Positions 1 through 64,000 are shown, numbered from the stretch's first letter. The stretch: DNA of 64,000 nucleotides from Acidobacteriota bacterium (GCA_965209055.1 OZ242374.1:1792001-1856000), one strand, 5' to 3'. Numbers and translations are program-made. Notes: a model not told the origin generated them from the letters alone.

Positions 1-13
1 GGAGAATCCTTCA

Positions 14-322
14 ATGCTGGCCCTGGCCGACGTCGGCACCAAGTGGGGACTCGTCATCTTGGGTCTGGGACTGATGTTGGGATTGTTCACCCGCCTGTCC
101 GCCTTCGGGGGATTCGCGCTGCTCATGTTGTTCTACCTGGCTTCGCCGGCGCTGGTGTCGGACGGCTTCCTGGTCCAGTCGGCCGAAGGGACCGAGCTCT
201 ACGTCACCAAGACGTTGATCGAGGCCTTGGCCCTGTCGCTGATTCTGGTCTTCCCCACCGGTCAGATCGCCGGTCTGGACATATTGGTCCGTCACTGGAC
301 GACCAACCGGTTCAACAGGTAG
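14..322 (+). CDS. DoxX/DoxD-family membrane protein (probably 5'-truncated by window edge)
   Basis: Hydrophobic helices with LGLMLGLFTRLSA motif, upstream of a Tat-exported oxidoreductase. Confidence 0.7.
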   Translation: MLALADVGTKWGLVILGLGLMLGLFTRLSAFGGFALLMLFYLASPALVSDGFLVQSAEGTELYVTKTLIEALALSLILVFPTGQIAGLDILVRHWTTNRFNR

Positions 323-429
323 CGGCCGGGCAGATCAAGGTTTTCCGGGTGGAGCAAGCGGGGACAAACCGCCGGCCTGATTGATAATATGGCAAGACCC
401 GATCCGATCCGATCTCCATGGAGGTGGGT

Positions 430-1704
430 ATGTTGAGCGACGAACAGAGAACACTGGGACGCAGGAATTTCCTCAAGGCCGTGGCCACGGTTCCGCCCAC
501 CGGAGCACTGCTCTGGAAGACTGCCTCCATATGGCCGGTGAAGGCCGGCATCATCGGCATCGGAGGTCAGGGCGGCGTGTTGATGGAGAACGCCCCGCCC
601 AGCCACATGAAGATCGCGGCGGTCTGCGACATCTTTCCCCCCAACCGGGAGAAAGCCCTCAAGATCGCCCAGGAACGGTTCGACCCGAACGCCGTAGCCT
701 ACTCGGATCATCGCGAACTGTTGAAACGCGGTGATATCGAGGCCGTCCTCATCGCGGCGCCCCTCTGGATGCACGAGGCTCTCGCCATCGACGCACTGAA
801 CGCGGGAAAGCACGTCTTCACCGAAAAGGCAATGGCCCACAGCATCGACGGTTGCCGACGCATGATCCAGGCGGCCGATTCCGCCGGCAAGCATCTCCAG
901 GTGGGTCACCAGCGCAACTACAACCCCTTGTACCAAGAGGCCTACCAGCTCATCCGCGAGGGTGTCATCGGCGACGTCTACCACGTCCGCAGCCTCTGGC
1001 ATCGGAACAAGAGCTGGAGGCGCCCGGTGCCCGAAACCGACTTCGACCCTTCACCCTGGGGTTACCCGGACATGGAGCACCTGAGGAACTGGAGGCTCTA
1101 CCGGAAGTACTCGTTCGGGCTCAATGCCGAATTGGGCAGCCACCATCTGCAGGTGGTCAACTGGTTCACCGGCAAGCTGCCCAAGGCCGTCTACGGTTCA
1201 GGCGGGATCTACGCCTACGACGACGGCCGCGAGGTGGAGGATCACATCTACGTCACCTACGAGTATCCGGGAGGCCTGACCTACACGTTCTCGTCCATTC
1301 AGACCAACGCCTTCGACCACTTCTACGAGCAGTTCATGGGCACCGAGGGCACCATCATCCTCACCCGGGAGCGGGAAGCCATGCTCTTCTCGGAGGGTGG
1401 GAAGGCGGCGGCGACCGAGCTCAAGACCCAGGCCATGGGAGACGCTCCTCTGCTGGAGGCTTCGGAAAGCCGGGTCCGGGATGCCGCCGGGTCCCAGGTC
1501 ACGGGTGGAGGCAAGAGCGCGGCCTCGGCTCTGAGGGGGTATTCCAAGGAATTGGAAGGATTCTGCCGGACCATCCGCTACGGGACCGAGAATCTTTGTG
1601 ACGGGCCGTCGGCCATGAACGTGTGCGTGCCCATGATCAAGGCCGGCGAGTCCATGGATTCCCGGCAGAAGGTGGAAATCCCCCAGAATCTCTACTGGAC
1701 CTGA
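430..1704 (+). CDS. Gfo/Idh/MocA family oxidoreductase, Tat-exported
   Basis: RRNFLK twin-arginine motif, GIIGIGGQG, HVFTEKAMA; GGAGG before ATG 430 (ORF track start 418). Confidence 0.9.
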   Translation: MLSDEQRTLGRRNFLKAVATVPPTGALLWKTASIWPVKAGIIGIGGQGGVLMENAPPSHMKIAAVCDIFPPNREKALKIAQERFDPNAVAYSDHRELLKRGDIEAVLIAAPLWMHEALAIDALNAGKHVFTEKAMAHSIDGCRRMIQAADSAGKHLQVGHQRNYNPLYQEAYQLIREGVIGDVYHVRSLWHRNKSWRRPVPETDFDPSPWGYPDMEHLRNWRLYRKYSFGLNAELGSHHLQVVNWFTGKLPKAVYGSGGIYAYDDGREVEDHIYVTYEYPGGLTYTFSSIQTNAFDHFYEQFMGTEGTIILTREREAMLFSEGGKAAATELKTQAMGDAPLLEASESRVRDAAGSQVTGGGKSAASALRGYSKELEGFCRTIRYGTENLCDGPSAMNVCVPMIKAGESMDSRQKVEIPQNLYWT

Positions 1705-1741
1705 TCCACCGACCGGTGTCCCCGGCTTGATGGAAGGCCGG

Positions 1742-2911
1742 TCAGCCGGAATCCGGCGGCAACACGGGAATATCGACCCAGGAACGGCTCAGCCAGGACT
1801 CGCGGGCGCACTCGGCCAACTGAACCCCCTTGGCTCCCTCCAGCATGTTCCAGGGGAACGGTTCGTCGGCAAGAACATGGCGCAGGAACAGTTCCCACTG
1901 CGTCCGGAAGGGACCGGACGCCGGCGCGGGACCGGGTGCGGGCGACCACGATTCCAGCCAGGCGTGCGACTGCTCCAGATCCGGATTCCAGGTCACCCGG
2001 GGGGTGGAGCGGGCGAGTTGCACCCAACAATGGTTCAAGCCGCAGACGGCCGATCCCAGAGTTCCGTCGACTTGAAGGGTGAAGAGGTCGTCCCGGCGCA
2101 CTCGAACCGCCCAGGAACTGTTGAAGTGGGCGACCACGTCTCCTTCGAGTAGAAACGTGGCGTAGGCCGAATCGTCGGCGGTGACCGCGTACTCCCGGCC
2201 TTTTTCGTTCCATCGCCGGCGAACGTGGGTGGCTCCCAGGCAGGAGACGGCCCGCAGGCGGCCGAAGAGGTTTTCCAGCAGATACCTCCAGTGGGGAAAC
2301 ATGTCCAGAATGATGCTGCCGCCCTCTTCCCTGCGATAGTTCCACGACGGCCGCTGCAAGGGGGCATCCCGCCCGTCGAAGACCCAGTAGCCGAACTCTC
2401 CCCGGACCGAAAGGATCCGCCCCAGGCTTCCGTCTCGCAACAACCGTTTCAAGCGAACGATCCCGGGCACCCAGAGCTTGTCCTGGACCACGCCGTGCTT
2501 GAGTCCCCTCCCTTGGGCCATCCGGTAGAGCCGATGCGCCTCGGCGCTGGTGGCGGCGGCCGGTTTCTCGCAGTAGACGTGCCGGCCCGCCTCCAGGGCC
2601 CGTTCCATCGCCGCAGCCCGCAGCGGAGTGGTCTGAGCGTCGAAGTAGATCCGGTTGGCGGGGTCTTCCAGGGCCCGTTCCAACCGGTCGGTCCAGGTTT
2701 CGACGCCGGTCTCGCGGGACAGCCGCTCCAGCTTGACCGGGTTCCGCCCCACCAGAACCGGCTCGGGAAGGATCCGGCCGATGCCGGGGATCTCCATTCC
2801 TCCGTCCCGGCGGATGCTCAGGATGGACCGGCGCAGATGCTGATTGGTCCCCATGCGGCCGGTGACCCCGTTCATGATGACGCCGATGCGGAGGGGGGAG
2901 TCTGCGGACAT
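1742..2911 (-). CDS. Gfo/Idh/MocA family oxidoreductase
   Basis: IMNGVTGRMG, HVYCEKP, DMFPHW motifs. Confidence 0.9.
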   Translation of the reverse strand: MSADSPLRIGVIMNGVTGRMGTNQHLRRSILSIRRDGGMEIPGIGRILPEPVLVGRNPVKLERLSRETGVETWTDRLERALEDPANRIYFDAQTTPLRAAAMERALEAGRHVYCEKPAAATSAEAHRLYRMAQGRGLKHGVVQDKLWVPGIVRLKRLLRDGSLGRILSVRGEFGYWVFDGRDAPLQRPSWNYRREEGGSIILDMFPHWRYLLENLFGRLRAVSCLGATHVRRRWNEKGREYAVTADDSAYATFLLEGDVVAHFNSSWAVRVRRDDLFTLQVDGTLGSAVCGLNHCWVQLARSTPRVTWNPDLEQSHAWLESWSPAPGPAPASGPFRTQWELFLRHVLADEPFPWNMLEGAKGVQLAECARESWLSRSWVDIPVLPPDSG

Positions 2912-2920
2912 GTTTCAGCT

Positions 2921-3355
2921 TCAAACGTGTTGGGAGCGGGCCCCCTCCGGCAGGGAGGGCGCCTCGCGGCCGGCGCGGGGAAGGATGCCCGTGAGTTCCT
3001 GGCGCCAGTGGGCCACGTCTCCGGCGGGACCGTAGCAATAGATGAAGGTCAAGGGTTTCTTTCCCAGGTTGGTGAGCTGATGGTAAACGCCCGGCGGAAT
3101 ATAGACGACGTCCCCGGAGCTCAAGGTTCTCCGCTCCCGGCCCAGGCACATCTCTCCGGTCCCCTCCACGACGTAGTAGATCTCCTCCTGCTCCTGATTG
3201 TGCCAGGGGACCTGGCCTCCGTCCGGGTCCAGGACCACGGACCCCATGCAGAAGCTGGCGGCTTGAATGGGCGATGGGCCTCCCACCAGGTTCCTCGACT
3301 CGCGGCCGGCCGGGAATCGGCGGGAACTCAACCGGTTGAGACTGGCAACGATCAT
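2921..3355 (-). CDS. Cupin domain protein
   Basis: PWHNQEQEEIYYVVEG and GDVVYIPPGVYHQL cupin motifs; GGAGG RBS before ATG at 3355. Confidence 0.85.
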   Translation of the reverse strand: MIVASLNRLSSRRFPAGRESRNLVGGPSPIQAASFCMGSVVLDPDGGQVPWHNQEQEEIYYVVEGTGEMCLGRERRTLSSGDVVYIPPGVYHQLTNLGKKPLTFIYCYGPAGDVAHWRQELTGILPRAGREAPSLPEGARSQHV

Positions 3356-3535
3356 CTGCTCCGTCCTCCACGATGTTCGGCGGCTACCCGGCCGATCTTC
3401 TCCGAAACCGGGGCAAGAGGAAAGAGCAAAGCTCCCGGAGCGGCGGTTTCCTGACCGCCGATTCCCGAGCAGCAAGAGAATAGGAGCCGTGGCGGGCGAT
3501 TGGGAATTCGCCCTTCCAAACACCGGAACGGTTTC

Positions 3536-5092
3536 CTAACCGCCGCTCCGGGTCTTTTTCCAGAAACTCCGGTCCAGGGACCGGTACTGGATGGCCTCGG
3601 AGACATGGGAGGTGGTCAGTCCGGACGACCCGTCGAGATCGGCGATGGTGCGCGCCATCTTGAGGATGCGGTCGTAGGCTCGAGCCGAGAATCCCAACCT
3701 GGGAAGGGCGTCGTCGAACAACCGCCTGACCGTGGGACTCAGGGTGCAGAACCGCTGGATCTCCTGACCCCCCATCTGAGCGTTGCAGAAGATGGGCGTT
3801 CCCGAGAAGCGGTCCCGCTGGACGTCCCGCGCCCGGGCGACCCGCTTGGCGATGGAGCGTGACGGCTCTCCCGAAGGCTGGGCCGCCAGGTCGCGATACG
3901 GCACCTCGGGGACCTCGACCTGCAGGTCCATCCGATCCAGGAAGGGTCCCGAAATCCGCGTCAGATAGCGGTGGATCGCCAGCGGAGAACAGACGCACTC
4001 CCGGTGAAGACTGGTGGCATAGCCGCAGGGACAAGGGTTCATGGCGGCCACCAGCATGAAACGGGAGGGAAAGGTCAAGCTGCGGGCGGCCCGGCTGATG
4101 GTGACTTCTCCGGCCTCGCAGGGTTGGCGAAGCGTTTCCAGCACCCGCCGGTGGAACTCGGGCAGCTCATCCAGAAAGAGGACTCCATTGTGGGCCAGGG
4201 AGATTTCGCCCGGCCGGGGCGGCGACCCCCCGCCCACCAGGCCGGCTCCGCTGATGCTGTGGTGGGGAGACCGGAAGGGGCGCCTCGCCAGGATGGAGCG
4301 GCCCTTGCCCAGCAATCCGCAAACGCTGTGGACCGCCGTCGTCTCCAGGGATTCGGAGAAGTTCATGGAGGGTAAAATGGAGGGGATTCGCCGGGCCAGC
4401 ATGGTCTTCCCGGCGCCGGGCGGGCCCATCAGGAGCAGGTTGTGTCCCCCGCCGCAAGCCACCTCCATGGCCCGCTTGGCCGCCTGTTGCGCCTTGACGT
4501 GAGAAAAATCGGGCAGGCGGCATTCCGATGCCGATTCTCCTGCCTCCGGATCGATGGTGAGGGGACCCTCGCTCCGGTTGCCGTTGAGCAGGTCCAGGAC
4601 CTGGGGCAGACTGACCCCGCTATAGACCTCGATTTCCCGGACGGCCGCCGCCTCCCGGGCGTTGCCGGCCGGGAGCAGGAGCCGCTCGAACTTCCGCTTG
4701 ACGGCTCCCAGGGCCACCGGCAGCGCGCCTCGAATGGAACGCACCATTCCATCCAGCGACAATTCGCCGAGGATCAGCCACTTCCGCAGTTCCCGGTTCT
4801 CCAGCTTACCGGTCAAACCCAGGATCCCCAATGCGATGGGCAGGTCGTAGCAACTGCCTTCCTTCTTGAATCCCGCGGGGGCCAGGTTGACGATGATGGT
4901 CCCTTGGCCGGGAAACTTGAAGCCGCAATTGCGGATGGCGGCCCGCACCCTCTCGCCGCTCTCCTTGACCGCCCTGTCGGGCAAGCCGACCACGTGGTAC
5001 CGGAAATACATGCTCTGGGTGAAATTGACCTCCACGTCGACGATTTCGGCCTGGATGCCCAACACGGAGGCACTGTGGACTTTGAGCAGCAT
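3536..5092 (-). CDS. comM: YifB/ComM Mg-chelatase-like AAA ATPase
   Basis: VGLPDRAVKES, KEGSCYDLPIA, GPPGAGKT, LAHNGVLFLDELPEF, AAMNPCPCG. Confidence 0.93.
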   Translation of the reverse strand: MLLKVHSASVLGIQAEIVDVEVNFTQSMYFRYHVVGLPDRAVKESGERVRAAIRNCGFKFPGQGTIIVNLAPAGFKKEGSCYDLPIALGILGLTGKLENRELRKWLILGELSLDGMVRSIRGALPVALGAVKRKFERLLLPAGNAREAAAVREIEVYSGVSLPQVLDLLNGNRSEGPLTIDPEAGESASECRLPDFSHVKAQQAAKRAMEVACGGGHNLLLMGPPGAGKTMLARRIPSILPSMNFSESLETTAVHSVCGLLGKGRSILARRPFRSPHHSISGAGLVGGGSPPRPGEISLAHNGVLFLDELPEFHRRVLETLRQPCEAGEVTISRAARSLTFPSRFMLVAAMNPCPCGYATSLHRECVCSPLAIHRYLTRISGPFLDRMDLQVEVPEVPYRDLAAQPSGEPSRSIAKRVARARDVQRDRFSGTPIFCNAQMGGQEIQRFCTLSPTVRRLFDDALPRLGFSARAYDRILKMARTIADLDGSSGLTTSHVSEAIQYRSLDRSFWKKTRSGG

Positions 5093-5377
5093 GGCCCGGA
5101 ACACCCCTGAATTCACACGACCGCCGCCCGGTGCGGCAGATCCTCTCACCATCGCCCGCCCGGCGCCGAGCCGAGCACGCTATGGTGCGCTTCAACCGCT
5201 TGTTAACGTCCCGGGCAGGCAAAATGCGAAGCGGCAGGCCGGTTCCAACGTGCCTTGGGAGGGAGCCGGAGGCCGGAGCCGGGTGGAGTTCAAGGTTCCG
5301 GGGTATACTCTCTAGTCTTTCCGGAGCGTACGGAGCAAACCGGCGGGAACTCCGGACCAGCGACTGGGAACGAATCA

Positions 5378-6424
5378 ATGACGGATAGGAACCATCGACG
5401 GGAGGGACGCTTCCTGCGGGCTTGCCGGCTCCGGAAGGTGGATTGCACTCCCGTCTGGGTGATGCGCCAGGCGGGCCGCTACCTGCCTGAATACCGGCGG
5501 TTGAGGGAGCGTTACACCCTCTTGCAAATCTGTGGAAACCCGGAGTTGGCGGCTGAGGTGACCCTGCAGCCCATCCGGCGTTTCGATCTGGACGCGGCCA
5601 TTATTTTCGCGGACATCCTCCTGCCGCTGAAGGGAATGGGCCTGGATTTCCGGTTCGCCGCCGGAGAGGGTCCCGTCATTTCCCGGCCGGTCAGGAGCCC
5701 CGAAGCGGTCCGGGCGCTCCACACCATGGATCCCTGGGAGCACCTGTCCCACGTGATGGAGGCGCTCCGGCTGGTGCGGCAGGAGTTGGACCCGGGGCGG
5801 GCCTTGATCGGATTCTGCGGCGCTCCCTTCACTCTCGCCAGCTACATGATCGAAGGGGGCAAGTCCAAGAACTTCCAGGAGACCAAGAAGTTCATGTACA
5901 CCCATCCGGACGCCTGGAAGGAGTTGATGGGAAAGCTGGTGGAAGTGCAGGTCTCCTATCTGAATGCGCAGGTCGATGCGGGAGCCCAGGCGGTTCAGCT
6001 CTTCGACAGTTGGGTCGGCAGCCTGGGCCGGGCCGACTACCGGGAGTATGTCCTTCCCTTTTCCCGGGCCCTGTTCCAAGGGCTCAAACATCGGGGGGTC
6101 CCCCTGATCCATTTCGGAACCGGAACCGGAGCTCTTCTGGAAGACATGCAGGAAGCGGACGGGACGGTGCTGGGTGTCGATTGGCGGGTCGACCTGGACC
6201 AGGTCTGGGAACGGCTGGGTTCGGGTCAAGCCATCCAGGGGAACCTCGACCCGCTTGCCCTGATGGCCCCCCGGCCGGTCCTGAAGCGGAAGGTGCGCGA
6301 GGTTCTGGCCCAGGCCCGGGGACGCCGGGGACACATCTTCAACCTGGGTCACGGCGTTTTGCCGCCCACCGATCCGGACGCCGTCGCGGCCATGGTCGAT
6401 TGGGTTCGAGAGGAGTCAAAGTGA
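5378..6424 (+). CDS. hemE: Uroporphyrinogen decarboxylase
   Basis: PVWVMRQAGRYLPEY, QLFDSW, HIFNLGHG. Confidence 0.96.
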   Translation: MTDRNHRREGRFLRACRLRKVDCTPVWVMRQAGRYLPEYRRLRERYTLLQICGNPELAAEVTLQPIRRFDLDAAIIFADILLPLKGMGLDFRFAAGEGPVISRPVRSPEAVRALHTMDPWEHLSHVMEALRLVRQELDPGRALIGFCGAPFTLASYMIEGGKSKNFQETKKFMYTHPDAWKELMGKLVEVQVSYLNAQVDAGAQAVQLFDSWVGSLGRADYREYVLPFSRALFQGLKHRGVPLIHFGTGTGALLEDMQEADGTVLGVDWRVDLDQVWERLGSGQAIQGNLDPLALMAPRPVLKRKVREVLAQARGRRGHIFNLGHGVLPPTDPDAVAAMVDWVREESK

Positions 6425-7071
6425 TCGTTTTCGCCAGGGATTCCATCAAGATAGGAATGGGCGTCCACCGGAAGATCATGTGCGCCGTTCCCCGATTTCG
6501 ATTCGGATGCACCATCCTGTTCCCGTTCCTGTTCCTTTTCGGCGGGACGGAGCCGGTTGCAGCCAGCCCGGACTGCGAATCGATCCTCCCCGGCCTGAAG
6601 GTCCCGGCCAAGCTCAAGACCCGGGGAAAGCCGAAACGGGGACGTTGGGAGAACGTGGACAAGGTCGTCACCCGGGTGCGGGAGGCCGTCGAGGAAACGG
6701 AATGTTCGTTGACGCTGGCGCAGTTGTTCCGGGTCCGCCGCCAGGAGATCTTCTTTCCCTTGACCAACAACCTGCTCAGGACGATCCCGGAGGAATCCCT
6801 GGAGGGCGTTTCCGTCTACTCCAGCGACGGCGAGCGGCTGGGAGAATTTTCCAACATCGTTCCGTATCACCGCAGCGGAGGACTTTACGCCGCCAAGGGG
6901 TACACGCTGCACTATTTCCAATACAAGGATGAGGAGGGCGGCCTCCACTCCAGCGGCACCGATCTACTGTTGGACAACTTTCTGCTAAAGTGGAACGACA
7001 TCAAGGATCGCGTCTTGATCTCCACTCCACGCCAGACCGAAGGGGATCTGCAATTCAGACAACGGCAATGA
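6421..7071 (+). CDS. Hypothetical exported protein (start uncertain: 6421, 6457 or 6478)
   Basis: Signal-like hydrophobic stretch; overlaps hemE stop and next ATG (ATGA). Confidence 0.6.
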   Translation: MIVFARDSIKIGMGVHRKIMCAVPRFRFGCTILFPFLFLFGGTEPVAASPDCESILPGLKVPAKLKTRGKPKRGRWENVDKVVTRVREAVEETECSLTLAQLFRVRRQEIFFPLTNNLLRTIPEESLEGVSVYSSDGERLGEFSNIVPYHRSGGLYAAKGYTLHYFQYKDEEGGLHSSGTDLLLDNFLLKWNDIKDRVLISTPRQTEGDLQFRQRQ

Positions 7072-8102
7072 CGAGACCGGTGCATCGATTTCCCGGCAAT
7101 CCGGCAGGAAGGCTTCTCCTGGTCCTGGTCCTGCTCTGCCCCCAGGTCTGGACCTCAAACCTGTTGGGGCAGGACGGTTCATCCGATACCTACAGGACCG
7201 CGTATGGCCGCGGTTACGAGGACGGACAACGGTCGGGAGAAAGTGATCGGGCGGCGCGCCATTACTACGACATGGCCAACAAGCGGGAATATCAGCGGTT
7301 GGATCCCGGGTTCGATCCGGACCGGGACGACCCCGAAATCTATCGAAACGGCTATCGCCGGGGTTTCGAAGCCGGCTATGACGACGGGTTCTATCCTGAC
7401 CGGCCGGGCTCCCGGCGGCGTGCCCCGGCACCGGAACCGGATGGTCCGGAGGCCCGATCTCCGGCCGCAGCGGACTCGGAATCAAAGCTCCGGATCCCGG
7501 CCGGGACCGAGATTCGCGTTCGAATGAAGGAACCGCTCACCACCAGAACCCACAAAGTCGGAGACACTTTCTCAGCCCGGGTGATTCAGAGTATCGATGC
7601 GGGGAGGGCAAGGGCCATACCCAAGGGCGTCGAGGTTCGCGGCTCCATCTCCCAGTTGGTGAGGGCCGGCCGGATCCGGGGCCGGGCCCGCATGAACCTG
7701 CACTTCAAGGAACTGCGCTTCAGAGACGGACGAGTGGTCCCCATGGATGCCCAGATGGCTTCCCTGGTGGAGCCGCGCAAGAGGAGCGTCTCCGACGAAG
7801 AAGGCACGCTGAAGGAACCTGGGGAAAAGGCCGGGGATGCCGGCAAGATCGGGGCCTCATCCGCCATCGGTGCGCTGATCGGCCTGATCGGCGGCGGTAA
7901 GGAAGGGGTCGCCGTGGGGGCGGCCGCCGGGGCCGCTGTGGGAGCGGCCGGGATTCTGGTGACCCGGGGGAGGGACATCGTAATTCCAGCCGGGACTGAA
8001 ATCGTCATTCGACTGAGCAAGGATCTCGACCTCCCCGCATCGCACCGGTCCACTCCTCATCGCCGCGAGGAAGATTTCCTTACCACCGGCGACGCGTTGT
8101 AA
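7068..8102 (+). CDS. Exported protein with GY-rich repeats, TrbI/VirB10-like beta domain and glycine zipper
   Basis: Signal peptide; RGYEDG/RRGFEAGYDDG; IPAGTEIRVR...IPAGTEIVIRL; GAAAGAAVG. Confidence 0.7.
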   Translation: MTRPVHRFPGNPAGRLLLVLVLLCPQVWTSNLLGQDGSSDTYRTAYGRGYEDGQRSGESDRAARHYYDMANKREYQRLDPGFDPDRDDPEIYRNGYRRGFEAGYDDGFYPDRPGSRRRAPAPEPDGPEARSPAAADSESKLRIPAGTEIRVRMKEPLTTRTHKVGDTFSARVIQSIDAGRARAIPKGVEVRGSISQLVRAGRIRGRARMNLHFKELRFRDGRVVPMDAQMASLVEPRKRSVSDEEGTLKEPGEKAGDAGKIGASSAIGALIGLIGGGKEGVAVGAAAGAAVGAAGILVTRGRDIVIPAGTEIVIRLSKDLDLPASHRSTPHRREEDFLTTGDAL

Positions 8103-8181
8103 CTGCTGAAGCACCGGTTGATCTTCGGTCCCGGGAAAGCTGCCGGGGCGGTTCCCGGTTTCTCCTTCTCCTTTTTCCGGA

Positions 8182-10077
8182 TCAGGCCGCGTGTTCGGCC
8201 AGGAATTCCTGCAACGCCTCCAGGTAGGTCTCGATCGTCTGCGACTTCTTCCAGCCGTGTCCTTCACCCGGGAACCGATGGTAGATATGGGGGACTCCCC
8301 GCCCCGCCAGAACTTCGGCGATCCGGTCCGATTGGCTGGGGGGAACGACTTCGTCGTCTTCGCCCTGAAAGAGTGCGACCGGATCCCGGATCGACCCGGC
8401 CCGCCCCAAAGGCGAGCGGTCCCGGTAGCGGGACTCGTCCCGGGGCAGGAGGCCCACCAGCGAGTCCAGGTAATGCGCTTCGAACTTGTGCGTCTCCCGG
8501 GCCAGGGCAAGTAGATCGGAGACTCCGTAGAGGCAGACTCCGGCTCGAAACAGGCCCGGATAACGGATCAGGCACAACAGTACGGTGAACCCCCCGGCGC
8601 TGCCTCCCAGGACGAAGAGGCGATCGGGACGGGCTCGTCCGCTGGAGACCAGGGTTTCGGCGGCGGACCGGGTGTCCTCGACGTCGGCCACTCCCCATTG
8701 ACCCTTCAGGGCATCCCGGTAAGCGCGGCCGTAACCGGAGCTGCCCCGGTAGTTGAGATCCAGCACGGCGAATCCCCGGCTGGTCAGGAAAGGGATTTCG
8801 AAACGGTATTCGACCAGGGCCTGAGAGGTGGGACCGCCATGGACCCGAATGACCGCAGGGGGCGGAGCCGTTGGCCGGTGCGCGGGATTTCTGGGACGGT
8901 AGTACAAGCCATGACAGGCCAGGGGTTCCGGAAGATCGGCCTCGGACCGCACCCGCCAGGAAAGGGGACGGGGATGGCCCAGGTAGGCTGCTTCCGGCGG
9001 ATCGGGAGTCACCTGGGACCAGGTCTCCACCGCGCCATGAGCTGAAACGGTGAGGACCCGGCGCGGAAGCAGCGGGGAGGAGCCGACGAGTGCGACCCGC
9101 TCGCCTTCGGGCGCCGGAGAGAGCTGGCTCAACGCCGAATAGCGGGAGAGGCCGCCGCCGACCGGTTGGGGTCGCCGTTCCTCCAGGTCCACCCGCACCA
9201 GCGCCGCACGGCCCCGAGTCAGCCGAATCGCGTAGACCGCGTCGCCCGACGGGGTCCAGGCGTGGGATCTGAGCCCCTGGATCCAAGCCGGCCCCGCGTA
9301 CTCGCAAGGTTCGCGCACCAACGGCTGCAGCGATCCGTCCGCCAGGTCGTAAAGCCAGAGGTTGAACCAGCCTCCCCGATCGGAGACGAAGCTCAGGTAG
9401 CGGCCGTCCGGGGAAAAAGCAGGTTGGAAGACCGCGACGGAACCTCCCGGATCACCGGCCACCAGCACCGGCTCCGGTCCATCTCCGGCCCCTGTCCGGC
9501 AGCCGGCCTCGCCCAGGTAGAGGCCGCTTCCGTCCCAAGGCATGTTGGGGTGGTCCCACGCGACCCAGGCGACCCGGCGGCCGTCCGGGTGCCAGGCCGG
9601 CTGCATGTAGAAGTCGCGTCCGGACGCCAATTGGACCGGCCAGCCGGAGCCGTCCGTCCGCGCCAGACCGAGGCAGTCCACACCCTCGGAGGAATGGACA
9701 TAGACCAGCCGGCGGCCGTCCGGAGACGCCGACGGCGCCGCCGCCTTGCCCCACGGCGGGGTCACGGGCGCGGATTCCGAGTCCTCCAATCCCCGGCGAA
9801 AGATCCTCCCCCCGGAGACGAAATAAACCTGGTCGCCGGACACCGAAAAGTCGCCGCCGCCGTATCCCACCCGGGCTCGAACGGAACGCCCGGAGACCAG
9901 GTCCCGGGGCGGACCGTCGAGGGATTCGCGAACCACCAGGACCCCTGTCGCGGAACGATCTTCCCGCCAGACCAGAGCTCCCGATGCCGTCCATTGGACG
10001 TCGCTCGGCCGGACCCGCGCCGCCCCTTGGCCGGGCGCCAAGGGACTCTCCCAGAGTCGGCCCGCCGCGCTGTTCAT
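8182..10077 (-). CDS. S9 family peptidase (propeller + alpha/beta hydrolase)
   Basis: HGGPT, NYRGSSGYG, GGSAGG nucleophile, FQGEDD, GEGHG; likely start MNSAAGRLWESP. Confidence 0.92.
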   Translation of the reverse strand: MNSAAGRLWESPLAPGQGAARVRPSDVQWTASGALVWREDRSATGVLVVRESLDGPPRDLVSGRSVRARVGYGGGDFSVSGDQVYFVSGGRIFRRGLEDSESAPVTPPWGKAAAPSASPDGRRLVYVHSSEGVDCLGLARTDGSGWPVQLASGRDFYMQPAWHPDGRRVAWVAWDHPNMPWDGSGLYLGEAGCRTGAGDGPEPVLVAGDPGGSVAVFQPAFSPDGRYLSFVSDRGGWFNLWLYDLADGSLQPLVREPCEYAGPAWIQGLRSHAWTPSGDAVYAIRLTRGRAALVRVDLEERRPQPVGGGLSRYSALSQLSPAPEGERVALVGSSPLLPRRVLTVSAHGAVETWSQVTPDPPEAAYLGHPRPLSWRVRSEADLPEPLACHGLYYRPRNPAHRPTAPPPAVIRVHGGPTSQALVEYRFEIPFLTSRGFAVLDLNYRGSSGYGRAYRDALKGQWGVADVEDTRSAAETLVSSGRARPDRLFVLGGSAGGFTVLLCLIRYPGLFRAGVCLYGVSDLLALARETHKFEAHYLDSLVGLLPRDESRYRDRSPLGRAGSIRDPVALFQGEDDEVVPPSQSDRIAEVLAGRGVPHIYHRFPGEGHGWKKSQTIETYLEALQEFLAEHAA

Positions 10078-10161
10078 TCCGGCTCGCTTTTCGGTTCCTC
10101 TTTCCCGATCTCTAGGGCACCGTCTTGAACTGTGCCCATTGTATGGTGTTTCATAGCGGCG

Positions 10162-11346
10162 ATGAAAATTCACGAGTTCCAGGCCAAGGAGATTCTGGCC
10201 CGGTACGGAGTCAGGATTCCCCGGGGAAAGGTCACCCAGAGTCCCGCCGAAGCTTTCGAGATCGCACGGTCCCTGGGAGGGATCGTGGCGGTCAAGGCCC
10301 AGGTCCATGCCGGGGGCCGCGGCAAGGGGGGAGGCGTCAGGATCGTCCGCTCTCCGGAAGAGGCGGAGCGGAGCACCCGGGCGATGCTGGGGACCCGGCT
10401 CGTGACTCCGCAGACCGGCCCGGAGGGGACCCTGGTGCGCCAGGTCTTGATCGAGGAGGGTTTGGACATCCGGCGGGAGTTCTACCTGGGCATGGTCATC
10501 GACCGGAGCCGGGAGCGTGCGGTGCTCATGGCCAGCACCGAAGGGGGCATGGAAATCGAGGAGGTGGCCCAGACGACTCCCGAACTGATCCTGAAGGAGC
10601 GGGTGGACCCGGCCTTGGGACTCCAGGGTTTCCAGGGAAGGAATCTGGCCTACGGTCTCGGTCTGGAGAAGAAGGCCGTGGGCCGGGCCGCCGGGTTCAT
10701 GAAGGCACTCTCCGAGGCCTTTGCCGCGACCGACGCCTCGCTGGTGGAGATCAACCCGCTGGTGCTGACCGGTGACGGCGAGTTCTACGCTCTGGACGCC
10801 AAGATGAACTTCGACGGCAACGCCCTCTACCGGCATCCGGAGCTGCGGGAGCTGCGCGACTATCACGAAGAGGAACCGCTGGAGATCCTGGCCAACCGTT
10901 CCGGCCTGAACTACATCAAGCTGGACGGGAACGTGGGCTGCATGGTCAACGGCGCCGGTCTGGCCATGGCCACCATGGACATCATCAAGTTGGCCGGCGG
11001 CAACCCGGCCAACTTTCTGGACGTGGGGGGCGGAGCCAGCGTGCAGCAGGTGAAGACGGCGTTCGAGATCCTGATTTCCGACCCCAGCGTCCGCTCCGTG
11101 CTGATCAACATTTTCGGTGGAATCATGCGCTGCGACACGCTGGCCGAGGGCGTGGTCCAAGCTGCGCGGGAAGTGGGTGTCGGCGTTCCGGTGGTGGTGC
11201 GGCTGGAGGGGACCAACGTCGAGCGAGGCCGGGAAATCCTCCGCGACTCGGGTCTGGATTTCGAAGTCGCGTATGGAATGCAGGATGCAGCCGAGAAGGT
11301 CTGTCGCCTGGCCGGCGAGGCTGCCCCGTCAACGGAGAATAATTGA
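10162..11346 (+). CDS. sucC: Succinyl-CoA synthetase beta subunit
   Basis: [45 protein letters not shown]. Confidence 0.98.
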
Positions 11347-12216
11347 GTGTCAATCTGGGTGGATTCGACGACGCGAGTCGTGGTTCAGGGCATCACGGGC
11401 CGTGAGGGCAGCTTTCACGCGGCCCAGTGCCGCAGCTACGGCACCCAGGTGGTCGCCGGCGTCACTCCCGGCAAGGGAGGATCCCGGCACGACGGCCTTC
11501 CCGTCTACAACACGGTCCGGGAAGCCGCCGCCCGGGAGGAAGCCGACGCCAGCGTGATCTTCGTGCCGCCCCCCTTTGCCGCCGACGCCATTCTGGAGGC
11601 GGCCGACGCCGGCCTGGAACTGGTGGTCTGCATCACCGAGGGGATCCCGGCGCGGGACATGCTGCAGGTCTGCAACTTCCTCAGGGGCCGAAAGACGCGC
11701 CTCATCGGTCCCAACTGTCCCGGCATCATCTCTCCCGGCCAGTGCAAGATCGGGATCATGCCGGGGCACATCCACCGTCCCGGAAGGGTGGGATGCATTT
11801 CCCGGAGCGGCACCCTGACCTATGAGGCGGTGGACCAGCTCACCTCCCGGGGCATCGGGCAGAGCACCTGCATCGGGATCGGAGGCGATCCTCTCATCGG
11901 GACCGGGTTCATCGACGCCCTGGAAGCCTTCGGAAAGGATCCGGATACGGACGCGGTGGTCCTGATCGGAGAAATCGGCGGCAGCGCGGAAGAAGAGGCG
12001 GCGGAGTACATCCGGGACCACTTCCGGAAACCGGTGGTCGGTTTCATCGCCGGTCAGACGGCGCCCCCGGGCCGCCGCATGGGCCACGCCGGCGCCATCA
12101 TCTCCCAGGGCAAGGGAACGGCGGCGGAAAAGATGGAGACGATGCGGCGGTGCGGCGTTCGCGTGTTGGAGAGTCCGGCCCGGATCGGCGCCGCCATGGA
12201 GGAAGCCCTGGGATGA
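11347..12216 (+). CDS. sucD: Succinyl-CoA synthetase alpha subunit
   Basis: [27 protein letters not shown]. Confidence 0.98.
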
Positions 12217-12632
12217 ACCAGTCCACTCTGGGCATCGTCAAGCCGGACGCGGTGAAGACCGGGTCGCTGGGCGCCATTCTGAAACGGCTCGAGGCGGACG
12301 GCCTGACCGTCGCTGGCTTGAAGATGGTGCACCTGACCCGGGAGCTGGCTCAGGGATTCTACGCGGTGCACCGCAGCCGCCCCTTCTTCGACAGTTTGAC
12401 GGACTTCATGTCCGAGGGGCCGTGCGTGGTCATGGTTCTCAGGGGGGAAAACGCCATCGATCGCTGGCGGGCCCTGATGGGCGCCACCGACCCGGGCCAG
12501 GCCGGCGAGGGGACGATCCGCAAGGACTTCGGCCAGAACATCGAGCGCAACGCCGTTCACGGCTCCGACAGTCCCGATTCGGCGAACTTCGAGATCGCTT
12601 ACTTCTTCAACGCTCTGGAACTCTCCGGGTAG
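12213..12632 (+). CDS. ndk: Nucleoside diphosphate kinase
   Basis: [23 protein letters not shown]. Confidence 0.97.
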
Positions 12633-12639
12633 GCCCCCC

Positions 12640-12861
12640 ATGTTCCAAGACCTGGGAAAAGTCCTGATCTTCCTGGGACTGGCCCTGGCGGCGGCCGGAT
12701 TGTTGCTGACCTGGATGCCGTCGCTGAGGCTGGGACGCCTTCCGGGGGACTTGCACATCCGGCGGGAAAACTGGAGCCTGCACTTTCCCGTCGTCACCTG
12801 CCTGCTGGTCAGCGTCGCCCTGACTCTCGCCTACTGGCTGATCCAGTGGTTCCGGCGTTAG
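12640..12861 (+). CDS. DUF2905 small membrane protein
   Basis: LGRLPGDL...FPVVTCLLVS between two TM helices. Confidence 0.85.
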   Translation: MFQDLGKVLIFLGLALAAAGLLLTWMPSLRLGRLPGDLHIRRENWSLHFPVVTCLLVSVALTLAYWLIQWFRR

Positions 12862-12866
12862 CCCGC

Positions 12867-13886
12867 ATGTCTTCCGGCGAAACCATGACCTTCGCCCGGT
12901 TCATGGAGCTCTGCCTCTATGAACCGGAAACAGGCTATTACCGGCGCGGGGCCAAGGTCTTCGGTCCCCGCGGAGACTTCTACACGTCTCCCTATACCCA
13001 TCCCCTGTTCGCCCGGATCCTGGGAGACGCCCTGGCCGGGTATCTGTCCCGCCTGGACGGGGATGGGCCCTTGGACCTCGTCGAGCTGGGCGCCGGCGAG
13101 GGGATTCTGGGAAAGGGCGTGCTGGACCGGCTGGCGAACCGGCATCCCGGGATCTTCGCCCGCGTCCGATACCGGGGCGTGGAGTTTGGAGACGCCGGCC
13201 TGCCGGACCGAATCCACGGCGCCGTCTTCTCCAACGAACTCTTCGACGCGCTGCCGGTGCACCGGGTGCGGGTGTCCCAATCCGAATTGAAGGAGATCTT
13301 CGTCCGCCTGGGCGAGCCTGTTGCCGAGGTGGAGGGAGAACTCTCCGACCCGCGCATTCCGGAGTACATGCGGCTCGGATTCCCCCGTTGGCGCGAGGGA
13401 TACGTCTACGAGGCGAATCTCCGGATGGTGGAGGTCCTGGAAGACCTGGACCGCCGCATCCATCGGGGTTTCGTCCTCACCCTGGATTACGGATTCGAGG
13501 CGTCCGAATACGAGGCCATGGACCGGAGGGACGGCACGTTGCTCTGCTACCATCGCCACCGGGTTCATTCCGACCCCTACATCAATCTGGGCCGCCAGGA
13601 CCTGACCTCCCACGTCAATTTTCGAGTGTTCCGCAAGACGGCTGCGCGCCTGGGCTGGAACAACCGTCCGCTTCGAAGCCAGCGCCGGTTCCTGATGAAA
13701 TGGGGCCTGGAGGCCCGCTTGCTGGAAGAGGAGAGGAGGGGCATTCTGCGGGCGGAAAGAGTGGAGGATCGGCTCGGAATCAAGGCCCTCCTGGCGCCGG
13801 GGGGAATCTCCGATACACTCAAGGTGCAGGTGCAGGCGGTCCGCATCCCGGCGGCAGGCGGCAGCTTCGGAGCAAGCCGGATCTGA
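12867..13886 (+). CDS. SAM-dependent methyltransferase, MidA/NDUFAF7 family
   Basis: GDFYTSP, VELGAGEG, SNELFDALP, LDYG, QDLTSHVNF. Confidence 0.92.
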   Translation: MSSGETMTFARFMELCLYEPETGYYRRGAKVFGPRGDFYTSPYTHPLFARILGDALAGYLSRLDGDGPLDLVELGAGEGILGKGVLDRLANRHPGIFARVRYRGVEFGDAGLPDRIHGAVFSNELFDALPVHRVRVSQSELKEIFVRLGEPVAEVEGELSDPRIPEYMRLGFPRWREGYVYEANLRMVEVLEDLDRRIHRGFVLTLDYGFEASEYEAMDRRDGTLLCYHRHRVHSDPYINLGRQDLTSHVNFRVFRKTAARLGWNNRPLRSQRRFLMKWGLEARLLEEERRGILRAERVEDRLGIKALLAPGGISDTLKVQVQAVRIPAAGGSFGASRI

Positions 13887-13926
13887 TACAATCCGGTTTC
13901 CGAGCCTGAGGTTGCCGGGGAGGGGA

Positions 13927-14003
13927 TGGTGGGCGATACCGGATTCGAACCAGTGACCTCCGCCGTGTGAAGACGGCGCTCTAACCAGCTGAGCTAATCG
14001 CCC
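13927..14003 (-). tRNA. tRNA-Val(CAC)
   Basis: GGGCGATTAGCTCAGCTGGTTAGAGCGCCGTCTT-CAC-ACGGCGGAGGTCACTGGTTCGAATCCGGTATCGCCCACCA; canonical cloverleaf with CCA. Confidence 0.97.
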
Positions 14004-14038
14004 GAAACAGGAAATTCATTCTAGAAAGTCGTGTCGAA

Positions 14039-15037
14039 GTGAGTCAACTACTGGACCTGATCATCATCGGAGCCGGACCCGCGGGTCTGGCCTGCGCCAT
14101 CGAAGCCCGGAAACGGGGTCTGGACTTCTGGGTGGTGGAGCGAGGCTGCCTCGTCAACTCCATTTACAGATATCCGGTCAACATGACCTTTTTCACCACC
14201 GCCGATCTCCTGGAAATCGGCGACGTGCCCATGATCATCTCCGCCGACAAGCCCAAGCGGGTCGACGGCCTCAAGTACTATCGCCGCGTCGTGGAGCACT
14301 ACCAGCTTCCCATTCGGGACTACGAGGAGGTTCTCACCGTCCAGGGAAGTCTGGGGAACTTCATGGTGAATACCCGGGACCGGCTGGGAAACCCGCACGA
14401 CTATCACACCCGCCGGATCGTGGTGGCCACGGGCTACTACGACAATCCCAACCTGCTGGGAATTCCCGGAGAGGACCTGCCCAAAGTCAGCCACTACTAC
14501 ACCGATCCCCACCCCTACTACGGCAAGAACGTGGCCATCATCGGGGGGAACAACTCCGCCGCCGAGGCGGCCCTGGAACTGTTCCGCAGCGGATCGAACG
14601 TGACGTTGATTCACCGGGGCGAGCGCATGGGAAGCAAGATCAAGTATTGGGTCCTTCCCGACATCGAGAACCGGATCAAGAACGGAGAGATCCCGGCCCT
14701 CCTGTCCAGCCGCGTGGTGGAGATCCGGCCCCGGAAGATCGTGGTCGAGACGCCGGGCGGAATCGTGGAGCTGGACAACGACTTCGTCCTGGCCATGACC
14801 GGCTACCACCCCGACTCCGATTTCTTGCGGCAGATGGGAATCCGGGTCGAATCCGAGACCCACATTCCCGACCACGACCCCGAGACCCTGGAAACCAACG
14901 TCGCCGGCATCTATCTGGCCGGTTCCATCTGCGCCGGCAAGATGACGAACCGCATCTTCATCGAGAACGGACGCTTCCACGGCGGCCAGATCTTCCGCCA
15001 TTGGGAGTTTCCCGCACCGGCGGCGACGGCGGACTGA
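14039..15037 (+). CDS. ypdA: YpdA-family putative bacillithiol disulfide reductase
   Basis: GAGPAG, LVNSIYRYP, ATGYYD, FIENGRFHG. Confidence 0.9.
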   Translation: MSQLLDLIIIGAGPAGLACAIEARKRGLDFWVVERGCLVNSIYRYPVNMTFFTTADLLEIGDVPMIISADKPKRVDGLKYYRRVVEHYQLPIRDYEEVLTVQGSLGNFMVNTRDRLGNPHDYHTRRIVVATGYYDNPNLLGIPGEDLPKVSHYYTDPHPYYGKNVAIIGGNNSAAEAALELFRSGSNVTLIHRGERMGSKIKYWVLPDIENRIKNGEIPALLSSRVVEIRPRKIVVETPGGIVELDNDFVLAMTGYHPDSDFLRQMGIRVESETHIPDHDPETLETNVAGIYLAGSICAGKMTNRIFIENGRFHGGQIFRHWEFPAPAATAD

Positions 15038-15068
15038 CCGCCGTCCCAACTTCACTCGACACAAGCCG

Positions 15069-16406
15069 ATGCAGCGTAGCCGTTTCCGAGTGGCCATCGT
15101 GGGGCGGCCCAACGTCGGGAAATCCACACTTTTCAATCGGCTGACCGGGACCCGCCGAGCCTTGGTGGACCGCCGTCCGGGAATGACCCGGGACCGGATC
15201 TGCGGGATGGCCGAATGGAGCGGCCGGACTTTCGAGGTCATGGACACGGGCGGCATCACGCCGGGGGACCGGGAACATATTCCCGAGCAGGTTCTCCGGC
15301 AGGTGGAGGTCGCCATCGGGGAAGCGGACCTCATCCTCCTGGTGGTCGACGTGCGCGACGGTCTGCAGCCCCTGGACGAGAGTCTGAGCTCCATGCTGAG
15401 AGCCCGTGGCCGGGAGCCGGTGCTGGTGGTGAACAAGGTGGAGACTCTCCGCATGGAAACGGAGGCGCTCCAGTTCCATTCCCTGGGACTGAGGCATCTG
15501 TTTCCGGTTTCCGCCGAGCACAACCTTCAAATGGAGCCCTTGATCGGAGAGATCCTGACCCGTCTGCCCGATGCGGCTCCCGGCGCCTCCAAAGCCGAGG
15601 AGATCCGGGTCGCCATCGTGGGGCGTCCCAACGTGGGCAAGTCTTCTCTGCTGAACCGGATCGTGGGTGAGGAACGCTCGATCGTGACTTCGATTCCGGG
15701 CACGACCCGAGACGCCGTGGACACGCTGATTCGCGTGGGGGCTCAGGCGTACCGGTTCGTGGACACCGCGGGAATTCGCAGAAAGAGCAAGACGGTGGAG
15801 ATCGCCGAAAAGCTGAGCGTGGTCATGGCTCGCAAGAACCTGGAACGGGCCGACGTGGCGCTTCTGGTGCTGGATGCCTCCGAACCTCCCACCACTCTCG
15901 ACGCAATCATCGGAAGGTACGCCCAGGACGCGGGCGCCTCCATTCTGATTGCGGTCAACAAGTCCGACCTGATGCCCTCCGATCCGGAAACTCGCGCCGG
16001 CATGACCGCGGCCTACCGGGACCGGATGCCGGCCCTGGTCTTCGCGCCGCTGGCCTTCGTGTCGGCCAAGACGGGAAGCGGCGTCTCCAGGATCTTCTCC
16101 CGGGTGGACCGGGCCTACGAGGGCCGGATGATCCGGGTCGGAACCGCCGAGCTGAACGTCTACCTGGAACGGTACGTGGCCCAGGCTCTGACCCCCGAGG
16201 GAAGCGCCCGGAAATCGCGCTTGAAGTACGCCTGTCAGGTGGCGACGGCTCCTCCCACCTTCGTCTTTTTCACGCGGGGATCCGGCAAGCTGGATCCTCC
16301 CACCCGCCGGCATCTGGCCCGGCGGCTTCGGGAGAAATACCATTTTCACGCCACGCCGATCCGGATCCTGCAACGCAGCGGAAAGAGGAGGCAGGAGCTG
16401 TCTTGA
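15069..16406 (+). CDS. der: Ribosome biogenesis GTPase Der
   Basis: Two GRPNVGKS G-domains, DTGG and DTAG, C-terminal KH-like PPTF. Confidence 0.96.
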   Translation: MQRSRFRVAIVGRPNVGKSTLFNRLTGTRRALVDRRPGMTRDRICGMAEWSGRTFEVMDTGGITPGDREHIPEQVLRQVEVAIGEADLILLVVDVRDGLQPLDESLSSMLRARGREPVLVVNKVETLRMETEALQFHSLGLRHLFPVSAEHNLQMEPLIGEILTRLPDAAPGASKAEEIRVAIVGRPNVGKSSLLNRIVGEERSIVTSIPGTTRDAVDTLIRVGAQAYRFVDTAGIRRKSKTVEIAEKLSVVMARKNLERADVALLVLDASEPPTTLDAIIGRYAQDAGASILIAVNKSDLMPSDPETRAGMTAAYRDRMPALVFAPLAFVSAKTGSGVSRIFSRVDRAYEGRMIRVGTAELNVYLERYVAQALTPEGSARKSRLKYACQVATAPPTFVFFTRGSGKLDPPTRRHLARRLREKYHFHATPIRILQRSGKRRQELS

Positions 16407-16472
16407 CACCCGAAAAAGGGCGTGCCTAATATGAATCGCAGCTTGTGACACCGCCTCCTGAGCAGGTATTTC

Positions 16473-16739
16473 ATGGTCAAAGCGGATCTGGCGCGCGCTG
16501 TCTACGAGACCCACGGCGGTTTGACTCATCAGGAGTCGAAGGAGGTGGTCAAGCTCATCTTCGACAGCATCAAGTCGGAACTGCTACGTGGAGAGAATGT
16601 GAAATTGTCCGGTTTCGGTTCGTTCCGCGTCATTTCACTGAAGCCTCGAATCGGCCGCAATCCCCAGACTCGAGCCCAGATGCGGCTGGGGCCGAGCCGG
16701 CGCGTGACGTTTCGCCCCTCTCGCCTGATCAACGTGTGA
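16473..16739 (+). CDS. ihfA: Integration host factor alpha / HU family
   Basis: VKLSGFGSF, GRNPQT, VTFRPS; conserved ihfA-merR-tRNA-Pro synteny. Confidence 0.85.
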   Translation: MVKADLARAVYETHGGLTHQESKEVVKLIFDSIKSELLRGENVKLSGFGSFRVISLKPRIGRNPQTRAQMRLGPSRRVTFRPSRLINV

Positions 16740-16749
16740 ATCCATCCTG

Positions 16750-17172
16750 ATGGCCAGGAAAGGCAAGCTCTTCTACAAGATCGGGGAAGTCTGCAAGATC
16801 TGCGACGTTCCCGCTCACGTCCTGCGTTACTGGGAGACCGAATTCCCGCGGCTGTCCCCCAACAAGAACCGCTCCGGGCAACGCATCTTTCGGGAGAGAG
16901 ACGTGCAACTGGTGGCCGAAATCAAGCGGCTGCTGTACGAAGAGGGCTACACCATCGCCGGGGCCCGCAAGCAGCTCCGCCGAAACGGCGCCAACTTGCG
17001 GAAGACGCCGCTGTTCTCCAAGGCCGGGGCCGATTCTTCCAAGAAACTCCTGGCCCAGATCCGGGGCGAGCTTCAGGAACTGATGACGCTTCTGGACCAG
17101 GATCTTCCCTCCGCCAACAGGCGGCCGGCAAACCGGAAACAGCCCGGCGGGCGCGGCGAAAACGGCGAGTAG
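16750..17172 (+). CDS. MerR-family transcriptional regulator
   Basis: YKIGEV, HVLRYWETEF, GYTIAGAR. Confidence 0.92.
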   Translation: MARKGKLFYKIGEVCKICDVPAHVLRYWETEFPRLSPNKNRSGQRIFRERDVQLVAEIKRLLYEEGYTIAGARKQLRRNGANLRKTPLFSKAGADSSKKLLAQIRGELQELMTLLDQDLPSANRRPANRKQPGGRGENGE

Positions 17173-17263
17173 CCGGCTTTCGCGGCCGCTTGGCCCAACC
17201 GCCCGCGGCAAAAACCGTCACGGCTTTCCACACGGACTGCTATACTGGCCGTCATTCGCCGGC

Positions 17264-17340
17264 CGGGACGTGGCGCAGTCTGGTAGCGCACCTGAATGGG
17301 GTTCAGGAAGTCGGGAGTTCGAATCTCCCCGTCCCGACCA
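17264..17340 (+). tRNA. tRNA-Pro(GGG); island integration site
   Basis: CGGGACGTGGCGCAGTCTGGTAGCGCACCTGAAT-GGG-GTTCAGGAAGTCGGGAGTTCGAATCTCCCCGTCCCGACCA; TGcTATACT extended -10 at 17238-17246. Confidence 0.97.
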
Positions 17341-17514
17341 ATATTATCAACAACTTACAGCAATTCCGTTCTCTGAATTGAGGAGTTCTTTCGAAAAAGG
17401 TTCCATATGGGTTCCAAAAATACACCCGAAATTCCGAGCGGAGCGAACCGGCTCTTGAATATCGAAGGTCTCCCATTCCGATCCCACGACCTGTCGGACT
17501 GCTAGGACGGCCCG

Positions 17515-17724
17515 GAGATGACGGAGCATGGGTTTTGAGCGACGGTGAGAACGACCCTGGATGAAGTGTTGGGATTCCGTCCCGACTTCATCCAGCACCA
17601 GTTTGCCCACGCGATGCGGGACCCCAACGGGTGGGCTTACAACCGCACGGCGTATCACCCTGAACGGCGAAAGATGATGCAGGAAGCGGACTACCTGGAT
17701 CAGTTGAAGGCTGTGAGAGAGTGA
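17515..17724 (+). pseudogene. C-terminal remnant of P4-like tyrosine integrase
   Basis: Own translation EMTEHGF*ATVRTTLDEVLGFRPDFIQHQFAHAMRDPNGWAYNRTAYHPERRKMMQ; HGFR catalytic Arg codon is TGA. Confidence 0.88.
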
Positions 17725-17893
17725 TTCCGACTCAACCAGGCTTCTGGGCTTGAAAACTGTTTCGTAGTGCTGAGTTGGGGGGATCAAGTTGCGGGCAGGT
17801 CACCGTAGAAGATCACCTCCACGCTCAGGAGCGCCAGCTTGTAAGCCTACGCGAACGCATCGACCGCAGAGACGTCGCTTGAGAGCCTACTAG

Positions 17894-19662
17894 GAGCCTG
17901 TCCGAGAACTCAGCGTTGACCGATCCTTGTCCATAGCAATGCTCATGGGCAATGGCCCATGCTTGCGAATACCATCGAATCCTGCCCTCCAACCCCGTGG
18001 GAATCGATTTATTGGGCTATTTTCGACTCAGAAGCGGCCGATCAAGGCTGATTTTCGGCTTCACCCGCCTCACCCGCCCCTCTTTTGCGCCAACGCCGCC
18101 CGTTTTGCGTACTCCGGACACACCTCTCCCCGAACCGTCGTCAAAATGATTTTCTTGAGGTTGTGCGCGGCACACACCAGCGAGAACTCCCCGGCCACCC
18201 TCACCCTGCCACGCAGTCCGAACCCTCGGAAACTCGCGTTCTTGATCTGACCGAACACCGGCTCCACGATTACCTTGCGTCGCGCGTACAGCGCTCGGCT
18301 CTCCGGTTGCCTCATCCGCTCGTTCATGGCCCGGCGCAACCGCTCCTGACCGTTGCTCCTGATCGTGCGCGCCGCCCCCAACTTCGAACTGCAACAGCGA
18401 CGATAGTACCGACACGACACGCACACCTCGGCGTCGCCCTGATACACTCGTTGCCCCGAAGCCCGAGTCGTCTTTAGCGTCAGTAGCTGCCCCCCGGGGC
18501 AGTGGAAACCGTCCCGCTCCTCGTCGTAGCGAAAGTCCGCCTTCACCAGGCGACGGTCACTCTCCTCCAGACTCCCTTTGCCCGCCTTCTCTCCCCGGTC
18601 CGTCGCCACGTAGGCCTCGACCTCCCGTTCCGACAACTCCTGCAGGTTCTTCCCCGAATAGTAGCCGTGGTCCAGGCTCAGCTTTTCCGGCACCCGACCG
18701 GTCGCCGCCTCCACCTCATTCAGCGCCGGACTCACCTCCCGGTAATCGTTCGCCTGCTGACTCACGTGCTGCCCCACGATCACCTGCGCCTTCTCGTCCA
18801 CGCTGATCTGGGCGTTGTACGCGTACTCGAACCCCCCTTTTTGCTTCATGATCCGCGCGTCCGTGTCCGCAAAGCTGATCTGCTTCTTCTCGGCGATCCC
18901 TTCACCCGGTCTCAACTCGGCCTCGCGCCTCTGAAGCGCCCGCTTCGCCGCCTGGATCTTCTTCAATCGCGTCTTCTTGTCCCGCAAATCCTCCGGCAAC
19001 TCGTAGCCCGTGCGCTCCTGGTAGGCTCGGTCTCCTTCCTCGTCGCAACGGTCCGCCTGCGCCGTCATGGCTTCGATCTCCTCGCACAACTCCTGCTCCC
19101 ATTGCTTGAGCCGTCCGTAGCTCATCGCCTTGTGCTTCGAGCTGTTCGCCTTGAACTTGGAACCGTCCAGACTCACGTGTCCCAACCTCACCAGACCCAG
19201 CCCCATCGCCAAGGCCACCGTCTGTTTGAAGCAGGCCCGGAAAAACACCCCGTGGTCCTTCCGGAAATCGCTCAACACCCGGAAGTTCGGGCAGTTCATC
19301 CCGGCGATGTACAAGAATCCCAGATCCTCCCGGCACCGCTTCTCGATCTCCCGCGAACTGAACACCCCGTGACTGTAGGCGTAGATCAGGATCGAGACGA
19401 CCTGACCGGGAGGGTAGGCTCGCTGACCCCGGGGCTGTACTGGGCTTCCACTTCCGACGTGTCCAGTTGCCCGAACAGTTCCCGATAGAGGAAACAATCG
19501 TGATCCTCCGGCAACAGATCGAACACATTGGCCGGAAACAGCTGACTCTGGTAGTAGTCTTTCGGATAGGCTTTGAATCGCGGGGGCATCCAACACTCTC
19601 CTGATGATCAGATGCCCTGATTTTAAGGAGCTTCGGTGACAGCCCCGTTCTCGGACAGGCTC
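17894..19662 (-). mobile_element. IS1182-family insertion sequence
   Basis: Perfect 16-bp IR GAGCCTGTCCGAGAAC (17894-17909) / GTTCTCGGACAGGCTC (19647-19662), flanked by CTAG on both sides. Confidence 0.92.
18070..19589 (-). pseudogene. IS1182 transposase, frameshifted near 19430
   Basis: N-part MPPRFK...EAQYSP is in a different frame from QRAYPP..SSREIE..SLDGSKFKANSS..RRKVIVEPVFGQIK. Confidence 0.88.
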
Positions 19663-19737
19663 CTAGGAGAAATATCGAGAGAACCTGAAAATTATGCGTT
19701 CAGAGGGGATGTGTTGGATCGGCGATGCTGGACTAAG

Positions 19738-21764
19738 CGGAACTTCACTGCCCCCCAAACCCTAGCAAATCATTGAAATAGCGCCGGTTACGGTTCGCTA
19801 GACTCACTCTATAACTGGATATTTGTTTCCATGTATGGGATCGGTGTGTTTGTCAGTATTATCCTGTATCATTTGCATATCAGTGCTCATTACTGTTTCC
19901 ATGTAAGAGGTCGCCTCCCCATGTCCTACCACGTCGATGTCATCCCCAACCGCAACAGCCCCCCTGCCATCCTCTTCCGCCACGCCAAACGCGAGGGCAA
20001 ACGCATCCGCCGCACCACCCTCGCCAACCTCTCCAAGCTCCCCCCGGAGATCGTCGACGGCATCCGCGCCCTGCTCAAGGGTGGTCAAGTCTTCCACCCC
20101 CTGGACGACACCCTCTCCATTCGCCGCGCCCTGCCCCACGGCCATGTCGCTGCTCTCCTCGGCCTCGCCCGCCAACTCGGTCTGACACGCCTCCTGCACC
20201 GCAACCGCAGCCGCAACCGCGACCTCGCCCTCGCCGCCATCGTCGCCCGTGTGCTGGATCCCGCTTCCAAGCTCGCCACCGCCCGGAACCTGTCTCCCCA
20301 GACCGCCACCACCAGCCTCGGCCCGCTCCTCGGCCTCGGGCCGGTCCACGGCAACGAGATGCTCGGCATGCTCGACTGGTTGGTTCGCCGCCAAGTCTGG
20401 ATCGAGAAGAGCTTAGCGCGACGGCATCGGCCGGACCCTGCTGCTTTACGACGTCTCCTCCAGCTATCTGGAGGGACGCTCCTGTCCTCTGGCCGCGTTC
20501 GGCCATAACCGGGACGGCAAGAAAGGCAAGCCCCAGATCGTCTTCGGTCTGCTGTGCGCCGAGGACGGCTGCCCGCTGGCCGTGGAGGTCTTCTCCGGCA
20601 ACACAGGGGATCCGAAGACGGTGGCGTCGCAGGTCGAGAAGATCCAGGGGCGTTTCGGCATCGAGTCCATCGCCTTGGTCGGGGACCGCGGCATGCTCAC
20701 CACGGCGCGGCTGCGCGAGGATCTCTCACCGGCCGGACTGGCCTGGATCTCGGCCTTGAGAACCGACGCCATCCGCAAGCTGATGCGGCCGTCCAAATCG
20801 GGCACTGAAGGGGATCAGCCGGCTCCGTTGCGGCCGGGCGAGTTGGTTCCGGACCGGGTCGCGGAGATCCTCAGCCCGGAATTTCCCGGAGAACGCCTGC
20901 TGGTCTGCCTCAATCCCCGCTTGCGCCAGGACCGCGCCCGCAAGCGCGAGGAACTGCTGAAGGCGACCGAGGAGATTCTGGAGACGATCGCCAAGGCTGT
21001 GCGCTCCCCGAGATCGCAGCTGCGCGGCCAACAGGCGATCAACCGCCGGGTGGGCCGGGACGTGAACCGCAAGAAGGTCGCCAAGCACTTCCGGATCGAG
21101 GTGAGAGACGACGACATCCGCTGGTCCAGGAACCAGGAGAAGATCGACGCGGAGGCTCAACTGGATGGCATCTACATCGTGCGCACCAGCCTGGCGGCCT
21201 CCGAGATCGGGGCCTCGGAGGCGGTGGAGGCTTACAAGAGTCTCTCCCGGGTGGAACGGGCGTTTCGCTCGCTCAAGACGGCGCAGCTGGCCCTGCGCCC
21301 GGTGTACGTCTACAGCGAGGCCCATGTGCGCGGGCATGTCTTTCTGTGTCTGCTGGCGTATTACCTGGAGTGGCACCTGCGGCGAGCCCTGGCGCCGCTG
21401 CTGTTCGAGGAGGAGGATCGGGCCGGGGCGCGAGCGCTGCGGAAATCCCCGGTGGAAAAAGCGCAGGTGTCCGAGCGCACGAAGGCCAAGGCCTCGCGCA
21501 AACGGACCACTGACGGGCTCCCGGTGCAGAGCCTCCGGACGCTGCTGGCGAATCTCGGAACGCTCACCCTGAACCAGGTGGCTCTGCCGAACGCCCCGCA
21601 GCATCCGTTTGCGATGTTCGCCAAGCCGACGCCGGTGCAGGCGAAGGCTTTCGATTTGCTCGGCGTGGATCCGACCCGATTTGTTGCCAGTAAATGGCCA
21701 GGTTGATTTCTTCTATCTTCCTGATAGAGAAACAGTTAGACCGACTACCCGAAGTGAAGTTCCG
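19738..21764 (+). mobile_element. IS1634-family insertion sequence
   Basis: IR CGGAACTTCACT (19738-19749) / AGTGAAGTTCCG (21753-21764), flanked by ACTAAG direct repeat (19732-19737, 21765-21770). Confidence 0.88.
19921..21706 (+). pseudogene. IS1634 transposase, frameshifted near 20428
   Basis: VIPNRNSPPAIL, RTTLANLS; second frame LLYDVSSSYLEG..GHNRDGK..VGDRGML..DGIYIVRT..YKSLSRVERAFR. Confidence 0.88.
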
Positions 21765-22131
21765 ACTAAGGGGTTGCCTGGGTTTTGGCTTCTACGCTAT
21801 CCAGGCTCTGCCGGTGTACCGCGGCGGATCAGGAATTTTTCGGAATAGACTCAACGTGATTTCCGGTCCGCGAACTCCAGACCTTGAGCGATAGGAAAAA
21901 CGCGATCCTGATTCCGGACCTCGGCCGGGGTTTCGTTTGTTTCCTGGGGGTGTGGAGACAAACGTCGTTCGCTGGTGGTGTCCTATTATGAATTTTCAGG
22001 CGGTAGCGGGGATTTTGGTACGGAGTGTGCTTGACAGGGGCTGATGAGGCCACCGCATGAACAAAATTCAAGTCTGGACGCTACTTGGTAGTGTCCGGAT
22101 ATTGGGACCGTGCAGAAAATTTGACCCCGGA

Positions 22132-22542
22132 TTACTGACTTCGCAGGTATTGCTCGGGGACAATCGGTTCTGGGAGTCGGCGCTTCTTGGACCTGGCAGC
22201 CAGTTCTTGCTGATACCCCCACCAATCTTTTTCGTTTTTAGGCCATCCAACTATGTTGGAATGCCCTGGCGGGTCATCGTCATCGTCTATGTCAAGTCCG
22301 CTTTGGCAAACGTCGGAGCGGGTCAATTCACCCCATCCATAGAGACGTTTCGCATAGCGTTGTTCCTGGACGACTCTGAGTCCCTCCTCGATGATCTCCT
22401 GGTCAGACTTGCCTTCAGTCCTGTAAACAGAGAGTTCGTGATTCTTATTTGGTTTGAACAGTCGAGGAGGGGGATGAGAGGTCCGGGACTTTATTTTGTT
22501 TCTCTCGACCGCGTATCGGGCGAGTGGAGTGTCTGATGCCAT
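22132..22542 (-). CDS. Hypothetical protein, candidate ART/RES-like toxin
   Basis: LARY...FKP...ELSVYR...DDDPPGHSNI pattern; third gene of a tight operon; function inferred. Confidence 0.55.
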   Translation of the reverse strand: MASDTPLARYAVERNKIKSRTSHPPPRLFKPNKNHELSVYRTEGKSDQEIIEEGLRVVQEQRYAKRLYGWGELTRSDVCQSGLDIDDDDDPPGHSNIVGWPKNEKDWWGYQQELAARSKKRRLPEPIVPEQYLRSQ

Positions 22543-22569
22543 TCAGATTTGCTCCGAATCCGAAACAAC

Positions 22570-23193
22570 TTATCCACACACTTTGCGGATCAAGTCCAGA
22601 ATGGACTCGGGAATCTTCTTCGTCCACGGTTCTGAGCCCTGTCCTTTTTCCCCTTGCATCCAGTAGGCGAAACCAATCTCTCCAGAGGAGAGAATACCGA
22701 TGTCCAGCATTACACGGTCTCTTGGAGTCCATTCAAACTCGATGGAGCCAAACGGGGTAGCACCGACGTAGAGATCTTCGTCGAGGGCTTCCTCGGGCAG
22801 TTGCTTGATGAACGAACGCGCAGTCTTGACTGTTTTAAGAGTAACCCGATCCGCGCCTTCTCCATCCCAGTTGTCCTCTTCACAGTTTCGTTTCAGTTGA
22901 TTGACCTCCTGGAGAATTCGTTGCCGCTGATCTGGAGGGTCGCTCACGTTGTGAGTTGGCCTGGGTGTGACGTTCGATATGGGGGACATTCCCGTGCCGC
23001 TTTCGTAATGGGGTCTTGAGAACGCGCCGGTATCAGAACTACTTGTGGGGACCTGGGCACCAGTAAGGCTGATGAAGAGCAAGGTAACCGGCACAGCTGA
23101 GGCCATCAATGGCGTGATAATGCGACGCCGGTCGGATCCAGTGTCAGTGTACTTGGACTGGTCGTTGGAGTAGATCCTCTGTGGGTCGTTCAT
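22570..23193 (-). CDS. Hypothetical protein with NWDGEGA...TPFGSIEFEW domain, candidate antitoxin
   Basis: ATGA overlap with upstream gene; low-complexity N-terminus with hydrophobic patch; compact C-terminal domain. Confidence 0.6.
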   Translation of the reverse strand: MNDPQRIYSNDQSKYTDTGSDRRRIITPLMASAVPVTLLFISLTGAQVPTSSSDTGAFSRPHYESGTGMSPISNVTPRPTHNVSDPPDQRQRILQEVNQLKRNCEEDNWDGEGADRVTLKTVKTARSFIKQLPEEALDEDLYVGATPFGSIEFEWTPRDRVMLDIGILSSGEIGFAYWMQGEKGQGSEPWTKKIPESILDLIRKVCG

Positions 23194-23558
23194 TGTATCG
23201 TGCTTCCTCCGTTGTCCTCACTGAGTTCCTTTTCCTTTTTGGCGTCAGGCATGTGTCGCTCCAGCCACGGAATAAGAGACTTCGCCACGGACGGACTGAG
23301 TATGATTTGCACTTCGGCTTCTCGAACGAACCCCTTTCTGGAGTCCCTTGAAATTTCAGGTCCGAGTTTCCCGTCAGGCCTGAGTTCGTGAACAACACGC
23401 TTGGGCATTGGTGAACGCTCGGAATAGAAAATCATTGCAATCGAGCCGCTTGGGGTTTGTCCACCCCATGCTCCATCCGCGTGAATCACACGGAAGTTGT
23501 TAGATTTGATGAAGTGGAAGTCAACTTTGTTACTCGGCAGCCGTTTACGTCGTGCCAT
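23190..23558 (-). CDS. Conserved hypothetical protein (DUF3467-like)
   Basis: FRVIHADGAWGG.TP.G.I...FYSER...REAEV.I.LSP..AKSL..WL; GGAGGA RBS before ATG 23558. Confidence 0.65.
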   Translation of the reverse strand: MARRKRLPSNKVDFHFIKSNNFRVIHADGAWGGQTPSGSIAMIFYSERSPMPKRVVHELRPDGKLGPEISRDSRKGFVREAEVQIILSPSVAKSLIPWLERHMPDAKKEKELSEDNGGSTIQ

Positions 23559-23763
23559 TCTTTCCTCCGCGTGGGTGAGCGTTGCGCCCTTGCCCTTCAC
23601 ACTCAAGACACAAGCGATACAGTTGGTCTCTCAACGTGGATTATAAACTTGCGCTGACTTCTTCTCCAGTACGACATCCTTCATTGACGATCAATTTCAT
23701 CCCCTAGATTCTATACATCAGGATGGAATCGCGTGAAGGTAGCGGCCCGGAATCCATAGGCGA

Positions 23764-24543
23764 CTAACCCGGTAGCAACTGGTCCACCGTCCAAATCGAC
23801 CCCGCCAGTCCCGCCTCCATCGCCGGAGTGCAAGAGAGAGTTCCATGGATGCGGCCGAAGTTGTACCAGAAGAAGTGCAGAGAAAGGGACGCTCGTAGGT
23901 TCTCCAGCTTCTTCGAGAAGCACAGCGTCTTGCGATTCAGGCGGCGGACGAAGTTTCTCAGCGTCAGGTTCTGACGCTCAATCAAGCTGGTGGACACATC
24001 CATGCGTTCCATCCTGCCCATGATCGGGTAGGGCTTGATCCAGGCCGTGCCGTGGCCGAACTCCTTGGTCATTTGGGTGTAGTCCACATCGGCCCCAAAG
24101 ACTCGCTCCACGGCATCAATATAAGCATCCAGGGCGTCCGTGACAATTCTCGGCCGACCGATGATTCGCTCCTGCAACCGGTACATCAACCGATGGGCAA
24201 CCTCCGTGGTGCGTTTCCCCAGGGCGAAGGCCGGGATGAGTTTGGTGTCCCGGTCCATGGCAATGAAGATCCACTGGCTGCCGACCGTCTCCGGGTCCGT
24301 TGATGTTACATGCTTGTCCTTCTTGGCGACGAAAGACCATGCCTCATCCACTTGGACGACCGAGGGCCTGAAACCGCGAATGTGTTCTCGGGAGAGTTCG
24401 TCGCAGTGTTTTCCGGTGCGGACCATGAGCCGCATGATGGTGTCTCGGTGGTTTCCGGTCAGCCGCTCCACCGAACGGATGGAGCAGCCCTCCAGGAGCA
24501 TGTGGATGGCGGTTTTCTGCTTTTGCGGTGAGAGTCGATTCAT
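23764..24543 (-). CDS. IS1-family DDE transposase, single ORF, apparently intact
   Basis: HTH LLEGCSIRSVERLTG; VQVDEAWSFV, IVTDAL, IERQNLTLR, FSKKLEN, IHGTLSCTPAMEAG. Confidence 0.9.
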   Translation of the reverse strand: MNRLSPQKQKTAIHMLLEGCSIRSVERLTGNHRDTIMRLMVRTGKHCDELSREHIRGFRPSVVQVDEAWSFVAKKDKHVTSTDPETVGSQWIFIAMDRDTKLIPAFALGKRTTEVAHRLMYRLQERIIGRPRIVTDALDAYIDAVERVFGADVDYTQMTKEFGHGTAWIKPYPIMGRMERMDVSTSLIERQNLTLRNFVRRLNRKTLCFSKKLENLRASLSLHFFWYNFGRIHGTLSCTPAMEAGLAGSIWTVDQLLPG

Positions 24544-24636
24544 TGTGACTTGACCTGCGCCCTGGCCAAGTCGCACAATGGTGTGGATCAGACACTCAGT
24601 CGTTCAGCGCAACTGGCTTGGGTGGCTTGAGAGTGC

Positions 24637-24664
24637 AAGGCCGGGAGTTGCCGCTCCCGGCCTT
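24637..24664. promoter_or_regulatory. Perfect hairpin upstream of transposase (terminator/attenuator or antisense target)
   Basis: AAGGCCGGGAG-TTGCCG-CTCCCGGCCTT. Confidence 0.55.
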
Positions 24665-24670
24665 ACTGTT

Positions 24671-25150
24671 TCAGTTAGTTTCCTCTACTCTTCTCCTTCT
24701 TCTTCTGACTCGTCGCGGTCTGTCCCAATGCGGCAACCCCCATTTGTTGTTGTGCAGGACGACCCTGGGATTCTCCTTGCTCCGCTCATTGGAGAGAGCG
24801 GTGGAGAACACTCGGCTGGGATTCGCTGACGTGGTTCGTACTCCGTCTATCAACGCCATCTGCGTCAGGTCCTGGATGGGCATCCATTGGTTGGCCGCAT
24901 CCAGCAACGCGACCAGACGGTCAATAGTGTTCTTGGTTTCGTCTGAGACCCCCTTTTCCAGAGAGAATAGGCAGGCCCGCAGTTCGCCGTCAGAATTGGT
25001 CTTGATTTCCGAAATGAGAAGGGTTACCTGGTCCCATGCGCCATCATGTTTCTCCTTGAGGTCCTTGATGAGGGCGATGTGAATCTGGATTTGCTCCCGG
25101 AGTTCCCTCACTACCTCGATTCGCTTTTGGAGTTCTTCATACTGATCCAT
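24671..25150 (-). CDS. Coiled-coil plus HARE-HTH-like winged-helix protein
   Basis: GGGAGGAG RBS; MPIQDLTQMAL..GV.T.SANP...FSTAL......RVV......WGL.HW resembles HARE-HTH; Arg-rich tail. Confidence 0.55.
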   Translation of the reverse strand: MDQYEELQKRIEVVRELREQIQIHIALIKDLKEKHDGAWDQVTLLISEIKTNSDGELRACLFSLEKGVSDETKNTIDRLVALLDAANQWMPIQDLTQMALIDGVRTTSANPSRVFSTALSNERSKENPRVVLHNNKWGLPHWDRPRRVRRRRRRVEETN

Positions 25151-25269
25151 GGACACACTCCTCCCGTTTGACACGGACTTCTCGGCCGGATAGGATCAGG
25201 GAACCACTTGATTCGTGACGCACAGTGGGAATCGGCTAGCAACCAATGTCCACCGTGGCGTCTGGCGTA

Positions 25270-25345
25270 TGAGGGGGGCGGCGGGTATTGACCCCGCGAC
25301 TTCCCGGTTAGCAGCCGGGTGTTCTATCCACTGAACTACGCCCCC
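25270..25345 (-). tRNA. Atypical tRNA-like gene, anticodon GCT, short variable loop
   Basis: GGGGGCG-TA-GTTC-AGTGGATA-GAAC-A-CCCGG-CTGCTAA-CCGGG-AAGTC-GCGGG-GTCAATA-CCCGC-CGCCCCC-C-TCA; all four stems perfectly paired, T-loop and CCA deviant. Confidence 0.8.
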
Positions 25346-25408
25346 TTAATACTCTTCATCAATTGTTCCCAAGCGATCACCTCACCGCGGTTCCAATTGT
25401 CAGGCAGC

Positions 25409-25437
25409 ATTCTACTTTTTTTGGTGGCCTGCGTCAA
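25409..25437 (-). promoter_or_regulatory. Sigma70 promoter for tRNA-like/HTH transcript
   Basis: TTGACG-17 bp-TAGAAT on minus strand. Confidence 0.7.
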
Positions 25438-25479
25438 TGCTGCTACGAAAAAATCTGTCAGGTAGATTGTCGTGTGATT

Positions 25480-25524
25480 AGCATGGATAGCATGGTCAGC
25501 ATGGATAGCATGGTCAGAATGACT
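25480..25524. repeat. 9-bp tandem repeat x5 between divergent promoters
   Basis: AGCATGGAT-AGCATGGTC-AGCATGGAT-AGCATGGTC-AGAATGACT. Confidence 0.8.
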
Positions 25525-25567
25525 ATCAAGAGACTAACAAATACGGTTTTCGTAGCGTGAAATCGTC

Positions 25568-25596
25568 TTGACAGTTTCACCCCGCCTTTCTACAAT
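25568..25596 (+). promoter_or_regulatory. Sigma70 promoter
   Basis: TTGACA-17 bp-TACAAT. Confidence 0.8.
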
Positions 25597-25601
25597 CCTC
25601 A

Positions 25602-25767
25602 CCGTCGTTATCCGCAGCAGGCTCCTGTGTCGGGCCTCCTGCTGAATAGAACAGTCCATATACCCAAGGACCGGGTAGCTCCCGGCCCTTATGGACGAAC
25701 AGGCGGGTATTCCTACAGCCTTGCTGCGAGATGACGACGGGCCCGACTCCTGAACAATGGTCGGGCC
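25602..25767 (+). ncRNA. Candidate structured RNA / leader
   Basis: Starts at predicted TSS; 25602-25623 pairs with 25717-25740; apical stem GTCCATA..AAGG.CCGGG-TAGCT-CCCGG.CCTT.TATGGAC; following hairpin GGCCCGAC..GTCGGGCC. Confidence 0.55.
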
Positions 25768-25860
25768 GTTCGCTCTGTGTCGGCGTGTGAGTCAGCCCAG
25801 CGGTGATTTGAGGCTACTGGGAAACCTCCCTGGCGCAGGGCCCTCGACAAGGAGGTGCCT

Positions 25861-26382
25861 ATGGCCACAAAGAAATCCAAATTCATCAACACCAAGGTTG
25901 CCGGCGTCACCTTCGCCAACGACGACGGCACCCAACGCCAGGACATCATCAAGGGCCTCACCATGGGGGAGCAGGTACTCCTGGTTCGAGACCATGACAA
26001 CGAGCATGACTTCTATGCGGTCCAGGTACAGACCACGGAAAAGGAGGTCATCGGCTGGGTGCCCCGCACAAAGACTCCTCAGGTAGCAACATGGATAGAC
26101 GGTGGAAGGCTTGCGGTTGGCATGGTTGCCAGCCGGGGGAAGGCACGGGGGAAGGACCTTGTTGGTATCAACATTGATATCATGCTCGTGGAGGAGGGGG
26201 ACCGGAGATGGGTGGAGGACTTTCTTCAGACGGGTGATATTGAAGGGGCGCAGCGTCGGGAGAGAAAACGGATTCGGAGAGAGGCAGAAGCGGAAAACAG
26301 CGGCTGTCTACCAAGTCTGCTGATCGTGTGTGCCATCCTCACCCTTGCCGCGGCCTGCGGCCTCGCCATGCTCGGACGGTAA
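25861..26382 (+). CDS. HIRAN domain protein with C-terminal membrane anchor
   Basis: TKVAGVTF, LVRDHDNEHDFYAVQV, IGWVPR; hydrophobic C-terminus; AAGGAGGT RBS. Confidence 0.85.
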   Translation: MATKKSKFINTKVAGVTFANDDGTQRQDIIKGLTMGEQVLLVRDHDNEHDFYAVQVQTTEKEVIGWVPRTKTPQVATWIDGGRLAVGMVASRGKARGKDLVGINIDIMLVEEGDRRWVEDFLQTGDIEGAQRRERKRIRREAEAENSGCLPSLLIVCAILTLAAACGLAMLGR

Positions 26383-26487
26383 CCGCGCAAATTAGGACAC
26401 TACCCGTTCGCTCGATTGAATAGTACCGGCTCTCTTGACATGATACACTGACCAGTCGCGAGAGGCTACCTAGGCCGGACGTTTCGG

Positions 26488-27132
26488 ACCCAAGTGGCAA
26501 GGGCTTTGGAACGGTTGGGCATCGTGTTGATCTTAACGCACTCGCGCCAGCCGCGGGACCGTGCGCGCGGATGTTCGGGACGTGGCAGAGCCGGTTACCG
26601 CAGGAGCTGCGGCTGGGGGGATTGGAACCCTGGAGGAGGTAGACTGGTTCCCGTGGAAGGATTGAATCGGGTTTGCCGATCGGTGCTTCACGACGAAGCC
26701 GGCCGAAGCGGTAACGGCGTCTACTCCGGCTGACGGGATCGATCTGGACAGAAACCTCTCGCATCAGGAGATTCGGGTCGCGGGTGTGGTCAACACGGTG
26801 CGGTACCGGCGGGGGGTGCTGCAGATCGAATCCCTGAAGTTCCGCACCAGCCTGGCAAAGTTTCGGGCGTTGGTGTGTGAGCATCTGGATGGGAGTTTGA
26901 GCCTGTACCATGGAGTTCGCCACCTGGGACGGTAGGACCGGCAAGGATGGTTGTTGCACGAGGGGGTCGCATGAAGGAGGCGGGGTGGAGATCCGGATAA
27001 GCCCTGGGGAGCGTGTAGCTGTCCTGGCCGGAAGATCCTCTGATGGCCAAAAGGCGACGCAATTGGGGCCAGTTGTTACTGACCGGACAGATTTCGTGTC
27101 AAAAATCCGATCAACTTGACGTGCAAATGACA
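26488..27132 (+). pseudogene. Degenerate IS1202-group (ISNCY) transposase with right end
   Basis: Fragments TQVARALERLGI, RMFGTWQSRLPQELRL, NTVRYR, VCEHLDGSLSLYHG; end ACCGGACAGATTT...CCGATCAACTT...TGACA. Confidence 0.75.
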
Positions 27133-27353
27133 GACTCTCTCGCTTGGTGTGGCCACAGAACCTCTTCGGTGCCACGTTCTTGTCCGGGGAACATCTGGAG
27201 TAATGACAAGAATAAGGTATCGTGTCGGTATTGGCATGGTACTATCCCAAGCGGCGCCGTGGATGCTTGCTGGTTCTGTGTGAATCAGCAAAATTCCTGA
27301 AGAATTTTTTGGGGGAATGTCGGCGTCGCTTTTAGTATTAGGAGGAAAGTCAA

Positions 27354-30300
27354 ATGCTAAGACACACGGTCAGTGGGTTCGCCTCAGTTTGCGACGTTTT
27401 CAGAAGAGATATTTTTTTCTGCATCAGGAGGGGCTTTCTCCCCCTCTTGGCGGCAATGCTGCTCGCTGCGCCGCAGTTGGCGTTCGCGAACGGTCTGTCC
27501 GTGACCGTAAATCCCGGGTCGTTGGATCTCACCGAAGGAGGAAGTACCGGTGAATACACGGTGGTTCTGGACGATGCGCCAGAGGAGGACGTTGTCATAG
27601 AGGTGGTGGGTGTCGACGAGGATGTCCTGACTGTCAGTACTGCCACGCTCACTTTTACTGCCGACGTTGGAGATACCGAAGGCTCCTGGAACACCGCCCA
27701 GACCGTTACAGTGACGACCGTCGAGGACGACGATGCTGCGGACGAAAGGATCGTCCTGACGCACACAGCGAAGATGGGACGCCGTGACGCCGTACCACTG
27801 GCGGCGGATACTTCCGTGGTTGTGAGAATCACGGACGATGACACAGCTAACAAACGCGTGATCATCTCGGAGACGGAAGCGACCGTCCCTGAGGCGGGCG
27901 TGGCCGATACCTATACAGTGACCCTGGGAACCCGGCCCACGGGGACCGTAACGGTGGACGTCGGCGGTGTAACGGGTGAGCTTTCAGTCAGCCCTTCACG
28001 TCTGGTTTTCAGACCGGGGGATTGGAGAGACGGAGCCGGGAGTGCTATTACGCCGGCCGCGAAGACGGTTTCGATCTTTGCGGGCAATGACTTCGACGCG
28101 GACGATGACAAGGCCACCCTGACACACAAGGTGAGAGGTGGGGATTACAGCAACGTACGAGCAGGGACGGTCGAGGTGACGGTTGACGACGACGACACAC
28201 GACGTATAACGGTCGTTCCAGCCTCGTTGAACGTAGCGATAGAGAAGAGTGGAACCTTCACGATCAAACTGGACACACAACCGAAGGGGACGGTGACCGT
28301 TCTGGTGGTAAAGGACCCGAGCAATACGGATGCCCAAGTCAGGGTGAGTCCCAGCAGTGTGAGATTTTCGACCGGCGACTGGAATCGACCGAAGACGGTA
28401 ACGGTCACGGCAGGGTCATCGGCTGTCGCCGGTTCCGCGACGGTGGATCTGAGTGTGGACGCATCACCGAAAAATCGGGACACGGACTACACCACTACCG
28501 AACTATCTTCTGCGACTGTCGGGGTAACTATTTCGGACGCGCTGCCCTCGGAGACCGTAACACTGACTAGTTTCCCGAGTCTCGTGGAGGAAGGGTCGAC
28601 AAAGGAGTACACCGTTAAATTGGACAGGAATCCCAGTGTGGCGACCCGGACCGTTTACGTGACCTCCTCAGATACCGCCTCCGTCACTGTGGCACCGGCC
28701 TCATTGGATTTCACCCAAGATCCTGAGGGCACAACAGACGGCACATGGAGAACGTCTCGGACTGTAACCGTCACCGGCGTACGGGATGGCGACGCGGTGG
28801 AAGAGACCGTCGTCGTGGCCCATCGGTTTACTTCAGCAACTGGACCCATTGTCAGAACCTCAACAGTGAGGGTTGACGAACTGAATACGCGCGGCGTGTC
28901 GGTCTCCAGAACCGAACTGGAGGTCAAGGAGGGTACGAGTAACACCTACACCCTCACTCTGGACTCTGACCCGGTTGGCGGGCCCGTAACGGTGACGATC
29001 ACCGCATCCTCAAACCAGGTCACCATCAGTCCCTCTCAGGTGACATTCACGAGTCAGGGGGTTTCGGAGACGGTGACGGTGACTGCTGTTGGAGACGAAG
29101 ATGCATCAGCAAACCCCTCCGTCACCTTGAGTCACAAGGTCCGTGGTGCTGTTGGGGACTACGACAACTTCTCGGTGAGTAACGTCAAGGTGACGGTCCC
29201 GGAGGCCCAAAAAACCGGCATCGAGATTATGGGCCAGCCGGCGAGCATGACTGAGGGAACCAGTGAAACGTACGAAGTTCGTTTGACGGCCCAACCAACG
29301 GGAACCGTGACGGTTCGGATACGTAGCGACTCCGATGACGTGACCCTGAGACCGTCCCAGTTGAGGTTCACGACCAGTAGTTGGAATCAATATCAGACGG
29401 TCAGGATCAGAGCCGAACATGACGCCGATGCGGACGACGACCCGGAGGTGACGTTGACGCACATCGCGAGTGGAGGCGGCTACGACCAGGTGTCGAAGGA
29501 AACCCAGCTGGACGTCATGGAAGACGATGTGTCCCAGAAGGGTGTACGCGTAAGTCCAAGTGCATTGACGATTACCGAGGGTGGATCCGAGAGAAGGTAC
29601 ACGATCAATCTCATGACCAGACCTACGGCAACCGTACGGGTACGGTTGGGAGTTGACCCGTCTGACGCGGCACCCAGAATTCAGATAAAACCGAATCAGA
29701 TGACATTCACTCCGGACAATTGGAATGTTCCGGTGACGGTGACGGTAAGTGCGCCAGAGGACCACGTTGACCAAGGTACCCACACTGACGTGGACGTAAC
29801 CCACACACTAAGCGGTGGCGGCTACGACGACCAGGCGCCTACTGTAGATGTGAGAATCAGAGACAACGACGAACGGGGTGTCACCCTGAATCCTGTGGAA
29901 TTGGAGGTCGTTCAGGGCTTTTGGCAGGAATACACCGTAAGACTGGATTCTCAGCCTGCTTCAACTACTGCCGGCGCCCCCGTTGTAACAATCAGTCCGA
30001 CAAGAGGTGTTACCGGTGTGACGGTGAGTCCGGGAACGTTGACCTTCACGGCATCAAATTGGTCCTCTCCACAGAAGGTAAGGGTCAGTGCCGGGGACGA
30101 CGCTACGCCGGGCACAGGGTCTGTGACACACACGGTTGCCGCAGCAGACACCGACTACAGTGCTGAATCGGCTGGCAGTGTGGCCCTTGACATCAAGGAC
30201 AACGCCGTGGATGGCGTCGCCGTAAGTCCAACCGTACTGGAGGTTCTGGAAGGGACCAGTGAGTCTTACACCATCGTGTTGACGCAGAAACCTGATAAGA

Positions 30301-33116
30301 ACGTCTCCATCAAGATATCTGGAGCCGCCGACGATGTCAGCGTGAGTCCCAGTTCCATGACCTTTTCAACGACGAACTGGAGCAAAGAGAGAAAAGTGAC
30401 CGTAAACGTCCGTTCGGACGACGATGGAAGCGACGACCCTCCAATAACTCTTACACACGAGGTCACCAGCGAGGACACCGAATACGATGGTTTAGTCCCA
30501 TCGCCTGTCACGGTGACACCCAAAGACGATGATCCGCTTGGGGTCACGGTGACACCCACGTCCCTGACCGTCGCGGCGGGTTCACTTGGAACCTATACCG
30601 TCAAGTTGGACACCCAGCCGTTGGATGCGGTAACCGTGGCTGTGAACGACCCCCCATTGGAATCCATAACCGTCGAAGGTGCCCCACTGGTCTTCACGAC
30701 AACCGACTGGAAAACCGCACAGACGATCACGGTAAAGGTCGACAGGGATGGTGGGGAGGACAACGAACAGACGGTCACGTTGACCCATACCGTGTACGGT
30801 GGAGACTACCCAGGGGACGGAGATGTTCCGTCCGTAACCGTGATCATCCCGGTGGAGGGGGCACCGAGTGCGCCCAGGAACCTCAGCGCGGCAGGCGGCA
30901 ACGAACGAGTCACGTTGAGTTGGGAAGCTCCTGCGAACGACGGGGGTTCCTCAATCACCGGCTATCAGGTCCGTTACCGAGTGGCCGGCACTGAAAACTA
31001 CGGTTCTTGGAGATCTGTGACTGGAACCAGTACTACCGTCACCGGGCTGGACAACGGTACGTCCTACCAGTTCCAGGTTCGAGCGGTCAATGGAACCTCG
31101 CCGGGACCACCGGCGGAGACGACCGAGACACTGGCGAATTCAGCCCCGGGAGCGCCTCCGGGATTGACGGCAACCGGTGGTGACGAGAGCGTCACGTTGA
31201 ACTGGAGTGCACCGGAAGACGGTGGCTCTCAGATTATCCGTTACGAATACCGGTACGCCGCGACGGGACAGACGTTCAGCGACTGGGAAACCGTCAGTGG
31301 TGGCGGAAACGCGACGAGCGTTTCCGTCGACAATCTGACCAATGGTACCGAATACGGATTCCAGGTCCGGGCGGTGAACCAGATCGGCGAGGGCCCGCAT
31401 GCCAGCGCCAGCGCGACGCCTGGGAGGGTGCCGAGCGCGCCGACGGGACTGACGGCGAAATCCGAAAGCGAAACGATCACCGTGATGTGGGGAGCGCCGG
31501 CCGACAACGGCGGCTCCGCAATTACCAGCTACCAGGTGCGCTACCGCATGAACGGTAGTAACTGGAGCAACTGGGCCACGGTGGCGGGCGGGGCAAATGC
31601 CACCAGCTACATCCTGACCGGACTGACCAACGGGATCGGCCATGAAATTGAGGTCAGGGCGGTGAACGCCATAGGTTTTAGCGCCGCTGCCTCAGTCGAG
31701 GCCACGCCCATGGCGGGCATCGACTTCGCCCACTTTGCCAACGGTACATCAGGTGGAGTGACCATCACCTCCGACATTGTGTTGGTGAATGTGGAGACCT
31801 CCGCAGTGACGCCGGCCATCTACTTCTACAACCAGCAGGGCGACATGATCGACGCCGATTCGGTGGTGGATGTGTCCGCAGATATGGAGGTTGCAGGCGA
31901 CGGCGCCTTGACCGTTCCCATGGGAATCCCGCGCCGAGGCGAAATGACAATTTCGACCAACGGCGACGGCGCCCTGGTGGTCGGATCGGTGAGAGTCTTC
32001 GGTACTGGCCGCTTGGGAGGCGTGCTGCGCTTCGAAATCCCATCCGTCGGTGTGGCGGGTGTGGGAGTCAGCGAGCCTGTCAGCGACGCCATCTTCCCGG
32101 CTCGGCGGATGGCGGGTGGCATCCGCACGGGCGCGGCGATTCGAAACCTCAACGCCGACGCCATGACGATCAACTGCATGCTGATGCAGGACGGTGAGGT
32201 GATGGATACGGCCACGGGTGAGTTGAGTGGAGACGGCCATGTTGCCCTGTTCATCGACGAGATGTTCCCGGGTTCGAATACGACCGACTTTGTAGGATCT
32301 GTGCGCTGCACAGCCGACGATGGGATGTTCGCAGGAGTTGCATTGGAAATGGATCTCGCCAACGGGATCTTTACCACGCTCCCGCTGGTGTCCCTGGACA
32401 CTGGCGCCGATAGCGGCGGATCAATGATGTTGAACTTCGCGCACTTCGCCAACGGCGATTTCGGAGGAACGGCAACGAGTTCCGACCTGGTCTTCGTCAA
32501 CGTGGCCACCTCGGCGGTGGCCCCGGCCATTCACTTCTACGATCAGGACGGCGAGATGATCGCAGCCGATATGGTCGTGGATGCGATGATGGAAGGTGTT
32601 GAGGTCGGCGAAGACGGCGCTCTGACGGTCACGGACGAGATCCCGCCCATGGGCGAAATGACCATCTCCACCAGTGGCATGGGCGACGGCATAGTCGGCT
32701 CGGTAAGAGTCGTCTCCGACGGACCCATCGGCGGAGTCCTCCGCTTCGACATCCCCAACATCGGGGTCGCCGGAGTGGGTGCAAGCAAGGCCGTCAACGC
32801 CGCCATCTTCCCGGCCCGCCGCATGGCGGACGGCATCAACACCGGTGCCGCCATCCGCAACCTCATGCCGGACATGACGATGGTGACCTGCCGCTTGATG
32901 GCGGGAGGACAGAGGATGGGCGAGGCGTCGATCCCTCTGGCCGGCAATGGCCAGAACTCCCAGTTCATCAACGAGATGTTCCCGAACGCCAACACGGACG
33001 ACTTCGAAGGCTCGGTCCACTGCGCCGCGTCAGGGTCGATGTTCACCGGCGTGGCTCTGGAGATGGACTTCAACAACGGGATCTTCACCACCCTCCCGGT
33101 GGTATCGGTGCAGTGA
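27354..33116 (+). CDS. Giant secreted surface protein: 10 Calx-beta/Ig-like repeats, 3 fibronectin type III domains, 2 tandem C-terminal FAHFANG domains
   Basis: GGAGGA RBS, signal peptide ending AFA; repeats V.P..L...EG....Y...L...P...FT..NW...LTH; PSAP.L.A....VTL.W..P.DGGS.I..Y.YR. Confidence 0.88.
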   Translation: MLRHTVSGFASVCDVFRRDIFFCIRRGFLPLLAAMLLAAPQLAFANGLSVTVNPGSLDLTEGGSTGEYTVVLDDAPEEDVVIEVVGVDEDVLTVSTATLTFTADVGDTEGSWNTAQTVTVTTVEDDDAADERIVLTHTAKMGRRDAVPLAADTSVVVRITDDDTANKRVIISETEATVPEAGVADTYTVTLGTRPTGTVTVDVGGVTGELSVSPSRLVFRPGDWRDGAGSAITPAAKTVSIFAGNDFDADDDKATLTHKVRGGDYSNVRAGTVEVTVDDDDTRRITVVPASLNVAIEKSGTFTIKLDTQPKGTVTVLVVKDPSNTDAQVRVSPSSVRFSTGDWNRPKTVTVTAGSSAVAGSATVDLSVDASPKNRDTDYTTTELSSATVGVTISDALPSETVTLTSFPSLVEEGSTKEYTVKLDRNPSVATRTVYVTSSDTASVTVAPASLDFTQDPEGTTDGTWRTSRTVTVTGVRDGDAVEETVVVAHRFTSATGPIVRTSTVRVDELNTRGVSVSRTELEVKEGTSNTYTLTLDSDPVGGPVTVTITASSNQVTISPSQVTFTSQGVSETVTVTAVGDEDASANPSVTLSHKVRGAVGDYDNFSVSNVKVTVPEAQKTGIEIMGQPASMTEGTSETYEVRLTAQPTGTVTVRIRSDSDDVTLRPSQLRFTTSSWNQYQTVRIRAEHDADADDDPEVTLTHIASGGGYDQVSKETQLDVMEDDVSQKGVRVSPSALTITEGGSERRYTINLMTRPTATVRVRLGVDPSDAAPRIQIKPNQMTFTPDNWNVPVTVTVSAPEDHVDQGTHTDVDVTHTLSGGGYDDQAPTVDVRIRDNDERGVTLNPVELEVVQGFWQEYTVRLDSQPASTTAGAPVVTISPTRGVTGVTVSPGTLTFTASNWSSPQKVRVSAGDDATPGTGSVTHTVAAADTDYSAESAGSVALDIKDNAVDGVAVSPTVLEVLEGTSESYTIVLTQKPDKNVSIKISGAADDVSVSPSSMTFSTTNWSKERKVTVNVRSDDDGSDDPPITLTHEVTSEDTEYDGLVPSPVTVTPKDDDPLGVTVTPTSLTVAAGSLGTYTVKLDTQPLDAVTVAVNDPPLESITVEGAPLVFTTTDWKTAQTITVKVDRDGGEDNEQTVTLTHTVYGGDYPGDGDVPSVTVIIPVEGAPSAPRNLSAAGGNERVTLSWEAPANDGGSSITGYQVRYRVAGTENYGSWRSVTGTSTTVTGLDNGTSYQFQVRAVNGTSPGPPAETTETLANSAPGAPPGLTATGGDESVTLNWSAPEDGGSQIIRYEYRYAATGQTFSDWETVSGGGNATSVSVDNLTNGTEYGFQVRAVNQIGEGPHASASATPGRVPSAPTGLTAKSESETITVMWGAPADNGGSAITSYQVRYRMNGSNWSNWATVAGGANATSYILTGLTNGIGHEIEVRAVNAIGFSAAASVEATPMAGIDFAHFANGTSGGVTITSDIVLVNVETSAVTPAIYFYNQQGDMIDADSVVDVSADMEVAGDGALTVPMGIPRRGEMTISTNGDGALVVGSVRVFGTGRLGGVLRFEIPSVGVAGVGVSEPVSDAIFPARRMAGGIRTGAAIRNLNADAMTINCMLMQDGEVMDTATGELSGDGHVALFIDEMFPGSNTTDFVGSVRCTADDGMFAGVALEMDLANGIFTTLPLVSLDTGADSGGSMMLNFAHFANGDFGGTATSSDLVFVNVATSAVAPAIHFYDQDGEMIAADMVVDAMMEGVEVGEDGALTVTDEIPPMGEMTISTSGMGDGIVGSVRVVSDGPIGGVLRFDIPNIGVAGVGASKAVNAAIFPARRMADGINTGAAIRNLMPDMTMVTCRLMAGGQRMGEASIPLAGNGQNSQFINEMFPNANTDDFEGSVHCAASGSMFTGVALEMDFNNGIFTTLPVVSVQ

Positions 33117-33158
33117 TTGCCTCCATGGAGTGAAGGCAGACCATTCTCTTTGCGTGAT

Positions 33159-33191
33159 GGGGGGAGGCGGCCGAATGGCCGTCCTCCTCCC
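33159..33191 (+). terminator. Hairpin after surface protein gene
   Basis: GGGGGAGGCGGCC-GAAT-GGCCGTCCTCCTCCC; weak U tract. Confidence 0.45.
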
Positions 33192-33275
33192 GCCTCAGAT
33201 CCTCTTTTCCCTGCTGATCGAACGGCATTGGTTGAACGACTGCGACCCTCCCGGGCGGATGGGTGAGGGGGAGTA

Positions 33276-33845
33276 GTGGGCACGTGTGCCGTCCCCGGAT
33301 GTGAATCAGACGCGGTATTCAAGGGGCTGTGCATGTCCCATTACTCGAAGCTCCGCAACTCCGGATGGTCGATGACCTTCGAGGAGCTGGCGGCCTTCAA
33401 GCCGAATCGTGGGAGACTGCACCCGGACACCAAGGCCCGTGTGGAGTCCCTCAATGCCCGAGGGCTGGACATGAAGCAGATCGCCAGGCATCTGGGCGTG
33501 AGTTGGTCTGCCGTGAGATCGTGGCGGGCAAAGGGGTACTTCACCTATACCGATCCGATGTTCAATCGGACCTGCGACGTCGCCGGGTGCGATCGGGATC
33601 ACGACTCTCATGGGATGTGTAACACGCACCTGCAGCGGTGGATTCGATCCGGCCGGAGGTTGACCTTTGAGGAGTTGGCGGCGCCACCCGTGGAGCCCGG
33701 CCGCGGAAGGACGAAGTTCACCCCTGAGCGGAAGGCCTTGGTGGTGTCCCTTCGAAGCAAGGGCATGAATTGGACCGCAGTGGCAAGGCAGGTGGGAGTC
33801 AGCCCATACACGTTGCTGAAATGGAGAAAGAAGGGTTGGCTTTAA
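33276..33845 (+). CDS. Protein with two tandem C3H Zn-finger + HTH units
   Basis: TC.V.GC......G.C..H....R.SG...TFEELAA then HTH, present twice. Confidence 0.7.
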   Translation: MGTCAVPGCESDAVFKGLCMSHYSKLRNSGWSMTFEELAAFKPNRGRLHPDTKARVESLNARGLDMKQIARHLGVSWSAVRSWRAKGYFTYTDPMFNRTCDVAGCDRDHDSHGMCNTHLQRWIRSGRRLTFEELAAPPVEPGRGRTKFTPERKALVVSLRSKGMNWTAVARQVGVSPYTLLKWRKKGWL

Positions 33846-33871
33846 ATTCGACTTTCCTTCCGAGTTAAGTT

Positions 33872-34305
33872 CACTCTCTGAGTGATAGTTGATCGCCGTC
33901 GAGCCTGTGATCCCATGTCAATTCCTGATAGGAAGTAATCTGTGCTGCGGACACAGTCGAGGATCTTCGACCGCTACGCGGCGCGGTTGACGCGTCTTGG
34001 CCGGTGTCTTCGCTTCGGTTCCGAAGCTCCTCTGCGGGAACTGGTGCTCCCATCTGAGTACCGGACCGGGGTTGGCAGATCTTCCAAGCCTGCCGGACGG
34101 CTTCCACAACCTAACGACACAGGGACGGTTGAGCTTCGCGCAGGGTCTTTCCGTCTGACGAATTACGCGCCGTGCAAGCTCACGCGAGTCCATGATCTGC
34201 CGAGACTGAGTCGACACGGGACGGTACAGAATCGCGTCCACACTGCCTCTTCGCCCGGAATGAGGTCCACTCTCTGAGTGATCGTCTATCGTCGTCGGGC
34301 CTGTG
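33872..34305. repeat. 38-bp imperfect direct repeat pair
   Basis: CACTCTCTGAGTGATagttgATCGcCGTCGaGCCTGTG (33872-33909) vs CACTCTCTGAGTGATcgtctATCGtCGTCGgGCCTGTG (34268-34305). Confidence 0.75.
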
Positions 34306-34438
34306 GGAAAGTGGAACCTCGAAGGGTTTTCCGTGGCTCCCAGCGGGCCGTCTTTTCCATGGACCTCCGCCTACTCTCTGCCGACCTCGTCGCTAGGTCA
34401 ATTCTGCAAAGCTCAGTGAGACCGTTGTGATTGAGCCG

Positions 34439-34753
34439 TTAGTCCCACTCCCCCTCGGCATCCCTTTGCAAGGCTTCGGCGAGTTTCCGGTCTCCCTCCC
34501 CGCGCCGGATGGAGCGCTCGACCAGGTCCACCTTCCGCCCCAGATCGGCCAGACCGACGGCCCGCGCCGCCCCGTAGAAGACGGCGGCGACGGCCGCCAG
34601 AGCCAGTCCCACGTGCACGGCAATGCTCACGCCGTACTCGGCCAGGATCACCCGCCAGTACGGCGCGAGATAGTCGAGGCGAGCACCGACCAACAGAAGT
34701 GCTACCCCGGCCACGGAGACGGTCAAGCCGACGCTGACTCTCCAGGCTTGCAT
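34439..34753 (-). CDS. Small membrane protein
   Basis: Two TM segments; last gene of operon. Confidence 0.65.
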   Translation of the reverse strand: MQAWRVSVGLTVSVAGVALLLVGARLDYLAPYWRVILAEYGVSIAVHVGLALAAVAAVFYGAARAVGLADLGRKVDLVERSIRRGEGDRKLAEALQRDAEGEWD

Positions 34754-34759
34754 TGTCTC

Positions 34760-35644
34760 CTACAACTCGAAGGCGGCTCGGTCCCTCTGGGCGGGACCTT
34801 TGGTGCCGTCGTGTCCCTCGCCCTGCCCACCACTGAGCGCCCGGAGCACTCGTGTCTTGGCCGAGCCCGTGGCGTGGATCGCAAACCCCGCAGCGGATTT
34901 GGCGACGATGGCTTTGTCCCGGTAGTTCTGGGAAGCGACCTCCACATTGACCCTTCCGGTGTGCCCGCGCTGGTCCGTGTATTCGATCTGGGCGTCCGGA
35001 TAGTGCACCCGTCCTTGCTCATCGACGGGCAGGCCCAACTCCTCGGCAACCCTTCGCCGCATTGAGTCAGCAGCCTCTTTGCCCTCCTGCACCCGCGCCC
35101 TCTCGCTACGGCGAGCGACGGCGCTCTTGAGTTCCGAGTCGATGCGGATGCGCACGACGGTGGCTCCTTGACCGGCCAGCCGCCGCCGTTCGACCCCGCA
35201 GGCCCGGTAGACTTCCGTGTCGTGGCTCAGCTCGGAGCGCTTGACCAACCCGGACCAAGTTCGTTGGTTCGGGTCAAGGCCCCGGTTGACGGCGGCCCTC
35301 CGGGCCTGTTTGGCGCCTTTCCGGGTCAGCGTCAGCACCTTGAAGGTCCCGCCCTTCGGCCCCCTGGCCTTGTGCTCGCGCATCATTCCGGTTCGGATCC
35401 AGCGATTCACGGCCCGCCGGGTCGTGTACGGGTGGCCCCCGAAGTGGGCCTCGGCCAGGTCCCGATAGGAGACGCTGCGGTAGATGCCGACATCCGCCAG
35501 CGCGCGCTCGGACCGCTCCCGAAAGGAGACCCGCTCGCCACGGGCGCGCGGGTCATACTCCCGGCGGTGGCCGTCCCTCAAACGGGCCGGAGTGAGAGTC
35601 ACGGAGTTTCGTTCCCGGGCCGCATTGAGCGTCCGCTCCAGCAT
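34760..35644 (-). CDS. Replication-relaxation (MOBC-like) protein, candidate relaxase
   Basis: wHTH (LTLTRKG), LSHD, YPDAQIEY...VNVEV PD-(D/E)xK-type motif. Confidence 0.6.
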   Translation of the reverse strand: MLERTLNAARERNSVTLTPARLRDGHRREYDPRARGERVSFRERSERALADVGIYRSVSYRDLAEAHFGGHPYTTRRAVNRWIRTGMMREHKARGPKGGTFKVLTLTRKGAKQARRAAVNRGLDPNQRTWSGLVKRSELSHDTEVYRACGVERRRLAGQGATVVRIRIDSELKSAVARRSERARVQEGKEAADSMRRRVAEELGLPVDEQGRVHYPDAQIEYTDQRGHTGRVNVEVASQNYRDKAIVAKSAAGFAIHATGSAKTRVLRALSGGQGEGHDGTKGPAQRDRAAFEL

Positions 35645-35666
35645 CGTTCAGTGCCTCCCGCTTCGA

Positions 35667-36749
35667 TTATCGGCTCGGGCTGATGTTTCGGGACGGGATG
35701 GGAACGGCCCTCGCCTGCCGGACGGCGACCTGGAAGGACCGGTCCTGGTCCGGCTGCCGGGCAGGGTCCGTCGGGGCCGGGGAAGCGACGTCCTTCGCGG
35801 CTTCCGGCTCTCGTTCCGCTTCACGCTGCCGGGTGTGCTCCAGGATGTAGTCGGAGATCTTCTGCGCGTCGGCCGCCGCCCGGCGGATCTCCCGGGGGTC
35901 CTTCTCCAGGACCTCGACCCAGCTTTCCACATAGGCGGCCCCACGGCTCGGATCGTGACCGATCCCGATCCGCTCGCCCGTCATCATGGCGCTGATCTCC
36001 GCCCGCAGCTCCTCCCGGGCATAGATCTGGGAGCCGAAGCCGGCCTCGACGCCTTGGATCAGCGACTCGCGGTTCATGCGCTCCGGGTGTCCGGTGGCAT
36101 GTCCCACCTCGTGCAGCGCCGTCTGGTAGTACTGGTTGGCCGACGGAAACTGCTCCCACTTCGGCAGGACGATGTCGTCGGTCTTGAGCCGGTAGTAGGC
36201 CCGGTCCCCCTCGACGTGGCGGATGTCCACGCCGCATTGCTTCAGGACCTTGTCGGCCTCCAGGTGGACATCCCAGATCGCCTTCTCGGGAGTTTCCGGG
36301 GGCGAGGGAAGCCGGTTGGCCTGCTCGGCGTTGAACACGGTGTAGCGCTTGATCCAGGGCGCAGGGAGGCGCTCGTACCGGTAGACCTGCCGGTTGTTCT
36401 CGTCGGTGACGGGACGTCCCTGCGGGTCCTTGACGGCGACGCGCCGGTGGTCCTGGTAGGAGAGGATCCGGGTGCCGCGTTCGCCTTTTCGCACGTGGCC
36501 CCCTTGCATCTGGATCTGCCGGTAGGTTCCCCAGCGCGTGTCCGAGTAGCCGCGTTCCTCGGCCACCACGGCCAGATGCAGGCTGTTGCCGCCGGCGTAG
36601 GGACGGTCGGTGTGGAGGTTGTGCGGCAGGACGCGCTCGCCCGGCTTCCAGGGCTTTTGCCAGGGGGCCACGCCCCGCTTGATCTGATCGATGATCCGGT
36701 CGGCGAATTGCCGGTGATATTCCTCGGCCGTCATCTTCTTCTTACTCAT
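35667..36749 (-). CDS. ardC: ArdC antirestriction ssDNA-binding protein
   Basis: PWQKPW, Y.GGN, WGTYRQ, VRKGERG, VFNAEQ, LHEVGHATGH, YAREELRAE. Confidence 0.92.
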   Translation of the reverse strand: MSKKKMTAEEYHRQFADRIIDQIKRGVAPWQKPWKPGERVLPHNLHTDRPYAGGNSLHLAVVAEERGYSDTRWGTYRQIQMQGGHVRKGERGTRILSYQDHRRVAVKDPQGRPVTDENNRQVYRYERLPAPWIKRYTVFNAEQANRLPSPPETPEKAIWDVHLEADKVLKQCGVDIRHVEGDRAYYRLKTDDIVLPKWEQFPSANQYYQTALHEVGHATGHPERMNRESLIQGVEAGFGSQIYAREELRAEISAMMTGERIGIGHDPSRGAAYVESWVEVLEKDPREIRRAAADAQKISDYILEHTRQREAEREPEAAKDVASPAPTDPARQPDQDRSFQVAVRQARAVPIPSRNISPSR

Positions 36750-36930
36750 TGGTGTCCGCCTCCCGCTGGGCTTGCCGGATCTGGTCCTCGCTGCCCACGT
36801 CTTCCGGGAAGATGCCGTATTCCCGGGCCAGCTCGGCCGGGACCTCCAGGGTCTCGTCCCCGTCCCGGGCGAGCTCCCGGTCGAACTCCTCCAGCGTCTT
36901 CACCCGTATTACGTTCTCGTTGTCCGTCAT
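36742..36930 (-). CDS. Small acidic hypothetical protein
   Basis: GGAGGT RBS, overlaps ardC start. Confidence 0.6.
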   Translation of the reverse strand: MTDNENVIRVKTLEEFDRELARDGDETLEVPAELAREYGIFPEDVGSEDQIRQAQREADTNE

Positions 36931-36981
36931 CGCGTCACCTCCAGTTTCAGTTCGTAAGGGCCACAAATTCAGTAAGAGCGT

Positions 36982-37059
36982 TCACCGCCGCACCAAGAGG
37001 GTTACCAACGCGCCGATCGCAACCCCGTAAAGGAACACGACAATGACCTCCTCACTCAT
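36982..37059 (-). CDS. 25-aa single-TM peptide
   Basis: MSEEVIVVFLYGVAIGALVTLLVRR*; GGAGG RBS; ATGA overlap with virB11 stop. Confidence 0.6.
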   Translation of the reverse strand: MSEEVIVVFLYGVAIGALVTLLVRR

Positions 37060-38012
37060 GATTCCTCCCAGATCGATGTGGTGTGCCATTGGTTCTCAAT
37101 CGCCTCATATCCTTGGACCAGCAAGGCCTCCTCGACGAATCGCCGGCCCTCCCGGCGCGTCATGTGAATGACCATGGCGATGCCGTCCACGACGGAGCGG
37201 CAGGTCACGTCCCAGGGGATCTCCCCGCCGGCCTGCATGGCGCAACTGGCTAGGCGCGACAGGGCCGACGTGGCGTTGTTGGCGTGCACGGTCGTGAGCG
37301 AGCCGCCGTGACCGGTGTTGAGGGCTTGCAGCAGATCCGCCGCCTCGCCGCCTCGCACCTCTCCCACGACGATGTGATCGGGCCGGTGGCGCAGGGCGTG
37401 CCGGACCAGGTCCCGGATGGTCACGGCGCCTTTCTCCAGTTGGCCCGCCTCGAACCGGAGACAGTTGGAGCGTTCGATGCGAAGCTCCAGGGTGTCCTCG
37501 ATGGCGACGATCCGTTCGTCACGAGGCAGCAGCTCGACCAGCGCATTGAGCAGCGTGGTCTTGCCCGAGCCGGTGCCTCCGGACACCAGGATGTTTCGCC
37601 GGCCCCGCAGCACATCATGCGCAGATCTGAAGACCTTCCCGGGCAGAGCGCCCTGCCGCACCAGATCCTGGGCGGTGAATGCCCGTCCCCCGAAGCGGCG
37701 CACCGTGATGGCCACCTCGGGACTGGCCGGGGGCACGCAGATGGCGACGCGGGACCCGTCGGCCAGGCGCGCATCGATGATGGGGTGTGCGGCCGGATCG
37801 AGTCCCAGCGGCCGGGCGATGTGAATGGCCGCCCGCCGAAGGGTCGAGGAGTCCAGGAATGGCGCCTCGTGGGGAGAGAGCCGGCCGGCCTTCTCGATCC
37901 AGACGTTTCGGGGACCGTTGATCATCAGCTCGGAGACTTCCGAGTCGTCCAGGATGCTCTCCAGTCCGGGAAAGAAGGGCTTGAGATGCTCGATGCCGCT
38001 GGCCCGGTTCAT
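37056..38012 (-). CDS. virB11: VirB11/TrbB/CpaF ATPase
   Basis: ELMING, GGTGSGKTT, IEDTLEL, LRHRPDHIVVGEVRG, NTGHGG. Confidence 0.9.
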   Translation of the reverse strand: MNRASGIEHLKPFFPGLESILDDSEVSELMINGPRNVWIEKAGRLSPHEAPFLDSSTLRRAAIHIARPLGLDPAAHPIIDARLADGSRVAICVPPASPEVAITVRRFGGRAFTAQDLVRQGALPGKVFRSAHDVLRGRRNILVSGGTGSGKTTLLNALVELLPRDERIVAIEDTLELRIERSNCLRFEAGQLEKGAVTIRDLVRHALRHRPDHIVVGEVRGGEAADLLQALNTGHGGSLTTVHANNATSALSRLASCAMQAGGEIPWDVTCRSVVDGIAMVIHMTRREGRRFVEEALLVQGYEAIENQWHTTSIWEES

Positions 38013-40060
38013 ATCCGGCCCTCCTCGCGCATTCGCCAGTAGCCGAGTTCCTTCGGCAGGTAGTACGGCTTGAGGTAGACCCGCCGCGCGGGCAGGGACT
38101 GGGCGCCGTCGTACGGCAGGCAGATGGCCTGGTAGTTCGCGAGCAACGAGAAGTCCCGGGGCTGAAACACCGGCTCCCGGACCTGCCGGAAGGACTTGCT
38201 GGCGCCGACGCTGCCCCGCCCTCCCCCGGCCCGGGCCGAGAGCAACGAGACTTCGGGCCGGGAGGTGTTCTCGGTGAACGTGTAGGAGGGTTTCATCCGG
38301 GGCACGGTTCCGCACAGTTCCGACGCGATCCGGGCCGAAGCCTCGTCGGACAGCGACAGGAAGATCCGGGTGCGGAGCGTCTGGATCAGGGTGCGCCAGC
38401 CCTCCGATCCGCCCAGGACCGAGCGCAGAGAGGAGATGGACTGGGTGGCCAGGATCGGGATGCAGCGGCACTGCCGGCTCAGGGCGAAGGACTTTTCGTC
38501 TCCGGAAGGGTCGTCCTCGCCCACCGAGGCGAAGGCCTGGTATTCGTCGCAGATGAAGATGGCCGGCCGGTAGTAGGCATCGGGACGGCGGGCCATCTGG
38601 GCGGGCCGGCGCAGGAGCGCCTGCATCCAGGCGTTCTTGAGCAGCACCCCGACGGTGCGCGACAGGGCCGGGTTGGCCCCGGCCGGCATGTTCAAGGCTA
38701 GGACCTTCCCCGATTCGATGAGATCGTCCAGTGGAGGCAGACGGCGGCGAATGGGTACGGTCGGGACATCCGGGCCAGCTTCTCCGTCCCCCTCGTTCCC
38801 CGATTTCTTCTGTGAGACCGCAGAATGGTTCGTGGCCTGGGGCGGGGCCGGACAGAAGATGGCGGCCACCTCGGGCATGTCGAAGAGCGAGAGGAACACG
38901 GAGATGCCCTCGACGATGGTGGTGCGCACCTTGGCGTCCAGCGCCACCCAGTCGTTTCGATACCAGCGGCCGATGGCCTCGACCCGCTCGCGCAGTTCGA
39001 CTCCGGGGCCGTCCTTGGCCCATTCCGTGCGAGCGGCGACGCCGGTCTCGGCCAGACGGTCCCTCAGCGCCGGATTCAGGCCACAGGTGGCCTGCCCCGC
39101 GTCCAGGTCGACATCCCAGTCCCACTCGATCAACCGGTCCTTGTGGGCAAATAGGTCCTTCGATGAGATGGTGACTTGCGCCTTGCAGACTCGGGCCGCC
39201 AGCCTCTCGGCCTCCCCGATCTTTTCCGCGAACAGTTCGGCGTCGATGGTGCAGCGGTAGACGTCTTGCAGGGTGACCCACCGTCCGGGCAAGATTCGAT
39301 GCAGGTCGATGATCCAGCGCACCAGGTTGGTGTAGGCCTGTTGCCAGAACGGCTCCTTGCTCTTTCCGAAGAGTTGGTTGAGGAGGGTCGAGATCGTGTA
39401 GGCGAGCGAGTAGGAGTCCAGGGCGGGATCATCCAGCGGGTTCCACTGCCAGGGACTCTCCAGTCCGATCTCCAGATAGTCTTCGCCCCGTCCGGCCTCG
39501 TCGAGGATCCGGCGCACGTCGTGGCAGAAATCGCCCTTGACCTCCAGCACCAGGCCGGCGGCCCGGTGCTGGGTCTGATCGGCCTGCCAGGACAGGATCT
39601 GTCGCGCGAACGGGTGCATGCAGGCCGAAGTCTTGCCGCTCCCGACGGCCCCGAAGATCAGGACGCCGGTATAGAGGCCGCGCTCGGGAATGACCAGCCA
39701 CGACGGACCGGCGATCTCCCGGGCTTCCACCGGATGGTGCACTTCGCCCACCACGACGGACGGCACCTCGTCCTCGGAGGAAATCGGCCACTCGGGCAGG
39801 TCTCCTCGCATTTCGCCACCACCGGGCTGCGCCTCGAACCAGACCCGCCAGACGGAAAGCGAGACCAGTCCGGCGAGCAGAACGGCGGCGCCGGGAGCGC
39901 CGTAGTGCCAGGCTTCGATCACGGCGTGCAGCGTGGGGTCGTGATAGGCGATCAGGTCAAGCACGGGATTGTCTCCGGGCAGGGGAAACGGGTCGTACCG
40001 GGTGCGCCAGATCACCGCCGCCGCACCGGCTGGAACGAGCACCATGTGCCGCCACCTCAT
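38009..40060 (-). CDS. virD4: Type IV coupling protein (VirD4/TraD-like)
   Basis: N-terminal TMs, GAVGSGKT, LEVKGD, FICDEYQ, ATQS. Confidence 0.85.
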   Translation of the reverse strand: MRWRHMVLVPAGAAAVIWRTRYDPFPLPGDNPVLDLIAYHDPTLHAVIEAWHYGAPGAAVLLAGLVSLSVWRVWFEAQPGGGEMRGDLPEWPISSEDEVPSVVVGEVHHPVEAREIAGPSWLVIPERGLYTGVLIFGAVGSGKTSACMHPFARQILSWQADQTQHRAAGLVLEVKGDFCHDVRRILDEAGRGEDYLEIGLESPWQWNPLDDPALDSYSLAYTISTLLNQLFGKSKEPFWQQAYTNLVRWIIDLHRILPGRWVTLQDVYRCTIDAELFAEKIGEAERLAARVCKAQVTISSKDLFAHKDRLIEWDWDVDLDAGQATCGLNPALRDRLAETGVAARTEWAKDGPGVELRERVEAIGRWYRNDWVALDAKVRTTIVEGISVFLSLFDMPEVAAIFCPAPPQATNHSAVSQKKSGNEGDGEAGPDVPTVPIRRRLPPLDDLIESGKVLALNMPAGANPALSRTVGVLLKNAWMQALLRRPAQMARRPDAYYRPAIFICDEYQAFASVGEDDPSGDEKSFALSRQCRCIPILATQSISSLRSVLGGSEGWRTLIQTLRTRIFLSLSDEASARIASELCGTVPRMKPSYTFTENTSRPEVSLLSARAGGGRGSVGASKSFRQVREPVFQPRDFSLLANYQAICLPYDGAQSLPARRVYLKPYYLPKELGYWRMREEGRI

Positions 40061-40134
40061 CGAGTCTCTCTCCAGTGCTTCAGCGCGGCATTCGTGGGCC
40101 GTGCCATGGTTGTGGCCTTCCCGCAGGGATGATT

Positions 40135-40387
40135 GGGACGGGAGCGACCTCCCCGTGGGGATGTGACGCCAGTGCGCATCGCCACCCCGCGCCGTGCCGA
40201 TACGGGAGGCGAAAAGGGGGGGTCGCTCCCGTCCCCCTCCAAATTCCCCGAGCGGCACGAAGGGACCGAGGGGATCGGTGGTACCGTAGAAGGGACAACG
40301 AGATAGAGGACGGTGTCCGTGCACGTGAAAAGCTCATTTGCGTGCACATGCTTCCGTCTGTCCCATGTGCACGCCCCGAGCGGCACG
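40135..40387. other. Candidate oriT
   Basis: 20-bp IR (40135-40154 / 40216-40235, one mismatch), 14-bp DR CCCCGAGCGGCACG (40246, 40374), three GTGCAC palindromes in the intergenic gap upstream of virD4. Confidence 0.5.
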
Positions 40388-40395
40388 GGACCCAC

Positions 40396-41328
40396 TCAGA
40401 ATTGCTCAAAATCAGTCTCCAGCAACCGTTTCGTCTGCCAAGTCGAGTAGCCGTCGATCCCGAGCCTGAAGGAGCGGCCCTGGGACGACGTTTGCAATTC
40501 AATGGCCCGTTTCAGCGCCGGTGTGACCCCGCCGTAGACGTCCAGCGTCGCCTTGTCTCCCGAGAGCACGGCACGTTTGATCTTGGCGTACTCCCGGGCC
40601 GCCCCCGGGTCGCCTGAACGGGTCTTGGTTTCGGAGCCGGTGGCCCAGCGGCGCAACACTTTCTCCGCCCGCTCCAGGGCCCGGTCCTCCCGGGCCACGG
40701 CCGTGACCTGGACGGTCCGGCCCTTCCGGCGCAACGCCTCCCAGAGGCCCCGGTGCGCCGCTCCCCAGGAGCGCAGGGCCTTTCCGGTCGAGTACCCGGG
40801 ATCGATATGGACGAAGACCGCCCGTTTCCCGTCGACGGCCATCGGTAGCTTGAGGGCAAAGTAGCGCCGGGTGTCCCCCACGGCCCCCCGGTACACGCGC
40901 CGGGGAAGCCGCTTTCGCGGGATTCCCAACTTTTCGAAGCACCGGACCTTCTCCGGCTCGGTCGGAAGCCAGGCCGACTCCGGGTGCTCCAGCACGTAGT
41001 CCAGAGAGAGCAGCCTCCGAATCAGAACGTCCGGAGAAGAGTTCCGCCGGTGGCGGATGTGCTCCGCTCCCAATGCCCGGTAGATCCGCCGGCTGAAGAT
41101 GCGGCACACCTTTCGACTTTGAATGGTGTCCTCGGCAGCCACTCCATGCTCGATCAACGAGCGGACGAATCGCATTGCCCGCCAGCGATTGATCTGAAGG
41201 CAAGAGCACAGTTGCGCCCGCGTGAACACACCGCTGTGCAGACACACCAGGGCGATCCATTCCGCCTGCCGGCCCGTCCAGCCGAACTGTTGCAGCGCTT
41301 TCTCCCGGCCCTTGAGATGCTCGATCAC
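40396..41328 (-). CDS. Hypothetical winged-helix protein (possible relaxosome component)
   Basis: GWTGRQAEWIALVCLHSGVFTRAQ, RLLSLDYVL, WLPTEPEK; coupled to virB8. Confidence 0.7.
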   Translation of the reverse strand: MIEHLKGREKALQQFGWTGRQAEWIALVCLHSGVFTRAQLCSCLQINRWRAMRFVRSLIEHGVAAEDTIQSRKVCRIFSRRIYRALGAEHIRHRRNSSPDVLIRRLLSLDYVLEHPESAWLPTEPEKVRCFEKLGIPRKRLPRRVYRGAVGDTRRYFALKLPMAVDGKRAVFVHIDPGYSTGKALRSWGAAHRGLWEALRRKGRTVQVTAVAREDRALERAEKVLRRWATGSETKTRSGDPGAAREYAKIKRAVLSGDKATLDVYGGVTPALKRAIELQTSSQGRSFRLGIDGYSTWQTKRLLETDFEQF

Positions 41329-41990
41329 GGCTTGTTCTCCGTCACCAGAGCCCGGTCCGCCTGGAGATACGTGATGACGATGCCCATGGGGTTCGTCACG
41401 ACCAGGTCGGGCGGGATCTCGGCAAGAAACACGAACTTGAGCGACAGCGACCAGCGCTGCCGCTCGACCTCCTGCTCGCGGGTGGTGTGCACTAACTCGA
41501 AGTCGGCCGTCCCGCTGTGCGGTTCCTCCGGGTGGGCGTGAAGCCGCAAGACGACGTTCTCCACCCGGACCTGCCGGGACTCGACACCGGCCGCCACTCG
41601 GGCGATCTGCTCGCTCTCGGCCTCGAAGGCCGCATTGGCCAGATCGGTGGTCAGGAACCGCAGGCTGCGGGTCCAGTGCTGCTCGACGGTGGCCCGCTGC
41701 CGCGAGTAGAAGTCGTGGATGAAGCGGTTCAGAAAATACTTGGTGGTGGGATCCAGCGGATCGGCCTGGGCTTGAACGGCCTCGTAGGCCAGGGCCTCGG
41801 CCCGTCCTACGTCATCCACCCGGATCACAATCGGTTTGGGAGGATCCAGAGTCCCGAGCCGCAAGGCGAGGATGGCCAGCAACAGGGCCGTCACACCGAG
41901 CGCGGCGGAAAGCAAACGCAGATGCCGGTTGGAGTGAATGGTCTCTCCCCAGATCTCCGCGTACTCCCGTCCGGCGTCCTTGGTGCTCAT
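41325..41990 (-). CDS. virB8: VirB8/TrbF family protein
   Basis: TM, VIRVDDVG, C-terminal NPMGIVIT. Confidence 0.85.
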   Translation of the reverse strand: MSTKDAGREYAEIWGETIHSNRHLRLLSAALGVTALLLAILALRLGTLDPPKPIVIRVDDVGRAEALAYEAVQAQADPLDPTTKYFLNRFIHDFYSRQRATVEQHWTRSLRFLTTDLANAAFEAESEQIARVAAGVESRQVRVENVVLRLHAHPEEPHSGTADFELVHTTREQEVERQRWSLSLKFVFLAEIPPDLVVTNPMGIVITYLQADRALVTENKP

Positions 41991-42964
41991 TACTTTCCTC
42001 CCTTGAGAGAACCGGCGACGCGGCCGGCTCCCACGAGCATGGCGGCCGTGCCCATCAGGCCCGCTCCAGCGCTTCCCGCTCCGGAGACCAGAAGCGAGGC
42101 GATCTCGCCGACCTTGAATGCCGCCAGGATTCCGGCCACCAGAAGCGGCATGAGCAAAAGCACCCACATGCTCAGCTGCTGCAGGTCCGAAATGTTAAAG
42201 CCCGCCGACATCAGGGTGGACAGGAACGTCAGCGAGACGCTGAGGAAGACGCGCAGGATCACCGCAGCCACGACGCCGTAGAGCGAATAGACCACCAGCG
42301 CCCGGAACCAACCCCAGAACAGAAAGGCCATCGGCTCGAACAACAGCCAGGGAATCATCAGGGGGCCGACGAGAATGACGATCGCCACCGCCACGTGCGC
42401 CCAGATCACCTGGGCATAGGTGAGGGCGAACAATGCCAACAGGAGCAGCAGCAGCGCCCAAATGAGGAACGTGCCCACATAGAATTTGAGGTAATAGCCG
42501 GCTCCCGACCACAGGAGCCCGGCCACGTTCAGGTTCCGGACGTGGTCCGTGAAGGTGGCGTGGACCTGCTCGAATATCCGGCTGAACGCTTCTTGCGTCG
42601 CTCGGACCATGTCGGTCATCATCAGGCCCATCATCCAGTTGCCCTGGGCCACCACCGCCTGCGGGAAGGTCCAAGTCGTGCCGGGAATCGTCTGGTAGTA
42701 GAAGGTGAGCAGAGTGCCGGGGATGGCCAGCGCCATCACCAGCCGGACCCACTCCCCGGGTGAGACCGTGCCGCTGAGCGCCGTCTTCACGCCGCTCCAC
42801 ACGACCATGACCGCGCCCATGCCTCGCCAGAGGCTCACTCCCGCCCGGTGCACCTCGGGCGCGACGTTACGGGTGATATCGGCCAGGACCTGATCCAGAA
42901 AGGGCTTGAAGTCCTGAAGAGAATCGGCCGGCACCGTGGCCGGTAGCGAAGGATCGATCTGCAT
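41990..42964 (-). CDS. virB6: VirB6/TrbL family protein
   Basis: Polytopic; GPLMIPWLLF..FWGW. Confidence 0.8.
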   Translation of the reverse strand: MQIDPSLPATVPADSLQDFKPFLDQVLADITRNVAPEVHRAGVSLWRGMGAVMVVWSGVKTALSGTVSPGEWVRLVMALAIPGTLLTFYYQTIPGTTWTFPQAVVAQGNWMMGLMMTDMVRATQEAFSRIFEQVHATFTDHVRNLNVAGLLWSGAGYYLKFYVGTFLIWALLLLLLALFALTYAQVIWAHVAVAIVILVGPLMIPWLLFEPMAFLFWGWFRALVVYSLYGVVAAVILRVFLSVSLTFLSTLMSAGFNISDLQQLSMWVLLLMPLLVAGILAAFKVGEIASLLVSGAGSAGAGLMGTAAMLVGAGRVAGSLKGGK

Positions 42965-43857
42965 CACGGGGTCCCCGGTGGATGGAAGGTGAAGAACATG
43001 CCGTCGCGGTAGGAGACGCCGCTGGCGGCAATGGCGGCCCGGTGGGCCGCGAAGTTCGTTTTCGCCCGCTGCATTTCCTCGGCCCAATCGGCCTCCCATC
43101 GGCGCCGGGCGATCTCGTCCTCGTAGCGCTCGGCCGTAGCCCGCGCTGCCTGGTGGGCGAGCAGTTGGGCGATGCCGGCCAGCAGTTCCCCTTGAGTGGC
43201 CCCGGCCGCGAGTTGCTTTTGACCCAGCGCGGTCCGGGACCGGTTGGAGTCGTTGCGCAGCTTATCCAGCGAGTCCTGGGCCGTATTGACGGCGTCACTC
43301 AAGTGGGCGGCCGAGTCGGCCAGCGCGTGATCCATCACCAGTTTCTTGTCGGCCCGTTCGCGCTGCCGCTCGAAGTCGTTCACGGACCGGGCGATCACGT
43401 CGGGCGGTTGGTCCGCCAGCAGGCGCGCCAAGTCTCGATCCGTGAGCTGGTCGGCGTCTCGCAAGGCTCGTTGCCAGGTTCTCCGGACGGAGCGTCCACG
43501 CCGGCCCATTTGCCGAACGCCCTCGACGATCCGCCGGGCCTCCCCGTGAAAGTCCCCGGCCCAGTCGATCCGGTCGCTGACGCGGCGGGCCGGAGGGGAG
43601 ATCAGGTCCGAGAAGGAATCCCGCAGGGCGCCGATCTGCCCGAGCGTGGCTTCTTTCATGTGCTCGTACTGGTTGCGCAACTCGGTGATCTGATCGGTGT
43701 ATTTGCGGATGGAGGTGAGCTGATGGCGGATCTGGGTGAGTTGGTTGGCGATAATCGTGGCCCGCTGGATCACCCCCGCGACGATGGCATGGGCCGGCGT
43801 GGTGGAGACGGTCACGACGAGCGCGAGCGCCAACAGCAGAATCAGTGTTTTCTTCAT
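42964..43857 (-). CDS. VirB5/TrbJ-like exported helical protein
   Basis: Signal peptide PAHA, ANQLTQI..QI.EL..QY; position before virB6. Confidence 0.6.
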   Translation of the reverse strand: MKKTLILLLALALVVTVSTTPAHAIVAGVIQRATIIANQLTQIRHQLTSIRKYTDQITELRNQYEHMKEATLGQIGALRDSFSDLISPPARRVSDRIDWAGDFHGEARRIVEGVRQMGRRGRSVRRTWQRALRDADQLTDRDLARLLADQPPDVIARSVNDFERQRERADKKLVMDHALADSAAHLSDAVNTAQDSLDKLRNDSNRSRTALGQKQLAAGATQGELLAGIAQLLAHQAARATAERYEDEIARRRWEADWAEEMQRAKTNFAAHRAAIAASGVSYRDGMFFTFHPPGTP

Positions 43858-45221
43858 GGGGTCATGGTCCTTTCCGTGGGCCGGGGCACCAGGACATCCG
43901 ATGTGAACCAGATGCGAAGCCGGTGCCCGGCCCGGATGGTGATGTTGGGAAAGCGATTGAGAAACCGCTCGAGGATCCGCGTGGAGGCCGTCCCCAGGCC
44001 CTGACCGGCGCCGGCGCGGAACGCGGGCATCCCGCCGGCGTAAGGGTGGCTCCCCCGAAGCGTCAGTCCGGCCAACACCCCGACGGCTCCCGCAGCGGCG
44101 AACATCGAGAGGTAATGGCGATCGACCTTGTCTTTGAGGGCGGACTCGCCCACCTGGTTGAGGCCGGCGAACTCCAGGTCGATCCAGTGGCCGGAGGGCA
44201 GGAGCAGACGGTGGAAGCTCACCGCCAATCGGGACTGGTCCTGATGGGCTACCGCCCGGGCTGTACCGACCGCGCGCGATCCCCGTGGGATCAGGACGCG
44301 CTGGCGGTCCCGGGAGTAGAAGGGTACGGACACCTGAGCCAGCACGGGACCGGGAAAGTCGCCGGAGAGCTGGGTCACGAGCACCGCTTCCAGAAACGAG
44401 CCCTCCGGGATGCGCTCGAATCCTTCCGGGTCGTGAGGAGCGGACATACGCTCCGGCTCCCGCTTCTTGGGCCGGTCCGGACCTGCCGTACCCGCCTGTG
44501 GCCGATCCGTTGGTGTCGCGCCGACCAGTTTCTCTTCCACCTCTTGCAGGGCGACTTGCGTGGCCGTCTGCGCCAAGGCTTGGAGCCGGTCGAGTTGCTC
44601 GGTCAGATCATTCGAGTTTGCCGCCGGGGTCGATGAGCCCTCTGAGAGTTGGCGACTGGGAGTTTCCGATTGCTCGACCGGCCGTGTCCGACTCTCTGGC
44701 GCCACCTTGCCTTCCGAGTCGCGGTAGGAGTGCGCTACGGCTTGTGTGCGCAACGAATCGTGCCGGCGGCGAAGGTCCTCCAGCCGCAGTTGCTCGCGCA
44801 ACTGAAGCTCTGCCTCAGACGGTGGCAGTGAAGGCTCTCCGCTTTGATCCGGCGACAAGGGAAGGGCCGCTCCCGCGCCCGTCATGGAAGGACGCCCCGC
44901 CATCTCTCCTCGCTCGGCTTCGGCCGCGGCTAGGCGTTCCCGCTCCCGGAGCTCCTGCCGGGCCTCCAGCGCCCGCCGCTGCTGCTCCCGGTCGGCCATC
45001 TCGTTCAGCCGCGCTCCGGCCCTCTGCTGGAGGGCCTGGTTCGCCGGTTGTGCCGGCGCATCCCCGGCTTCCTCCTCGCCGCCTCCGGTGAAGGATTGGC
45101 TGAGAATCAGCAGGCCGCACAACAGTGCCAGCACGACGACGCCGATCCGCGTCAGAAGTGCGGCGGGGACCGCGCCGGCGGGCTTCGCATACAGTCTTCG
45201 CCAGTGACTCATCCGGGTCAT
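43854..45221 (-). CDS. virB10: VirB10/TrbI family protein
   Basis: EGSFLEAVL, LIPRGSR, G...LKDKVDRHY, PNITIRAG. Confidence 0.88.
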   Translation of the reverse strand: MTRMSHWRRLYAKPAGAVPAALLTRIGVVVLALLCGLLILSQSFTGGGEEEAGDAPAQPANQALQQRAGARLNEMADREQQRRALEARQELRERERLAAAEAERGEMAGRPSMTGAGAALPLSPDQSGEPSLPPSEAELQLREQLRLEDLRRRHDSLRTQAVAHSYRDSEGKVAPESRTRPVEQSETPSRQLSEGSSTPAANSNDLTEQLDRLQALAQTATQVALQEVEEKLVGATPTDRPQAGTAGPDRPKKREPERMSAPHDPEGFERIPEGSFLEAVLVTQLSGDFPGPVLAQVSVPFYSRDRQRVLIPRGSRAVGTARAVAHQDQSRLAVSFHRLLLPSGHWIDLEFAGLNQVGESALKDKVDRHYLSMFAAAGAVGVLAGLTLRGSHPYAGGMPAFRAGAGQGLGTASTRILERFLNRFPNITIRAGHRLRIWFTSDVLVPRPTERTMTP

Positions 45222-46060
45222 CTCCTTGCGTCCTTGGGATCGAAGCGCCAGCGGGCCTTTTTCTTGCCGATCTGAAGCCACCCGTCGCCCACGACGTGCC
45301 GGACGATGTAAAGACCTTCGGCCGTGAGGTCGTAGGCCACCAGGCTGGGACGGCCGTCCTTGAGTTCATAGAGGGCGGGAGACTCCTGGGCGCCGGAGCG
45401 CAGGTAGGTGAAGCGCCCGTCGTGCCACATGGCCTCGACCAGGAACGGCCACTTCCGGGCGTTCTTGTCCAGCTTGTACGGAAACGCCAGTTCTTCCGGA
45501 TACTCGGAGCGGAACCGGTCCACCTCGGCTTGAGCTTGCTCTTTGGCTTCGCCGACGCGGGTGTCGGCCTCCGCCTGGACGCTTCGGACCGCCTCGGACG
45601 CCTGCCGGGCCATCTCCCGGTAGCCTTCGACCTCGCTTCGGGCCACGAAGGCGGGTTGGTGCTTTTCAGAGGAAGTCAGCGCGTTCTCCTCTTCCCTTGC
45701 TTCCCGGTCGACTCGAACCACCAGGTGAGGCGTCCCGCCCTCGGTCACCAGGAAGGAGTAGATCCGTCCACTCGCGCAAACCAGCGCGACATTGGTCCGG
45801 ACGCCTTCGGCCAAGGGTTTGACGTAAGCGAGATTGGCCGCACCGCTCAGGTGCCAGTAGCCGGCATCGCCCACCACGAAGTCGAGGATCTTCTCCTCGG
45901 ACGGCAGAACTAGCACCGTGGTATGCCGGACGCGGGTCCAGACTTCGATGATCTGGTCCTCCTGTTCGGGGATGGTGAGGACACCCTCCCCGGCAAGAAC
46001 CACAGCAACGCTGAGAAGCCACACCGGAACGGCGGTGCTTCGACGTGTGAAAAGACTCAT
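45218..46060 (-). CDS. virB9: VirB9/TrbG family protein
   Basis: Signal peptide, GD...W, YVKP, TN, HDGRFTY, PALY. Confidence 0.85.
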   Translation of the reverse strand: MSLFTRRSTAVPVWLLSVAVVLAGEGVLTIPEQEDQIIEVWTRVRHTTVLVLPSEEKILDFVVGDAGYWHLSGAANLAYVKPLAEGVRTNVALVCASGRIYSFLVTEGGTPHLVVRVDREAREEENALTSSEKHQPAFVARSEVEGYREMARQASEAVRSVQAEADTRVGEAKEQAQAEVDRFRSEYPEELAFPYKLDKNARKWPFLVEAMWHDGRFTYLRSGAQESPALYELKDGRPSLVAYDLTAEGLYIVRHVVGDGWLQIGKKKARWRFDPKDARR

Positions 46061-48480
46061 GGCATTCCTCCAGCAAGTAACTCGATGGCCTTCTCCAGGC
46101 CGTATCGCTCAACCGTCCTGGCTCTTCTTTCCGCCTCCCGTGGCGAGGACGTGTAAAGCCAGTAGCTCTCCGGATCGACCTCCAGCCGCAGGACGCCCGC
46201 CGCATCGGGCCGCCGCAGATAGATCTCCCGCTTCGGGACCAGTTCCCGGACCAGCTCCACCTCCCGGTCGTTCAGGCGAAACATCTCCCCGGCAGCCTCC
46301 GGCAAGTCTGGGTTGGCCAAAAACAGCTTCGTGGGCATGGACTCCAGCAATGCTTCGGCTCCACTGGTTCCGGTGACGTCGACCGCCGACTGCGTGGCCA
46401 GGACCAGCGCGGCGTTCTTCTTCCTCCAGGTCTTGGCCGCCTCGGCCAGATAGGCCAGGACGGAACGGTCGCGCAGGTACCGCCACGCCTCGTCCACTAC
46501 CATGAGCTTGACCCGAGCCGTCTCGGCGGGGTCTTCCAGCGCCAGGCGCATCCGCTCCAGCAGATAGAAGAGCGCTGCCTCGCACAGGTCGTCGTGCTCG
46601 GCCGCTCCCGCCAGGTCGATCACCTGCCAGTCGGTCAGCTTCAGGTCTACTCCGGTGGCCGGGTGGTCGAAGAACCGGCTCCAGGCGCCCTCCCCGTGCC
46701 AGCGCGAGAGCGCCGGCCACATCTTCGAGGGCAAGGCTCGAACCAGCGTGCCCAAGGTTCGCCGCTCGGCCGGAAAGGCGTAGACGTCCTCCACCCGGTC
46801 GCGGATCTCACTGGTGTCCTCTCCGGTAACTTCCCAACCGCCGATTCGCAACAACCGGGCGATCCAGCCCGTAAGAAACTGGACGGACCGCTCCGTGGCC
46901 GGCAGGGAGAAGGGCCGCAGCCGGACCCCCGATCCGCCCGTCTTCTCCGGGGACAACTCCAGGTAGCCTCCTCCCAGAAAACTCGTCAGCCAGCGGTACG
47001 AACCGCCCAGATCGAGAATCAGGACTCGTGGGTTGTACTGAAGTGCGGACACCAGCAGAAAGTTGAGAAGGAAGCTCTTTCCGCTCCCCGTGGCCCCCAG
47101 CACCAAGGTGTGGCCGACGTCTCCCGCGAACAGGTCGTAGTGGTAGGGGGTCTTCCAACGCGTTTCCAGGACGGCCAGCGAGGGGCGAGCGAGGTGTTGG
47201 CTCTGTGGGTTCCCCATGGGGGGACCGAAAATCGGAGCGAGGCACGCGGCCAGCCCGGCCGAGACGAAGACCGACCGGACCTGCCGCGAGCGGGGTTGCG
47301 CCGGAAGTCTCCCGAACCACACCGGGAGCTGGCCGTAGCCCTCTCGGATGACCTTGGCGTCGTGGGCGTTGAAAGTCCGTCGGATCTCTCCATCCAGCCG
47401 CTCGATCTTCTCCAGTCTTCCGTGCAGAGTGAGGGTGAGTGAGACGGAGCCGTAGCCGATCCCGTCGGTCTCCAGTTCGACGAGCGCGTCCCCGAGCCGG
47501 CCGACTTCCGCTTCGGCGGCCGAGTCCACCAGGGCGCCCGCCGTGCCTTCCTTCTCCTGCACGTGGGCCATCATCGAGTAGCGCTTCGAGAAATAATGGC
47601 GCTGGGCGGAGCGGACCTTGCGGCGCGACGCTTCCGTCCCCCACTTCCGCCACTCCAGGCTCACCGTCATGACGGCGTCCAGACGGTAGAGGTCGGACAA
47701 CAGGTTGGCCGTTGCCTCCACGGGAGGCGAGAGCAGCGAGTAGACGATCACGGGCTCCCCGTCCAGGCGCAGGTGGCGCCGCTCCGCCTCCAGTTCCGAG
47801 AGGGCCAGCCTCCAGTTGAGGCCGCTCCCGGTCGATCCGTCCCAGGGAGTGCCGGGGCGGTTGATCAGTTCCGAGAGCACCCGTGAGGCCTCCAGGGGCT
47901 GGAGGATCTCGATGGGGGTCACGTCGTCCACCAGCGTGCGTGAGGCGTCCACCCTCTGGCGAAACCGCCGGGCTGCGGCTTGGATGGCCGAGTGCAGATA
48001 GATACTCTCGTGGGAACGCCTCCTTCGGGTCAGCCAGCGACGGACGTGGGAAGTCCATCCGCTACCCGCGTGGGAAGCGGCGGCGGATCTCAACCGGGGA
48101 TCGGTCGCCCAGGCGACATAGGTGTCCAGTTCCGAAACCCGATCGGTCAGATGCGCGCATCGCCGCTGCCGGGAGAAACCGACAACCGAATCGGCATCCT
48201 CTTGAGCCGCTCTCAATCGGCTGGGGCGGCGCAGGAGGTGGAAGTAGAGTCGGGTGCGCTCGTCCAGGTTCGAGAGCGCCCGCTGCCAGCGATCCGACAC
48301 CCGGTCGAGTTGACCGGGCGTGCGCCCGTCCACCACTGCCGGCCGGAGTCGTCCCAATGTGAGCAACTGGCCGCTTCGCGTCAGACAGGTCCGTCCGTCC
48401 GGCAGCCATCCCCAGTAGGGGAGCTCCTCGGCCAGCGAGCCTGCGGCTTCGTACTCTTGAGCTTCTTCAACCAGCTTCAT
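46057..48480 (-). CDS. virB4: VirB4/TrbE ATPase
   Basis: GHTLVLGATGSGKS, DLGGSY, VVDEAW, RKKNA...ATQS. Confidence 0.9.
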   Translation of the reverse strand: MKLVEEAQEYEAAGSLAEELPYWGWLPDGRTCLTRSGQLLTLGRLRPAVVDGRTPGQLDRVSDRWQRALSNLDERTRLYFHLLRRPSRLRAAQEDADSVVGFSRQRRCAHLTDRVSELDTYVAWATDPRLRSAAASHAGSGWTSHVRRWLTRRRRSHESIYLHSAIQAAARRFRQRVDASRTLVDDVTPIEILQPLEASRVLSELINRPGTPWDGSTGSGLNWRLALSELEAERRHLRLDGEPVIVYSLLSPPVEATANLLSDLYRLDAVMTVSLEWRKWGTEASRRKVRSAQRHYFSKRYSMMAHVQEKEGTAGALVDSAAEAEVGRLGDALVELETDGIGYGSVSLTLTLHGRLEKIERLDGEIRRTFNAHDAKVIREGYGQLPVWFGRLPAQPRSRQVRSVFVSAGLAACLAPIFGPPMGNPQSQHLARPSLAVLETRWKTPYHYDLFAGDVGHTLVLGATGSGKSFLLNFLLVSALQYNPRVLILDLGGSYRWLTSFLGGGYLELSPEKTGGSGVRLRPFSLPATERSVQFLTGWIARLLRIGGWEVTGEDTSEIRDRVEDVYAFPAERRTLGTLVRALPSKMWPALSRWHGEGAWSRFFDHPATGVDLKLTDWQVIDLAGAAEHDDLCEAALFYLLERMRLALEDPAETARVKLMVVDEAWRYLRDRSVLAYLAEAAKTWRKKNAALVLATQSAVDVTGTSGAEALLESMPTKLFLANPDLPEAAGEMFRLNDREVELVRELVPKREIYLRRPDAAGVLRLEVDPESYWLYTSSPREAERRARTVERYGLEKAIELLAGGMP

Positions 48481-48776
48481 CGTCGGATGAGCACACACCA
48501 GGGTGGCTCCCCCCACTTGCCGGGATCGTAACGGGCCTTGAAACGCGTCGATGCGCGCAGGATCGCCAGCATGTCCGGGTCCTGGCGCCAGGCCAGATAG
48601 CCGGCTACGTAGAGCGCCGCGAAGACCAGCCCGGCCGAGAGCAGCGAGTTGATCGTGTTCCAGAGCGCCACGGCCAGCGTCGCGCTCAGCAGAAACCACC
48701 GTCGTTCCACCCCCAGGATCGTCAGCGGGCGGCTCAGCGCCGGATGCCCGCGCCACGGTTTTCGTCCTCGCGTCAT
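48477..48776 (-). CDS. virB3: VirB3/TrbD family protein
   Basis: LSRPLTILGVER, two TMs, QDP. Confidence 0.82.
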   Translation of the reverse strand: MTRGRKPWRGHPALSRPLTILGVERRWFLLSATLAVALWNTINSLLSAGLVFAALYVAGYLAWRQDPDMLAILRASTRFKARYDPGKWGEPPWCVLIRR

Positions 48777-49063
48777 CAGAACAGCCAGTTCATGAAGTTC
48801 ACGGCCCCGATGGCCATGCCGACGCCGAAGATGATGCCGGCCAGCGCACGCTTCGAGCCTCCTTCGCCGAAGGCGAACATCAACCCTCCGATCACGACTG
48901 CCACCAGCGAGAGTCCCCATGCGATCGGTCCCGTGAACGTGGTCTCCAGCACGTTGACCGCATCTACCCAGGGACTCGTCCCCTGTCCCAGAACGACGGT
49001 CTGGAACAACAGCCAGAGGCCACTCAGGCAGGTGGCGTTTCGAGAAATCAAGTAACGTTGCAT
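48776..49063 (-). CDS. virB2: VirB2/TrbC pilin
   Basis: SPW..AV..L...FTGPIA..LSLVAVVIGGLMFAFGEG. Confidence 0.85.
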   Translation of the reverse strand: MQRYLISRNATCLSGLWLLFQTVVLGQGTSPWVDAVNVLETTFTGPIAWGLSLVAVVIGGLMFAFGEGGSKRALAGIIFGVGMAIGAVNFMNWLF

Positions 49064-49167
49064 CGTCTTCTTCCCTCCTTGAATGAATTCCGGGTCATTC
49101 AACCGAGACCCGTTGGCGCGGCAGTTCCGACCCCTTTTCTCCAACTCGTCTCCGGCCGATGAAGCCA

Positions 49168-49292
49168 AACCGGTTCCCGCACGCGCGTGTCTACAAATGC
49201 ATTCGGGAACCGGTGTGTTTTTCACGGCTTATCTGCTTGAAGGGATTGACGTTGAACCGGTTCCCGTTTGGTCTGGGAAACGGGAACCGGTT
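49168..49292. repeat. Iteron-like CGGGAACCGGT(T) repeats, candidate oriV
   Basis: Copies at 49168-49179 (inv), 49204-49214, 49255-49266 (inv), 49281-49292 at the 3' end of the primase gene. Confidence 0.65.
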
Positions 49293-51327
49293 TTCGGGGC
49301 TCTTCTGCGCTCCCGCTTGACCCGGAAACTTCACCGCCGATGAGACTCCACAGCACCTTCTGCTTCCCCTTCTCGTGCCGCTGCAAACGCCCTTGTCCGG
49401 CCAACTCCTTCAACACGCTGGCGATGGTGTCGTTCTTGCCCTCGACGTTGTCTCTCAAATCTCGGGTGGAGATCTCTTCTCCTGCGTGCGCCTCCAGGTA
49501 GGCTCGGATGTCCTCTTTGATACGATCCCGGGCCGCCTCTGTTCTCGCTTGGTTTCGCTCCTTCCGATCCTTTCTTCTCACCTGCTCTCTTCTGGCAATG
49601 TTGGCCGCCTCGATCTCTTCAGCCGTTTCTGTTCGCACTTCCCTCCACTGCCAGCCCCCGGCTACGATCGAGAAGGAAAGTGAGCGCCCCAGCGGCCCAA
49701 AGTTGGACTTGGCGTGCGTCATGACGCCCGCCGTTTTTTCCTCCGATTTTGGATCTTTCTGAACCACCAACGCCGAACGCGACGTGGCGACGTAGTCCAC
49801 GCTTCCCTGGATCGTCGCTTGGACTCCGTGGGTGGAACGAGTTCCATTGCTCTTGCGGGTGTGGGTGACGACCAGGATCCCCACGCCGCAATCGGAGGCG
49901 AAACCTGTCAGGGGATTCATCATTTGCCGAACGGAAATGGCCGTGTGCCCATCCACCTCCGCCGGCGTGAAAGCCGTCAGCGTGTCAATGACCACGAGCT
50001 TGTAGCCGTGTGTCTCCACCCCGGCCTTCAAGACCCGCAACAACTCCCCTTGCCTCCCGGCTGCAACCGACAGCCTCCTCAGGGATTTCGCCTCCGGATG
50101 GTGGGGGTCGAGAATCACGATCTCTTTCAAGTCGGCCTTGCAGGCCGCCAACCGCGGAACGATCGTTCTGGCTGCGTCATCCTCCAGGGACAGAATCGCC
50201 GTCTTGACCCTCGCGGTGTCGCGACCGAAAAACGGGGTGAGGCCCCGTGACAAGGACGCCGCCAAGGCCGTGCTCAGGAAGCTCTTTCCGCAGCCAGGAG
50301 CGCCGGCCATCAAGGTCAGCGCCCCGCTGGGCAGATACGGCTCCCAGATCCACTCCACCGGTCGAGGCTTGATCTCATCGGCCCTCACCAGGACCGTCCG
50401 GGCGACTCGTATAAGCCGCCGCTTCTCGTCCTCGTGGATCACTTTCGCTTGACCCAGGTAGTGCTCGACCTCGTCCCATCCCCAGCCATCCATGGCGATG
50501 GCGTCAGCCACGTCCCAGCCCGGTCGTCGGGCGCGTTCCGGATCGATCGAGCGGACCGCTGCCGCTCCGATTCGAGCGAGTCGTTCGGCCAGTTTGACCA
50601 TGCATTCCCGGCCTGTTCGGTCCGCGTCCGGCCACAACGTCACCTCACATCCGCTCAGGCCGTTCCAGCGGGTGCGCAAAACAGCGTTGCTGCCGCCCAT
50701 CCATGACAGGACGTCCGTCTCCTCCGCCAGTCCGGCCAGAGCATCGGCGCACTTCTCCCCTTCGACAATCACAATTGGGACTTCGGCCGACAGCGTCTCC
50801 ACGCGGTAGGGCCAACGCTCATTGGGGGCTCGGTTGGTCCACGTCCCTCCATGCGGTCCAACGGCGCGCAGCGTGTATGGGTCGGCTTTGCGGTCGGGCC
50901 GGTTGGCCGGGAAACGGTAGACGCGTGCGTACTCGTCTCCCGCCGGCGTGCGGTAGCGAAAGCAGGCCTCGTATTGGGTCGGCAGGTGCACCGGTGGCGC
51001 TTTTTTGATCGAACTCGATTGGTGAGAGCGCCGGTGACCGTTCCGTCTGGAGTGAAAACCTCTCTCAGTCCACGCTGTCAACCCGAGGTGCCGGGACTCT
51101 TGAAGAGCTTCCGCCTGGGACAGACCGCGGGTCCATCTCAGCCATTCCACGACGTGGCCGCCTTTGCTGCATCCGTGGCAGTACCACTTCCCCGTCGCCA
51201 CGTTGACCGAACAACTGGGCCTCTGGTCCTCGTGTGCCGGTGAAGGACACGAGCATCTTCGCTCGACGCCGTGGCCTCGACGCAACTCGGGACGGTCCTG
51301 AGAGTACAGACTCAAGTAGGAGGCCAT
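49222..51327 (-). CDS. Primase-helicase (CHC2 Zn finger, TOPRIM, AAA_25/RepA)
   Basis: CP..HED..PS....WYCHGC; VEGEKCAD, WPDAD..G; GAPGCGKS, VVIDTL, HTRK. Confidence 0.88.
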   Translation of the reverse strand: MASYLSLYSQDRPELRRGHGVERRCSCPSPAHEDQRPSCSVNVATGKWYCHGCSKGGHVVEWLRWTRGLSQAEALQESRHLGLTAWTERGFHSRRNGHRRSHQSSSIKKAPPVHLPTQYEACFRYRTPAGDEYARVYRFPANRPDRKADPYTLRAVGPHGGTWTNRAPNERWPYRVETLSAEVPIVIVEGEKCADALAGLAEETDVLSWMGGSNAVLRTRWNGLSGCEVTLWPDADRTGRECMVKLAERLARIGAAAVRSIDPERARRPGWDVADAIAMDGWGWDEVEHYLGQAKVIHEDEKRRLIRVARTVLVRADEIKPRPVEWIWEPYLPSGALTLMAGAPGCGKSFLSTALAASLSRGLTPFFGRDTARVKTAILSLEDDAARTIVPRLAACKADLKEIVILDPHHPEAKSLRRLSVAAGRQGELLRVLKAGVETHGYKLVVIDTLTAFTPAEVDGHTAISVRQMMNPLTGFASDCGVGILVVTHTRKSNGTRSTHGVQATIQGSVDYVATSRSALVVQKDPKSEEKTAGVMTHAKSNFGPLGRSLSFSIVAGGWQWREVRTETAEEIEAANIARREQVRRKDRKERNQARTEAARDRIKEDIRAYLEAHAGEEISTRDLRDNVEGKNDTIASVLKELAGQGRLQRHEKGKQKVLWSLIGGEVSGSSGSAEEPRKPVPVSQTKREPVQRQSLQADKP

Positions 51328-51573
51328 CTATCCCGACTTTTCTCCTCGAACCTGAGTTTGGCGGCTGGCCTCGATCATTCGGTTCAGCCAGTCGTTCACC
51401 TCCGACTCCACCCAGCCGACCGCCCGCTCTCCCAACGAGATGGGCTTGGGGAACCGGCCTTGAGACATGCGCAGGTAGATGCTGCTGCGGGACAACCCGG
51501 TCCGTCTCCGGACCGCCGGAAGTCTCAGGATTCGGGGCGACACGCTCGAACCATGCTCAATGTTCTTGTTCAT
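51328..51573 (-). CDS. alpA: AlpA-family regulator/excisionase
   Basis: ILRLPAVRRRTGLSRSSIY....G.FPKPISLGERAVGW.ESEV..W. Confidence 0.93.
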   Translation of the reverse strand: MNKNIEHGSSVSPRILRLPAVRRRTGLSRSSIYLRMSQGRFPKPISLGERAVGWVESEVNDWLNRMIEASRQTQVRGEKSG

Positions 51574-51594
51574 CAGAACTTGAGCCTAGCTGGG

Positions 51595-51779
51595 CAAGTT
51601 GGGCGATTAAAGCGCAAAAAATGCGCTGGTCGATTTTCGTAACTTCATTGAGATCAGTAGGTTACGGAAAGTGGAAGCGGACACAAAGATCCGTCGGCCG
51701 CAACGCGCGATCTTGGTAAGGGGTTTAGAATGAATGAGTTGCGGCTGGACAAGTTGGGCGGAAAAATTCCGCCCAACTT
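51595..51779. promoter_or_regulatory. AAGTTGGGCG repeats / 13-bp inverted repeat upstream of alpA
   Basis: CAAGTTGGGCG at 51595 and 51750; AAGTTGGGCGGAA-AAA-TTCCGCCCAACTT 51751-51779. Confidence 0.55.
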
Positions 51780-51784
51780 TTTTC

Positions 51785-52597
51785 TTACTTTTTCAGCTTC
51801 TTGCGGATGGTCTCCGGACTGAGGCCGCCTGCGATCGTCCGCTTGGCGAGCTGTTGGGCGTACCAGACGTCGGACATGCCCGGGCGCTCCCTTTTCAGTT
51901 TCCGATAAGCTTTTCGTATGGCTTGGTCCCTGGCTCGGGTGGCCAGCTTGCGTGCTTCCCGCCGCGTTCGGTTGGGCGTGTAACGGGGATCCACGGTCGT
52001 GGAAGTATCCACCAGTTGGCGAACCAGTGTGTTTTCCAGGCCGAAGCGACCATTGCGAAAGCGGAGCGCATCTGCCAGTGCGATGGCGCCGGATCCCGCC
52101 GCCAACTCCAACTCCCCCTCCTGCGTCCGAAGGCACAGCATCTGGTGGCGTTTCTCGCCGGCAGCCATGCCGATTTGCCGCAAGCCGGCCCTCCGGCTCC
52201 GGTTTCGCCCCGGCCGCAATTTCAGGCACTCGGCCACAAAGTCGCACAACGAAGTCGTACTGCATACCCACCGGGTCAATCGATCGATCCCAACCGGCAC
52301 CCGGTTGATGTCGGCGCGCTTGTCGCAGACGATAAACGAGTCCGATCGGCCGGTCTGGCCGGTGGAAGGGCGAGAAATATTCACCACCGTGTGAACCGGC
52401 ATCACGCATTGCTGCTCACATCCCGGACACACTGCGCTGGTGGCGGGCCGCGTCTTGCGGATGAGCCGCTGTATTTTCAGGGCCGCGACCGAATCATCCG
52501 GCCACCCGGCCAATTCCCGGGAGTCGATTCGGACCGCTTGGTCCGGGGAAGCGCCCACCCGATCCACGAGCTCGATCAGGACGGTTTCTGGACTCAT
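51785..52597 (-). CDS. Hypothetical protein with Cys motif and basic C-terminal HTH-like region
   Basis: CPGCEQQC...CDKR, SPETIRK; coupled to upstream gene. Confidence 0.7.
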   Translation of the reverse strand: MSPETVLIELVDRVGASPDQAVRIDSRELAGWPDDSVAALKIQRLIRKTRPATSAVCPGCEQQCVMPVHTVVNISRPSTGQTGRSDSFIVCDKRADINRVPVGIDRLTRWVCSTTSLCDFVAECLKLRPGRNRSRRAGLRQIGMAAGEKRHQMLCLRTQEGELELAAGSGAIALADALRFRNGRFGLENTLVRQLVDTSTTVDPRYTPNRTRREARKLATRARDQAIRKAYRKLKRERPGMSDVWYAQQLAKRTIAGGLSPETIRKKLKK

Positions 52598-52600
52598 CCC

Positions 52601-53797
52601 TTAGCTTTTCTCCCTCGGTTCCTTGAGTTCGATGCCGGAGGCTTCCAGCATCGCTCGCAGCTTCAGATCCCGCTCGTCGTATTTGAGCGAGCAGGAATTG
52701 GGGTACGAAATTCGGATGGCCACCGGCTGGGCTGGCTTGTCTGCATCCATCACCACCGAAGCCGCCAGCTCCACCTGCGTGACGCTGTACAGGTCCAGAG
52801 GGACGGAACGGCCATCCTTCTCCAAAAGGTCGTAGACTGCATCCGGGTTTTTGGAGACATCGGCTTCCACCGTAATCCGATCTCCCTTCCTCACTCTCGA
52901 GGACAACCACAGTTTGTTCACGGCCACGCTCTCGATCCCACTGCCCACGTCGTAAACGAAGCCAAAGCCACGCCGGCGCAGCGGGTCCAGATCGTAGACC
53001 CGTTCGTCGTCGGGATCGGGCGGCAGCCGGTCCAGTTTCAGAATAGCCGTGGCGAACATCCCTTGCAGCGGCTCCACGGCTCGGTAGGGTCCGCGAAAGT
53101 TCAAGTCCAGCGCGCCTTCCTGTTGCGAGTATACAAAGACCACCTCGAAGGTGGGATTGTGCGGACGCTGGTCGAATGCTCCCTTGACCCATTCAATCTG
53201 TTGCTGGGAGTAGTCTTCCGGATAGGCGAAAAAATAGTCCAGGTCACGCCGCCGGTAGGATTCCACCACGCAGTGTTTCCCGCGGCCCTCACTGCGGTGA
53301 AAGTAGGTGCGGATCAGGTCTGCCAGTTGCTCCAAGCTGCTTGAGTCCGTGTCGGCTGCACCGTGGCCCAGGTGCTTGCGCTTGCGCCAATAGGGGAGCG
53401 AGTCGGTATCGTAGAATCGGATGGCCCCTCTCCAGCATTCCGGATAATCCAGATAGGTGATCATGGCTCGATGGGAGTGGCCCGGCAGCGCCGACAACCT
53501 TTCGATGAAAGCCTTCAATCTCCCAGGATCATCCTGCCACCGCCAGCGCGCCTCATCAAAAATGGCCCACACCCCCTTCTCGCAACTCCTCTCAAGGATC
53601 TCTCTGAAATCGACCTCCATGGCGTTGCGCTGTTCGCCGGATAGCTCCAACTAGGCTGCGAACAACTCGTCCGGTTGGATTTCATTCATGGACGAGAAGT
53701 CCAAATCCCCGAACAGTCCTCGGCGCTCAAAATAGCGGGCCAGCAGGTCATTGGGCATCTGCCGGAAAAAGCTCCGGCTCGAATAGTGAAGGGCCAT
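52601..53797 (-). pseudogene. Island hypothetical protein with in-frame amber stop
   Basis: MALHYSSRSFFRQMPNDLLARYF... in frame from ATG 53797; TAG at 53651-53653 after codon 48. Confidence 0.75.
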
Positions 53798-53936
53798 GGA
53801 TCATCCCCGGACCATCCGTTCCGAGTGCTGCGAGGATTGGAAGCTTTTCCGACAGCTTACAATGGAACTCTGAACGGTTCGGGAAGTACCTTACCGGAGG
53901 CCATTGCCCAACATGCGCCGCGCAGAGGAGACGGGT

Positions 53937-54250
53937 TGAGGGTCTCCCCCAGAACGGGGCCATGAAGGATGCGATTCCCGACACACTCTGAACCAGGAAG
54001 GAGGATGTCGGATGAAGCGCAAGCGCGACTCGGTGGAGCAGAGCGTAGCGGCAGTGAAACGGCATGAGCTGCGGGTATCTGCCGCGGACCGAGGAGCAGA
54101 CGTTTTGTCGCTGGAAGAAGCAGTATGGTGGCCTGGAGGCTTCCGAGGTTCGGGAACTGAAACAGCTTCGGGAGGAGAACCTCAACGGCTGGTGGCTGAA
54201 TTGAGCCTGGACTAGGTGATGCTGCGGGATCTCGCCCGAAAAAATGGTAG
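53937..54250 (+). pseudogene. IS3-family (IS407-group) left end and decayed orfA
   Basis: MKRKR..., EQTF.RWKKQYGGLEASEVRELKQLREEN, LVAELSLD, A7 slippery site then TGGTAG. Confidence 0.8.
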
Positions 54251-54382
54251 GCGCATCTCCGGGCAGCCGTCGCTCTGTATTTCGCCTACTATGATTTCTG
54301 CCAGCTGCACGGGACGCTGAGGGTCACGCCGGCCATGGAAGCTGAGCTGACGGATCACGTCTGGACGGTGGAGGAATTGCTG
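54251..54382 (+). pseudogene. C-terminal fragment of IS1-family transposase
   Basis: AHLRAAVALYFAYYDFCQLHGTLRVTPAMEAELTDHVWTVEELL, homologous to the C-terminus of 23764-24543. Confidence 0.85.
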
Positions 54383-55245
54383 CTCGCGGCACCGGAAGGG
54401 CTGAAACGGGCGGCTGGACCTTCAGTTATCGCTCTTGCGAGGTGGAGGCGCGGGCGGTCGTGATGCAGGGCGTGGGGGCCAGGTCTTTTCCGTCAGGGTT
54501 TCTCCGGATTTGGGCATACTGCTGCTCCAAAGATCTGCACGTTTCGATCCAGGACGTCTCTTCAACTCCCGATCCTCAAGAATGCCAGCAGGCACGGCGC
54601 GACGGGTGGCCGCAGCTAATCACCGTTGCAACTCTTGGTTCCTCTTGAGAGCCACGTTGTCAGTGAGGTCGCCAAGGTCCATGCGGTTCCAGACCTTATC
54701 CCGCTCTGGTTCCAGATAGCTGCGCTCAAGAATGATTCCATGCAGCTCCGCAGCTTTCTTCGCGTGGTTCCCTGCGACAGCCCTATTCCCGGACAGCCTC
54801 CTGGGCGAAAAAAGACACCCGATCATCTCTAGACAGGCCAGCCGTTTTTTGGTACTTTGCCCCATGGCTTACTTGGGCAGGGAATCTGTGCCATCGAATG
54901 GCGGTGAAGCCCGGAAAGAACAAAGAACGTAGGAGTACGGGAAACCATGAGAGGAGGGCAGGTCTTAGGTGTGGGGCCCGCCGACGATCCCCCTTTCCAA
55001 CCATGGAGTTCATTGCAAGTTATCCGAGAAAGGCCCTCCGACGCAAATGGTCGATCTTCCGCCTAGTGGGTTTGTCAGGGATTTTGCAACTACCGACGAA
55101 TTTCAGCATCTTAGATTTTCTGGAGTGCCCTAATTTAGGGTCGAAGGGAGGGGGTGGCGCCTCCTTTTTGAGAGGGGCGTCATTCCATAATGTGTTCTGT
55201 TGCTAGGGTGTTCTAGTTTCAATCAACAAACCAAGGAGTTACACA

Positions 55246-57399
55246 ATGAAATCGTTGTTCAAAATTCTGGTTCTGGGCGCTGTCCCGATCCTCGCGGTCA
55301 CAATGGTCGCGGATCAGGCCCTCGCCGCCGACAAGGGCTCGCAGTTGATCTTCCAGAGCAACATGGCCCACCAAAGCTTCATCTCGGTTACAAACGCCAA
55401 TAACGGCAGGGCCGTTACGGTGCTGGTTCAGTACTACAACGATGAGATGAGTTTGGTTCTGTACTATCTCCGAGTTATTCCCGGTGGAGGCAACGTCCTG
55501 GTCGACCCCTTCAATCACGAGATTCCCGGGACGGCAGAGAAGGACGATGACGGTATGGAGATGGAGGGCACGGCAATAAACGTCAGCGACGTGCTCGCCA
55601 CACTTCCTCCAATGACGAACGACGATGATGGGGCCGGAGTGAATTCCGGTCGTTTTGCGATCGTCGTGACTGCAGTTGGTGCAAACGTGGGGGTGGACGC
55701 AAATGGTGACGGCACAATCGTCGATGTTGTCAGCCGCGAAACCGCTGGCGCTCCCGTTCCTGGCACTCCTAGAGCGCCACTCGCCGAAAACATAGCAGTC
55801 TCGGTGGGCGGTTATTACATCCTCGATGGTGCGGCCGTGCTTATCAGGAGAGAGGCTACGACCAATGACGATGGTGAAGTTACCGCGATCACATTAAGGG
55901 ACCCGAGGGCTACAGAGCCTACCGACGACAGTGACCAGCCTGCTGACCTTTTTGGGACTTCAGTCGAGACGAATCGATCCGCAATGGTGAACGTTCTCTT
56001 CCCCAGCTACTTGGCTGCAGGCATGCATGGCGTCGACAATATCGACAACGGTGGCAAATTTCGTCTTCTGGGTGGCAATAATCTTGGTTACACCAAGTCC
56101 AACGCGTCACCTACTAGTCCAGACGACACAACCTCCAAGAACGTCGGCGATTTGAATGTGGGCAACGCCATTCCGATCGCATTCAACCACCTGACAGGGC
56201 ATTTCACGGAAGCGCTGACCTCCACCGCATCGGGTGGGGCCGACCAGACCGCCTCCTGGGGTGGCACGCCAATAATCCGTCCGTCTGTTTCTAATACGGC
56301 TAACGCAATGATGTCTGCCAGACAGATTAACGGTACTGCATTGGATAGTGCTGCTAATCAGGAGACTGATGATGTCGTCTCTATGGTGGGCGACGACTAC
56401 CACGCTCTGACCGGTATGGATTCGGGGGTCCATTATCTAGTTTCCGCTCGCGGTCCAGAAGTCGACGTGGGCCCAACTGGTTCTGAAGACGTCACTCCCA
56501 CTTACACTTCTGCGAACACCACCTCATTTATTGTCTCCGACCTTCGCGTCGGCGACAATCCGGACGGTAACGATGCCGCCGGTACCGCAATCGACGCCCT
56601 TACTGCCGAGACGCTTGCTGCTCTAACCCATTCGAATGGCGCCGTACGGGGTGTGTTCGGTGGCCGTTTGGCAGAAAAGGACGCCGGTGGTGGCGAAGTG
56701 GCGAATGCAGTCACAAAGGGTTCCGGCATGAATAGAGGCCTCATGGGCGGAGCTCTGGTGTTGCCGGCTCTTCACGGTGGAGGAGCGGAGACCAAACAGA
56801 TCATGCTTTTCCTGTCTGCCGCGGATCATTTCGGTGGTGCGGGCGGTTACAAGTTGATGGCCGCCAAGACGAAGTACACGGTGACCGTCCATGACAATAT
56901 GGGGGACGTGTTGGCGGACCCGGAGGACGATCGAGTATTCGGTGGTTCGGGGGCGCCCGAGCTTGCGGGCGTCGGCATCATCGTCGAAGGTATCAGTGTG
57001 ATGACCGATGCGGGCGATTGTGGCGGAGACATGATCGACGGGCCTTGGACTGTCGATCATCTGACGGGGATCGTACCCACGGCGTCTTCAGGCGCAGGCA
57101 AATTTGGTGGTCTGGATGCCATGTTGGATCCTGCGAAGAACGCCACCCCGGGCTTCATCAAGTTCATGCGCGGCGGACTGACGTGCAAGAAGGATTTTGG
57201 AGACGGTAACAACGACGACGGCAACACTACCCCCGCCAAAGACGAGCGGACCTACGAAGGCGGTACGCTGATCGTGGAGAAGGCAAGCACAGACCGTGCA
57301 TTCGTCACCACGGGGCAAGCCCTGTTGAAGTTCCTGACGGCGAACTCGACTTTCGCAGCCTCTTGGTCCCTGAAGTCGCCTCCTTCTCCGGCGAACTAA
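55246..57399 (+). CDS. Secreted acidic Gly/Thr/Asp-rich protein (possible S-layer/surface protein)
   Basis: AAGGAG RBS, signal peptide ending ALA, FISVTN....AVTVLVQYYN, strong terminator. Confidence 0.75.
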   Translation: MKSLFKILVLGAVPILAVTMVADQALAADKGSQLIFQSNMAHQSFISVTNANNGRAVTVLVQYYNDEMSLVLYYLRVIPGGGNVLVDPFNHEIPGTAEKDDDGMEMEGTAINVSDVLATLPPMTNDDDGAGVNSGRFAIVVTAVGANVGVDANGDGTIVDVVSRETAGAPVPGTPRAPLAENIAVSVGGYYILDGAAVLIRREATTNDDGEVTAITLRDPRATEPTDDSDQPADLFGTSVETNRSAMVNVLFPSYLAAGMHGVDNIDNGGKFRLLGGNNLGYTKSNASPTSPDDTTSKNVGDLNVGNAIPIAFNHLTGHFTEALTSTASGGADQTASWGGTPIIRPSVSNTANAMMSARQINGTALDSAANQETDDVVSMVGDDYHALTGMDSGVHYLVSARGPEVDVGPTGSEDVTPTYTSANTTSFIVSDLRVGDNPDGNDAAGTAIDALTAETLAALTHSNGAVRGVFGGRLAEKDAGGGEVANAVTKGSGMNRGLMGGALVLPALHGGGAETKQIMLFLSAADHFGGAGGYKLMAAKTKYTVTVHDNMGDVLADPEDDRVFGGSGAPELAGVGIIVEGISVMTDAGDCGGDMIDGPWTVDHLTGIVPTASSGAGKFGGLDAMLDPAKNATPGFIKFMRGGLTCKKDFGDGNNDDGNTTPAKDERTYEGGTLIVEKASTDRAFVTTGQALLKFLTANSTFAASWSLKSPPSPAN

Positions 57400-57460
57400 G
57401 CGGGAAGGACCGTCGTTCCTTCTCAACCTTCTGGTTGGATGGGATCATCGGACCAAAGAT

Positions 57461-57500
57461 GGAAAAGGGGGGAGTCCAAAGCGGACTCCCCCCTTTTTTC
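57461..57500 (+). terminator. Rho-independent terminator (bidirectional)
   Basis: AAAAGGGGGGAGTCC-AAAGC-GGACTCCCCCCTTTTTT. Confidence 0.9.
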
Positions 57501-57698
57501 AATCCTGGTAACGGCATCCACGCCTTGGAGGCGGGTTTTCAAACCATCCTTCCTGCCTCCTAGCGGCGTGGAGATGCCCGACAGGGAGCCATCCCGAGCC
57601 GTTCGTTCACCGACAGTGACGACCGTGCGAGTTCCCCGGGCATCCCTGTGGCACCCCTGAAGGGGCCGCGTTGAGGCGGCCCCGCCGCAGGTTCCCTC

Positions 57699-58259
57699 GT
57701 GACTCTTCCTGAGCTCTTCCGCACGTTTCCCGACGAACATGGTTCTGCCCTGTGGTTGGCCGCGATCCGGTGGGGCGCACAGATCTGGTGCCCGGCCTGT
57801 GGATCGAAACGGACGTTCCTATCGGGTGTTCGTCACCCCCGTCATGCGTCCCAGCGCTACCGGTGTCGAGACTGCAAGGGCCATTTCAGCGTCCGCAAGG
57901 GGACGACCCTCCAAAAGACCAAAATCAGCCTGCGGGATTGGGTGTTGGCGATCCATTTGGTATCGACAGACACGGATCTGAAAACATCCAAGCTGACGTT
58001 GCATGACGCTTTGGGGATCAGCCGCCCGACGGCCGTTCGTGTAGCCAAGAAGCTTGAGATATTCCCGAAGAGGCGCAAACGGGGGAAGCCGAGACGGAAA
58101 TGGGGGTCCGTGTTGGTCGATCTGGAGATCCGCAATCTGAAGGTCCGAGCCTCAGCCTACGAGATCGCTAGAGAATTACTGCGGCAGTTGACCCCTCCGG
58201 ACCCAAGCCGGAGGATCATTTCCAATCCGAGGATTCTCAACTTTGACCACCCCCAATAA
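57699..58259 (+). CDS. IS1595-type Zn-ribbon + HTH protein lacking DDE domain
   Basis: FPDE, IRW....CPACGS, YRCRDCKGHFSVRKGT, ISLRDW..AI; no catalytic region follows. Confidence 0.72.
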   Translation: MTLPELFRTFPDEHGSALWLAAIRWGAQIWCPACGSKRTFLSGVRHPRHASQRYRCRDCKGHFSVRKGTTLQKTKISLRDWVLAIHLVSTDTDLKTSKLTLHDALGISRPTAVRVAKKLEIFPKRRKRGKPRRKWGSVLVDLEIRNLKVRASAYEIARELLRQLTPPDPSRRIISNPRILNFDHPQ

Positions 58260-58316
58260 CAGACTGCGATAGTGACTCTCCAGCCTCCTTTCTTCACATC
58301 CAGCCAGGATCAAAAC

Positions 58317-58850
58317 ATGGATCGACAGGAACTCGTCAACCGCGCCGCCGTCAGCGACCCCGGTACTCCCCGCGCCGTGCTCGAAGCACTGCCCAGCTGG
58401 ACGCTCGAACGCATAGCCGACCCCTCGCTAGTGCCACCGCGAGAAGGTGAGCCCGAGTTGGCTCGTATCGGACGCGCCTACGAGTTGCCTGGCGAAATAG
58501 GGTTTACGAGCGTGTACCAGATCAGGTTCGCGGACGCCACGGTCTATGTTGGATTTACCCGCCAACTGATTGTCGATCGGCTTGCCGACCAGTTGGGATT
58601 CGGGCGCGGCTGGGGAACGTTCTCCGTCATGCGCCGTGCCGAGGCTGGAATCTCCTACCGCATCGAATGCCTTGTTTCTGGCTTGTCAAGGGACGCTGCC
58701 CGCGCCCGCAGAGATGACGAGATCCGGGCGCTGAACAAGCCTTTGAACGGAACGTCCAGCGCCCGCTTTTGGCGCGATCCGATGGATCCACCACCCGAGC
58801 AGAGCGCAGTTGCCAGGTACTACTGCCGACGAGAAGAGCAAGATGAATGA
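58317..58850 (+). CDS. Hypothetical protein, GIY-YIG-like
   Basis: SVYQIRF....VYVGFT....RL....EI.....PLN. Confidence 0.5.
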   Translation: MDRQELVNRAAVSDPGTPRAVLEALPSWTLERIADPSLVPPREGEPELARIGRAYELPGEIGFTSVYQIRFADATVYVGFTRQLIVDRLADQLGFGRGWGTFSVMRRAEAGISYRIECLVSGLSRDAARARRDDEIRALNKPLNGTSSARFWRDPMDPPPEQSAVARYYCRREEQDE

Positions 58851-59142
58851 GGAGCGTGAATCGGCCAGGGGAAGTTCCACTTTTCGCCAAACTCGGATGC
58901 GGTTCCGCATGTGAGGGCCGCAACTCGCGGCCCACAAAATAGCATGCTTCCGTTTAGAGCGACCAGGGTCCTATACCTGACCCTTCATTCCAGGGCGATC
59001 ATCGATTTTCGCGGCTCTGACGGGCTTTCGTTGCCGACAGGTTCAGATCTGCTCCGGTTCTCCCTTTCTCGTGGGGAGCGGAGCGAATTTCGTCATAGAG
59101 CCGTGCGACCGTACTTCGTGTTCGTCGTCCGTACGATCCACC

Positions 59143-59685
59143 ATGTGGACAAGAAAGCTCCGGAAACCCTTGATCTCTTCCCGAGACGCCAGGCTTCCGG
59201 CCCGGGTTCTGTCCGATCCTTCCGGCGAATCTGTAGAACACGCCCTCATCGGGGAAGCCCTCGTCTTCAAGGGGGAGGTCAGCGGTACTCAGGACCTGAC
59301 GGTCAATGGCCGGTTAGAAGGCACAGTGTCGCTTTCCGGGCACACTGTCACGGTGGGCCGCAACGGTCGGGTCCAGGGCGATATCCTGGCCCGGGTGATT
59401 CGGATCGAGGGTCATGTCGAAGGCGACCTTCAGGGAGAAGAAGTCGTTTTTCTGGGTCCCTCCGGTGTGGTCCGCGGTGATCTCACGACGGTCCGGGTCA
59501 GCATGGACGAAGGGTGCGAGTTCAGCGGCCACGTCCAGGTCGCTGCCAAACTACATCCGGCGAGCGAACTCTCGGTATCCCTGACCGTCCGTCCGGGGCA
59601 CAAGACGGATGATCCCGCACCCTCGAAACCGTTGCCGACCAACGGCCAGAACGCCATGCCTTTCCAAGGACCTCGTCCTCAATAG
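59143..59685 (+). CDS. Bactofilin (polymer-forming cytoskeletal protein)
   Basis: IGEALVFKGEVSG..DL.VNG..EG, V.GDI.A..I.IEG.VEG, DEGCEFSG. Confidence 0.88.
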   Translation: MWTRKLRKPLISSRDARLPARVLSDPSGESVEHALIGEALVFKGEVSGTQDLTVNGRLEGTVSLSGHTVTVGRNGRVQGDILARVIRIEGHVEGDLQGEEVVFLGPSGVVRGDLTTVRVSMDEGCEFSGHVQVAAKLHPASELSVSLTVRPGHKTDDPAPSKPLPTNGQNAMPFQGPRPQ

Positions 59686-60332
59686 GGCCGGAGTTGCCCG
59701 GCTCTATTCTCGGACCGGTCCCGATAGTGCGCGGCCACTATCTGCCGACGGTAACGCTCACCCACTGGCTCGACTATGCGGGTGTCCCGTGCGCACCGGA
59801 CGTAGCGCCGGACTCCAACCAACACCAACAGGCTCTCGGTGGTTTTACCGCAACGCTCGCGGCGCCGGGGACCGCACATTGCCCGCAGATCGCGACAGCC
59901 GGCGTACGGCGTAGGTTCGCTCGAAGCTCAGGGTTTCTTTCTCCGGGAGGGGAGGGGTTCGCACTTGTCGCCGCAGCGGGGACAGGGGCTCCGGTGGCCT
60001 TGATAGCCACAGTGCGGGCAGTAATAGGTTCGCCGATTCCGAAGCACCTTGGCCGCCTGATGGAGGGACCGTTCCAAGTTGCCGTTCCGGGCAATCATGT
60101 GCCACTATTTTGCCACGCTAGGGGCGTCATTTCTGGCTTTTCCGCCAGGGATTGAAGGGACGGGAGAAGGAAGCGATGGCCGTGATGCTGGTCAAGCGCA
60201 GCCAGCCCAAGCACGGCTACTCGCCCGACGAACGGGTCAAAGAAAACCGAACCGTCCCGGCGCATGCCGAGGTCCTGTTGGCAAAGTGGGCTGCCTGACG
60301 GGTCGCGGTCGGCAGTGTCAATCGATGGGTGG

Positions 60333-60429
60333 GGGGGCAACAATGGGGGCAACCGAAAGGTTCGGGTCAGTCTAATCGGTGTATAATCAATATCTTATGG
60401 GTTAATTGTGGTAGTGATTACCTCCACCA
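60333..60429 (+). other. att-like island junction
   Basis: Tandem GGGGGCAAC (60333, 60345), AT-rich spacer, then ACCTCCACCA resembling a tmRNA/tRNA-Ala 3' end. Confidence 0.5.
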
Positions 60430-60475
60430 ACTTAACTTGCGACATCGCCCCAGCAGCCCCATCGGTGTCACCGGC

Positions 60476-60601
60476 GTGATCACTTCACTTCGACTCGTCG
60501 ATTTCAAGAACTTCGCTGACGAGACACTGCGTGTCGGTCCATTTACCGTGGTTGTCGGCGCCAACGCCAGCGGCAAGAGCAACATCCGGGACGCGTTCCG
60601 T
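60476..60601 (+). pseudogene. N-terminal fragment of ABC-type AAA ATPase (AAA_21/AAA_15)
   Basis: MITSLRLVDFKNF...GPFTVVVGANASGKSNIRDAFR, homology ends at the convergent ParA stop. Confidence 0.82.
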
Positions 60602-61618
60602 TCAGCCCGCGTCACTCCGGACTCCGGCTTTTCGTGCGATATGTTCGGCCAGTTGCCTGAAGTCACGGGCCGCGTCCAAAACGGCACTCATATGTCCGCC
60701 GATGGCGCCGTCGGCTGCAGTGAGGTGAAAGATCGGCTTCCGGTGTTCCTGCGCCATCGGCACCAGGCTGCGGTAGTGCTTGACGGTGGCCAGACAGTAT
60801 TCGTCTTCGGCCGGCTTTTCCGGAAATGGTCCTGATTTCCGGGCCAGAAGCGTTCTGGCGTACTCCTCCGGCATCCTGTTGACCCACTTGTCATATGCCT
60901 TGACCGGACGGGTCAGACGAACTCCATGCTGTTGCACGATATAGCCCAGCGCTTCCATTTTTCCTTGGGGAAGGGGAAAACTCGGAACTGACCAGTTTTC
61001 AAGTCGTTTCCTCCAGTCACGACGCCAGCGGCCCAATGTCGGACCAAGATTCCGTAAGCCCTGGAGGGAGAACAGGTCGGCGCCAAGCGGGACTACGACT
61101 TTGTCAGTGGAAATGAGAGCGGAGCGATTGATGGCGCCCAAATTGGGGCCTACATCAACCAGAATGACGTTCGCGCCGCACTCATCCGCACCGGCTTGCA
61201 TGACGGACCAGAAGGCCGTGAGAATGCGAAACGGTCGATAGAGCATTTCGGAGCCCAGGGCATTTGGCCATTGCTCGGAAAGCGTACTTTCGAAGCCGGC
61301 CAGCGCCAGATCACCCGGCAGCAGACTGAGCCCCTCCGCGACCTTGTGAAGCCTGGGCGACAAGAGATCGCCAACCTCCGTCAACGGCTTGACGCATTGA
61401 AAAATAGTCGCACCTCGATCAGTCTTTGCGTCGCTGTTCCATAAGCGCTCCAGACGATCTTCGTCCAGGAATGCAGCGGTCAAATTAGCTTGCGGGTCCA
61501 GGTCACAAACCAGTACGGGACGGCCGATTTCGGAAAGCATCCAGGCAAGATGGTAGGCGAGCGAGGTTTTCCCCACGCCTCCCTTGTTGTTGAAAAAAGT
61601 CAGAACCGGAGCCGTCAA
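60602..61618 (-). CDS. ParA/Soj-like AAA_31 ATPase
   Basis: FNNKGGVGKT, DLDPQANLT, DVGPNLGAINR, DLFSLQG. Confidence 0.9.
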   Translation of the reverse strand: MTAPVLTFFNNKGGVGKTSLAYHLAWMLSEIGRPVLVCDLDPQANLTAAFLDEDRLERLWNSDAKTDRGATIFQCVKPLTEVGDLLSPRLHKVAEGLSLLPGDLALAGFESTLSEQWPNALGSEMLYRPFRILTAFWSVMQAGADECGANVILVDVGPNLGAINRSALISTDKVVVPLGADLFSLQGLRNLGPTLGRWRRDWRKRLENWSVPSFPLPQGKMEALGYIVQQHGVRLTRPVKAYDKWVNRMPEEYARTLLARKSGPFPEKPAEDEYCLATVKHYRSLVPMAQEHRKPIFHLTAADGAIGGHMSAVLDAARDFRQLAEHIARKAGVRSDAG

Positions 61619-62823
61619 TTCTGCTTGCCCCTGATGATTGCCGTCACGAACCTTTCATCGACCAGAAATTCCGGGTCGGCGTGGCCTTCATCTCGAAGCG
61701 CTCTTCGAGCGATGGCGATTCCGACGCCGAAACGTTGCACGAAACCGAGAACCCTCATCGCGTCCGCCAGATTCGGATTTCGGTAATCCGTGACCCCGCC
61801 CCTGCCGAAATTGCCGGAGGTCACGATCCCGAACGGGCCGCCGGGACTTTGAATCTCGATCCTGTCGTTGAACCAACAGATCCGGACCGGCGCGTAGGTT
61901 CCCTCATAAGTTCGGTGCATGATGGCGTTGCGGACGATCTGCTGGAGCGCCGCCAGTGGATAGGTCGGGACGCGGTGTTCCGTGACGGCTGTCGTCAGAT
62001 CGACAGCGGTCCGATTGTGGGCCTTCAGCTTATCGTCGCATCGTCTGAGCATCTGACCTAACGCGCCGTCGATGCGTTCCTCGTCGATGATCGGATCTGC
62101 AAGTCCCGTTCCGTTGATGCGCAAGAACTGAACATACGCATTCGGCAAGTAGTCGCGGGGACTCTTGCCAAGCGTCAGCAAGCCGAGAATCGTCGGCGTG
62201 TCATCCTCGGCTGACGCGATCATCTTGGTGGCGGCGAGGCGTTCCACTTCACTCCGCTCGTTCGTGTCGAGAACTTCGGGGTCGAAGGCCCGTGGAAGAT
62301 ATTCCTCGCCAAACTGGCGCAAGTTCAGTTCGGACAGCGCTGTCCCGGGCACGGGCTGGATATCGAAGGGGATGCCCGCCGCTCGTCGCCTCTCATTGAG
62401 AATGCGTTCGTCCTGTGCGGTTGCCAGTCCTCGTCTGGGACCGATGCGGACGTGAATGCGCCCCCTGTAACGGACAGGCGGCGAGTCCGAGGGAAGGACT
62501 GTGACGACGGCGATGTCGGAACCAAACAAGCGCCGCTTCTCAACAAACATGGAAGGCGGCGGAACGGTCATTCCGTCGGTCTTGATGTCGGAAAGCTGCC
62601 GGAGGATTTCATCGGAGATTTCAAGACCTGTCGGACCGCGGTCGTCGGTGACTCCAACAAATACAATCCCGGGTTGACCCGAACCGGGCAGGTCGTTGGC
62701 GAAGGCGCATACAGCCTCGCGAATAGCGTTTTTGTTGTCTCCTCGCGATGTTTCCTTGTACTCGACATGAAAGCTCTCCCCCTGAATGAGGAGGCGTTCC
62801 AATTTTCGATCGTCCAGCCTCAT
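61615..62823 (-). CDS. AlbA_2 (Schlafen-like) + HATPase_c_4 protein
   Basis: ESFHVEYKE, AFAN, VGVTD; NAIMHRTY, DRIEIQSPGG, YRNP.LA, VQRFGVGI. Confidence 0.88.
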   Translation of the reverse strand: MRLDDRKLERLLIQGESFHVEYKETSRGDNKNAIREAVCAFANDLPGSGQPGIVFVGVTDDRGPTGLEISDEILRQLSDIKTDGMTVPPPSMFVEKRRLFGSDIAVVTVLPSDSPPVRYRGRIHVRIGPRRGLATAQDERILNERRRAAGIPFDIQPVPGTALSELNLRQFGEEYLPRAFDPEVLDTNERSEVERLAATKMIASAEDDTPTILGLLTLGKSPRDYLPNAYVQFLRINGTGLADPIIDEERIDGALGQMLRRCDDKLKAHNRTAVDLTTAVTEHRVPTYPLAALQQIVRNAIMHRTYEGTYAPVRICWFNDRIEIQSPGGPFGIVTSGNFGRGGVTDYRNPNLADAMRVLGFVQRFGVGIAIARRALRDEGHADPEFLVDERFVTAIIRGKQN

Positions 62824-63010
62824 GGTCGAGCCTCCGCCGGCTCCAGTTGCTGCTTTAGGTTGAGCTGGCTGGCGGTATGGTCGATGGTTGGCCCGTGCTG
62901 GTCGGGAGCGCCCGGAGCATGCAGCGGCTCACCGGCGAAGTCGTCGCTCACCTCGACATGGGCAAGTATAGACTTCTCTGGGTCGTGTCGCGACGATTCC
63001 TGCCTTGTCC

Positions 63011-64000
<990 letters not shown>

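Follow-up and report, generated by a model that had tools for sequence, protein, structure and literature searches.

A class I tRNA with a serine anticodon and an arginine-type D arm in an insertion sequence-rich islet of an Acidobacteriota genome

We found that the window, by which we mean the whole stretch of 64,000 nucleotides of Acidobacteriota DNA analyzed here, contains a genuine, structurally intact class I tRNA gene that combines the anticodon GCU with a D arm of the arginine type (Table 1). Judged by its sequence, the gene is not a tRNA-Ser of the bacterial type, and the label tRNA-Ser that annotation pipelines would be expected to assign to it is almost certainly wrong. Our preferred explanation, which we put forward tentatively, is that the GCU tRNA is an anticodon-shifted and attenuated derivative of a mobile-element tRNA-Arg(YCU) and is weak or null in translation.

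Table 1. Features of the GCU tRNA locus, in window coordinates
Feature	Coordinates	Strand	Basis
tRNA gene, class I, 73 nt, anticodon GCU, A20, G54, C73	25273..25345	-	ARAGORN, Rfam RF00005 and minimum-free-energy fold
3' trailer UCA, CCA not encoded	25270..25272	-	Sequence
Putative sigma-70-like promoter, TTGACG-17-TAGAAT, about 60 nt upstream of tRNA	25409..25437	-	Consensus scan, 10/12 matches
9-nt tandem repeats, 4 to 5 copies (TGGATAGCA/TGGTCAGCA), directly upstream of promoter	25475..25519		Repeat family D1
314-nt cassette (trailer, tRNA, leader, promoter, repeats); 165 other letters in its place on relative's contig	25205..25518		Read-contig comparison, run X5
ORF159, conserved hypothetical protein, 122 nt downstream of tRNA	24671..25150	-	SD-like GGGAGGAG before ATG
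GC-rich hairpin over ORF159 stop codon, no T run	24628..24673	-	Inverted-repeat search and sequence
IS1-family transposase gene, single copy in genome, directly downstream	23764..24576	-	Pfam DDE_Tnp_IS1, 7e-13
HIRAN-domain protein, divergent, context only	25855..26382	+	Pfam HIRAN, 5e-9

ARAGORN called a 73-nt tRNA with anticodon GCT at 25273-25345 on the minus strand, and the Rfam tRNA family RF00005 matched it over model positions 1 to 71 with a score of 65.5 bits (E value of 5e-12), above the gathering threshold of 29 and level with the scores of the window's housekeeping tRNA-Val (66 bits) and tRNA-Pro (63.9 bits). Both the gene caller and the covariance model, which the original prediction had proposed as checks, thus return a tRNA, and the match extends over a full cloverleaf. 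The acceptor stem (GGGGGCG/CGCCCCC, with GGGGGCG at positions 1 to 7) is followed by U8 and A9, the D stem (GUUC/GAAC) encloses the loop AGUGGAUA with G18, G19, A20, U20a, and A21, and A26 precedes an anticodon stem of CCCGG/CCGGG with the loop CUGCUAA. The variable loop is AAGUC (5 nt), the T stem (GCGGG/CCCGC) carries the loop GUCAAUA, with G at position 54, and the 3' end consists of C73 followed by UCA (25272-25270). The base preceding G1 is A, and there is no G-1. All 21 stem pairs are Watson-Crick, and the cloverleaf is the minimum-free-energy fold (-36.6 kcal/mol, 65% of the ensemble, z of -2.7); among 200 shuffled sequences, one folded equally well. Read directly from the sequence, the tertiary core is canonical at U8, A14, G15:C48, G18, G19, A21, U33, G46, G53:C61, U55, C56, and A58. 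Its sole exception is position 54, which is nearly always U in tRNAs and is G here. The UCA end is unremarkable, because CCA is likewise not encoded in about 15 ordinary host tRNA genes, among which are three for tRNA-Arg, two for tRNA-Thr, and those for Tyr, Phe, and Lys. The perfectly paired cloverleaf of the original prediction was therefore borne out, as were its readings of the anticodon, the 5-nt variable loop, A20, the T loop, C73, and the UCA end, to which we add the strand.

Bacterial seryl-tRNA synthetase (SerRS) depends on the long variable arm of its tRNAs. The host encodes a canonical tRNA-Ser(GCU) of 92 nt with a long arm, G73, and CCA, together with a single SerRS that has the usual N-terminal arm domain. 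The GCU tRNA studied here lacks both features that mark this canonical gene: its 5-nt variable loop is not a class II long arm, and it has C73 in place of G73, which Table 3 of a review of identity elements gives as a serine feature (PMC9976931). Service by SerRS is unexpected because there is no long variable arm. These observations agree with the original prediction, which had recognized a serine anticodon on a body of another identity.

To classify that body, we compared it with the bacterial arginine identity set as tabulated by Giegé and Eriani in 2023 (PMC9976931), which comprises A20 as the main element, C35, U/G36, A/G/U73, G2-C71, and C3-G70. The GCU tRNA has A20 (an A aligns to model position 20), C35, U36, and G2-C71; it lacks C3-G70, and its C73 falls outside the arginine discriminators (A or G, in some cases U), the host's own tRNA-Arg having G or A. 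Its anticodon is not one that reads arginine codons (NCG or YCU), as G34 makes it GCU, which pairs with AGC and AGU. GCU differs from UCU and CCU at base 34 only, and this base lies outside the arginine identity set. The host has one arginyl-tRNA synthetase (ArgRS), with N-terminal D-loop-binding, catalytic, and DALR domains. The D-loop end GGA(U/C)A is common to all five host tRNA-Arg, but A20 also occurs in host tRNA-Ala.

The strongest evidence for an arginine-type body comes from comparison of the D arm. The 19-nt D-arm string, GTAGTTCAGTGGATAGAAC, had at least 116 exact matches in viral contigs, and 104 of the 116 matches listed lie in tRNA-Arg (91 UCU, 9 CCU, and 4 ACG); the others are one tRNA-Asn, one tRNA of undetermined type, and 10 uncalled matches. 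The listed matches represent 60 distinct sequences, among which the acceptor stems are of many kinds. Among 105 listed phage tRNA-Arg with an identical D arm, the discriminator was A in 63, G in 42, and C in none, position 54 was T in 102, G in one, and unassigned in two, and G34 was not found. The arginine-like body of the original prediction therefore stands on A20, C35, U36, and the D arm, and falls short at the discriminator, as C73 is outside the reported arginine set.

No source gene close in sequence was found. The highest identity to any tRNA was 77%, with a phage tRNA-Arg(UCU), and within the genome the values were 72% to tRNA-Asp and 71% to tRNA-Arg(UCU). We therefore rejected a recent paralog of a host tRNA, for which within-genome identities of at most 72% are too low. 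By the same comparisons the GCU tRNA did not arise by a recent point mutation from any tRNA found, and the stems have diverged yet remained perfectly paired; a simple recent mutation of a canonical tRNA-Arg, which the original prediction had named as one of the outcomes that would overturn it, was thus checked and did not emerge. Other parts of the molecule resemble other tRNAs. A Pseudomonas phage tRNA-Asn agrees at 43 of the 49 positions from 8 to 56, which span the D and anticodon arms. The acceptor and T stems are similar to those of an Erythrobacter phage tRNA-Gly(GCC), and the exact string of anticodon stem and variable loop had a single match in viral contigs, within a tRNA(CAU). The arginine ancestry would therefore rest mainly on the D arm and is not airtight.

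We did not find the GCU tRNA in any other genome searched, nor any tRNA more than 77% identical to it, across relatives, about 400 genomes of the phylum, phages, plasmids, and pattern scans of species genomes and metagenomes. In 40 relatives, which include one unpublished genome (G016) that adds a negative only, full-length matches reached at most 73% identity, and all seven loci examined were tRNA-Asp. A pattern combining the arginine-type D loop with CUGCUAA matched one of 401 phylum genomes, namely, the host itself. Nucleotide searches (blastn) of phages and plasmids returned five phage records and one plasmid record, each of them either a partial match or, over the full length, no more than 77% identical. 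In viral sequences, a pattern of anticodon arm plus variable loop gave two loci, which we rejected as canonical long-arm tRNA-Ser genes in tRNA arrays; a loop-only pattern of 14 bases gave at least 120 matches, a number in line with chance; the D-loop-plus-GCU pattern gave six loci and no intact tRNA, five being one acceptor-less tRNA-like sequence and one a chance match; and none of the 52 matches to a 15-mer of the T arm lay within a tRNA. Scans of metagenome contigs with loop patterns yielded no match and then one chance match that was not a tRNA.

The full region was present solely in sequencing runs X1 to X4, which derive from one sample, are identical to the window, and may be its source; no RNA run was among those listed as carrying it. 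A fifth run (X5), from another organism, contains a 1,365-nt contig on which a homolog of ORF159 (37 differences over 555 nt) occurs together with the sequence that follows the tRNA cassette, starting at 25519, and on which the 314 nt of the cassette itself (25205-25518) are swapped for 165 other letters. In a genome of the same genus (G005), about 510 bp separate the homologs of 23263-23530 and 25592-26205, and the interval between them contains no IS1 gene, no ORF159, and no tRNA. An integration-site origin was considered and rejected, the only partial copy of the tRNA elsewhere in the genome being a distant 22-nt match of 91% identity at 3241182-3241203.

On the minus strand, the order of features is the 9-nt repeats, the promoter-like site, the tRNA, a 122-nt gap, ORF159, the hairpin, and the IS1-family transposase gene. 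The TTGACG/TAGAAT promoter named in the original prediction is indeed present as a promoter-like site upstream of the gene, with 10 of 12 consensus matches. A consensus scan of the 1-kb region gave three promoter-like sites against 0.5 expected, and the one upstream of the tRNA was the sole site found on the minus strand. The tandem repeats are possibly an operator. Six metagenome homologs with 59 to 87% identity indicate that ORF159 is a real gene. It has no family match at curated thresholds, its AlphaFold model is of low confidence (pLDDT of 62) apart from a long N-terminal helix, and its C-terminal region may, on faint resemblance, be a HARE-HTH-like winged helix. No relatives of ORF159 were found in viral contigs. 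We also considered it as a synthetase-like partner and rejected this as noise, as a Seryl_tRNA_N match appeared in one of seven homologs only, at 19.5 bits (below the cutoff of 28.2) and amid coiled-coil matches. A terminator scan gave nothing at the GC-rich hairpin, and no terminator-like site was found in the gap between the tRNA and ORF159. The IS1-family transposase scored 76 bits against the NCBIfam model transpos_IS1, under the cutoff of 100, and blastn found no second copy of its gene in the genome. The divergent HIRAN protein matches the PADLOC PDC-M03B candidate models in its HIRAN part alone. Apart from this match, domain and defense system searches recognized no nuclease, toxin, or defense gene near the tRNA, and no synthetase domain was found in the neighboring open reading frames.

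The GCU tRNA lies in an islet of low GC content (52 to 60%, versus about 65%) located after tRNA-Pro(GGG). The islet is rich in transposase genes, with an IS5-like gene, a 2-kb insertion sequence, the single-copy IS1-family gene, and an IS3-type HTH; the 2-kb element (19734-21765) encodes a DDE_Tnp_1 transposase and is present in six genome copies of about 98% identity. The 3' 49 nt of tRNA-Pro(GGG) (17292-17340) recur with 96% identity at G000:C1:1247749-1247797, about 560 kb away and without a tRNA call, possibly as an old copy of an attachment site. Also in the islet region, about 450 bp within a doubtful open reading frame (26484-26931) are 69 to 78% identical in several genomes of the same genus and have a second copy in the host genome (G000:C1:5095126-5095446); the stretch may represent a small gene, an RNA, or the remains of an element.

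AGA/AGG-rich mobile DNA is the usual setting for a carried tRNA-Arg(UCU). AGA and AGG together account for 9 of 18 arginine codons in ORF159 and 39 of 86 in the giant fibronectin-III (fn3) gene of the islet, as against 7 of 54, 5 of 76, 3 of 35, and 1 of 25 in four core genes. Across window positions 22000-33116, islet genes use AGA/AGG and also AGU far more than core genes do. The giant fn3 gene encodes a 1,920-amino-acid fibronectin-III repeat protein, contains 24 AGA, 15 AGG, and 41 AGU codons, and has a partial paralog elsewhere in the genome with 83% identity. The islet is rich in AGA/AGG, and an ancestor with a UCU or CCU anticodon would therefore have been useful there.

Short-arm GCU tRNAs were also sought in one genome per bacterial species, using the pattern TCAG, 1 to 3 nt, GGATAGARY, 6 nt, CTGCTAA. 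This gave 69 matches at 68 loci, with about 13 expected by chance according to a hand estimate. Forty-nine of the 69 lie in ARAGORN-called tRNAs of 73 to 79 nt with anticodon GCU, and 20 are uncalled; none of the 68 loci is a close match to the GCU tRNA of the window. Many of the pattern-matched GCU tRNAs stand at places where a tRNA-Arg is expected or have damaged acceptor stems. Three of them form a syntenic trio with conserved flanks (L151:4979-5054, L183:2903-2977, and L200:7463-7540), from metagenome-assembled genomes labeled Bryobacteraceae, Bryobacterales, and Solibacteraceae. They are of the arginine type, with a GGAUA D loop, and although their T, acceptor, and D stems have undergone compensatory changes, GCU and A73 are retained in all three. 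Across seven related GCU tRNAs, 14 of 21 pairs have double changes. The trio and the seven sequences were selected by pattern, and the conservation of their D loop and anticodon is partly by construction. In 40 other genomes of the family of L151, no GCU ortholog was found, and tRNA-Arg(ACG) alone matched. Arginine-type GCU tRNAs, with 49 called genes and a syntenic trio, thus recur sporadically and were kept through speciation at least once.

Several irregular tRNA-like sequences came to light in the course of these scans. Five viral contigs (L208:2420-2454, L209:277-311, L210, L211, and L212) share a nearly identical sequence, in two variants one base apart, with an arginine-type D arm, a GCU loop, a normal T arm, and no pairing acceptor stem, which ARAGORN did not call; similar forms occur in Flavobacteriaceae genomes (L162 and L171). 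Outside the window, the host genome has a second irregular cluster of three tRNAs on one strand at L388:270-574 (equivalent to G000:C1:2737869-2738173), with Rfam tRNA scores of 55.4, 51.3, and 47.8 bits and an adjoining IS1595-family transposase gene. Two of the three have Leu-type bodies with a long arm and A73, and the anticodon that results from their 7-nt loops is AGA, matching a serine codon; the third is Gly(GCC)-like with an irregular anticodon stem. ARAGORN also called six 88-nt tRNA-Leu(UAA) genes without encoded CCA in the approximately 65% GC host genome (G000:C1 477237, 1381642, 1991443, 2104898, 2524782, and 3018716). These may travel on repeated or mobile DNA, because two of the copies are identical, including their flanks.

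According to our model, the gene would have originated as a tRNA-Arg decoding AGA/AGG, of the kind carried by phages and other mobile elements, and would now be the first gene of a small promoter-tRNA-ORF159 unit inside the islet. A change of the wobble base from U or C to G would have turned its anticodon toward AGC and AGU. Arginine would be its sole plausible charge, because the ArgRS determinants A20, C35, and U36 are kept, position 34 is unread, and there is no long arm for SerRS. Both C73 and G54 are missing or almost missing from tRNA-Arg that share this D arm, and they would be expected to impair charging and the function of the T loop. The RNA is presumed to be transcribed, processed, and provided with CCA as are the host's other CCA-less tRNAs, and the outcome would be a former tRNA-Arg that the cell tolerates and does not use.

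Some observations do not sit easily with a decaying or inert gene. Every stem pair is intact and the score equals those of housekeeping tRNAs, so that nothing points positively to decay, which argues against a relic. The promoter-like site and the upstream repeats suggest regulated expression, which would argue against an inert gene. Moreover, three departures fall at conserved unpaired positions (34, 54, and 73) and none at the 42 stem positions, a distribution with a probability of about 0.03, (20/62)^3, by a rough hand estimate. This pattern is mildly suggestive of a somewhat non-random process and could equally mean selection for a new role. The original prediction had held that perfect stems argue for selection on structure; the estimate lends this weak support.

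A more active role is conceivable. The GCU tRNA could be a functional and possibly regulated mistranslator, charged by ArgRS through A20, C35, and U36 and inserting arginine at AGC and AGU, with C73 and G54 tuning the effect to a tolerable level and the repeats and the DNA-binding-like ORF159 controlling its timing. The arginine determinants and a standard host ArgRS, the intact cloverleaf and tertiary core, and the promoter-like site with its repeats are all consistent with this reading, as are the recurrence of short-arm GCU tRNAs with arginine-type D loops (49 of 69 matches), the trio that keeps GCU with compensatory changes, and the precedents of tRNAProX and the allo-tRNAs (PMC11415595 and PMC5389517). 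Nevertheless, we consider it unlikely. An efficient arginine-inserting GCU tRNA would be costly, because AGC and AGU make up 16 to 22 per 1,000 codons in the four core genes checked and efficient Ser-to-Arg replacement would hit most proteins. In addition, no dedicated synthetase, editing factor, or second ArgRS was found, C73 lies outside the arginine set as reported in PMC9976931, and the gene occurs in no other genome searched and is swapped out in a relative. The absence of a long arm and the single, ordinary SerRS also weigh against charging with serine by an unusual route, one of several ways in which the tRNA might receive another amino acid. Histidine has been considered on account of C73, which in the host is otherwise confined to tRNA-His; but host tRNA-His has both G-1 and C73, and the GCU tRNA has A before G1 and no GUG anticodon. 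Partial identity might point to Gly or Asn, given acceptor and T stems like those of phage tRNA-Gly(GCC) and an anticodon arm like that of phage tRNA-Asn, or to Thr, and AGU is common in the giant gene of the islet (41 codons); however, U73, C2:G71, and C36 are missing for Gly, and U35 and G73 for Asn. The identity sets applied in these exclusions come in part from PMC9976931. Charging with an amino acid other than arginine is, on this evidence, very improbable.

The RNA might instead serve outside translation. It could be an RNase P/RNase Z processing module that determines where the ORF159 mRNA starts at its 5' end, or it could act in regulation or as a decoy. The tRNA and ORF159 are separated by 122 nt on one strand with no terminator-like site between them, and the only minus-strand promoter-like site found precedes the tRNA. 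G54 and C73 deviate at positions used in translation, a non-translational role has been proposed for irregular tRNAs linked to transposons and toxin-antitoxin loci (PMC5389517), and the second irregular cluster of the host also adjoins a transposase gene. But ORF159 is independent of the tRNA cassette, because the relative represented by run X5 keeps it without the cassette, and the nucleotides of the anticodon loop and core are fully kept, beyond what a processing signal needs. With the HIRAN match excepted, no nuclease, toxin, or defense gene was recognized nearby, which leaves the anticodon nuclease decoy of the original prediction unsupported. We regard a non-translational role as unlikely, and return to the attenuated tRNA-Arg derivative as the reading that we prefer.

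Codon reassignment and encoded mistranslation draw on genes for tRNAs in which body and anticodon conflict, and few such cases have been documented in bacteria. The split AGN box is a weak point of the code, in that ArgRS recognizes exactly the two anticodon bases shared with the serine half. One wobble change could yield an arginine-accepting reader of serine codons, because ArgRS reads A20, C35, and U36 and not base 34. In a mobile tRNA-Arg(YCU), such a change might thus open an undescribed route to encoded mistranslation by an AGC/AGU decoder, here perhaps as switchable Ser-to-Arg diversification or as a toxic payload, by way of the repeat-flanked promoter and a possible DNA-binding partner; we consider this quite unlikely. 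Full-text literature searching listed no report of a bacterial tRNA with an arginine body and a serine anticodon. If charged and used, the GCU tRNA would be the first natural Ser-to-Arg mistranslator in the literature so searched. If inert, it would exemplify the neutralization of an acquired tRNA whose anticodon shift is harmful.

Among known systems, the tRNA-Arg(UCU/CCU) genes of phages and mobile elements share with the GCU tRNA the 19-nt D arm including A20 and U20a (tRNA-Arg in 104 of 116 listed matches), C35, U36, A37, a 5-nt variable loop, class I size, and carriage in horizontally acquired DNA that uses AGA/AGG. In contrast, the gene described here has G34 for U/C34, so that AGY and not AGR is read, C73 (0 of 105 listed), G54 (1 of 105 listed), and an overall identity of at most 77%. 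A bacterial example of tRNA remolding was reportedly described by Saks et al. in 1998. As in alloacceptor anticodon shifts, a single anticodon change would explain the GCU tRNA (PMC4783518); however, a remolded tRNA adopts the new identity, whereas here the arginine identity would be expected either to persist or to disappear, and the host retains its resident tRNA-Ser(GCU).

Hybrid tRNAs known to bring about encoded mistranslation include tRNAProX, paired with ProRSx, and the allo-tRNAs (PMC11415595). Like tRNAProX, the GCU tRNA is an accessory gene whose body and anticodon differ in identity (PMC11415595), but it has no adjacent dedicated synthetase, the host has one ArgRS only, and U33 and G34 replace the A33 and A34 that characterize tRNAProX. 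Its mismatch lies at the one anticodon base that ArgRS ignores, within the split AGN box, and it forms no conserved family. With the irregular tRNAs and allo-tRNAs of Acidobacteria, as described by Mukai et al. in 2017 (PMC5389517), it shares an anticodon-body conflict, transposase neighbors, and a doubtful use in translation; one irregular tRNA in that report, likewise with GCU as its anticodon, was charged by neither GlyRS nor ThrRS. It differs from this group, whose allo-tRNAs have 8/4 or 9/3 structures and a long arm, in its 7-bp acceptor stem, 5-bp T stem, 5-nt variable loop, and lack of an E-loop, in having C73 instead of U73, and in being a single gene instead of part of a polycistron. 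tRNAscan-SE 2 flags isotype-anticodon conflicts of this sort, which its description treats as unusual and probably non-functional, though not necessarily pseudogenes (PMC8450103). The GCU tRNA is a further member of the identity-mismatched accessory tRNAs, a known kind.
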